Origin: the human T2T-CHM13v2.0 reference genome, Homo sapiens
NCBI RefSeq assembly: GCF_009914755.1
Contig: NC_060927.1
DNA: 64,000 nucleotides
Reading direction: 5' to 3' (one strand)
The notes under the pieces: generated by a model
Told to the model about the DNA's origin: nothing
Database searches by the model: none
The model's input: the letters and a program-made list of their open reading frames with translations, nothing else
Program-made: the position numbers and the translations under genes
Shown: piece by piece, positions 1-64,000 of the stretch
How the letters are laid out: every line of letters begins with the position of its first letter
How positions within the stretch are numbered: position 1 is the first letter of the stretch

Positions 1-734
1 AAAACTATGCTGAAGAGAGAGAAGCCTGTCATAAATTTGATCTATTTCCTCAGTCATAACTAGGGAGAGCTCACCATCTGAAGCTTTGTAAAGGTAGAGA
101 CCGGGCTTGTTTTCCCTCCTGGCTGGGTTCGTTGCTAATTGCTGTACTGTTATTAAAACAAAGGGCTGATCTATAAATGCCCCAGAACTACACAACTATA
201 CCCAATCAGGGCTGTAATCAGACCACCCGATGTTTTATGGACTCGGTGTCTTGGCAATCCAGAGGCACGCCAGTGGGGGCAGTTTCTGCTTTGTCTGCTC
301 ATTAAACTTTGGACACCTTTTCTTTGTTGCTGGGCCAGTCATTCCCACAATCTGATTGGCCAGAGTTGATGCTGTTTGAAATGGGCAAATTTTATACTTA
401 CTCTGAAAAACGAGCAATAATTCCAAAGAGTATTTGTTTAAAAGAGCAAAAGTCACTGTTAAATGAGCAGATTGCCTGAAAATAGATTTATCTGAACGTT
501 CTGAGACTAGGAAAAAATTTATTGTGGCTGCCAGGTACAATATTATTCACATTTCAAGAGAGAGAATGATGATATTAATACCTTACCTTAGGTAACTGCC
601 TTTAGCCTTTGCACAGCTCCTTAGTATCTGTGATTTACATCCTCCAAATATCCCTATGAAGGTGAAGGTTGGGGTGTGTGTGTTAGTGACTACATTGACT
701 ACATATAACATATTAAGATGTGAGACTTTGAAGT

Positions 735-1070
735 CATTCATTGATTGATTCATCAGATATTTTTGGAGTACTTCCTATGTGTCAGATACTGTAATAGGCA
801 CTAGACTAGAACAGACCACATGCACAAATGAGCAGAACAGACTAAAACTCCTTGCTGTTACAGAACCTGTGTTCTAGTGGGGTCCACATGCCTGTGTTTA
901 CATGTGTTGCTGCTAGTTGTGTGACCTTGGGCAAGCTACTTATTCCTATCGAGTTTGTTTTCTCGTGTGTAACATGGTGTTCATAATTGCTGCTGCATAA
1001 CATTTTGTGAGAATTAATGTGACAATGTATGTGCAGTGCTTAGCACATAGCAAGTGCTCATGAATGGTAG
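735..1070. mobile_element. L2 3' end (~735-880) followed by MIR (~905-1070)
   Basis: tcattcattgattgattcatc...tatgtgtcagatactgt is L2-like. tgtgaccttgggcaagctactta...gtgcttagcacatagcaagtgctca is MIR-like. Confidence 0.7.
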
Positions 1071-1399
1071 CCACCAAGATGGCTGTTGTCATTTTAGTTT
1101 GCAGCAGTTCCACTTGTCATCATTGAGTTCCCAGGGAGTCCCCTCTTCTTTGGGAACAGACTTGCTCTCTGTTGCTCCATTGCGGTAAAAACAGATGAGG
1201 TTAATCCCTGTCCCAATCATTTTGGAGATGGCGTCGTTTGTATTCCAATTCCACAGCCCAGTTCTTGTCTTTGTCTTCCTTTTATTTAAGCAGCAGCCAC
1301 ACAGAATTAGCCCTTTTCAAAAATAAATAAGATTATCATCCTGTTTTGCGTCCCTGGGGTAACAGACTCTAACATTTCTTTCTCTTTCTCTTCTTTCAG

Positions 1400-1542
1400 A
1401 TTGTTTAGTGTAATTTTGGAACAATTAACCAAAGAAACAGAAGGCGGGAACCACTCAAGCGGCAAATCTGGAGGCTTTGATGTCAAAGCCCTCCGTGCCT
1501 TTCGAGTGTTGCGACCACTTCGACTAGTGTCAGGAGTGCCCA
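1400..1542 (+). CDS. CACNA1D: Exon 5 (143 nt): IS3-S4 linker and voltage sensor IS4
   Basis: ttctttcag|ATTGTTT...GTGCCCA|gtaagc, with a long CT tract and ctctaac branch point upstream. Encodes [47 protein letters not shown](S). Confidence 0.97.
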
Positions 1543-3563
1543 GTAAGCACTTATTGTTTCCTAGAGTCAGGAGTGTGCTGGTTTTTTCTTCCAGGTGGGT
1601 TTCAGAATCACTGGTGCTTTGAGGTGAGTTGCTCTGTGCCAGCCAGGGGTCAGCAGATGACCATGGCCTCCTTCACAGTTGACAGGACACTTTGGCTTGC
1701 ACTGTCACGTTGGATCCCCATGACAGAATGACAGGCAGTTATTGTCATTCTGATTTTGTGGACGAAAGAATCTTCTCTTGCAGAAAGACAAGGTGAGGTG
1801 TTGGGGTGAGACCTTGGCTTCAGGCCTTTAATTCCAGTCTATTTTTCCTCTCTGGCAACATGCTGCCATCCACGCCTCCACTCCCAGGCCTGCCCCTCTG
1901 AAAGTGGTGGGTTTGTGGATGAGGGTGTTGGAGTACTTAGCTGCGTGCCTTTTTTTTTTTCCCCAAATGGGGAGCATCAGAGGGATGGACTCCTGGAAAC
2001 TCTGATTAGATCCTCTACTATCAGGAACTGTGCTACCCAGCTCTGGGGGAAGGGATGAATGCTTCTTACCTGGTGACAGGGCACAGGAGTACCTGCCTTG
2101 AAGGCTGTTGTGAGAACTGAGTGAGATAATGGAGGGAGAGCCCCTAACAGGATGTCTGGAGCACAGAGGCTCTCAGTGGGTGAGAGAGAGAGTTTTAGCC
2201 GTTAGGCCCTACCATACCACTCAGTGCCAGGCCCCAGTGTGCTTCTGGCTCCAGGCCCCCAGGCCAGGTTAAATCATACCTGAGTTGGAATAGATGCCCT
2301 GTCTGTGCCCTGGCCAACAGCTGCAGCCTCTTATCCTTCCATAAGGTGTTTGGGGTTGCCTCACTGGGCTCTGCCCCTGATAGGACTCCTGTGTTGGGGA
2401 CTTCCATGGGTAGAAGTCCTAACACCTTTCTGAGGGCTGGTGCGTCTGAGCAAGAATATGGGATTGCAGGGTGTGCCTGTTTTTCACAACTCATAAAGCC
2501 ATCAGAAGAACACAGATCACATTTTTTGCCTCTCCAGAAGTTCTTCATGAAATTTTTATTAAATTTGTTGGCACTTAGAATGCACCAAAAATCCTCTGGA
2601 AAAAAAAAATTTCCAAATTTAACATTTTAAAATGTAGGAAGTGGTGTTTTATGTGTACTTGTTTTTCCAGATGGTTCATTTATTTTCATTGAAAAAGATC
2701 AGCACAAGTCAAAACCACAGAACTGTGTGGAATCAATTGAGAAAAACAGAAATACCTTGGAAATGACTGGCTCTGTTAAGTGTAACACGATTAAATGAGA
2801 AGTTCAGTGAGCAAACATGTTCTTCCAGATTTAGTTGTTATAGCTTAATCTAATTTCAAAGTAACCACGACAGCTTTTTCCCCCAAAGAGCAAATAACAG
2901 GACAGCCTGTCTATGGTATGTGTTGTGTGCAGACTTTGGGGGCTGTGGCTGTGTGCGTGTGTGCGTGCGAGCTTCTGGCCAGTGAAAAATCCAAGAACTC
3001 ACATAGCATTGTGTCTGCTTCCTTGGCTAATGAGGTTTTTACTAAACTAGTGCAGTGCTCCTAGATATTGAGAATTAGTTTTAAACTGTATTTCTTCCTT
3101 TCCCCAACAGACATCACTGTTTGAAATTTGATAGGGAGATTTGTATGTAACTCTCCCCCAGGTCAGCAGGGAAAAATGTGAGTCTGAGTCTTGTATGAGG
3201 ACTTTTGAGCTTATATTTTTAACCACCTAGGTAGGGAACATCCCAGTCTCTCATCAAACTCAAATAGGCTTTTGAAGAAAAGGATCAGAGGTTGTCGGAT
3301 GTGCTGTTTCTAGTGCTGGTTGGCAGCCGTGGCCTGCTGATTTCTTCTCTAGTACTTGAAGTTGTTAAAAATGTCCAGGAATGTTTGACTGTTTACACTT
3401 ATCTTGGAATTGTTTAGTCCCTGCTAAAGAGAATCCAGACTGTTCTGTAAGACATAATTTTGTGTGCATGTGTGTATGGAAATATATATTCATTCAGTGA
3501 AAGGTAAATTTATTTCACAAGGTGGTGAATCAGGCATTTGTGGAGTTCTTAAGCACCCACATT

Positions 3564-4780
3564 AAGAGACTGAGGGAGAATGGGCAGGAACCGAGAACCC
3601 ACCCTGGAGACCAGGCCTTCTGACCCCTGTGTTGACGTCCCCCATTCTCTCCACAGCCCCGCGACCTCAGCACTACTGTGCTGCTCACTGTTTAACTTCT
3701 TACCTTCTCTTTCCCTGTCCTTCCGTGTTGGACAGGGAAACATTTATCAAAGTTCAAGACCATCAAAGTGGAAAAGAATCCTAAAGATCATCTGGTCTAC
3801 CTGCATCTTTTAGACAAGGAAACTGAGGCCTGTTGGAGGTAGTGACTAGTGTAAGTTCTCACAGCTAGTGAGTAGCCAGACAGAACCAGACCCACGATCT
3901 CCACATTTCTGACCCGGTGTTCTTCCCACTTCTGCCTCCTTGACTAGAGTCCCATGAGATCCACTGAGATCTACCGTACATGTTGATTATGTACAAAGGA
4001 GCGGAATGCAATAAAGTATACATGTTCACAGTCGGATACAACTTTATCATCTCATAAATGTGACAAATCTGAAATACAGTAGTTACTCTAAATGTAAAAA
4101 ATATTCACAAAGCTTACTGCCATGGAATTTAGAAGAGCTAACTGCTGGGGGTTAGTTTTGCATGGCCCATTGGTGTCTCAAGAAAACCAAAACAACGATA
4201 GAAACCTGGCCATGGGGATTGGAACGGGTGTCGTCTTTTCCTTTCCATGTGTTCCTTGTAGGAGGTAAAAATATTGAAAATCATCCTAATTGATCATTTT
4301 TGAAAAAACCATGTGGACATTTACATATCCAAAGATGTAGCACCCAGAGTTTTAGTTGTAATAGAGGTTGTAGCAAGGCAGGGTCGTGCTGAGTCTGAAA
4401 TCCTCTTACTGCTCTTCCCTCACCATCCTCTCCCCTGCCTCCTCCTGTGCTGCTTATCACGGTAAAGATTTGTCATTATTGCTAAGTCTTCTCTTTGCTT
4501 GCTGTATTCTGGTTTCCGATGTAAGCATCTCAGCTTCTTGCATTCTTTCTTTCCTGACTATGTATTGGGAAAGTGAGATGATAGCAGAAGATGGAAAGTT
4601 TGAAGGTGGAGAGACAACAGGGAAGGACAGGGAAGGAGAAGGTAAGAAGGAAAAGAGTGAGCAGCACAGTCGTGCTGAGGTCGTGGGGCCATGGAGAGGA
4701 TGGGGGATGCCAATGCAAGGTCAGGAGGCCTGGTCTCCAGGGCAGGTTCTGGATTCCTGCCCATTCTCCCTCAGTCTCTT
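3564..4780. repeat. Non-Alu inverted repeat: arms 3564-3730 and 4615-4780
   Basis: Hand alignment gives about 21 differences in 167 nt (~87% identity), with an 884-nt spacer. Confidence 0.95.
3745..3935 (-). mobile_element. MIR fragment inside the inverted-repeat loop
   Basis: agatcatctggtcta...ttttagacaaggaaactgaggcc. Confidence 0.65.
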
Positions 4781-4909
4781 GGTTCCTCACAACCAATCCT
4801 AATCCTGAGTGCTGCCCCCATCCTTCTTTTCATGACCTCTTTTTCTGTCCCTTGGCGGGTAGCCTTACCCACACTCTGGCACTGAGTATGACTCCATGGG
4901 TAGCTTCTA

Positions 4910-4957
4910 TTAGGTTGGTGTGAACGTAATTGCGGTTTTTGCCATTGAAAGTAATGG
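4910..4957. mobile_element. Truncated MADE1 (Hsmar1-derived MITE): one TIR plus spacer
   Basis: ttaggttggtgtgaacgtaattgcggtttttgccattgaaagtaatgg resembles the Hsmar1 TIR TTAGGTTGGTGCAAAAGTAATTGCGGTTTTTGCCATT. The second TIR is absent. Confidence 0.8.
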
Positions 4958-5065
4958 GTCTGAGTCTGAGGATTTCAGACTCAGCAAGACCCTGTCTTCC
5001 TAAGACCTCCATGGCAGCAAAAGTTTTAAATGTAGGAAATAATCGTCTCTCTCTCTCTCTCTCTC

Positions 5066-5333
5066 TTTTTTTTGGAGACGAAGTCTTGCTCTGTCACCCA
5101 GACTGGAGTTGCAACCTCCACCTCCCAGGTTCAAGTGATTCCCCCACCTCAGTCTCCTGAGTAGCTGGGACTACAGGCGCACACCGCCACACCCAACTAA
5201 TTTTTGTATTTTTGGTAGAGATGGGGTTTCATCATGTTGGCCAGGCTGGTCTCGAACTCCTGACCTCAAGTGATCCATCTGCCTCGGCCTCCCAAAGTGC
5301 TGGGATTACAGGCGTGAGCTACCTCACAAGGGC
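5066..5333 (-). mobile_element. Alu (S-like) with small internal deletion, preceded by (CT)n 5046-5066
   Basis: Poly-T, then gagacgaagtcttgctctgtcaccca...cccaaagtgctgggattacaggcgtgagc. Confidence 0.93.
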
Positions 5334-6004
5334 AGAAGTAATCATTTCTCATGTGCCTGTCTCTCAAGACCACATTTCAGCTTCAGGACACGTCTACCTT
5401 AATGTTACATAATACCAACATCATACTTAACAAGGCTCAAGTCAGTCTCAACCTCCCCCTTCCCCTCCCACCTCCCTCATTCCTGGAGAACCTCCCTTTG
5501 GAATGCTTAGTTTTGTTGGGGACACTGGGATTTTGCCTCAAGACCCTGGCTCAAATAACTGGTGTGCTCCATAGGTACCTTCCTCTCATTCTGACTCAGT
5601 TGCTGAGTTCTGGTCTCATCCTGATCTTCACCCTCACCTACCCCAGCATTCTTGAACTACCTCTCTGTGTGTCTGGCCTGCTGCTGTCCTGTTGGTCTTT
5701 CTAAAGCAGCTGCCTTTTGCTAGTGATCTAAAGTTTGGCTTCATGACCTGGATTCAACACCCACAACCCTGGCTGCAATCTACTTTTCTTTCGTGATTTT
5801 CTTTTCCACTAACCACCAATCAAGACTCACCACCCTCAAGCCCATACTGTGCTACTCTCCTCTGTGCTTTTGGTACTCTGTTCTTCTTCCCTGAAGTTGC
5901 CTCTCTCCCATGCCCACCTGTGGAAATCCACCCCACCTGGCCTTTGGGCTGTGCCCAGAGAGAAGCTGCCTCAGGACCCTTTCTTCACCCCATTCATCCC
6001 TACT

Positions 6005-6443
6005 TGTCACCTGCATGGACCTTGGGGGACTGAACAAAGGATGATGAACATGGGAATAAAGACAAAGACAAAAGAGTATATTTGGAAGAAGGGGTCAGGG
6101 GGCTCCTTGCTTCTAGTGAACAAGAGCCCTGAGCTTCAGAGCCTTTCACATTTTACTGGGTAAAGGAGATAGGGAGAGAGGGGAGTTGTTGTCGGTCAGC
6201 AGCTTGATTTACAGCAGACTTGCAAGACTGCATTCTTCTAACAACAGGCTCTAGATGTCCCAGTAGATAACCTCAATGAGCACGGTGCCAGGGAGTGATT
6301 GCCCTCAGCAAACCTGGCGGTAGGCACAGTCGTGAGTTTGCCCACATCCTGCATTCATGATAAACAGTTTGCTGTTTGATCATATAGCCTCCAGTGGAAT
6401 GCTGAGTTGGTCACAATCCCTTTGGCCTTTTCAACTCCCAACA
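6005..6443 (-). mobile_element. Solo LTR, LTR3 family (HERV-K HML-6), antisense to host gene
   Basis: TG...CA termini and a 6-bp target duplication cctact (5999-6004) / cctatt (6444-6449). The minus strand begins TGTTGGGAGTTGAAAAGGCCAAAGGGATTGTGACCAACTCAGCATTCCACTGGAGGCTATATGATCAAAC, matching my recollection of LTR3. Confidence 0.85.
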
Positions 6444-6818
6444 CCTATTAATTTTAACTATTGGGATATTTATATAGCATCTATGTGCTACCCCAGGGTA
6501 GAGTTATTTGTGTTTAATTCTATGTCTCCTAGAATATAATTTTTTGAGGGAAAACATTTTACATAAACCGTCTTCATATTGCTCCAAAGCACCAAACCTT
6601 ATGATTTCCACATGGTAGATGTTTAAGAGATTTTGTCAGATGGATGAAGAAATGCATAAATGAATGATGAACTTTGACATTGGGCAGTCCCCTCCCTAGG
6701 CCTTAGTTTTTCCCTCTGTCTAGTGAGGGAGTTTGACTAGATGATCCTTAAGGTTCCTTTTCAGTCTATCTCACATCCAGGCTTAATATTAATGAAAAGC
6801 TTTGAAATACCTCTTTGA

Positions 6819-7085
<267 letters not shown>

Positions 7086-7563
7086 TAATGAGAATTGTAG
7101 CTAACTTAACTTTAAAATTTTTTTGTTTTCCCCAAAGCAACTTTCATGGTTTGGGGAAAATCTAAAACAAAATAGGAAAAAAAATGCCCAATATACCAGC
7201 ACATTTACTGAGCCAGTTCTCAGTGTGAGCTATGTTCAGAATAGATGAGAATTCAGTCTCCCTTTCCACCCCGATTTCCTGTGTAATGTGTCCTGGCAAA
7301 CAAGATAAGAGACCTCCAAAGTAAAAACATGAGGCAAACCAACAGCATTGTGCTATCTAAGCCTAAGGAGGATGCTGTAAGCGCAGGTGCAGAGGAAAAG
7401 AACCATGGATGCTGACAAGAGGAAATGGCAGATTCCGCTAAGGAGGGAGCATTTGAAGGGAACCTTGAAGGACAAGCAGGATCCTGAGGCAACGCAGATG
7501 GGGCGGTAGGGTGTCCCGGGCTCTGGCAAGGGTTCTCACCTTCCGCTGGCTTGGATTTCCTGA

Positions 7564-7848
<285 letters not shown>

Positions 7849-9080
7849 TAAGTGGGTTTTGTGAGCTAGAGCCACTGGAGAGGTGGCTGGAAAAGAAACC
7901 CTGAAGTCAGTTATTTGGGAAGGGAAGCAGATGCTGTCTTTACCAGCAGTCTTCATCATCCTGCTCCTCGAGGGCCTTAGTTTCAGTTGCAGGAAGCTGC
8001 TGCGCGATGTTGGCTTCTGGCTTTAGTCCTCTACTTCCCAGTGCTGCCTGAAGACCTGGTGCCAAGGGTGCCCAGTGGTCCCCTTTGGAGGAACTCCAGG
8101 AAGCCAGGGCTATCCTGATTCAACTCTTAAGAGAGCCAAAGGGTCACTTTCCAGGTAAGGAGGCTCCTGGACTGCCACAGGCTAAGGTTAATCATTTATA
8201 CATCAAGGCAGGTTGCTCTACTAGATCCTAAAGGGAAGAAAGGGAATGTAAATCGGATCCCTTTCATGCTTTTCATAACTCAGTATAACCTTAAACCCAG
8301 TGTGAGTTTCTCCCATGATAATATTTCCCATTCTTTAGTATTACTATAAATCATCCCAGCACAAAACCTTAGCTGTCTTCCTTTCTATTTGAAGCTACAG
8401 ACCTCTGGCAGAAAGGGTAGGAATGGCACGTAGACTTCCAGGGCTGGTGGACCCATCCAGCCTGCCATGAAAACAGTTGGACACTCTTTCAAGGCGAGGG
8501 TCTGATTCCTCTTGTTCCTGATAGAGCCAGAAAGATTTGCTGTATAAAAATAAGTGCTATAGCATTTTAACAGCCATTTCCCAGGGCTGAGTTTGTTAGA
8601 ATGCAAATAAAGCTCACAGAAGTTTAGAAATTGTTTTTCACGGTATAAGAGTTGCTGGTAAAGACAGCTAACGTAGATTTTGAGCCTAAATCCAAGTCCA
8701 AAGGGGAGTAACCAGGATTCCAATCATGAGTTGTTAAAAGGAAATTAGTAATAAAGTAGTTCTGAAATCAGCAGCTTTTAGACAGAAGGCCTGTAAATTG
8801 ATAAGTAGCTTCTGGTAGTTTCTAAATTTTAGATACTTTTCAGGATTTCCTATACTCCATAACTTCAAAGAATGTAACATATAATGGTTATAAATAGGTT
8901 TTTGCTGCCCTTCAGCAGCTCACAGGATTGTAGATGTCCCTATATATTTAATATGAGGCAAAGAAGTTATATTTTTATCTTTAATCCCCAAAGTCAGTCT
9001 AGTTTGATCAGGTTTAAGCATCACCAACATGTTATATCTTGTTTTTCCTACTTCCCTTTCTTTTTCTGATTGTCATAGGA

Positions 9081-9124
9081 GTGTGAGTGTGTGTGTGTGT
9101 GTATGCATGTGTGTGTGTGTGTGT
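9081..9124 (+). repeat. Interrupted (TG)n
   Basis: Read directly. Confidence 0.9.
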
Positions 9125-9927
9125 ATGCACATCTGTTATTTATATTCATAAAACGTCTTTTCATAAAGAGGAAGGAGGAAGGAGATGATATTGGCTGAGC
9201 CAGGGGCATGGCTTCTGTATGCAGGAGGGCCCTCAGGTTAGGTGAAGCATTCATTTTTGCTATTATTTCCTAAATTGCAACTTCTAGTCAGATTAGTTGA
9301 GATCTCAATTCCAGTCTTCCCTTGAAGTTTTTCATAAATAGAAAAAGCATCATCAAAATAGCCCAAACTGATACTTCCCCTCCCCAAACAGTACATAAAA
9401 CAACATTTTGATTTTTTTAAAAATCAAAATCTGTGACTCTTCTCAGCTTTGTTTTTCTCTCTATTGACATGGTGAATTGTCAGCTGCAGAGCCAACATGC
9501 CTTGACTGATGAAAAATTTTATACTTTATGTTATATTCCTTCACATCGATTCTCAGAATTTTCCTGTTGCCAAGCAAGTGTAAAACCTGGGAGTAGATGA
9601 TTAAAGGAGAGGGAACTTCAGGCTCCTAGAAGCAAAAGTTTCCGCTTACTTTCCTGAGAAGGTTTAAATATCATCTAGGATGATATAATTATTATTTTTA
9701 TTATTAATATGACAATCACGTGGTTAATACTTTGACAGTATAATTGCACTCTCCATAAATTACACAGCATCTTTATTCTGGTGGGGATCTCAAGCCATTC
9801 ATAAACTTTATCCCAGTCTGTATCCCTTTATAGAAGGTCTGGGATCTTGAAGATGGAGACAGTGGCGTAGAGACCATGGAACATTCCCCGAGTTCTACAG
9901 CAAATGGTTGTGGTCCTTGATCTAGAA

Positions 9928-10267
9928 CAGTGGTCTATAAACCTTTTCATAAGGGGGCAAATAGAAAATGTATTTGGCCTTGCAGGCTACATGGTCACCT
10001 CAGCAACTGTTCAGCCCTTCCACTATAGCTAGGAAGCAGCCATGGGCAATACATAAGCAAATGGATGTGGCTTTATTCTAATCAGACTTCATTTATGGAC
10101 CCTGGAATTTGAATTTTGTATGATTTTTCTGTGTCATGAAATATTTTGCTTTTGATTTTTTCCCCCACCAACTATTTCAAATTGTAAAAATCATTTTTAG
10201 CTTGAGGCCATATAAAAGCATACAGCAAGCTAGATTTGGTCTGCAGGTCATGCTGTGGGACCCCCTG
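9928..10267. mobile_element. MER58B-like hAT-Charlie DNA transposon, inserted in a MIR-like fragment
   Basis: CAG...CTG termini, flanks atctagaa / gcctagac (nnCTAGAn target type), and internal gcagccatgggcaatacataagcaaatggatgtggc typical of MER58. Confidence 0.75.
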
Positions 10268-11548
10268 GCCTAGACTAGAACCCAGCACTCTTTCCTTGGC
10301 ATTCTTCCACCTGTCAGCAGTTGATGAATCCTTCCAGAACACTAGGGGGCAGCTAAGTAATGTCTTCCCGACTGTTCTCTAAGATTTTACTCTCTGAAAC
10401 ACATCAGGATTGTTTTTAATTACCTGTTGATTGCATTTATTAGCTCATCATAGAGATAGGCAGGGGCCAAGGAACCAAGCCTTCCTAATATTTCATGGGC
10501 CACAGTCAGCTGGAAGCCACACCGCTGTGATACACAGCAGAACATCCCTGCCCAGCATGGTGCCTGGCACCGAGCAGGCACTCAATAAACACAAGGGATG
10601 GTCATCATCCTTCAAGTGTACCAGGCATATTGCCTCATTAGTGTAGATGTGCCATGTTTGAATATCTATTTTTATCCACAACTAGGGCATAAAGGGGACA
10701 TCTTGGGAGATAAAAAGAGATTAGATTTTAAATATTGACTACAAGCACATTTCTGAATCCTTTAGGCACTTACATATGGTGGACAAAGTCTTTGCGGGTC
10801 ATTGTTTTGCATCTAGTCAAGTTTATATTCAGTCAGCGTTCTCAAGCTCATTTATGCCTTGCTTCTCACTAGTGTCTGGAAAATGTCTGGCAGGGTCTTG
10901 AGAAGGGAAGTAAAGGTGGGTCCAATATGTAGAAAGGCACACTTAGAACAGGACTATTTGGATGTGTGGGAAGTGGGATCATTAAGTTCTGGTGGAAAGA
11001 AACCTATGGTAGAGTTCTTTGATAAAGTGAGTTCCATAAATATAATTGAGCTGTTGTTTGACTCACATGTGAGTGTTTGTTGCTCACAGAGGCAGTAGGG
11101 TGTAGGGCAGGGAAAGAGTGTTTATTTAGCCTGGTTGTGTGACCTTGAGTAGTTCATGGAACCTCTCTGGGCTTCTCAAGATGCAGAAATAAACTTACAT
11201 GATTTAATTTTTCCCTTCAACTTAGAGGAAATTTTTTTTCCTTCAATTCAAAGAAATTGTTTTTAAATGCAGGAAATAAAAAGTATTGGTTTCAGGAGAC
11301 AGCTATCCAGATAAATAATTTCGGTGTCTTGTCTTAGCACCAAGCTCTTTTCTCAGTGCACACTCCTACGGAGGTGCTGGCTGTCAGACCTTCACGGGAA
11401 GTACTCATGGTCAAGCTGACAGTCTCCTTCATTCAGGGCACCTAGGAAATCTCTCTGTAACCAGCCGAGGGCTTGCCTTTTTCTTATTGCATGCTCTGGG
11501 GTGTTAAAACCAGTATACCAAGTTTCCAGAAGTGTTTTCAGCAGCTAG

Positions 11549-11923
<375 letters not shown>

Positions 11924-14020
11924 TAAAAGAAGGAAAACTGAAGCTAAAAAGAAAATTATTTCCTGGGCACCAGATGACACCCCTTGATGACTTTGATATA
12001 AGTTTTTTAAAAATTAGTCTAAATTGAAGTCCTTCAGTGGAAGCCAGTTTCTTCATTGTTGATAAAGACCATACAGGCAAAATCCCAAGCAGTCTCTATT
12101 TTCACGTGGGTATTTTTGGGAACAGCTTGCATGTTCTGATTTTTCTTTTGTATATGGTAAGATCCAAGAAATGCTTGGCTCTGAAAAGGGACTTGGATTG
12201 AGAAGGGTTCAATGGGAGCAAGACCGTTCTCAGAGCCGAAGCTTGTCTCTCTTGCCCCACCTTCTGACTTAGAGATTTGGAATCTCCAGTGGACTGTATT
12301 CATCTCCAGCCTTCCCCTCCAGGCCTCAACTGTCATTCCAAGTGATACTTCTGATTTGAGCAAATGTGAATCTGATGAACACCTACTCCCAAGAAATTAA
12401 AAGGGTTTTAAATTTTTTAAAGGAAAATTTTCCCTCCCAAGTAGAGAAGACAGCTGTTACTAGAGCCATTCTCTGGAACACCAGACTGAGGCCTGAAGGA
12501 GGGTTGGTGAAGCAGATGGCTCAGCAGATGACGGTTGCTAGGGTCATGGAAGAGTGAGGTTTCCTGATGGGAGCCCTGGACCTGTCTGCCCTCCCGTCAC
12601 CTTGTTGGGCACCTTCTCCCCTGCTGCATGCACCTCTGTTCCAACACAGAGGGAAACAAGCCCAGGTGGGGCTCTGTCTCAGGTGCTGACCCAGGCCAGG
12701 CACAGGCCACCACACCAGGCAGCCAGTTCCTTCTTCATATATGGGTTTTTCAGTAAGTTTAGTGGTATAGTTGCTCTGGATGAATTACCCTCTGCCTTCC
12801 TGCTGAAATTAGTTTATCCAACTTAATTAGATCAACAATTGCAGCCACAGCCCAGGCTCATTCATTACTCTAATTGCCAATGTAAGATGTGCAGACTGAT
12901 ATGAGTTCTATTAAGCACATCAATTTTCATGTGGCCAAACAGGTGTTTCATAAGGGATTTAATGCCCTCTCCCTAGACTTCAGCAACAGATGTTAGGTAA
13001 TTTTTTTTAATGTTCACTTTCCCTATTTGGCTTCTCGAGGCAAACATTGTGAAATGCACGAGCCTCATTCTGTAAAGTTAAAACCTGGAGCCAGATCATA
13101 TGCAGGAAAGCACATGCTTAACACCCTAAGGGCTTGCACCTGCAAGGCAAGAGCGATGGCTCTATCCAGACTGTTTGCAGTTCTCATTGGCTGAAAATTC
13201 TGGGTGTTGTGGCAGGGTCATACCTTGGGCCATCCATTCTGTCCCCTGACTGGTTCTTAACACCTCCTTCCTGGGAAAGGTGTTTTGCTGAATTTAACAT
13301 TGACCTGTGCTGCTGGAAAGTTCCATCCAGCTGTGATCCTTAAAGCCCTGTTTGCTCTAGCTTCCTTTGGCCAGGTCTGCCAGGGAGACTGTGTCTGAAT
13401 GTGCAGCATGAGCTTGTCCGGGAATAGGGGAATGGGGTTCCTCAGGCCACACCCTTTCACCTCTAAACCCAGTCAGCTCACAGCTGGAGCCAGTCTCCCA
13501 GGGGGGTCATCTAGATCAAAGCTAAGTGTGGAGAATAAGGGCTGCTTCTCCTTTCTGTGGGTGCAGCTAAGAAAAAGCCCATTCCCCAAAGAGCCCGTGG
13601 CTTGTGTCAGCTAGTTGACCTTGAAAAAATTTCTTTTTCACATTCATTTTGCTGCATTCATTTTGTTTGCACTCACAGGTTGCAGATAATCCAGATCTAA
13701 GGTGGGTTTGGTTTCCTTGGGTAGGTTGGTTTCCAGTAGAAGATTATTTTAGGAGTTTTTAAAAAGAGTTTATAGAGTCAGATGGTACAAGTTTGTCTCT
13801 ATAATTAAGACTTTTCCACCATCACAAACTTTAAACACAAAGTCTAAAATCTTGGGCAGCATAGAAAATAGGTTCTAGCTAAGCAGGAGTTTTGTCCTCT
13901 ACCAAGACCTTTCCTGAAAATCACTTATCAAGACAGTTTCCTGTAAGAAAAAGCCATATCCCAGCTGATTTTCCTTCCTGGGGCCAAAATCTGCTATTAT
14001 TCGGCCTGAAAGCCTTGATG

Positions 14021-14024
<4 letters not shown>

Positions 14025-14072
<48 letters not shown>
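14025..14072 (+). repeat. (TG)24 microsatellite ~205 nt upstream of exon 8A
   Basis: Read directly. Confidence 0.97.
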
Positions 14073-14076
<4 letters not shown>

Positions 14077-14243
14077 GATGCTTGTGTGTGTGTATGGGGA
14101 ATATGTGATTAATGTGTGTTGGCTGCTGTTGTCTCTGATTTGGCTACTGTTGTTTCTGATTTAAATCTAAGTAAATGTTTAATTAAATGTATAGAATGCT
14201 GTCTCTAATGTGACCCTCTCTCCTTATTAAATCCTCTTATTAA

Positions 14244-14381
<138 letters not shown>

Positions 14382-14947
14382 TAAGCTACACCTCTTTCAT
14401 CTTGAAAGCAGAGTCCTGAGGACAGTTGCCAAGACCACACAAGCTTTGCTGGATGAGGGCCGCCAAGAGGGGTTGCCAGACATTTTATGTGTCCTCTGAG
14501 ATGCTTTCTTTTCTGCTGAGGCTTCCCAAATCAAGCTGTTTCCTGGAACCTCACCAGGCTTCATGAAGGAGAACTATAGAACGATTATTGACCAGAAATT
14601 AATCAGCATTGTTGCTTGAGATTTAAACAATTTCCATAGCATGCCCTTTTTTTGTCTGTTCTAAAGTGAGATACATTTATAATTGCTTTATTTGTCTGGA
14701 TCCAAATATAATGCAGATTAATTGTTATAAAACGATAGCAAAATGAGCTGGATTGGGTGGGCTTTTGGTAGTCCCCATTTGTAGATTTCAGCCGCTGAGC
14801 TTGTCCTTATTTGCAGAAAAAAAAAAAAAAGGGAAGGACCTAGGCCCAGTCCCTGTCCTAGGAGCACTAACCTTCAGCAAAGCACTGAGAGGTTTGGCAG
14901 CTGCAACTGGGGCTCTGCTCTTTAGTAAATGGATAACTGATAACTGA

Positions 14948-15070
<123 letters not shown>

Positions 15071-15394
15071 TAAGCAGTCGGATCCGTGTTGCACCTTCTC
15101 CTGCTGCCACGTGTGAGGCAACTCTGCGTGTCTCCTAGCTGCTCCCTGACAGCTTCTCTGCATGTGTTTGGACTCTGATGTCCTCTCAGTGTGTTGCTTT
15201 TGGATTGAACTGTGATTCTTTCTGCCTGTATCTGTCTGTGAGATTCCGTGTTTCCAATGCTTGCCAAACACTGTTAATTTAATGAAAACGTTCCCCCAAA
15301 GCCAGTTGTGTTAGTATGTGAACGTGTAGAGGTGGATTACAAGTGAGTTAAAGGAATTCCAGCCTTGGTCTCCCCCAGGAAAGAGGCTTTTGTC

Positions 15395-15458
15395 CCTTGT
15401 CATTTTGTGTCTATTAGTACATAACTCCTTGTCGTTTTGTGTCTATTAGTACATAACC
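15395..15458 (+). repeat. 32-bp tandem duplication
   Basis: ccttgtc(a/g)ttttgtgtctattagtacataac(t/c), two copies. Confidence 0.95.
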
Positions 15459-18400
15459 TGGCCCCTTTAGGTCACCACAGTGCATTATAAATACTTCCAG
15501 GGGAGTTTTAGATTTTACTGTGAAGGAGAAATAAGCCTCAAGCACATAAATACTGGACAGTTTCAAAATCTTCCTTAGATTGGGATTCTTTATTAGCTTG
15601 GTGTTCTAGTGCTGTCATTGTGAGAACTGTCCCTGTGATTCAGTTTTAACCGAAACTTACAGAATCCTTCTCTTAATGCAGAGTGATGATCGACTTTTGT
15701 GCACACATTTCCCATGGCCTTACAGAGACCCCGTCATTCAGTCACGATTTTTGAAGTTTGCTTGTTTATCACTTCCTCTCTATGGATTGACTCTCCATAA
15801 AGAGGGTGCAACAGATTCTGGCCTGGAAAGGGAACTCCTTATGTTGCAGGCTCTGCCTTGCCCGTAGCTGGAGATGCCATCCCAGAACCCTTGTGGGCAG
15901 CCCTGCATCCACACCGCCTCTCAGACACCCCCAGAAGGTGGGGTGCTACAGAGAAGGGAGCTGGGGGCTGTATGGCTCTCTCACAATCAGCTCCTTCATA
16001 CAGCCATTGCCGGGTTGTGGGGGGCAGGCAGGATACCAGGAGGCCAAGAGGGGCCCACGTCTCCCAGAGGAGCCTCTGTCACTGCGCTGCGCCCAGGCAC
16101 CCTCAGGAAGTAGTGTTGATGGATTTGATTCCAGGCAAGTTTATCTCCTCCTCACTCACTTTATCTTGCTCTTTCCGAGGCTGTATCTCGGGGAAGTGAT
16201 GTCTTCATGTATGCTGAGTTAGTGAAAGGCTTTAATCGCATTTTTGGAAACACTGCCTTTTCCAGAGCAGAAAGCAGAGTGCGTTTATCCATCTCGGCTT
16301 CCTTTCTCCATCTTCCCCTAAACCTGCCCTGGATTGAATGTAGTCAGTTCCACACCAGGGACGCATACTGTCACAGGAAGTCCCTATGTAGAGTTGGCCC
16401 AGGGGCCAGTGCCCGCCAGAGAGAGGAGTGGGGGCTGAGCCTGGGATGGGGCCACATAACCCTCCCCTGCCTGAGCCGCCTCCTGTAGATGAGTGGCTCC
16501 TCAAGCCTCCGGCCCTTCCACCTCAACGTGAGAAGTGTCTCTCTCCTAGTAAACCTCAGTGGCCTTAGGCTAGGGTTGGACATGTGAGGGTGGTGTCTAT
16601 TCCTGGAGAAATAACATCGCATTTGATTTTGCCACAGGAGCTTTCTATACAAGGTTAACAGCAATCCTGTTGTGAATTCCTTGGCGCCTCATGTCTCCTA
16701 AACCCAGCTAAACTGACGGAGGCCATGGAAACCACTAATTTTAACAGTGCCGGTGACATCCCTTATCTTTTAGCTTTCCCAGGCAGGAACCGTTGCCCCA
16801 GCAGACATGATGAAGTAGAGGCAGGAGCCAGATCGTGAGGTGCTTAAAAAAAGAAAAGAGAAAAAGATGGGCGGGGGGGCTTCCCACTATCACAAATGGG
16901 GATTAAACCTGCAACTCCGTGGGAGGTACCCAAAGCTGGAGGATAAAAAAGGTACACTCCTTCATGGAACAACCAGTTTACTGAAATATATTTTGGGGGG
17001 AAATAATTTTTTTAAAAAATATTTTTTCATCAAAACAAAACTTAGATCCCTGATGGAGGAGACTGGAAATGACACATGAAATTATAAAAGAAAACCCGAG
17101 ACTTCTCTGCGATTTTTAACTGTCAGTGCGGGCTGTGCTCAAACCCCTAGAGGCTGCACATGACCTCCTCTCTACTCCCCCAGAAGGCCTCCGGTAGGGC
17201 TGGTTTGGGTAAAGGCAGAACCATGTCTGCAAAGCACAGCCTCGCAGCTTTGTTCCTGATTTGGCCAGTATTTCCTGAGATCCTGTAGAGTGCCCGGCTC
17301 TGGTCCAGAGGCGAGGGGTGCCAGGATGTCTCAGACACAGACAGCGGCCTTGTGCTTAGGCGTTCATTATCTCATGGGGTAGCCCATTTTGAAGCAGTGC
17401 AGAAGGGCACATATTCAGTAGAGGTGCAGACCCAGAGGCTCTGTGAGCTGCACTAGAGAGATGAGGAGGCATCTCCCCCGGCGACTGACGATGGGCTGGC
17501 ATGCCTCCACCTCCGCCCCTCCGCCCCCTCGCCCTCCCAACCACCACCTTCCCTCTCTGCCTGCTACTCCCCTCTCACTTTCCCATTGATATTTTTGTTG
17601 TTGTTTAAGCAAATTATTATTATTTTTTTAAATTTTAGCCTCAAGAGTCTTCATAATTTTTTAAGGGAACACTAGAGGTACTGCAAAACCAGAAGGATAT
17701 AAATGTTGAGAGGAAGACAATTTGTGTTGCATAGACCCTGAGGGACTGTCAGACCAACACAAATGTAATCCGCTAAGCACTGAATTAAAACGCCCTCATT
17801 TTAGAAAGGCTGGTCGAGACCATGTGATTGCCTTCTCACGAGGAAATGTTAGATGGTGCTGTATGTCTTCAAGTCTGTCAGCCATTTGGAAATACCTGTA
17901 TCTGTTTTTGCTCCTTGGCTCCGTCATGTGTGTGGCCATGCCATCCTATTGTATTCTTGAACAGACTTTAATCTGCACATTGGATTTGGTGTTTATTTGT
18001 AAAGTGTTGTAACACTGATGCTTTGGGAAAATCTTTGGTTTTATAACAGTCTTTTTTCCCTCAAGGTAAGTATGAAGTTTATGAACTGTAAACCCTATGC
18101 AGCCATGCATGAATATAGATGAATACTTCCATCTCTGATCACAGTGCTCTGTGGGAGGGGCTGAGAATGTCTATGTCTAATGTTGCAATTTAACCTTAAG
18201 TTGTCATTGAGGATATGCTCCCATTATGACCAGGAATTGGAAAGAATGTCTTCTTTAAGTCTGCAATTCAGACATATTACACGTGGTCTTCTAGAAGTTT
18301 GGCAATTTTTCACTTTTCAAATTGTTAATTGAACTCCCTTTTGAGGTTTTCATCTTTAGAATCATGCTAGATTCCCAGGGGGACCATGGGGGTCATGGGT

Positions 18401-19024
18401 GGTAGGCTGGTTGGCTCTGCCTCCTTCTCCATTTCAGGGCCCACCTGCCACCAGCCATCCCTATGGTGGCAGTGTCTGAGCTTGCAAGATGGGGGACGCC
18501 CTAGGCTCCCAGGATGTGGCTCCAACCCCCAGGAAGGGGGCTGGAAGACTTGGGTTCCGTCCTGCTGGAGTCCCGCGTTCACTCTGGGACTTCACTGAGT
18601 TACCCTGAGCCTCGGTCTCTTTGTCCTTCAGGATATCAGCGACATCCTGTCTTGCCGTCTCCCACACAGGGTGGTTTTCAATCAGCTAATGACTGTAGAA
18701 GTGCTTCTAAAAATACATAAAGGGTTTTTCTAATTTAACATATCCTTATCTTAAATCCGTGGATATCCCCCACTCCCCTCACTGGGTTAGGTGGGAAGGG
18801 TGCAGGGTACTCTTTGGAAATTCTGGAGTGTAGCATTTTCTGGATTTCCCAGCAGGTGGCCACACTTTACACACACATCAACGTTGTACTCAATGTCACC
18901 CAAGAGGTGGCTCTGGAGAATGTGGAAGCACTGTGTCAGCTGCAAAGTATTACGCAGGTCTAAGTCATTGTTATTATATATTTGACAATGTTTTTTTGCA
19001 CAAATTGAGGGGAACGGCATTTCT

Positions 19025-19235
19025 ATTACATAGTGGTTAAGCACACCAGCTTTAGAATCAGACAACCAAGTCTTGAATGTTTGTTCTACCTTTTCCAGTT
19101 GTGAGATTTGGGGCAAGTTACTTACCTCTTTGAGCCTTACTTTCCTCATCTGTGAAATGGAGCTCATCACAGTAGCAGCTTCGTGAAGTTCAGTGAGGAC
19201 TCAGTGAGCTGAAGAATGTAGAGGGCTTGGCCTAT
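19025..19235 (+). mobile_element. MIR
   Basis: tagtggttaagcac...ggcaagttacttacctctttgagccttactttcctcatctgtgaaatgg. Confidence 0.8.
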
Positions 19236-20224
19236 TGAAATTATGACAGTTCAGGAAGGGTGCATCTCTTCCTGGATTTGATGCAAGAAAAGAATCGAAT
19301 CAATTCAGTCCTTTCAAACTAATTAATAATAGCTGGCCAAGATAGGTCTGTGTTAGTGAAAAGCCCAAGTTATATTTTTAAAATGTTTTATTATATATAT
19401 AATGACATAAGCTACTGCTGACTAAAGGATATTACTACATAAACCCCCTCCTGGGCTTGCTTTAAAGAATAGATCAAAATCATTTATAATTCGCTTATGA
19501 ATTCAAACCTTTGGTTTTGGCAACAACTTATGAAAAATATTTGAAATACTTTGTTAAGTAGATCTTGTATGTTGTTAGACAATAAATATTGTTATTAAAC
19601 CCACTCTTATGACATAAAATTGAATGTAAACCCAGCCCAGGTCTATAAATTCAAAATCATACCAATTAATTTGTATTCTTGGTGTTCTAGTAAGTTCCAG
19701 ATCCTACCAGATCACAGGTATCATTTTAAATCAATCCAATTTTGTATTACTATAGGCCTATTTATCTTTAGAAGTTTAAGGGAACATGGATGAAGCGAAG
19801 CATTATAGAAAACTGAAGGCAATTTTCAAACTAGTTTATGTTTTTGAATCTCGCCTCCTACATCCCATTCTGGCTAATTGGATACCAGGGGCCTAGACAA
19901 GGACTCAGGCATGGCTACTTTTAGGAAGCTTTGGTTTCCTAAGGCAAAGATTCATGGGATGGAGAATGTGAAGAGGGAAGGTGGTGCTGGTGCCGGTGTA
20001 CTGTGGACTGACTATACCAGAATTTTACATAGTGGAATCAGGTTTGGTCCATTTAAATTCATACTAGTAATAGCCAGACAATCTCTGATTTCTTCTACTT
20101 GAATGGTGGCTCAAGAGGCAAAACACACCAATAGATAGTAGTTGTATTACTTGTGAATATTTTCTAAGTGGAGACATATCCTCTGGGAATAGGCATTCTT
20201 ATACATTTTTCATGACTGAGATTA

Positions 20225-20561
<337 letters not shown>

Positions 20562-21276
20562 CTTTTCTCTCATTCAACACTTTACCAGCATCTACTGACA
20601 GAAAATGGACAATTGAATTTCCTCCAATATATATACCTCTGATATGTCTGCTTTGTAAAAGAGTAGTGTAATTGCTTACAACATTGAAAAGGTTGTTATT
20701 GGGGTCCTGGGGTAGCCAGGATATCGGCATGATTTGTCACCATATTCAGAATAAAACTGTACTGCAATAGTGAGTTAATTCCATATCTTGGCCAACAGAG
20801 AATTTTTGGCCAGTGGCTACTAAGGCACACGGAAGTCCAGTCTAAAAGGGACAGGGGAGGACTCTTTGTAGATAGTTCTTATGATTAAAAAATAACTTCC
20901 TATGTGTTGTAGTGATGATTAAGCTGACAGAATGCTAAAGACACCATTAATGATTACTTGTAGCAAAGTACTTCCCCACATTTAGCTGGATTTGTCTTTG
21001 GTTTGAAGAGGCTAATACGTGAAAGATTTGTTCACAGTTGGATGTCCCCTTTTCTGAACCATGAAGTAATATTGTGAATGGAGTTGAATGCTGAGGTTAG
21101 GGTGCCGGAAAGATTCAGGGTCCTTCGGTACCCTCACATGGCTTGGCTTTGGTAGAACAAGAAACTAAGCTCTGATTTGGCTTTAAATGAGAGTGCTAAA
21201 TTTCCTTTTTCTAATAAAGAACCTAGCTAAACATTTATATATACTTTTGAACACTGAACTTTCTTGTTGCAGAGTT

Positions 21277-21693
21277 AACAGCTGTTGGGGGTAGCTGACA
21301 GCTGGATCCTGGTGCTGTTGGTACCATGGTACCTGAAGTGCACAGGCTGGTAGCCACACCTGACATTAACAAGTGAGTGGTAACCTCTCTGCCGCTGGCT
21401 CACAGCTACTGTTTCCATAGAAATGGCTGTCGGGATCAGTGGAAACGAGGTAAGTGAAAGTTTTCGCTGATCCTTGTTTCCATCAAGCTGACGTCTGTTT
21501 CCCTGGCAACAGCAGTGGACAGCAGCCAGGCGCTAGCAACAGATTCAGTAGAGCTCTCACTTGTCAGCTGTGGCTATCATCTGTTCCTGACCAAGTTCTT
21601 TTTTTTTTTTTAATAATGTACAGAAAGACCTCTGAGGACCCAGGAGGCACCTCTGGCCACATGTGCCCTCCTGGATGCTCGTTTTGCAGATGG
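21277..21693. promoter_or_regulatory. Candidate intronic enhancer (RFX X-boxes, E-boxes, CRE-like site)
   Basis: Motif cluster only: GTTTCCCTGGCAAC 21497-21510, three CAGCTG, TGACGTC 21489-21495. Confidence 0.4.
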
Positions 21694-22778
21694 AGAGCTG
21701 TGTGCTGAGTTGACTTCTCTGTCCACAGTTCCCCCTCCACCTGTGCTCTGGGTTGTTGATGTGCAGGTTAGAAGAGGGAGGTTGTTGAGGGTATTAGTGT
21801 TGCAGGGGAGGCTGTTGAATCTGTTGATCCCAAATCCTAGGGGAAGAGAATTCATTACAGTGCTTTCATGCACAGACCCAGCTCTTTATAAAGCTGTTGC
21901 TACCTTAATAGTTGAAATTAAAGCCATAATTTTCCTGTGGTCCCTATTCAATTGGAGGCATTAACAATTGCCATTACTTTTACAATGAAAAGGATATTTA
22001 GGAGTTTAATAATTTGGCTTGTGAGAAACAAATTGATGATTGTCTCTAAGATGCTACTGTCAACATTATGCTTTTTTTCTCTTTTGTGTAATATTCTTTT
22101 ACAGGATGGTAAAATTGCTTTTACAGAGATCAAATATTGGTATTGCAGGGCAGCTTGGTATACAAAGACCAGTAGATCTATAGTGTAGGGAACTCTTCCT
22201 TGTTAAAGTTCAACAGCTCCTTTTCTGGATTTCATTTTAATGTTTCAACAGATGGATGCACCCAAGCCCTAGCCCTAAGTATTCTCCACCCATATGAGGC
22301 AGCATTGATGGTGCCACAGAGCAAAGGAGAGCCACTGTTCCTGCCCTGGTGTGTGAGATGAGAGGCATGGAATGAGGTGTTGGTTTTAAGCCCTTACTGA
22401 TACCATTTATTAAAGAGATTTTCTCTGGAAAAAACAAAACAGCTTTGATATTCAGAGCTGTATTTTTGAGACTCAAATGAACATAAAGATCCACGGTCTT
22501 ATGAGAACTTAGATCGGCTGCTAGAAGAGCATTGGAGAACCATGGAGTTTTGTCTTTGGAGGGCTTTCCGGATGACATTGTTCCACAGCTCTCTGGAAAT
22601 AGGGCAACTGTGCTTGGCCTGCAGGCAGTTGAATTTGATATAACAGACGAATAAGAAGCAGAAAATCCTGCTGGATCCTTTTTTCTCCCTCTCTCTTAAC
22701 TTCCTAAGAATGACTTATTCATTTAATGAATTTTTTTTCAGTTCCTACACAGTGGTAGATGTATGCCAAGTGCCCTGC

Positions 22779-22911
22779 TAGGCACTGGGGTTACAGTGGT
22801 GGAATGTAGGCACTGGGTAGGCACCAGGATTACAGTGGTGGGATGTAGGCACCAGGGTTACGGTGGTGGGATGTAGGCACCGTGTAGGCACTGCAGTGAC
22901 AGTGTGGAATG
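22779..22911 (+). repeat. Minisatellite of 28-nt and 11-nt units beginning taggcac
   Basis: Six taggcac starts. The long unit is taggcac(t/c)(g/a)g(g/a)ttac(a/g)gtggtgg(a/g)atg. Confidence 0.9.
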
Positions 22912-23497
22912 AAATGGTTTCTTTCTTCGTGAAGCTTATATCTAATGATGGAGGCCAAAATGACAATTACAAACTCGTATAAATGCTTTGAAAGAAAGGT
23001 TCATGTGCTGTGAGAGGGTTTAACAGGCACAACTGCTGTCAGTTTATTGGGTAGGAGCATCCTGGAAGTGAAGAATGAGTAGTCCACATATCCAGGCAAG
23101 GTGGGACAAGAAGCTAGGGCAAGGGTATTCTAGTCAAGGGAAAACCCACAGAAAGGAGGTACAGTAGGAAGGAGCAGAGGATGCTGGAGGAACTGAATGA
23201 AGCTAGGGTGACAGGAACTGGGAGAGCTGGAGATGAAGTCAGATGAAAGGAAAGAGACTGGCCGGCAGAATCCAGGTCACGTAGGACCTTTAGACTATGT
23301 CACAGGTTTTGGTCATTAGCTGAAGGGTAAGAGAATGCATGGATGAATTTTAAGCAGGGAGTGATATTCAAATTTACATTTTCTAAAAATTATGCTGTAT
23401 TCTCATATCCTCAACTTACCTTAAAATGCTTCAAAAAGATAAGATGATTAATAGATGGATAGGGGGATGCAGAGATAGGTGATAAAGAAAATGTAGC

Positions 23498-23874
<377 letters not shown>

Positions 23875-24039
23875 TCATTGTATAATTGTTTCTACTTTTA
23901 TGGATGTTTGAAATTCTTCCTAATAAAATGTTGGGAAAATCTGCATATGAAAATCACTGTGGCTGCAGTAATATGAATAGATTGGATGGATACACAAATG
24001 GATGTAGAGAGACCAACTTAAGGCTCATATAATCTGCTT

Positions 24040-29390
<5,351 letters not shown>

Positions 29391-30637
29391 TGTGGGGCTG
29401 TTGGAAGCTTCAGTCTCCACAGACTCGGCCTTGGGTGGAGGTCCGCCCAGCTGGGGTGAGGCAGTGATCTGGCTGCGAGCTGTGCCACCCTGGCCTGTGG
29501 GGTCTCTGCTGGCTGAGGGATTACTGGTTTCTCTGTTGTAGTGAGGGGAGCACAAAGGCAGGGGTCAGAAGTGCTGGCCCGTGTGCTTGCTCTGTACTTA
29601 CAGAGGCATGACTTCTTTGGTCAGTATACTTCACGTTTCCAAATCAAGGCTTTTTCTTCCTAAAATTGGAGCGCCCCATCTCTGACTTTTCTCACAGAGC
29701 CATCCTAATAACCAAGGAGAGAAATGGATGGGAAGGGCCTGGATAAACGGGAAGACCTTTCCAAGTATGTGGGAGCTCCACACTGGCCTGGTTGTGTCCT
29801 CCTCCTCGGAGGTCATTTCTGTGAGCTGGAAAAGTCATCTCATTTGCAGTCTGGATGTTTATCTGCACTTCTCTCCAGGGCCTCACATCCTTCCAAGACC
29901 TGGAGCGGCACTTGGCGCATTAGCCTGATTTCTCTAAGTCTGACTGTCATGAGTTTGGTTTTGGGTTCAGGGATAAAACATTAATCCACAGTGAACCCAT
30001 CATTCCTTCGAATTTCTGCTTTAAAATAAATCTTGGTTTAAGTTGCCTGCTGGCAGTTTTGGGCCTCTGAGTCTTGGAGACCCTTGCTGTGTCTGAAGGA
30101 TTTTAAGTCAGTGGGTGAGAGTACACCACCTGCTGAGAGGTGTACTGTCCCCAGAGGCCCACCTGTCCTTAAATCATGGACTATTACTTACAAACAGGCC
30201 CACAGACACATGCCAAGAATTCCAGGGCCCAGTGTAGATTCCAGCAGCTGCACTCTGTCCCCCTTTGGCTATCAGTCAAGGATGTTTCAGCGTCAAACCT
30301 GTACCTATCAGTATGCCCTAGGAGCACAGCAGAGGGTTGGCAAGTCAGAGGGCCTCACCCAAGGAAGCTGGGCTCCAGTTGGGCATTGAAGGATGGACAG
30401 GATTCGTTAGGATGGTAAAGAAAGGAAGCAAGTTGTCAGGAGAGTGGGACCTGGTGCCTCCTGCCTGTCGGAACCAGTGAGTGCAATGGTGAGGCTGCCA
30501 GGGTGCTCCGTGCTGGCTGGTGAGCAGTGGGCAGAGCAGATGTGCAGTTGGGAATACCCACTGAGAGAGGCAGGGTTTTTTTTTTTTTCTTTAAGCTGCG
30601 GGAGCTGTCAGAGTGTTTGAAATAAGGTGATGGTTGA

Positions 30638-31187
<550 letters not shown>

Positions 31188-31244
31188 AGATTTTTTTTTA
31201 ATTGCTTATAATCCTGTGCTTTATTCAGTTTATTTTAATCATCT

Positions 31245-31405
31245 CCACTACTTTGATGAGGTAAGTGTTCTTTGCCTCAGTTTACAGATGAGGAAATCAA
31301 GACTCAGGGAGGTTTATCAATTTTCTCAAAATTTACACAGCTAGTAAGTAGTTAAACTAGGAATTAAATCTAGATCTGTCTGTCTCCAGAGCCCAAGCTG
31401 CTTTT
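31245..31405 (-). mobile_element. MIR
   Basis: tttacagatgaggaaatcaagactcagggaggtt...cacagctagtaagt. Confidence 0.75.
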
Positions 31406-32308
31406 CTCGTCAGTTGGAAGCTGGTTCTAAGTCTGGTGAGAGGAAACCCGCTGTGGGACCCTGTCTTCCCAGCCTGGGTCTGTGCTCGTACATCCTCAGC
31501 TGCTGTATTCTCAAAGCTCTATGCTTTGTCGTTTTTGTTTTTGTTTTCTCTTCCTGAAATTAATTACCCAATGCTGAGTGGAACAATGGGATACAGAGGC
31601 TTCAGAGAAATTGGTTTAGTTTTCCTCTTGAATCTGCTTTTGGACAAGTCTCATTTGAGCTCAGGTGGTCCTTTTGGGTCCTGTTGCTGGAGGGTGGATC
31701 TCTCAGTCTCTGAGCCCAGCCCTGGGGTGTGGTGCTCTGCCCCTTGTTCTCCGTCAGCCAAGTCTGGGTGCTCTGGGAAGGTACTTCCCACCCACCGTGC
31801 CTTTCAGTGGGCACTCCCCCTGCGGGGGGATCTTCTCTATCCCTCTCCTCTCTAGATGCAGCTCACAGGGTGGTTTCCGTGGCCTGCGAGTGGGATTTGG
31901 GCTGAATTTCCTACAGTGACTGCTTTAGGGATATGCCAGTAGGGGGTTCAATTTCAGCCCCTTCCTTGGGTCCACAGTGCTCCTCCACAGTGGGAACCCC
32001 TAGCAGCTCTGAACAGCAGATCCAGCCTCGAGCTTATTCTGGCAGTGTAACCAGGCCCTTCACACAGCAAACTGTAGTGACATGTCAGTAGCACATGCCC
32101 TGCGGTTGCTGGTGCCTTCAAAAGTGTTCATTTTAGGTGGTTCTGCCACCCTCCCAAGCCAGACTTCATGTGCACATCTTCCTTATTTTTTCTTGAAAAA
32201 CTGGAATCTGACAAGTCTAGCAGAGTGTGTTTATGAAGTGACTTCTTAAGTAGCAGTATTTGAAACCTGTCATGAAGATATGTGATGATATTGGTTTGGC
32301 TCATGTGA

Positions 32309-32644
<336 letters not shown>

Positions 32645-32874
32645 TAAAACATGTTTAAGTTTTAAAAAGATTGAAACAAAGTCTGTAACTTTTAGCATGC
32701 AACCTTCATGGATTCTCATCATTGGGAAAAATTTTCTACTGGAAGCATTGGCATGTCTTTTGTAGCCATGGAAACTAACCCTTCAAAGAGAGAGAAGCTC
32801 TTCTATCCTCAAACAAGGAGATACAGTGAAAGGAAGGCATATTTCATACTCAGATGCCTGAAATACTTTATTTC

Positions 32875-33165
32875 TGTGTGAGTGTGTGTGTGTGTATATA
32901 TGTAATATATATATTACAGATATATATTACATATATAATATATATATTACATATATAATATATATATTACATATATAATATATATTACATATAATATATA
33001 TATTATATCTATAATATATATATTACATATATAATATATATTATATATTATATCTATAATATATATTACATATATAATATATAATATATATTATATATAT
33101 TACATATAATATATATTATATATATTACATATATATAATATATATTATATATATTATATATATAT
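32875..33165. repeat. (TG)n followed by ~270 nt AT-rich minisatellite (atatataatatatattac-type units)
   Basis: Read directly. Almost only A/T with periodic C. Confidence 0.95.
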
Positions 33166-33339
33166 TTTAAGGCTTATACAAGACTCCTGCTTGTTTTTGT
33201 TTATCAATGGCACGATGGGTGTAGTTTTAGGTGATTGAAGTTACATATGCACTGTGGCCAAATACACCCAGTACAAAGCCCAAAGTTGCATGTCTTTGAT
33301 CCTCATTAGTGTAAAGTCCATGTTTGTGAAAGCAATTAT

Positions 33340-33750
33340 TTAGGTGATTTTTATCGAGCAACTACTAATGGCCGGGGTTTGTGATAAGGAACCAGTATAC
33401 AAAGATAAGACAGACACAGCCCCTCCTTAACAGAGTTTACAGTCTGGTAAGTTAAAGAAAATAGTGAAAAACCAATTGCAGGACTGTGAAGTAAATTCTG
33501 CAAAAGCGGAGTTCTAATCTGGAGGACTCTAAGGTAGAGAAAAGTCTTTATGTCTTGAGCCAGCCGAGTGGGATAGTATCTGGAAGAGCAGGAGGGGTTA
33601 TGCAGGCAACAGCATGCACAGTGGCCTGGTGTTGAAAGAGCTCCATGCCTTGGAGGAACTGAGTGAACTTTAGGATGTCTAGAGTACACAGTTCAAGGGG
33701 GAAGAGGTCAGAAAGGAGGCAGGAGAGATCTGACATGACCAGATAGGTGG
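33340..33750 (-). mobile_element. L2 fragment
   Basis: tttatcgagcaactacta...gagtttacagtctgg...cagcatgcacagtggcctgg. Confidence 0.6.
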
Positions 33751-33998
33751 TGCATTCCTTCACTCCATCCCTACCGCACTCTCCTGCTCAGGGTAAGTGC
33801 CACATGTAAACAGTTAGGTTTGGTCTGTGCAGGGTGGCCCAGCTGCTAATTCCTGTGTTCTGTTCATGGTGGATAACTCAACCTAGTCATTAAAAGCTAG
33901 GAAACACCGACTCTGAAAATGATTCATCTTCCCAAAAGATGAAAACTGTTTTAAACATCATCACCGTCTTTTATGTCAATGAAAGCATCAACAACCCT

Positions 33999-34285
33999 GG
34001 CTGGGCACAGTGGCTCACGCCTGTTTTCCCAGCACTATGGGAGGCTGAGGCGGGTGGATCCCTTGAGGCCAGAAGTTTGAGACTGCCCTGGCCAGCATAG
34101 AGAAACCCTGTCTACTAAAAATATTAAAAAATTAGCTGGACATGGTGGCGCACACCTGTAATTCCAGCTGCTTGGGAGGCTGAGGCACAAGAATTGCTTG
34201 AACCCAGGAGGTGGAGGGCATGCCACTGCACTCCAGCCTGGGCAGCCGAGCCCAGACCCTGTCTCAAAACTAAAAGTAAAAATAG
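33999..34285 (+). mobile_element. Alu with internal right-arm deletion
   Basis: ggctgggcacagtggctcacgcctg...ggaggtggagg|gcatgccactgcactccagcctggg. Confidence 0.92.
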
Positions 34286-36054
34286 AAATGTGATTGTCAA
34301 ATGTTTTTCTTCAACATATTTTACTGTGTAAACAAGGGACCCCCATTTTCTCGTCCTTTTTGCCCACCAGCGGTTCCCATGCATTTCTTGGCAGCTGTGT
34401 TTCATGACTGCTGCTGGAGAATGCTGTCCCAGGCCAGCTGTCTTCCCCCCACAGACATTACCTGCAAAGGAGCAGGTCTTATTTATGGGGTGCTGTATTC
34501 CTAATCCCTCCCCACCCCACTCTGCCTATTGGTCTCATGCAGAGAGAACATCCTTTGGCTATCACCAGCTTTTCATGGTTGAGGGAAAAATGGAACAAAT
34601 ACAATGCTTTTGATGAACTATGAGCTGAGCCAGTGCCAATGATTAAAAATTTTTTAAATTGTGAAACATCACACATTGCTGTTATTTTTTTTTTTTTTTT
34701 TTTACAAAATTCCTAGTTTCCTTGAACAGAAACTGAACCTTTATGCTTTCCAAGAAGTTATATTTAAACAAAAAAGTTCTTTGAATCAAACTACATTTGC
34801 ATTCTGTTTCATTTCCTTCATGTCTATGTAGAGGAAATAATTTAGGTCTAAAGAAGGCTGGACTCCCCTGATAAAAATCAGTGGGTTACTTCTTCAACTT
34901 CCCCCTTCTCTTTGCCTTTATAAGTGTTGCCTTTGTTTTTTTCTGAATTTCTGAGCCTTCTGTTTTACTAAAAATCTGAGTCCCTAGTGATTTTCGTGGC
35001 AGTTTTCAATGGAGGTTATGTTGTTTTTTGCTTTGTTTCGAGGGTTTTTTGTTTTGTTTTGTTTTTTGCATGTGTATGTAAATATCAAAGTGTTTTGTTT
35101 GTTTAAATTTTATGTGGGTCTAATTAAAACAGATAGCATTGCAACACAAGAAAAAAAAATCCTGTATCTAAATCAAGATGACTTCCAGTGGCCCATTTAT
35201 TTTATGGGACGTTTAAGAAATAAAAGTTCCCACAGCAAACTGCGTGTCCTCTTGCATCTGCGGCAGTCCCATTCCACCTGCACCTCTGTTTGTGTGTGAT
35301 GGCTGGCTGCAGCCTGGGCGTGCTGTCTCCAGTAGTGTTGGCTGAGCCAGGGGTCCAGGAGATCAGGATGTCAGGGCCTGTAAATCCTGGGGCATGTGAG
35401 TGTCTGGTGGCCTCTCTGCAGAACATGAGGCGTGTGCCCAGCCCGTGGGGGCTCCACTGGGGCTCCTTAGATGGAGGCTGGCTGGGTCTGGGGCAAGGGG
35501 TTCTCTCCCTGGAGTGGTGCTTACTGAGTGGGAGTGAGGGACAGCAGGTGGAGAGATGAGCGGAAAGGGGGCTGTCACCTTTCTCTGTCCTGAGTTGGGG
35601 CTCTTGGGGAAAATCAGAGTGCAGTAGTGAGCAGAGCTGGGCTTTATGCCCTGTCCTCCCTCCCTGGTCCTGATTCATGACCTCCCCGTGAGCCACAGCC
35701 CCACGGAAGGGACGTAGGATTTGGAGCCTGGTTAGTAACGCTGTTGTTCTGTTGACTGGGCATATGATGTGGGCCAGCAACAATGCCTCGTTGAGCCTCC
35801 GTGTTGGCCTTTGTGAAATGGATGTGAAAATCCTCCTCCTGCCTCTTCCACTGAGGTTGTGAGCAGCCCAGGGGGCAGTGAATGTAAAGACATTTGGAGG
35901 ACTCTAGGAACAATCTAAATAAATGAGGGGCTTTTTTCTGTTATTGTTAGAGAAGGGGACATGGCAGAGACTCAGGCTGTTTTGCCAAAACCCAGGTCGC
36001 TTTCCCCAGCTGTGCAGGCTCGTATTCTGCTGAAGCTGCTGTTGGTTATTCCTG

Positions 36055-36107
36055 GGACCCTGGGCGATGCAGTCACAGGTGAAGGACCCTGGGCGATGCA
36101 GTCACAG
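36055..36107 (+). repeat. 24-bp exact direct repeat, period 29
   Basis: ggaccctgggcgatgcagtcacag at 36055-36078 and 36084-36107. Confidence 0.95.
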
Positions 36108-37180
36108 TGGGGTGGGCTCAGGCTGTGCTTGTTTCAGAGACGATTTTGGCTTGTTCTGCTGTGTTTGTCTATTCCATCTAAAGGTCTTTTGGGGGCTGGA
36201 TGAGTATGGGGCGCATACCATTGTTCTGTCGTCAGAGCGCCCTGCAGCCATTTCTCGTGAACTCACTCAGCACTTATGCTTCTTGGGTGTCAATGCCACC
36301 AAACTACTTGGCTGCCAGGTCCAAGAGCGTGCCAGGCTGTTGCCCAGGGAAAGAAATGGGCAACAAAAAATGGACTAAGTCACAGCAGTCAGGTCCCCGT
36401 GGAGGAGGTGCTGGGGAGGCTGGAGTCGCAGCAGCAGCTGAAAGGTCTTTAGAACGTGCTGTGATCTGGTGTCGCTGCCGAGTCATTAGTCCATCTCTAC
36501 TGAGGATCCCTGTCTGGGGAAGTTGCTGCATCCCAGGGCAACTGTGCTGAAATCAGTTGTCTTATTTCAAAACTTGTGCCTGTGCCCTGAGACCCTCAGC
36601 AGGCATCCTTCTTCCTTCATATGGCAGCCCTTCAGATACTGGGGACCAGCCTCTCTTCTCCATCCCTCCTCCTGCCCCGCCCAGCCCGTCCTTCTTCCCT
36701 GAACAGGTGGACAAGAAATGTTCCTGTGGCAGATGGGGTGTCACGGGGCCCTGACAAGGAAGGTCCACATGAGGGGAGATGATTACACTGGTGTGCTAGA
36801 CCCAGGGGACTGGTGTGGAAAGGGCAGAGGTGACAGTGACCGTAGCATGGTGGTGGTTGGGGGTCAGTGACAGGCGTCATAGGTGTTTTTCCAAATAGTC
36901 GTGTAAGAAAGTTGGGGCTTCATGAGAAGTGTGTTTTTGACCACATTGGTATTGATGTTAAATCCAACCCATCACCCAGTGCTTACTGAATGTCTCTGGT
37001 CTTCCTCAGCACCATTTTCTTCTTATTTTCATTTTCTGTTCACGCATAACACCTGTGAAAGCTGATAGGAGTCCTATCAAATTTCTGTCTGTTCCTCCTT
37101 GCCTACAGAGAAGCAATCCAGGTTCCTTAGTTTTGTATTTAAGCCCCTTTCTGGACTGACAGGAAGCCTGTTTTCGTTAG

Positions 37181-37490
<310 letters not shown>

Positions 37491-37759
37491 CTTGTAGCCT
37501 GGTTTTGATCCTCATCCTCCTGGTGTCTACCTTCTCCTTCCTCTGCTCCTGCTTTTCCTTCCAGGCATCGTGTTGAGGTGCTTAGGGTAGATTCAGCAGC
37601 TGCATGGCCTTGTGTGCCCACGTGCTGTGAGCCTCAGTGTCTATACAAGAGGGTGATAGCAGCCCCTGCCTCCCCATAGTCACTCACCAGCGGGGATGGG
37701 GTAAGGTGTTGCTCTGGGCTCTGGTTAGGTTGCAAGGCTGAGGGGGCCACCCAGGGTAG

Positions 37760-38300
37760 GGGACACATGTATTCATGTTTCGGTGCTCAATGAGTAGAGT
37801 TTTCTGGTGAATTAGAGGCAGGCAGAATGCATTTGGATGGGGTAAGCCAGAGAATGTGTCACCAAAAGCATGAGACTTGAGCTTGGTCTTGAAAGGTGCA
37901 CTGGATTCAAAGATGGGAGAAGGCTGCCCAGGTGGATGGAATTCTGTAGACAAAAGCTCACAGGGTTGCGGAATTGAGAAGAGTGTGGCCAGAGTATAAG
38001 GTGTGCATTTATAGGATGGGTGAATAAGGCTGGAATAGCACTTGGGAGAAGGCTGGAAGGCCTTGAGTGGCAGGCAGAAGCATCTGACCTTCATCCTTGA
38101 GGGAGGCAACAAGGAGCTGTGAGACATTCTGAGTAGGATGCCACCAGGGGGAAGTCTGGGTCTGCAGTAGTCACCTGGAGCAGAGAGGGAAGCAAGCTCT
38201 GATGAAATGCTCTGGCCGCAGCTCCTGTGGCTGCCCAGGGAATGGGTGTGTGCAGACAGGCCTGCATAAGACACTTCACAGCTGTCCTGTTAGGCTGTTA
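37760..38300 (-). mobile_element. L2 fragment
   Basis: gacttgagcttggtcttgaaagg...ggaaggccttgagtggcagg...gaccttcatcct. Confidence 0.55.
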
Positions 38301-38779
38301 GGGAGATTCCTTACTGAGTAATTGCTTCTCAACCAGGAGATAAAAGGGAATATCTTAATGACCTAGAGACAGAAGATCTACCACATGAGGCCTGAACACA
38401 ATAAGGGAAAATGGCGAGCTGGCCGTGGAGGCTGCTCCAGATGATATGTCTAGTTTTGGGCACACTCATTTCATGCTTCTGGGCGATCCCAGCAATTGTG
38501 GGCTTTCTGTCCTATAGGGACATTTTCTGGCCTCCTGAAGGAGTAGGAGTAGGGCTTGTTTTGTTGGATACAATTTTTTGTACATAGCCTTCCTGCATGC
38601 CTATATGAAGTGGCGCCAAGGGGAAATAGAGACATGGGAAGAAATACATGAGAAATGGACAGACAACATTGTCCGTTCCTGCCTGCAAGGAGCTTACAGT
38701 CTAGCTGGTAAGCTGAAATGAATATGTAATAACATGAATTTGAATTTGGTTAGTAGTGGAGTTATATCTTCTAAGCATT

Positions 38780-40030
38780 CAAATTTTTTTCTATTTGGAA
38801 ATAATTTCAAATATATAGAACAACCCCAAGAATAGAAATAGCACAGTGAATAATCCATGTACCCCTTACCCCAGTTCACCTAATATTAAATTTTACCTCA
38901 TTTACTTTTTCATTTGTTATCTATCCATAAGACATGTGGACTGATTTTTAAAAATATTTTATAATTTATTACTGTCCTTAGTTATTTCAGTGCTCAAATT
39001 TCCTAAGATTTGGCTAGTAGGAGCTACTTCTCTAGCTCCTGTATCCTTATGACATATCTCCATAATGTGTTTTGGTTTGTTTTTGTTTTTTGAGCACTTC
39101 CTTATTTTCTTCATCTTGTACCTACCCTACCCTTGCCCTGGAATCACCCAGTTCTCCAAAGTCCCCTGGTTCCTTTTAATGGGGAATGTTATTAGAGACC
39201 AAGATGTGGGTACCAGGTGTGCTTGTACCTGCCAGAGCATCTTTGCTTCTAAGTCCTTTCAACAGGCAGACCTAGGAAATATATGCATTTCCGTACACAT
39301 ATTCATACACATACTTACATTGATACATACACATACTCACATATCAGCCTCTTTTAAAAATCAGACATTGGAAATCAGACTTTAAAATAAACATCTTTTA
39401 GAAATCATCAGTTCACACCTATACCTTCAATTCCAGCCTGTCCCCAGAGGGTTCTTCTCTGTTCCGTGTTTCTGTGTCCCTCCTTCCACAGCGAGAACTC
39501 TGGCTCCCAGCAGCATTAGCACATGTACTCACTGGCTAAATCCTGTAATATGTCTAAGATAGTTTCAGAATGGTCTCATCCACATCACTGCAAAAAACAA
39601 AGCTACTGAAAAGAGTTCAGCATTTGTTTGTAGTTCATCCCTCACTCCAATCCTACCCAAGACTGAGAGTATGTCGTCAAATATTCATGAGCTATTTGAA
39701 TTAGTTTTGTCTTTCTCCTTCAGTCTGGTTATGGTATTCATTTGAATTACAGATTTGTTTGTTTCAAATCACTTTCAGTTTAGGGGTATTTTCCCTTCAT
39801 CTCATCCTTACTGACTTAATTTTTAAAAATTTAAGGTGAAGAACATTAACATGGTTCCCAAAGTCAAAACTATAGAAAAAGGTATACTTAAGAGTGTCAC
39901 TCCAACCTTGATTCCTTTGGCCTAATTCATTCCCATCCCTTGTTTTCTGCTCTTTCTTTTAGATACACCTGAGAGAAATATGCTCCTTTTATTTCCCAGT
40001 TTTTCGTGTGTAAAGGGTAGCACACTTTAT
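38780..40030 (-). mobile_element. Old L1M 3' region
   Basis: tttggaaataatttcaaatatatagaa...catgtaccccttaccccagttcacc and ctccaaagtcccctggttccttttaatgggga are L1MC/ME-like. Ends approximate. Confidence 0.7.
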
Positions 40031-41207
40031 TGCTTTTTTTTTTTTTTTTCATCCAGGCACTTCTTATTTATCTTTTGATCAGACACACCATAACCAAAAT
40101 TCTGGTTTGGAACAAGAAGACTCCTAGCATATAACAGTTGTTGGATTTTTAGTCACTTGCAAAAGTCTGTTGGTTTCTACCAATAGCTTTATTAAATAAG
40201 CTTTGTAAAACAATCTCTTAGTAATAGGATTCTTAGAATATGATGAATTCTTATGCAAAGTGGAGTAACTTTTTTCCCATCATTGCAAAGTTTGATAGAA
40301 GGTGCCTCGGACTTGAGGTGTGATTTTCAGGATCAGAGGGTCAGTTGTGATGGGAATGGGTTATTCTCAACTGAGCAGATAGTGTACAGGATTGGCAGTG
40401 GGTTTGCCAGCTCATTGCGATCACTCTGAGCCTTGGGACCCATGTGTCCTTCTATGTGTCTCCCAATCCTAACGGGTTTGTGGCAGCTTAGAGCCCATTC
40501 ACAGCTAGTGCTAATTTTTCTCCCTTTGATAATTTGAGAAAGCTCTTCCATTTGCCTTTTGAATGTCTCTCTTATGTCTGGATTCAACAACTATTATACA
40601 TTTGAACTTCACGTTGATACCACTCTTTGTGTTTTCAAAGCCTTACTGAATGTCTTGCTTAATTCCTGTGAAACAGCGGAACAGGTATTGTTGTGTCTGT
40701 TTGGAAGTGAGGAAACTGAAGCTCAGAACACAGCAGTGACAGAGCTAGGACTAGAAGCCAGGTCTTCAGACGAAGAGCCCAGAGTGGTGTAGGAGGGCCA
40801 AGGATTTATCTGGGTTTATCACAGGGACTCTACCTCCCTGCCCCCTTCCTCCATCCTGCCCTGTGGCCAACAGATTTCTACTGTATAAACCTCACCTCTG
40901 TCCACATCAATAAATAATACCTTCCTGCTAAATATTCAGCCATTCAGAACTGTCTAAAATCAGTTCAGAGGGTCTATATCAGCAGCTTTGTTATATGAGC
41001 TTTTGTGATAGTGACCATCATTGTGAGTGGGCCATAAACCAGGACTTGGCAGGGTTTTTTACTCCTAGAAATTTTAGTCAGAGTAGAGTTTTACTTATGC
41101 CTGCTTACCTGTGTCCCAGCAGTGGAAAATGTACAACAGTGATGCAGCTTGTTAGAAATGGGATTTTTATATTTGTAATGTTAAAAAGGCATAAAATATT
41201 ACAAAAG

Positions 41208-41435
41208 AAAATTAGGAAGATAGTAAAAGAGTTACCCTGAGAAGCTTAAGGACGTTCATTTTATAATGTATGTAATTATACATTATAAAATGTATATAAT
41301 TATATAATTTAAAAATAAAATATAATTATATAATTATAATACATTATAAAATGTATATAATGTATGTAATTATGCATTATAAAATGAATGTCCTTAAGCT
41401 TCTCAGGGTAACTCTTTTACTATCTTCATAATTTT
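41208..41435. repeat. Near-perfect palindrome with AT-rich centre
   Basis: gaagatagtaaaagagttaccctgagaagcttaaggacgttcattttataatg and its reverse complement cattataaaatgaatgtccttaagcttctcagggtaactcttttactatcttc. Confidence 0.96.
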
Positions 41436-42067
41436 TTTCCCAAGAACCCATATATGATATGGACCCAAAGTAAGAATACCTTGTTTGTATGTAACCATCT
41501 GAATTTAGTATTCTAAGTTCGGAATCAAAACATGCAAACAGATTTGTACTAGGATACTTTTTTGGTGAATAATAGAACTGAAGGTCCACTTTTCTTTGAG
41601 ATGTATTTAAGAAAACAGATTATATAATTCATTTTCCTGCAGATACATGACATGCCAAGCCCTCTTACTGTTGCTCAGGGATGTGATTCTGGATTGAGTT
41701 GTGATTTTTTCAGAGTTCAGAGAATCATTTGGTGAATTTACCTAGAGCTGAGTTATGTATTTCCCATGTGTCAGGAAACCCCGGAGGCCTAGAAACCCCA
41801 AACCATTCTCAGGGTGTGGTACATGTGAATGGCGAGACACTGGAGTCCTTACTTCTTTGAGACAGCAGGTGTTCTTTGGGCTGGGAGGTCAGAGCACGTG
41901 TCTGGGCTCAGATCGGCTCCTGCTCACTCTCTAGATCCACAAAGCCTGGCCTCCTTCCTTATTCACAGGGGGTGGAGTGGAGACTGACAGCCCTAACAGG
42001 ACCAAGGATAGGTTCCAGGGAGTCTGGAAAGTGGGGTGATTTAGAAGCTATGAGAGGGATCCTTTCT

Positions 42068-42200
42068 TTTTCTTTTCTTTTTTTTTTCCTTTCTTTCTTT
42101 CTTTTTTATTTTTATTTTTATTTTTTTTGAGATGGAGTCTTGCTCCGTTGCCCAGGCTGGAGTGCAATGGTGCAATCTCAGCCCGCCGCAACCTCTGTCT
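42068..42200 (-). mobile_element. Heavily 5'-truncated Alu (~70 nt of right arm plus long T-rich tail)
   Basis: TSD-like gagagggatcctttct (42052-42067) / gagtgggattctttct (42201-42216). Confidence 0.85.
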
Positions 42201-42350
42201 GAGTGGGATTCTTTCTAATTGTGGGCAGAGGGTGGCACTTGGTGAGGATTCCAGTTTCTTATCTGAAGTATTAGTGTCACTGGGTGTGCAAGCATCTGTT
42301 CAGCCCCTCGACAGCCTAGAGTTAAGAGACGGGTGTGAATATGGGGTTAG

Positions 42351-42658
42351 TTTTGTTGTTGTTGTTATTATTATTATTATTATTTTGGAGACAGCGTCTT
42401 GCTCTGTTGCCCAGGCTGGAATGCAGTGGCATGAACTTGGCTCACTGCAACCTCTGCCTCCCAGGTTCAAGCAATTCTCTTGCCTCAGCCTCCTGAGTAA
42501 CTGGGACTGCACCACCATGCCCAGCTAATTCTTTTTATTTTAGTAGAGATGGGGTTTCACCATGTTGACCAGGCTGGTCTCAAACTCCTGACCTCATGAT
42601 CCACCCACCTTGGCTTCCCAAAGTGCTGGGATTACAGGCGTGAGCCACCGTGCCTGGC
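42351..42658 (-). mobile_element. AluS with (GTT)n(ATT)n tail
   Basis: Reverse-complement Alu dimer with TSD-like tggggttag on both sides. Confidence 0.94.
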
Positions 42659-42697
42659 TGGGGTTAGCTTTATGAAAGCAGGTCACTTCCCCATTCG

Positions 42698-42730
42698 TGG
42701 GTTGGGTTGGGTTGAGTTGGGTTGGGTTGG
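42698..42730 (+). repeat. (GGGTT)n pentanucleotide repeat
   Basis: tgggttgggttgggttgagttgggttgggttgg. Confidence 0.9.
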
Positions 42731-43839
42731 CTTATCGAGGTAGGACCCTGAAAGAGACATGCTGGCTTTGACTCGGAACAAAGGCAAGAAGGCAGACAGA
42801 AGTAACCTGTGTCAGAATCTCAAGGTCTGTGTGCAGAAACTGCATTGCTGTAACCTCACCTGCTTCCTTGGCAGCTTTTTACTAAGTCTCTAACTCACAT
42901 ATCTTGGCTCCTATAACAACTCACGGTTGGAGATGCAGATGGTTCCTCATATATAAAAATTGGGTAATCGTCCACCTGACTCTCAGGCTTGCCTGAGTAT
43001 GTGGGGTTTTGTATATATGCATAGTCAGAGGCTTGCACACATGGTGGAAAGTAGCATAAACACCCCACAATTGGGAACATTTACCTGTCTGCCAGATCTT
43101 TTCCAGGGCAGGTGTTCCTATAAATGGGCAGAAAATCATATGCCTCTTCCCCTCCTGCAGGGAAGACTTTTGGGGAAGACCATGACAAGTAGCAGGGGTT
43201 AAGAAAAACAGTAATGCTTCATCAGTGCTCGAGTTCCCATCTGGGAAGGGAGAACTGGGTTGTGGAGGGGGTGGGGACTGCCCTGACTCCATGCACTGCT
43301 CTGGCCCGAACCTGCAGGTGATGGGTAGAGGAGCCTAGTGTGGGCACCAGCAAGGACTGCTGCCTGCTCAGAGCTCTTGGTTTGGACAAAAGGGGTAGCA
43401 CACAATATTAATGCAAAGTTTGTCCAAAAGCATTGAAGAAGTTCTAAACTTGGTACTCTTTGACCACAGCTTGGCCCATTTGGGTCCCTCCTCTTTGAGG
43501 AGGCTCTGGGGAAAGTGGGGCGTCTCTGAGTTCAGGCCCCTTGTTGGGGGGTGTCAGAGGCCTGCCATGACAGCACATGGTGTTTTGGGCCTAGGCCCCT
43601 TGAGATCGCTGTCATCGAGGGGAGTTCATTTTCTAAGAAATGATGCATGTGTGTTGGTGTGGGCTCTGCGACTCTGACCCCCATAGTCTTGCTTTGGAAG
43701 ACACTGTCTTCTGTCCTGTCCAAGTGTGTGGCTCCATTGCTGTGCTCATGTGACTATACTCAGTGCTGTGTGTCCTGCCCACAAGACTGTTGTGCAGTAG
43801 GGCAGTGGCTCAGGATGCAGGTCCCCAAGGATGTCCTGA

Positions 43840-44043
<204 letters not shown>

Positions 44044-47000
44044 TAGCGCCTTTCCTGCCCCTGGCTAGACAGACCCAGTGTGCGGTTCAGACGCCTAGCA
44101 GTAGGCCTTCCTCGACTCTGACCCAGGCTGTGAGTGGGACAGCCTCCTCCCAGCCATCTGGTCCCTTCTGCCTGCACACATCACGGAGAGAACAGGTGCA
44201 TTGGTGCTGACTCTGGATTTCTGCCTGAGGTTTGGGGTTTAGAGTTGTATTTGGTAAGGTGGCTTTATAGCCAAGGAAGGTCAAACGGACCCACTGTTGG
44301 CCTGGGAAATTCAGTAAGCGCATTTCTGTGCGGGCACAGGGGTGATGAGACACATATTCTTGTACCACAGGAGAAGAAGCTGTGGTTTCCCTCACCTCAG
44401 AGTGAACAGTGTTATTGGACAAGAATTTGAAGTGCAGGGTTCCTCTTGACTCTTACTCTTAGGCCACCTGACATGGCTCCTACATGTGCTATTCATATGA
44501 AGCCATATGCTTAGCCCATCAGGGGCTGGGAGGAAACCGGCTCACCATTCTAGGCAGGTGTTAAGGGGCATGTGAGTCAGTGACAGCTGCTTTGCTGTCA
44601 CCCATCGACACCCCACACTGTGACACTAAGCACCCTAGAGCACCTTCTGCAGGAGGCAAGGCCTGAGAACTCAGTCCATCACTGACATTAATTGCCATTG
44701 TCAACCACGGTGTCTCTTTCACTGCATACTTTTCCCACAGATGCGCTCTTATTCTCTCTGGGGCCCTTTGTGCCTCGGGTCAGAGTGGAAACTGGAATCC
44801 AGCAATGCATTTGACTGAGATGTCTGTGACTTGCTTCAAATCTAGAAGAGTTGGATAGGAAGGACCAAGAACGTACTTCAAGTGCACATGTCCATTGAGA
44901 GGCCTGGGGACCCGAGGCCGGCCCTACGTTGTAGAAGATGGCCGAGCAAGTCCCTGCTTGAGCAGAGCGCCTTGGATGTTTTGCTCTCAGCAAGGCCTGT
45001 TGCTGGGTACAGGGGAAACCCAGAGCTGGAGAGGATGTGGAGTGCTGCCTCCTAGGGAGAGACAGGCCTGTCACACTAAATGCAGCCCTGGGGAGCAGAG
45101 CTGCAGGGCACACATAGAGGGCAGGCACCGCCGACGAGGGATCGAGGACAGGGCTGGAGGGAGCATTTGGCCTGGGCCCTGAAGGATGGATGGATTGCAG
45201 GTGTGACCATTCAGTGTCAGAAGAAGCACCCTGACCCAGGGGACTAGCGTGAGGGAGGCGTGGAGGTGGACAAAGGCCAGGTTTCAGGGAGGAAGCAGTG
45301 GGCCCTTCAGCTGGAGCACAGAGGGTATGAAGGTCGGGGTGAGCTGCCATAGGAAGGGTGGGTGAGGTGCAATTGTGCCTCTTCTGGAGGTTGTGGAGTG
45401 TGTAAGTGGGGGCTGAGAGACCCCTGGTGGAGAGGCTTCTTGACTGAGAGGGCCCTTACCTTTCTTCAAGCCTGGGCTCTGTGCCTCCATGGGGAGGGAG
45501 TGTGTTCCGTGATCTCAGATGCCCTGGCTGGTGCAAACCAGTGTGCTGACTGGGAGTGGGCAGGGTCAGGCCTCTCTTCTCTCCCTCCCTGCTTCTTGCC
45601 AGGCTCAGGAAGGGGCCAGGACTTCAGCACCTGAGGATCAGAAGACTGAGGGAGGGTTTCTAGAGCTAACTGTTTGCTGAATGCAAGTTCAGAGTTTATA
45701 AATAGACATTCATGTGAGTCTCAGACTCAGCGATGTGCCTATGAAGTGATCAGATGTAAGAGTGTCTGCCTGTCCTCTGCACAGCTCTCCCCTTGGCAGT
45801 TGAGCCAACGTGAACCCCATGGCTTTCGTGGAGCTTCTGCACCTGCAGTATGGCAACAGGCCATGTAGGTGCAGCTTGGAGATGCCTGCACCGCTCTTTT
45901 CCCCTTCACTTGCAAACTGTAACTCAGATGCTGACCTGCCCCATCTCCCCTAAACCCAACATGTTATTTGTAAACGAGAGGAGGTATGGCCCCTTTTTCT
46001 CAGCAGAGTGTCTTTCTTTGCTAGTTTAGCTGTGTCCCCCAGGGAGCTGAGTGAGGCCTTCTTACAGGCCAGTGGCCTTTCCTCTGTTTATTTCTCCTCC
46101 TCTAGAAGTAGACAAGGTTTCGTGTTCTAGTGTTGCTAACATTAGTCGTGGTAGAGTTGTTTATAGGGCCTATGATTTGAGGATTAAGGGTTTTCATTGG
46201 ATTTAAGGTGATATCTTGAGGGTTAACCATTTTATCTCAGCCCAGCATTTCCTATGACCTATCACTGTAAAAACCTGATGATGACAGAAATCAATGACTC
46301 TGCCTTTCAGAGAACTTGCCATGAGGGGAAGATGGAGAAGGAGTGGCTTAGTGTGAGAAGCTGATCCCATTGTTAAGGCCCAGCACTCTGCTGTGTGAGC
46401 CCAGGAGGGCGCGATGATTCTGGCTGGTGGGAGTGGGCAGGCTGGGGCGATGTGAGGAAGGCTCCGTGGGAGGAGCAGCCCTGGGCGGCAGAGGTTGGGG
46501 GTGGGGGCTTTTTCAAGCTGGGGAAATGGCACAAACAAGGTGTGCGAAGTGACAAATATTCAGGGCCCTTAAGTGCATTGCTCAGTAATATAATCTAGGA
46601 AAGAAACAAAACCTGTTTAAAAGCCTTGTAGATCTTCAGAATTCACTCTCACTGGGGCTCCCAAGCCCATAAAGCTGCAATGTGTCTTGGGAACATCAGC
46701 AGTATTGTTTCTGCTATGCACCGTGATGTGTGACTCAAAATGATTAACTAGCTTAACGTTTGATCCAGAATAGCAAATATTTCTGTGGTGCGCCCTTGTT
46801 CTTTATGGAGCTCGTTTTGCCAGGTGCTGGGGTTTCCTGTGGAGTGAGGCTCACAGTGCTTCCCGAGTCATCAGATTTCCAGAGCCTTGCTGATGAGGGT
46901 TTTAAATAAAGACAGAAATCTTGGCTGTGGAGGCCATGATGGGATTTAGCTGACTTGAGAGCACCAAGTCTCCTCCTCCTCTGAGGAGAAAACCTCTCTG

Positions 47001-47849
47001 ATCACAGACCTCAGCAGCCCAGACCCTCTGGAGGAGACAGCACTGTTGAGGTTTCCCTGGGGCCTCCTGTGGCTGCCAGCCATTTTCTTCCTGTCACAGC
47101 CAGAAAACCACACAAGGAGAGGGTTTCAGTGAGGCCCACATGGTCCTCCTCACCAAATAAACAGTCCTGGATTCACCACATGCACATGCCAGGTCTGGGG
47201 CTGTCTCTGTGCATCTGATTAGCAGGCAGTAGAAATGTGGGTGTTGCCAGTGTTACGGTGTCTGCATCCTCCCTGGGGGTGTGAGATCACCCCACGTGCC
47301 TTCCACTCCAACCCTGCTCCTCTGTTACCTCTTGAGAGGAGGATGGCGCAGGGCCCGGGCTCCTGACTTTGTCCATAATGGCTAAGGATGCTAATTCAAC
47401 TGAGAGCCCTTTTCAGCTGGGTCCTGGATGTGAGTTGAGCAGTTTCCTCCCAGACCTTGAGGATTGAAGTGACAGTGTGAGAAGAAATGCTTCCTGATAG
47501 CCGAGCCTCAGCCTAGATGAGCAGAAGTGGGTGTAGGAAGTCATTAATAACAGCAGATGTCTGTGAGCTCACAGGAGGCAAAGGCTTGGGCTGGAGGGCA
47601 TCTTGATGCCCCTTCTCCGGATGTGGCTGCAATGGAGTTTTGTGACTTGGAATTTGGACTTTAGTATTAGGCAAATTACTCAACCTCTCTGGACCCCACT
47701 TTCCTTGTCTGCAAGAAGGGGATAAAGATATATCTCCCCATGGGGCTGTTGTGACAATTGAACGTTCTGTGACTGCTAGGAGTAGTCATAGTTGTAGTAT
47801 GTGCTGCTGCTGTTTTCATCAGACACCAGTAAAAGTTGACCTCAACAGA

Positions 47850-48113
47850 ATTTTAGGGGTATAAATTTAGGGGGTACAAATACCGTTCTGTGACATGGAC
47901 ATATTACATAGCGGTGAGGTCTGGGCTTTTAGTGTAACCATCACCCGAAAAGCGTACATTATACCCAGTAAGTAATTTCTCATCCCTCATGCCTCTTCCA
48001 CCCTCCCACCCTTCTGTGTCTCCAATGCCTATTATTCCATCCACACCCTATGTCCATGTGTACACATTATTTAGCTTCTGCTTATCAGTGAGAATATGCA
48101 GTATTTGACTTTC
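47850..48113 (-). mobile_element. L1PB-like 3' end fragment
   Basis: gggggtacaaa...gtctgggcttttagtgtaaccatcaccc...gtgagaatatgcagtatttgactttc. Confidence 0.8.
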
Positions 48114-48409
48114 CTAAACATAATATTTTTGAAGGTTCTCCTAGACCGCTAACCAGCCTCAGGGTGGGGCCTCCCTCTTAGGACCATTGCCCTGTGCTTT
48201 TCTGTTCAGAAACTATAAAGTTCTGAAGTATTGATGGAAAACAAATCTGTTAACTAGGTCACTTTCGAGATAGGGCAGCACAGCTTTCAGGCTCTTGAAG
48301 TCCATTTCTAGTTTGGCGGTGCTTGCTGTCAGGGAACAGATGTCAAATCAAGTACTTGGAGATGCGCTCACATTATCTTTTCTCTCTGATCTGCTAAATG
48401 TCACTGCAT

Positions 48410-48589
48410 GCGTCTGCGATGCCCAACACTGGCTGTACGTTATAATCACCTGGGGAGCTTGGATGCTTCTTGATGCCATACTCCACCCTCTAAGACTCTT
48501 GATTAATCTTGGGGTGGGAGCCAGGGGTGGCTCTTTTTCATTAAGGTTCCCTGGGGATTCTAATGTGAAGCTAGGGTTCAGAACTCCTG
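48410..48589. mobile_element. MER5-like hAT-Charlie element
   Basis: aatcacctggggagctt...ccctggggattctaatgtgaagctagggttcagaactcctg. Confidence 0.7.
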
Positions 48590-50269
48590 AGTCCAGGATG
48601 CTATCAGTGGCTGAATATCACACTGTTCCAGGCATTCACTTGAAAGAAGAGGAGAGGCAATCAGGCCTCTAACTGAGCTGTCTGGTGACTGGTGACAGGT
48701 AGCTCCAGCTTTGTGCATTCATAGAATATTTAAAATGTCAATTTCATAAATTTGCTATTAGAAAGCTGGTGTTACACAATTAACTGAATGGACAAAATTC
48801 CCTTTGAAGTGAGTTCCTGAGCATTTGGTAAATTTTCAAGGATAATTTATTTAACTTTTTGCTGAGCTTCAAGTTTCTTAAGAAACCCTGCCAAATCTCA
48901 AAGTGATTTTTTTAGACATATGCAGCTGCTTCTGAGTTAACAATGGAGTTTTGCTAGGACCATTAAAATCTGGAAGCCTAAAATTCTATTTTAAACTCTT
49001 CTCATTGTCAGTGATTAGTCTTAAAAAAAAAAAGCATTAAAAATGAAATCATTTTAAAGGGAGCTCATTCTAAAATTCTGGCCAGAAAAGCAGGGCAATT
49101 TTATTGTAGGAACTATTAATGATTAATAATTCCTCTAAGTAAAGATATTTGATGCCCAAAGAAAGGGAGGGGCATACCTGAAACTTCATCTCTGACCACA
49201 AGGGCAGCCTCTCTGTCTTCTGCTTCTTCAGTGGTCCTGGAGGCTATGGGCACTGCCCCTGCCTGCCCGGGGACTCTGCCACCCTGGGGCTTGGTGGAGC
49301 AGGTTGCCCTAGCTGCCTCTCTTTTGCATGTGCTACCTAGTTGCCTCTGACTGCAATGTTTGCTTTGGGGGTGGACAGAAAACCAGGACGTTATAGCTGG
49401 TTGCAAGCATAAGGCATAGCAATTTGCTGGTCCTGTTTTGAAAGACTGTGTTTTGAAATTTTGATTTACAAAACTGCTTTCATCACCATTGAACTACCTC
49501 AAGGCACAAGTTCAAAATGGAAGATACTCAATTAAAAGCTGTAAAGCAAACAGCAGCAGTTAGAGTGGCATACGGTAAATATGCGTCCAGGTCAAGAGCC
49601 CTCACTGGAGAGGCAGCTGGAAGTGCTTTCACTGGGAAGTGGGAGGGCTGACTCAGGGGCTGGCCCTAGGGTCAGTGGCTGGACACTGTCTCCATTGGGG
49701 TGGCACTGGGAGTAGTTGTCTGGACAGGCAGACTCTCTCCACAGGGGTGATAGAAAGCAGTGGTAATTTCTAAAAGTGCCTGCATGTCTGCCATCACCTT
49801 CAGCCTCCTAAGAGCTGATGGGAGCTGGACTCAGGGACTGTTGCCCCACTGTGGAGACAAGGAGTGGGTACTCCAGCCAAGTTTGCAGTCTCAAATCAGG
49901 GTTGTTTTATTTGTTTTTAATACATTTTAATTATGGAAGTAATATTTGCCTACATAAAAAATTCATGTAATTTCAAAGTATATAAAGTAAGAAAAAAATT
50001 CTCTCTTCCTTCTCCTTAAAGAGAGGCAGACTTAGAAGTTTGGGGCCTCTACTTCCCCACCTCACTGCACATAATACATGACACAGACCGCATGCATATA
50101 GCTTCCACCCTAAGATGCCCAACACAGGTATTTTTCACTGAACCATGTACCACAGATATTTCCCATGTTTTTAAAGCAAAATGTTGGCTCTTTTCAATAA
50201 ATTGCCATTATAAAAACTGCTACAATGGACTATGCACTCTACAGCACGTGGACCTCTACTTTATAGAGG

Positions 50270-50640
50270 TCTCTCCACCATGAGACCATCAGCTCCATGG
50301 GTGCAGCAGGAATAGGGTCTGTTTCTGCCCTCTGTTGTGTGGCTGCACCCAGCACAGTGCTTGTCCCATACATGAGCATGCCATTACTTCCTTCTTGAAT
50401 GAAAGAACATAGAGTAATAATAACTAGCATTTGTCAGGTGCTTTCTGTGTGTGAGACACTGTTCCAAAGGCTGTGGGTGAATACATTCATTCTTCTTCAC
50501 ACAACTCTGTGAGACAGGAACTTGACAGATGGGGAAACTAAAGCACAAAGCAGTTCAGTAGCTTCCCAAGGCCATGTGACTTACGTGGCAAAGCTGGGAT
50601 TTGAACCCAAGCTCTGCCACAGTCTGCAGGCTAACTATCA
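50270..50640. mobile_element. L2 end (~50270-50410) and MIR (~50415-50640)
   Basis: cccagcacagtgctt...tgaatgaa, then taataataactagcattt...acagatggggaaactaaagcac...gggatttgaaccca. Confidence 0.7.
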
Positions 50641-51039
50641 TTAACCCCTGCAAACACATGCCCCTGTGTCTGCGTGCTCGTGTTCATGGTTTTGTGGGAG
50701 AGGATACAAGAAAAGGGTCTGCTGTGTCAGAAAGGATGCACATTTTAGGAACGTGAGTATTCTGCCTACCCATAGTGTGCAGGTGTCTGTGCTGCCCATG
50801 CCCTTGCTTACTCCAGCATTCCTGCTGCTGTCTCACACTGCTTCGCACAACCCTCCCCTAGAGCACAGGGTCCGTACTCTAAAGACTAGCTGGCTTAGAG
50901 TGATCATGGAATCATGGGGCTGCAAGGGGTTAAAGATCCTAGAGTCATTTCTCTCGTGACCTGGTGGTCATGGGAGAGTCGTAGTGATGACAGTAGTGGT
51001 GGTTGATTGTGCCTTGCCAAAGCTGGGCACATTGCTTTT

Positions 51040-51235
51040 ATTACTGTCTCCACTGTTCACCTCTTACAACAACCTTACGCAGTACAGGTCCAATTATTAT
51101 TGACATCTTACAGGTGTGGAGGAAACTAAGGCTTCACAGTATCAGGTAACCTGTCCACAGTCTTCTGACATGGAAGTGACAGGGCTGGGGTTAGACCTGG
51201 CCTGTCAGAGTCCAGAGCCCACCTTTTGAACTCCC
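51040..51235 (-). mobile_element. MIR
   Basis: cttacaacaacctta...acaggtgtggaggaaactaaggc...tccagagccc. Confidence 0.65.
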
Positions 51236-51622
51236 ACCTGTCCTGTCCCATATGGTAGTGCTGTTTGGAATCACATATCCAGTCTGTACAGGGCTCCTGA
51301 CTCCCCCTAAAGTGCCTTTTCCTTAATACCCTACTTAGATGGGAAGCCAAACCCTGGAAACCTTTATCTAGCATGGGTTAGCTGGTTGTTGATTTAGAAC
51401 AGGTTCTTAAAGACAGGTGTTTGTGTAATAGCTGTGGAAAGGGCACTTCCTCTCCGCTGTTCTGATGCTGAGCTGGATTCCTAGCAGGAGGGGTCTGGGG
51501 CAGGCGGGCGTCCATTGCGTGAGGCAAGCTGGCTGGCAGGGCTGGCCGCGTGGGGCCCTGGTTTGGCTGCTGTTGCTGCCCTCTGCTGCTTCATAATGAA
51601 ATTGCCTGTGTTCAACCTGAAG

Positions 51623-51706
51623 GGGTCACAGTGGCCGACTTGCTTAAAGAGGATAAGAAGAAAAAGAAGTTTTGCTGCTTTCGGCAACGCAGGGCTAAAG
51701 ATCATG
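51623..51706 (+). CDS. CACNA1D: Candidate alternative cassette exon 9*/9a (84 nt, 28 aa) in the I-II loop
   Basis: cctgaag|GGGTCACA...GATCATG|gtaaat. Phase 1-1 matches the exon 9/10 junction and there is no stop. Encodes (R)VTVADLLKEDKKKKKFCCFRQRRAKDH(A). Same position as CACNA1C exon 9*. Confidence 0.8.
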
Positions 51707-52176
51707 GTAAATTGCTGAGACTGAGCTTTCTTTTTCCGCAACATCTCTGATACCTTTTCCTTGCACATAGGCATTGTGTGAAGTGCATGTGCCGTGTGGT
51801 GTGTTCAGAAGATGCCTATATTTTAATTGCTTGATTTCTTTCTTCTTGTCTTTTTCCAAAATAATGTGCCCTTACCAAGATAGCATTGCAGTTTTCTTTT
51901 TGTTTGAACTGTACCTTATAAAGAAGCAGCTGAACCAACTCAAAAAATGTACTTGATTCGGCATGAATATTCTTAGACTGGAAGGCAGACTTTTAAAATA
52001 CTTTTCCCCAAATGATTTTTTTAAATTTAAACCGTTTAGAAATTCCAATAATGTTATTTGATTGATTTTTTTTTCTCCAGGCTACATGTTTCAAATTGCT
52101 TCTCTGTCTTTTAGTCTCTGGCTACTTTGCCCAGGACTATGCCAAAGCTAGTAGTGGCAGCTTTAAGAATGAAATT

Positions 52177-52500
52177 AGCTGGATGCAGTGGCTCACACCT
52201 GTAATTCCAGCACTTTAGGAAGCCGAGGCAGGAGGATCACTTGAAGCCAGGAGTTTGAGACTAGCCTGGGCAACAAAGTGAGACCCTGTGTCTACCAAAA
52301 ATTGTAAACAAAGAAGCAAACAAAAAAATCAGGTGTGGTGGTGCATGCCTATAGTCCCCAGCTACTTGGGAGGCTGAGGCAAGAGGATTGCATAAGCCCA
52401 GGAGTTCGAGGCTGCAGTCAGCGATATTGCGCCATTACACTCCAGCCTGGGTAACAGAGTGCGATCTCTGTCTCTTAAAAAATAAAAATAAATAAAAATA
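52177..52500 (+). mobile_element. AluJ
   Basis: gcagtggctcacacctgtaattccagcacttt...gcccaggagttcgaggctgcagt, followed by an A-rich tail. Confidence 0.93.
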
Positions 52501-54725
52501 GACTTCAGGGATGCAAAGATTTGGGGGCACTTGCCTTTGAAAGTGAGAATGGGCTCGTGTGGGAAAGTTATATTTCCAGATATGTCCTAAAATGATGCTA
52601 AACATACCCTTCCTCAGAATCCCTGGAGTAGCTGTCAGGCCCATCCCCAGGCAGACAGTTAGGTGAGCAGCTGGCTCCCTGCCTTGCTCTGCCCAAGTCA
52701 TGGCAGTGGTTCGACAGCAGCACAAAGCTTTGCCTATGCACACCAGCACAGTCGACCCAGTTCTGCCACCAGGATCGGCCCTGGTCACCTGACTCTGGGG
52801 AAAGTCTGTTTAAGGAGATTCAGACAGCAGGGACGTGAAGCCAACAACTAAGGGAACAGAGGGGACACACTGTACTCTTTTCTTTGAAGTGGCCTCTGGC
52901 CCCATGGGAATGCTGAGCTGAGAGGTTATGGGACGCAGATGGGAACAACCCGTGGATATCTGAAGAGGGTTATATTAGAGTCTAGGTCTCATCAGAAGGC
53001 CTAAAAGTGAAAAGGAATTAAGAGATTATCAGATATAAGCCCTTGTCATTCAGCACGTTGTGGACCCCAAAGGAGGGAGAAGAGGAGGTGGAACTTGCCT
53101 GAGGTGGGACAGTGAGTTAGGGGCAGAGTTGGGGCTGCCTTTTTTATCTGTAGCATTCACGGAAGGTTTATGAACAGGAGGCTGGGCTTGATGCAGCACC
53201 TGAAGGTGTCTGCAAGAAGAATGGCCTTCAGCTAAGCAGGAAATAGTGTCATGGACATAAGAAAAAACATCTTTAAAGACTGACATAGGGATATAGCTCT
53301 GGAGAGGTTACCAAAAGGAGATAAATGATTTCTGTCCCCAGAAAAGAAAACACCCCTCCTTGGTTCTGCCTTGCTGAATGCAGGCTTGGGCCTTGTGATT
53401 CTTTAAGGATTCTTGTGCCTTCTCCATTGTCTTTCTGAGATCTGCAGGGAGAGGAAGCAGGCTGACACATTTAAGGAACTTTATTTTGAGTGGGAATGGC
53501 TTTTTATTGACTGAAATACCTGGGGACTCAGGAAGGACTCCGACCCTGCTGGCACCAGGTGGGGCACGAGCCCTCATATGGATGCTGGGCTGCCCCTGTC
53601 CCTGAACACGCGGAGATAGTTATTGTCTGGGCATAATTCTTGCTTGAGACATGGAAACCTTGGTCTGGCCTTGACCTCCATTCTCCAAGAAGAGCCTGGC
53701 TTCTTTACAGCAGCAAGAGGCTGTTACTCTGTGGTGGCCTAATGTGTCTCTACTAGCATGTGCATGTGCCTTTAGGGGGTGTGTGGGCTTCTTCTGGATT
53801 TGGCAGGCCTGTACGTCATGGTACTGCTCATGTTTGTCATGAAAATAAGATGAAAACATGAGGTCTAGGTGTCAGGTACCCTGTCCCCTAGGAAGGCAGC
53901 CACAACTCAGCCACTGCTCAGTTGTCCAGCCTCACCCCCTACCCTTACCTTTGAAAAGAATGAGAAGCTTTAGGCTGCTTGGAGGTGGAAGGAAATGCTA
54001 AAATAAATTCCTGAGTGTGCAAAAAAGTCTGTCCTGTGGAGAACAGAGGAGTGAGGCTCTGAGGCCAAAGACATCTGTGAATGAGGCTACTAATGGGACA
54101 GGTTCTAGACGAGGCTGGAGGGCTCTGGGCTCAGTTTGATGTGTGGCAAGCCTTCCCTTCGGGGTGCCTTGACTGGAGGACTGAGGCTCTCCTGTGACGC
54201 CCTGAGGCCTCTGGGGAGCTACTGCTTCCTGTGCTGCACCCCATTCTCTGGGACATTCTACATGCAGAGCACTTGGACTCAGTTCTCCAGTGCAGGCTGC
54301 TGGCTGGACCCCTGGCTTCCCTCCTGAGGGTGGCGGGCAGGGGCTCACTTCTTGTGCCCTCCCCTCCTTGCAGAGCTGGGGGAATGCAAGGGAAACCCCC
54401 TGGTTGTTGGTAGTAAAACCAGCCAGCATGTGGGCGTTTCTGCCTTCCTGCAGTTATAGCAGGTCAGAGGTAAATGGATCTTAGAGATGATACTGTCCTA
54501 CAACTCATCTTACAGATCTGGTAGCCAAGCATAGGGGAAAAGAGGCACTTGTCCCATTGTCACCTGATGATAAGCACCAGGCTTTCCTGACATTTCTTCC
54601 ATCATTTTTGACCTCATCAGCCTCCATCACTGAAGGTTGATCTGAGATTTTGCTATACCTGTTAATGGTGAACATAATTTTGAGGCTGCCTGCTTAGGAC
54701 CCACACATAGACTCATTTGCTCTGT

Positions 54726-54730
<5 letters not shown>

Positions 54731-54772
<42 letters not shown>
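54731..54772 (+). repeat. (TG)21 microsatellite
   Basis: Read directly. Confidence 0.97.
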
Positions 54773-54774
<2 letters not shown>

Positions 54775-57700
54775 AGATTTGCCTCCAAATTCACAAGCCT
54801 GACACATTTGGCTGAGACGAATGTCGTCCTTCAGCATGAGAGTAGATGGATAAATGTCTACACCTTGGTGAAAATGCTAGTTGTGCTTACCTGAGAAGCA
54901 GCAGATTTCCCTGGTTTACTGTGTGTGGCATTGCCCATGATAACATCTGGCCCAGTGCAAGATCTTAAAGAGAAGCACCATGACCCACATCCACAGAGTG
55001 CTCCAAGTAGGGGCCTGGCCCGGCTGCCCATGCTGCAAAGGCCTTGGAAACTCTAATTACAGTCTGGGACATGCAGGGCTGCTGTCTGCCACCATCCTCT
55101 CACCCCCAGTGGCACCCAGGCCCCCCGCCACCAATCTCAGTGCACCACACTGTAAGCCTAAGGGTCTGCCCTGGAGCTCTTCCCAGAGATCCCAATGCCT
55201 GGAATAGATTGCAAAATATAGGCCTTGAGCTTCTCCAGATTTTCAGCAGGCAAATTGCAGTGCCAGCATCCTCTCACAGGTCACAGGCTTTCCTAATGCT
55301 TGGTTTTTCCCAGACTCACTGAAAGTAGTTTTTAAATTTATATAAAAAATAAACTTCTCTAACAAAGCTCTAACATTCCAGTTTCCTGAAATGTGTCAGG
55401 GAAGAGGCTTCACAGCTTGTTCATGTGCAGATGGCCCCTGGTGCTTATTTCTACAGTAGGGGACTGGCACTTGTCGGCAATGTGGGGAGGTCTGAGGGGT
55501 CTGCCTGCACCTCTAATAAGGCCTAGCCACTTGTCAGCAATTAACACTGAATCCCTGCTGAAGGGGACAAGGCCATCACCTAAATGGGGCAGTCACAATG
55601 CTATGGAAGCCAGTTAGGAGAAGCCCATGTATTCGGGTAATTTGCCCATGGCTTTACCTTCATGAGTTTGTATGACTCTTTCTGTCTGGATTTTTATAAA
55701 AGCCCAGTCGTCACCATTGCAGCCTGATTTTTGTGCTGTCGTCGGTCACTGAGCTGATATCCTGTAAGTGATCTGGTTATATGCCAGATTTTGAGTGGTT
55801 AATAAAGGTCATCAGAATAGTAAACCAGCACTGGTAGATAATAGACTCGTTTGGCTTTTTGGAACTTGTTGATTTGTGGAATTTTAAGTACATAACACCA
55901 AAATGTATACCAGTGAAACCACAGTACATACTTGAAAAGAATGGTGAGTGGAAGTTAGGAGAGATTTCTCAGTGTCAGCTGTGTGTCCCAAGGCATTTTG
56001 GCGAGTTCTGTCCTCTGAGAAATCAAGAGTTTGCTCACGTATTCTCAGAAGCCCCTTCTGGTTCTAACAGTCTATGATTCTTTTCTTTATTTTTTAAAAA
56101 CATAGATGAGATCCTATTGGGGCTAAAGGAAGGGAAAGTCATATTAATTTTTTAACATTAAAAAAATGAATGCCTAATGCAAGTGAAGGGTAAAATGCTT
56201 TATTTTTAATAAATGAGGTCTTTGTTATACCCACTGAGCCTGATCTTTTCAAATATTTTTGGAAAAGGATAAGTGTGATATTTCTTCTGGAAATATTTTG
56301 GAAAAGGATCCTGTGATAGGGAGTAAGTGGCTGGAGAAGGTAGGCTGCCAGGGCCCTGGTCAGAGTGCGTTTCCTCTGCCCAGATTTAGGGGCTGGATCA
56401 AGGGCTGTTTCCAGGACCAAATGAGGTCTCCAATTTCTAGCGTAGGCACTGTCCTCTTTCTTTCCGTCTGCCTCTGCTCATCCTCAGCCCTGGCAACATC
56501 TTTTTGGGATATATTTATTTATTATGTGCCTGTGGCTCTTTAGGTGTCAAACAACTATGACAGGAGAAGTTGCTATGCCTACAGTAGGCAAAGTTAGACA
56601 ATAACTCAGCTAAAGACAGAGAAAATACAAACCAAGAATGATGGCCAAAGCTGATTCAGAGGTATGGAAGATGGCTCACACTAGATGCGTCTGTGCAATG
56701 ATGAAAGTGGCCAGGGCAAAATGACACTGGATTGGTCGCTTTGCTTCCAGGGAGCTCCAGGAGAGCTTTTCTGAGATGATGGAGTTAACATGTGTGGGCC
56801 TCACTGATCATCCAGCCCTGGGGACCCAGCACTCCGCATGCCTCATCTCATTCTTACCCTTTTACAGGTGAGGCAATGGAGATGTACAGAAGTCAGGTCA
56901 CAAACGCGGGGTTAAACTTAGATCTGGCCAACCTCTGCACCTGCTCTCAGCCACTATCCCAACCCAGCTGAAGGACAGAATCAGCTCAGAGAGCAGGAGG
57001 ACCCTGCCTCACCCTCAGTGGAGCCCTGGCACAGTGCTGTGAGACTATCTTCCCCTCTTTGTTGCTGTTTGGGGAGTTCGGTTTTACTTCTTGTCTTTCC
57101 CCACAGTTAGTCTAGGGAGCAACTAGAACATTTCATACACTAATAGTTGGCAGGGGGCCAGAAATGCTAACTGATGACCCCATTCCCATAGAAAATATGT
57201 AATTTATCTGTTTCAATCAGATTGTTTTTAAAATGAAGCTTTAGAATTGAAATGCTGCAACTGTACCGATATCAGCATGAGACATGACTCCAGAGATTAA
57301 AAAGCCACAAAGACTTAGTCTTTTCAGAAGTTTGCTCTTTTGAAAATAATGACTAATGTTCCTACATGATTAATATTAGAACTATGAGATAGCAAACTGT
57401 TAAAGATGGAAATGACCCTCAAGATTGTGGAGTTCACACCACCATTTTAGAGACAGGAAAGTGAAGCCTGGAGAGAGGTGATCCATTGCCCAGGAGACTC
57501 AGAAAACAGGACCAGGCCTGTGGGTTCCCCACATCATACTGCCCTCAACTCCTGGTCCCCTCAGTCACTGCAGTAACCACCACGGAAAATGCCGCACAGA
57601 GTTAACTCATGATCAGATGTGAAAAGGGTCTCCCACTGTGATTTTCTTTGTTGGATTTAACAACCTCCTCACCTTTCTGCTGAATCAGAGTGAGGAACAG

Positions 57701-59397
57701 TCGAGGAGAATTGCATGAGTAGCTTCTTGTGTGTCTGTGTGTGTTAATGGAGTTTTTTTTTTTAAGGTTTTTCCATGATTAGAGTCGTATTTTTTGTTTG
57801 TTTTTGTCCAGTTTTTTTGTTTGTTTGTTTCTGCATGAAATAATGAAAAAGTAAATCAAGGTTTGTAATTGGTTTCTTCTGACTTAGGAAAGAAGAAAAT
57901 TATTCTATGAGAGTACCAGCAATGTAACATGAGTCTATAATTTTACTCACTTGGTCTTAACTTTTGACACCCTTGCCTCAGTGTTCCTGGGCATGGCGTG
58001 GAGGCTCCCATGCAGGCAGGCTCAGTTTCTCGGGCACTCACAAGCGGAACGGATCAGGGATCTTCTTTGGTATCCTCAAGAAACTTCTCAGACCACTGGG
58101 TTCCTTGAGCCAGGTTCCACCTCTATCCCTGCTGTTACCTTTATGAAGTCTGCTATGAGCAAGGCGGGCCGAACACAGCCCCCTACGCGAGCTGCCTGAT
58201 CCAGCTCCTTTCCCCCTGAGCCTGGGCTGGGCCTCAGAATCTTCGCCATAGCGCTTCCAGCCCGCTACCAGTATTTGCAGATGAAACTTGAGGCATCCTT
58301 GCTAAGGGGAGCCACACGGGCAGAGCCCATGGGCCAAGCTTTCCTGAAGACATCGTAAGGTCTGTAAAAACAGTCACTACAGTTCAAAGCCATGCCTCAG
58401 GAAAAAGGAAGTACACGTGGATTCTCTTCCGTGACTTCCTCTTTTACCTCTGCACCCCGGCAGAATTAATCCTTCTTTACTCTGGAACCTCCTGCACAGA
58501 CCCCTGAGGTAGCTCTCTTCACAGCTGATGGAAGTGAGCTGGGGGCTGCCTGTCCCTCACCCCTATTCCAGGTGGGTGCAGTGCTGTGTGCCCTCTTTTT
58601 GCCCCTGCCCTCCTCCACTGCCTGGGCTCGTGTTCGTGATGTTTATGGGGTTGAATCAAGTGGATGAGAAAAGACGCTCGTGCACCAGATGGTGGCCCTG
58701 GGTGGACCCTGGACCTCCACACACTAGTGGGCGTGTTTCCACATTTCCTCTACTTCCGCTCAGGATCCTACCATGGAGAAGTGGGATGGGCCCAGAGACC
58801 CTAGTCATACTGAGACCAGAGTCAACCTTGCCCTCTGCTCACTGGTTGATAATGATCTTCTTCTTCCACTCGTAACACTATAATTCCTTGGTGCTCTAGT
58901 TGTTCTTACCCAGCTTACTGGGTAAGAACTTTCTGCGTATTGGCTTCACAAGCTCAGCAGAACTTCAGCATCAGGTAAAATAGCAAAAAAATAGAGTTCT
59001 TAACTCTAAAAAATGTTGTGCATGGTACCTTCATGCACTGCCTTCCCCATTCACAATAGCTCTTCTCCCTCAGTATATTTAAGATGATTGACTCATGAAA
59101 TGTTAGGGTTATTCACAGATGTTCTATATGCACCTTTTGGGGCAAGCAAAGATGTACCTGTAAAGTACATTTTGGTGGCTTCTCAGTGTGATCCCAGAGA
59201 TGAGGAGGATAAAGTGGTGCTATACCCAGCCACAGGATTCACTTTGATCCCTTAGCTTCCTTTCTTGGAAATGTCTAGGGGGATAGAATGTCCTCCTCGA
59301 GGGGGACTGTGTTCCCTACAGGCCATGGGTGCAGAGACTCGCCTGCAGTGGAGATGCCTGGCTCCTTGGCACTCCCTTAGCCCAGCTGAGGCCCTGA

Positions 59398-59610
<213 letters not shown>

Positions 59611-59861
59611 TGAGTGTGGGGAGCACTTGCCCTCTTTCCCCTCCTGTTGTCTCAGAGAAGCAGGTGGTGAGGAAGACCGCCCAGGCTGCAGCAGAGCCCC
59701 GGGCCATCGCCTTGGGTGTGGCGGGTGGGAAGGCTCCTCGTACCCCACGCCACGCTTCCTCCTGTGCCAGGGCTATCCCTCCTGCACACCTCCCCACCCC
59801 CCGCCCCCCCGCCCCCCGGCCCAGCATTTCACATGCCTCTTCCTGTAAGTAGAGCCCGTGA

Positions 59862-59963
<102 letters not shown>

Positions 59964-60975
59964 TAAAGGCCTGATTCTCCTTCCAGCCTGGGTTTGGCAT
60001 TTGTGCTTTTGAAGAAGAGCTTCTGTGGCAGAGTTGCTGACTAGAATGTGCTACGTATTTAAGTTTTCCTTTGCTCATGGGACCTTCCTAACCTCAGGCC
60101 TGGCGGTTGGATGACGAGGCCCTGCCTTCTTGGTGCCTGGCACTTTTTCCCTGGAGCCCTGCACCAGCCTCTCCTCATGATGGAAGGCACCATTGCATTA
60201 ACACTCACTGGCTTTTTTCTAGATGATTTGGGCTGTGGCAGCTGGCGGGGGAGCTGGGGGGGACCAGCAGTGCAGAATGTGCTGGGCACTGTCTGCCGTG
60301 GGGGAGCCCTGTGCGGTTTGGTTTTGTTTGCTTCTTGCTGGTATCCTTCAGGTCTTATCTCTGTAAAGTGCAGGTGTCATTTTTAAGAGAACTCAATCTT
60401 ACTCTTGGCAGAGTTTCATAAAAATGATGTGTTATGGGCAGAATATGCAACCATTTGTGAAGTGATTTTGCCTCCATTCTCTTGCTCTGCCCTCTCTGAG
60501 ACATCATGAAGCAGACAGAGAATGGGTTTGTCATCCCCACTTTACAGATGAGAATGCTGAGGCCCAAGACCTGCTGCTTTCCCATACTCACCCAGTGGGA
60601 GAATGGCAGTGCTGGGACTCCTAGTGCAGTGCTCCCTCTGCGGTAGTAGCAGCAAATGCTGCTGTCGAGATGAGTGGCAGGAGAGACTCTGCTGCCTTCA
60701 TTTTGGCCCCTGCATCACTGCCTGCTGCCAGGGCCTGCAGGGAATCTGGCCGAGTCTTCCCTGACCTGGGCCTCGAGGGTGCTCAGTCTGCTCCTCTGGC
60801 CCTGGCAGCATCCTAATTTCTGCTCTGGCCTTGCCCCTGCTGGCCTGCTGTGGTAACCAGGGGTGCTAAGTCCAGGCTGTATGCATGGCTTTTATGATAT
60901 CTCAGCTGAAATGATGGGGAGTGTGTGCTCAAGCCCTCGGAACCAGAATCTTAACACTTTTTGTCTTTCTTTCAG

Positions 60976-61002
60976 TCAAGCCATCTCAAAATCCAAACTC
61001 AG
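60976..61002 (+). CDS. CACNA1D: Exon 12 (27-nt microexon)
   Basis: tctttctttcag|TCAAGCC...CTCAG|gtcagt. Encodes QAISKSKL(S). Phase 2-2. Confidence 0.95.
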
Positions 61003-61339
61003 GTCAGTATCTTCTTTCTGTTTCTTCGTCAGCCTGTGTGTTGCCTTTGTATGTTCTCACTTCTGAATTTTACGTAGTATTGCTCTGGACTTGAGTTTTC
61101 CTCTGTGGATTATAACATTGATACTGAATTGCAGTCAGTCAATTGAATCCTATGAGCCTGGCTTAGGGGGAGATCTTAGGTGCCAAAGATCTCCCTCAAA
61201 GTAAACCAATAAGACTCAGTAACGAGTTTTGCCTCCCCATTAATCCTCCTTATCCTCTGAGTCATTTTCCTAAGAGAGCTGCTGCTTGTCACTTTTCTGC
61301 TCGAAAGCTTTCCATAGAAAGGGAGTTCAAGAAGTCTTC

Positions 61340-62290
61340 CAAGGTACTAGCATTTCTTGATGTGCATGCGGGTTACGTGTTCAGTTGGTAAAACTCATTG
61401 AACCATATACCTATGATTAGTGTACTTTTTCATCTGAGTGTCATTTTTCAACAAAAACATTTTCCTACTATATATAAACACTAACTTAAAATAGGCAAAG
61501 ACCTAAATATAAAATATAAAATCATGAACATTCCAGAAAGAAAACAGGAGAAAGTCTTTGTGATCTTGAGTTATGCAAAGGTTTCTTAAGATACAACACC
61601 CAGTATACTTTTTGTAACAGAAAACAAACAGATAAATTGGTCTTTGTCAAAATTAAACTTCTGTTCTTCAAAAGAAAAGAAAAAGGTTAGCTTCAGACTT
61701 GGAGAAAAATATTTGCAAAGCATATTTGATAAAGGACTGGTATCCCATATATATAAAGATTAATGCATAAAGGAGAGTGTCAATAATAGAAAAACCCAAT
61801 AAAAAATGGGCAAAATTTTTAATAGGCATTTCACCAGAGAAGAGATGTGGATGGCAGATAAGCACATGAAATGACCATCAGTTGTTACAAAAATGCACAT
61901 TAAAATCACAGTTAGATACCACTACACATCTATTAGAGTGAATCAGATTTAAATATCTGACAATGACAAGTTCTGACAAGGATGCTGATTGGTGGGAACT
62001 TTCATACAGTGTTGATGGACATGTCAAATGACACAGCCGTTAAAAAAATAGTTTGGTAGTTCCTCATAAAGTTTAAACATATATTTACCACGTTTATATT
62101 TGGCCCAGCCATCCCACTTCTAAGGTGTTTGTATAAGAGAAATGAAGATATATGCCTACATACAAAGTTGTAACATGAATGTTTGTACCAGTTTTATTCA
62201 TGCTTACCCCAAGCTGGAAGTAACCCAAAGGTCCATCAAATGTGAATGGGTAGACACACTGTGGTTCACCAGTATGATGGAGTACTAGTT
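61340..62290 (+). mobile_element. Old L1M fragments (3' ORF2/UTR)
   Basis: caggagaaagtctttgtgatcttgagtta...ggagaaaatatttgcaaagcatatttgataaaggactggtatcc...ataagcacatgaaa. Confidence 0.82.
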
Positions 62291-63436
62291 CATGTCTGCT
62301 GAGTTATGCATCCTAGGAGAAACCCAGCTGTGAGCGGGACAGTCTTTAGTGTCCTTAGTAGAGTTTTTCCACGCTGGCCAACATGTTAGAAGCTGCTCTT
62401 TCCATTGGAACCTGCACAGCAAGAGTAATAATAAAATACACCTTACTTGATCCAGGTTTTGGTAAAGAGTTGGCACAACTCTTTCTCTGCTCACTTCCTG
62501 GGTTACAGATTTTCTTTTTGCCTAGCAACACAGCTGAGTCAGCCAGGGCTGCAGCTTGGGTAGCCTGGAGATTCCTCTTGACTCAGGCCCCCAGAGGAAG
62601 TACCCCATTGTCGTTAGTGAGGCAGCACAGCCTGGAGAGGACTGACTTTACCAATTGGCTGACCTTTCCACGGGATCTGGGTCACTGAGCTGCAGCTCAT
62701 GGCACACTTTACCAAAGCATCCCCTTGTGGCAGGGAAGGTTTTCTAGAAGGAGACAGGCTAAGGGAGAGAATATTTTCTCTAATCACAATCAGGAACTGA
62801 AGGTAGGTGGAGGACATGCTACTTGTCTGTTTGGCTGAGCTCATTTTATTTTTATGAAAACACGATTCAATATTGGCTCTTCTCCTAAAGGTATATTTTG
62901 AGCATCACTAGTTAGAAAGGGCACCTGATGACTCAGTATGAAGATTCATGTCCTACTCAGCTTTGACAACTCTGCCAGGCTCTGGAGGAACCTCAGAGAT
63001 TTAAGAAAGGATTGAAAAGGTTCCCTTTAAAAAAAAAAAAACTAGCTTTGTAGCACTTTGCTGCCTGGTAAATTCTGTATGGTGATTGAGATGCTGCAAG
63101 AGATGTGTATAATAAGCGAAGTGGCTCTCTGCACTGATTGCATGAGCAGATCCACGTCCCATATGGTGGATATAGGAACTGCATATGTGTGCAAGTGTAG
63201 TTTTGCATCTGCACGTGAATCTATGAATATCTAGATTTTCTAACCCACTTAAGGGCTGCATATGACAGATTCTGGAGTTATCTATAAGCCATAAGGAAGG
63301 ACTGATAGCATGATCAAGTCAAGATTATACTTTTAAAAGTCGCATTTTAAGACCAACATAATTTTTATGATGAAGTCTGTTAATTTCTGTGCCATTTGTG
63401 CTCATCTTTCTTTCCTGCACTCCCACCCCAATCTAG

Positions 63437-63730
<294 letters not shown>

Positions 63731-64000
63731 TAGAGATTTCTGTGGCTGTCCAACTGCCATTTGGTCTTATCTGATCGCTGCATGATGAAGTATCGCAACA
63801 TTTCTAGTGAGGACAAACTTGGTAGAACCATCCAGACACAGCAACTACCAGAGCGAGGGTGCCATCTGTGCCGCGTGGTGAAGCACCTTGGAGCCACTTA
63901 ATGCCAAGCATCTAATTGTCCTAACCCTGAGCCAACCTAGGACCAAGAATTCTTGAAGCTGGAAGGGACCTCGTAATCCCTGCTCCCTGCCCTCATCGGG

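What the first reader, a model, noticed from the sequence alone, without database searches (positions are those of the whole stretch)
51623..51706. Hidden 84-nt in-frame exon adding a polybasic di-cysteine motif next to the AID
Seen: an AG/GT-bounded, phase 1-1, stop-free, purine-rich exon. It converts GKRN-T-SMPT to GKRN-RVTVADLLKEDKKKKKFCCFRQRRAKDHA-SMPT. Both splice sites are weak (AAG acceptor with a poor pyrimidine tract; ATG|gtaaat), as for a regulated exon. From memory: it lies where CACNA1C has exon 9* and where chick hair-cell Cav1.3 has a 26-aa insert starting RVTLADL, and it is absent from the common human reference isoforms. The exon is therefore probably ancient and under-studied rather than new. 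Inference: KKKKKFCCFRQRR looks like a palmitoylation plus phosphoinositide-binding anchor. It could tether the I-II loop to the membrane and slow inactivation, as the palmitoylated beta2a N-terminus does, but encoded in cis by splicing.
Basis: partly seen in the sequence, partly recalled or inferred. Interest (0 to 1): 0.8.

Follow-up and report, generated by a model that had tools for sequence, protein, structure and literature searches.

The report
Known hair-cell exon of CACNA1D
This is a real, conserved 84-base optional exon of the calcium-channel gene CACNA1D that has been reported in inner-ear hair cells but is missing from the human gene models, and what its basic, cysteine-bearing insert does is still untested.

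Summary
Window 51623-51706 is an 84-nt, AG/GT-bounded, phase 1-1, stop-free segment, and splicing it in inserts the polybasic FCCF peptide 17 residues after the AID. Form alone is not unusual: 520 comparable segments lie in the same intron.

Three things make it a real exon:
- Eight read-through ORFs from other vertebrate DNA keep the frame. Of 18 substitutions, 17 are conservative, and one change is a whole-codon deletion. The flanks change like non-coding DNA.
- Ranum 2019 lists an unannotated, coding, 84-nt "Cacna1d exon 9B" in mouse cochlear cells. Its human interval matches this one after an assembly-offset check.
- It is paralogous to CACNA1C exon 9* and to a CACNA1F exon. All share a basic run followed by a hydrophobic x-(W/C)-F core.

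The exon is therefore already known and only under-annotated. The palmitoyl/phosphoinositide anchor idea is plausible but untested. The basic cluster is invariant. The second cysteine is missing in 4 of 8 relatives, and neither paralogue has a cysteine there. Moderate interest.

The parts
51623..51706 (+). Cassette exon of CACNA1D between exons 9 and 10 ('exon 9B' of Ranum 2019; 'exon 9a' of the chicken literature, the latter recalled). It is 84 nt and phase 1-1.
   Evidence: sequence, frame. (protein-type conservation in 8 relatives). (published mouse and human coordinates, offset check).
51655..51669 (+). Five lysine codons (AAG AAG AAA AAG AAG). They form the basic block and also a purine-rich GAR run that could act as an exonic splicing enhancer (inference).
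   Evidence: All five positions are K or R in 9 of 9 sequences.
51670..51681 (+). The F-C-C-F codons, with Cys codons at 51673-51678. These are candidate S-acylation sites and the hydrophobic core.
   Evidence: Both Phe are invariant. Both Cys are kept in 5 of 9 sequences and at least one in 9 of 9. The paralogues read F-A-W-F and L-R-W-F.
51558..51622 (+). Conserved upstream intron flank. It holds six UGC/YGCY motifs (51568-51605), a branch-point-like TTCAT at 51590, a purine-interrupted tract and an AAG acceptor.
   Evidence: 6 TGC against a background mean of 1.14; 0.29% of 65-nt windows reach 6; 108 of 128 cells identical in 8 relatives, with non-conservative changes.
51707..51712 (+). 5' splice site GTAAAT.
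   Evidence: 7 of 9 consensus positions.
51770..51819 (+). GU-rich downstream intron element with UGCAUG at 51784-51789. It is a candidate intronic splicing enhancer (RBFOX or a GU-binding factor; inference).
   Evidence: 8 GTG in 50 nt; 0.43% of windows reach 8. The equivalent stretch is recognisable in the ORFs P0002 and P0003.
43869..44038 (+). Exon 9, the upstream splice partner. It encodes the AID ([18 protein letters not shown]) and a 17-residue acidic tail with net charge -6.
   Evidence: hub annotation.
59522..59609 (+). Exon 10, the downstream splice partner. It is acidic (net -4) and has its own Cys-Cys at 59593-59598.
   Evidence: Kuo 2023 states that Cav1.3 has a cysteine analogous to the palmitoylated C519 of Cav1.2.

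Best explanation
Window 51623-51706 is the human copy of a regulated cassette exon of CACNA1D. It has been reported as an unannotated coding exon ('9B') in mouse cochlear cells, and it is paralogous to CACNA1C exon 9* and to a CACNA1F exon. That part is shown.

Inclusion replaces one Thr codon with 28 codons. It places a net +7 block 17 residues after the beta-subunit binding helix (AID), in a stretch that is otherwise strongly acidic. The block is five Lys, then F-C-C-F, then R-Q-R-R-A-K.

The following is inferred. The block works as a basic-hydrophobic membrane-interface motif. The basic run binds acidic lipids and the Phe/Cys core inserts into the bilayer. In Cav1.3, S-acylation of the conserved cysteine or cysteines may strengthen this. 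The proximal I-II linker and the AID-beta complex would then be held near the bilayer, which biases gating. By analogy with exon 9* the expected effect is a negative shift of activation, and possibly slower voltage-dependent inactivation.

Tissue restriction would come from the weak AAG acceptor combined with the conserved UGC-rich upstream and GU-rich/UGCAUG downstream intron elements.

My odds are about 0.9 for the identity as a real, known exon, about 0.45 for membrane association, about 0.3 for S-acylation, and about 0.5 for a measurable gating effect.
For: Frame and junctions.

Conservation: 8 of 8 read-through ORFs from other vertebrate DNA keep the frame. In the exon part 195 of 216 cells are identical. 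Of 18 substitutions, 17 are conservative (K/R, V/L, Q/R, E/D; mean BLOSUM62 +1.44), and one whole codon is deleted in 3 sequences. The same frame in the flanks gives mean BLOSUM -1.40 and -1.20.

Expression: Ranum 2019 Table 1 lists Cacna1d exon 9B as 84 nt in mouse and human, conserved, ORF, coding, and not in RefSeq or Ensembl. The hg19-to-T2T offset is 798 for this exon and 808 for exon 22B of the same table.

Paralogy:
- Exon 9* (C12:2551156-2551230, 75 nt, same intron and phase) is the best non-low-complexity match among 1872 candidates.
- The pair score of 32 is reached by 6 of 20,000 and 4 of 20,000 shuffles.
- In the reverse comparison, exon 9a ties for the top score among 613 candidates.
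- The CACNA1F exon scores 56 against 9*.
- The shared core is a basic run followed by hydrophobic-x-(W/C)-F.

Functional analogy: exon 9* shifts activation and the I-V relation by 9 and 11 mV in the negative direction (review passage).

Precedents: Cav1 I-II linkers bind the plasma membrane through a polybasic cluster (Kaur 2015). The Cav1.2 I-II linker is palmitoylated at C519 and C543 with an effect on voltage dependence (Kuo 2023). Membrane-anchored beta2a and beta2e slow inactivation.

Flanking motifs.
Against: No human junction reads could be examined, and expression evidence comes from mouse only.

The second Cys is lost in 4 of 8 relatives (one-codon deletion in 3, Cys to Gly in 1). Neither paralogue has a Cys in the core. 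Dual acylation therefore cannot be the conserved function.

The Cav1.3 I-II linker without this exon already localises to the plasma membrane, so a further anchor may add little.

Helical hydrophobic moments are low, at most 0.47 (using a recalled scale), so the block is not an amphipathic helix.

The passages seen on exon 9* report an activation shift, not slowed inactivation.

The 8 relatives are ORFs that gene callers kept only because they are open, so there is ascertainment bias. They are also not independent lineages.
Confidence: 0.8

Rival explanations
1. The exon is real, but it acts through protein contacts and trafficking rather than lipid binding. The basic block would fold back on the acidic stretch just upstream (an ER-export-type motif). 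It would mask or expose binding sites for partners such as galectin-1-type regulators or ubiquitin ligases, and so change surface expression.
For: A review passage on exon 9* says that its inclusion abolishes galectin-1 inhibition, and proposes that its positive residues pair with the acidic ER-export residues of exon 9. RBM20-driven exon 9* inclusion is linked to Cav1.2 surface expression (reference title). The flanks here are strongly acidic, -6 and -4, against +7 for the insert.
Against: It does not explain why the hydrophobic x-(W/C)-F core is kept in all three paralogues. It also does not explain the activation shift reported for 9*. Nothing has been tested for Cav1.3.
Confidence: 0.25
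2. The exon is real, and its basic-hydrophobic block is a docking site for calmodulin, a CaBP or another protein of the hair-cell synapse.
For: Basic-aromatic clusters often bind calmodulin (general knowledge). Hair-cell Cav1.3 is heavily regulated by CaM-like proteins and scaffold proteins.
Against: Low helical hydrophobic moment. No match to any solved structure; the only hit was a chance one at E = 0.87. No partner is known.
Confidence: 0.1
3. The human copy is a conserved but unused relic, or is included only at trace level, and the conservation of the region reflects another role such as an intronic regulatory element.
For: None of the 22 RefSeq transcripts contains it (hub table). The intron flanks are also conserved. 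By shape alone, 520 similar segments exist in the intron.
Against: The substitution pattern is protein-like inside the exon only, and the one deletion is a whole codon. The human frame and both splice sites are intact. The mouse orthologue is spliced into hair-cell transcripts. Hair cells are hardly sampled in annotation data sets (Ranum discussion).
Confidence: 0.06

Closest known systems
Cacna1d 'exon 9B' (Ranum et al. 2019, Cell Rep, PMC6424336, Table 1) and the chicken hair-cell alpha1D I-II loop insert (Kollmar et al. 1997; content recalled, paper not held)
   Same: Same gene, same intron and same 84-nt length in mouse and human. The published human interval matches this one once the assembly offset is allowed for.
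   Different: Nothing structural; this is the same exon. The earlier report gives coordinates only. In the passages I saw it gives no peptide analysis, no link to exon 9* and no function.
CACNA1C exon 9*
   Same: Same intron (9), same phase 1-1 and an AAG acceptor. Both exons start with an Arg codon built across the junction and end in CATG|gt. They share a basic run plus F-x-x-F.
   Different: It is 75 nt rather than 84, with net charge +2 rather than +7. It has no cysteine (A-W in place of C-C) and an S-H-S-T tail in place of R-Q-R-R. It is used in smooth muscle and diseased heart rather than in hair cells.
CACNA1F exon directly after exon 9 (C23:48638473-48638565, minus strand)
   Same: Paralogous position. 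It has a basic run plus L-R-W-F-S-H-S-T and also ends in CATG|gt.
   Different: It has a strong pyrimidine tract and a CAG acceptor, so it is probably constitutive (its status is recalled, not checked). It uses arginines instead of lysines and has no cysteine.
Palmitoylated N-terminus of Cav-beta2a, and the basic N-terminus of beta2e
   Same: Adjacent cysteines next to basic residues, attached through the AID to the same part of the channel. Membrane anchoring slows inactivation.
   Different: They act in trans on the auxiliary subunit, and they are proven biochemically, whereas nothing has been tested here. This is a likeness of mechanism only, not homology.
Constitutive polybasic membrane-binding motif of L-type I-II linkers (Kaur 2015) and palmitoylated C519/C543 of Cav1.2 (Kuo 2023)
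   Same: Same linker and the same kinds of lipid contact, with effects on gating.
   Different: Those sites lie further towards domain II and are present in all transcripts. This block is optional and sits next to the AID.

Membership tests
Cassette exon of CACNA1D (exon 9a/9B) | AG/GT boundaries and frame kept when spliced between exons 9 and 10 | tested here: met
Cassette exon of CACNA1D (exon 9a/9B) | Protein-type conservation confined to the exon | tested here: met
   17 of 18 substitutions are conservative and a whole codon is deleted in 3 sequences, while the flanks change non-conservatively. This is at protein level only; no DNA of relatives could be fetched.
Cassette exon of CACNA1D (exon 9a/9B) | Coincides with the published exon 9B interval | tested here: met
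   One search gives hg19 53,744,421-53,744,504 (84 nt). This exon is at T2T 53,743,623-53,743,706, an offset of 798. The control exon 22B has an offset of 808.
Cassette exon of CACNA1D (exon 9a/9B) | Junction reads in human tissue | not testable with these tools
   No RNA-seq data are available here.
Paralogue of CACNA1C exon 9* | Same intron and same phase | tested here: met
Paralogue of CACNA1C exon 9* | Sequence similarity beyond composition | tested here: met
   a score of 32 is reached by 6 of 20,000 and 4 of 20,000 shuffles; each exon is top or tied for top among 1872 and 613 candidates, the only rivals being low-complexity segments. The identity of the chr12 segment as exon 9* rests on its 75-nt length (the rat interval is also 75 nt) and on my recall of its peptide.
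Dual S-acylation motif (beta2a / GAP-43 type) | Two adjacent cysteines beside basic or hydrophobic residues | tested here: met
   The human sequence has them. The comparison with beta2a and GAP-43 is recalled.
Dual S-acylation motif (beta2a / GAP-43 type) | Both cysteines conserved | tested here: not met
   Both are kept in 5 of 9 sequences and one in 9 of 9. The paralogues have none.
Dual S-acylation motif (beta2a / GAP-43 type) | Thioester-linked acyl chains shown biochemically | not testable with these tools
   Needs acyl-RAC or acyl-PEG exchange.
Polybasic-hydrophobic membrane-binding motif | Cluster of at least 4 basic residues next to aromatic residues, conserved | tested here: met
   The basic positions are K or R in 9 of 9 sequences and both Phe are invariant. 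The pattern is kept in CACNA1C and CACNA1F.
Polybasic-hydrophobic membrane-binding motif | Lipid-dependent membrane localisation | not testable with these tools
   Needs GFP-peptide imaging with phosphoinositide depletion.

The most novel reading that the evidence does not exclude
Hair cells could build a lipid anchor into the Cav1.3 pore subunit itself by including this exon. An S-acylated cysteine or cysteines plus a polybasic run next to the AID would pin the AID-beta complex to the membrane whichever beta subunit is bound. This would supply part of the still unexplained, very slow voltage-dependent inactivation and negative activation range of inner-hair-cell calcium currents. The human exon would also be an unscreened target for deafness variants.
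Probability: 0.15. Interest if true: 0.7.

Novelty: already known. Interest (0 to 1): 0.35.

Why it matters
Cav1.3 is the calcium channel of the inner-hair-cell synapse and of the sinoatrial node. The origin of its unusually slow voltage-dependent inactivation in hair cells is described as incompletely understood (passage in PMC6960213).

An optional exon next to the beta-subunit site, used in hair cells, is a natural candidate contributor. In the ten library searches made here, no functional study of it turned up.

There are practical consequences too:
- The exon is missing from the human RefSeq models in the hub table, so exome panels and variant pipelines do not interpret changes in it.
- Channel constructs used for electrophysiology or gene replacement lack it.

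Ranum et al. raise both concerns for their whole set of unannotated exons.

Tried and rejected
- **More distant orthologues (bird, fish).** The word-indexed protein search and the exhaustive representative search returned only short read-through ORFs, plus one spurious bacterial repeat protein, P0010. These libraries seem to hold no vertebrate channel isoforms with the insert.
- **DNA of the relatives, for a dN/dS test.** Scans of genome contigs and viral contigs found nothing.
- **Solved structures.** No match, only a chance hit at E = 0.87.
- **Whole-genome search with the 27-aa peptide.** It found only itself. The paralogues emerged only from a targeted scan of intron 9 of each gene.
- **CACNA1S.** No convincing counterpart within 9.8 kb after its exon 9.
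- **Amphipathic-helix reading.** Rejected on low hydrophobic moment.
- **SRRM4 as regulator.** The UGC motifs fit the logo described by Nakano 2012, and Cacna1d is named there among genes with splicing defects. This is left open.
- **RBM24.** A review says a cochlea-specific Cacna1d exon is RBM24-dependent, but the primary paper is not held.
- **UGCAUG.** It is not enriched in the window as a whole: 46 sites found against 48 expected. Only its position 78 nt after the donor is suggestive.
- **'Exon 9a' in PMC3787742.** It refers to Cav1.4, not Cav1.3.

Full report
**What is there**

The window sequence reads aag|GGGTCACAG...GATCATG|gtaaat at 51620-51712. The segment 51623-51706 is 84 nt long. 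Exon 9 (43869-44038) ends with one base of a split codon, and exon 10 (59522-59609) starts with the other two. Without the segment the junction reads GKRN-T-SMPT. The 27 internal codons translate to VTVADLLKEDKKKKKFCCFRQRRAKDH.

The AID helix ([18 protein letters not shown]) is encoded in exon 9, and the insert begins 17 residues after it. The insert has a net charge of +7. It sits between an acidic tail of -6 and an acidic exon 10 of -4.

**Is the shape more than chance?**

No. The intron 44039-59521 contains 520 AG..GT-bounded, phase 1-1, stop-free segments of 60-200 nt. Six of them, this one included, have crude splice-site scores at least as good.

- The acceptor is poor: AAG with 12 of 18 pyrimidines, the joint lowest of the 11 exons in the window.
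- The donor matches 7 of 9 consensus positions, which is ordinary for this gene.

So "both sites weak" is only half right. The stretch is single-copy in the genome.

**Conservation**

A 40-residue read-through translation across the segment found eight proteins, P0002-P0009, in the large protein library. An exhaustive scan of 1.84 billion representatives found five of the same proteins and one spurious bacterial repeat protein. The eight are short ORFs on short contigs that read straight through intron, exon and intron. They are evidently vertebrate DNA called as protein.

Aligned with the human read-through ORF, the three zones behave differently.

| Zone (same frame) | Identical cells | Substitutions | Mean BLOSUM62 of substitutions |
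|---|---|---|---|
| Exon part | 195 of 216 | 18 (11 K/R, 3 V/L, 2 Q/R, 1 E/D, 1 C/G), plus 3 gap cells | +1.44 |
| 16 upstream codons | 108 of 128 | non-conservative | -1.40 |
| 13 downstream codons | 39 of 104 | non-conservative | -1.20 |

- Of the 18 exon substitutions, 17 are conservative.
- The 3 gap cells are a clean one-codon deletion.

This is the pattern of a protein-coding exon flanked by conserved non-coding sequence.

Caveats:
- The eight sequences are related to one another, amounting to roughly eight distinct changes.
- They were retained in the library only because they are open.
- No DNA of these relatives could be fetched for a codon-level test.

**Prior report**

Ranum et al. 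2019 (PMC6424336; passages and Table 1 seen) list 20 unannotated, highly conserved exons found by single-cell RNA-seq of mouse inner hair cells, outer hair cells and Deiters' cells. One is "Cacna1d exon 9B":
- mm10 chr14:30,137,042-30,137,125;
- hg19 chr3:53,744,421-53,744,504;
- 84 nt in both species;
- conserved, ORF, coding;
- not in mouse ESTs, RefSeq or Ensembl.

The window exon lies at T2T chr3:53,743,623-53,743,706, which is 798 lower.

As a control I fetched the expected place of "exon 22B" from the same table. There I found a 60-nt AG/GT exon at T2T 53,773,638-53,773,697, beside its twin at 53,773,499-53,773,558. Its offset is 808. The two offsets agree to within 10 nt over 30 kb, so exon 9B is this exon.

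The chicken hair-cell insert of Kollmar et al. 1997 could not be read.

**Paralogues**

The exon 9 peptide locates CACNA1C, CACNA1F and CACNA1S in the same genome. CACNA1C exon 10 lies 39.6 kb after its exon 9.

Among 1872 phase 1-1 candidates in that intron, the best non-low-complexity match to the insert is C12:2551156-2551230. It is 75 nt and encodes GTPAGMLDQKKGKFAWFSHSTETH. That this is exon 9* rests on two things: its length (the rat exon 9* interval quoted in PMC5748662 is also 75 nt) and my recall of its peptide.

- The pair score of 32 is reached by 6 of 20,000 shuffles of one peptide and 4 of 20,000 shuffles of the other.
- In the reverse direction, the window exon ties for first among 613 candidates of CACNA1D intron 9.
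- Both exons have an AAG acceptor, start with an Arg codon formed across the junction, and end in CATG|gt.

CACNA1F carries a third copy about 290 nt after its exon 9. It encodes [30 protein letters not shown], has a strong pyrimidine tract and the same CATG|gt end, and scores 56 against 9*. No counterpart was seen in 9.8 kb of CACNA1S.

The shared core is a run of four or five basic residues followed by a hydrophobic residue, any residue, W or C, then F. The exon therefore predates the split of Cav1.2, Cav1.3 and Cav1.4.

**What this says about mechanism**

Conserved across relatives and paralogues are the basic run and the aromatic core. The cysteine pair is not conserved:
- both Cys are present in 5 of 9 sequences;
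- one Cys is present in 9 of 9;
- the paralogues read A-W and R-W at that place.

Tryptophan and acylated cysteine both favour the membrane interface. The simplest common reading is therefore a basic-hydrophobic membrane-interface motif, with S-acylation as a possible Cav1.3-specific reinforcement. Helical hydrophobic moments are low (at most 0.47, using a recalled scale). That fits an extended block-type motif better than an amphipathic helix.

Precedents in the same linker:
- Cav1.1-1.4 I-II linkers bind the plasma membrane through a polybasic cluster needed for normal gating (Kaur 2015).
- The Cav1.2 linker is palmitoylated at C519 and C543, with an effect on voltage dependence. Cav1.3 keeps a C519 analogue, which lies in exon 10 at 59593-59598 (Kuo 2023).
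- Membrane-anchored beta2a and beta2e slow inactivation.

For exon 9*, review passages report a 9 and 11 mV negative shift of activation and of the I-V relation. They also report loss of galectin-1 inhibition, and propose pairing of the basic insert with the acidic export motif of exon 9. That proposal is the main rival mechanism here.

The anchor idea is weakened by the fact that the Cav1.3 linker without this exon is already at the membrane.

**Regulation (inference)**

- The 65 nt before the exon carry six UGC/YGCY motifs, against a background mean of 1.14. Only 0.29% of windows reach six.
- A branch-point-like TTCAT lies at 51590.
- The stretch 51770-51819 after the exon has eight GTG (0.43% of windows reach eight) and a UGCAUG at 51784.
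- Both flanks are recognisable in the relatives.

A weak acceptor combined with such elements is typical of tissue-restricted exons. Candidate factors (RBFOX, RBM24, SRRM3/4, MBNL) could not be told apart. The sources that might name the factor were not available, and one paper argues against SRRM3/4.

**Literature limits**

All ten full-text searches found no functional study of this exon in Cav1.3. The library lacks most subscription papers and the supplements were closed, so this is not proof of absence. Passages from PMC3710344, PMC4237458 and PMC3968275 contained nothing on it.

**Verdict**

The exon is real, ancient and already published, and is merely missing from the human gene models. 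The lipid-anchor mechanism remains an attractive, testable and only partly supported inference.

Noticed in passing
Outside the window: G000:C3:53773499-53773558 and 53773638-53773697 (locus L015): A pair of 60-nt twin exons 80 nt apart, encoding two versions of one transmembrane segment ([20 protein letters not shown] and MLGYADYVFTGTFAFEIILK). The second matches 'exon 22B' of Ranum 2019, which that paper lists as unannotated.
   Followed up: partly
L011:9474-9566, minus strand (G000:C23:48638473-48638565): CACNA1F has an exon paralogous to CACNA1C exon 9* and to the window exon. It has a strong acceptor, and arginines replace the lysines. So the optional exon of Cav1.2 and Cav1.3 looks fixed in Cav1.4.
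   Followed up: partly
window 59593-59598: Constitutive exon 10 encodes its own adjacent cysteine pair. Kuo 2023 notes that Cav1.3 has an analogue of the palmitoylated C519 of Cav1.2. With the cassette exon included, the linker would carry two Cys-Cys pairs about 35 residues apart.
   Followed up: no
P0002-P0009 (protein libraries): The metagenome protein libraries contain 'proteins' that are read-through translations of vertebrate intron plus exon DNA, that is, host DNA called as genes. This was useful here as an accidental source of orthologous sequence.
   Followed up: yes
window 51664-51666 (fourth Lys codon of the run): The human sequence has Lys where all 8 relatives have Arg, which is a conservative, possibly lineage-specific change.
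   Followed up: no
window 54698-54841: A (TG)n-type simple repeat gives an open Cys-Val run that scores as a false candidate exon in peptide scans.
   Followed up: no
window 51481-51804, minus strand: A 107-codon stop-free frame runs antisense across the exon. No evidence was sought that it is anything but chance.
   Followed up: no
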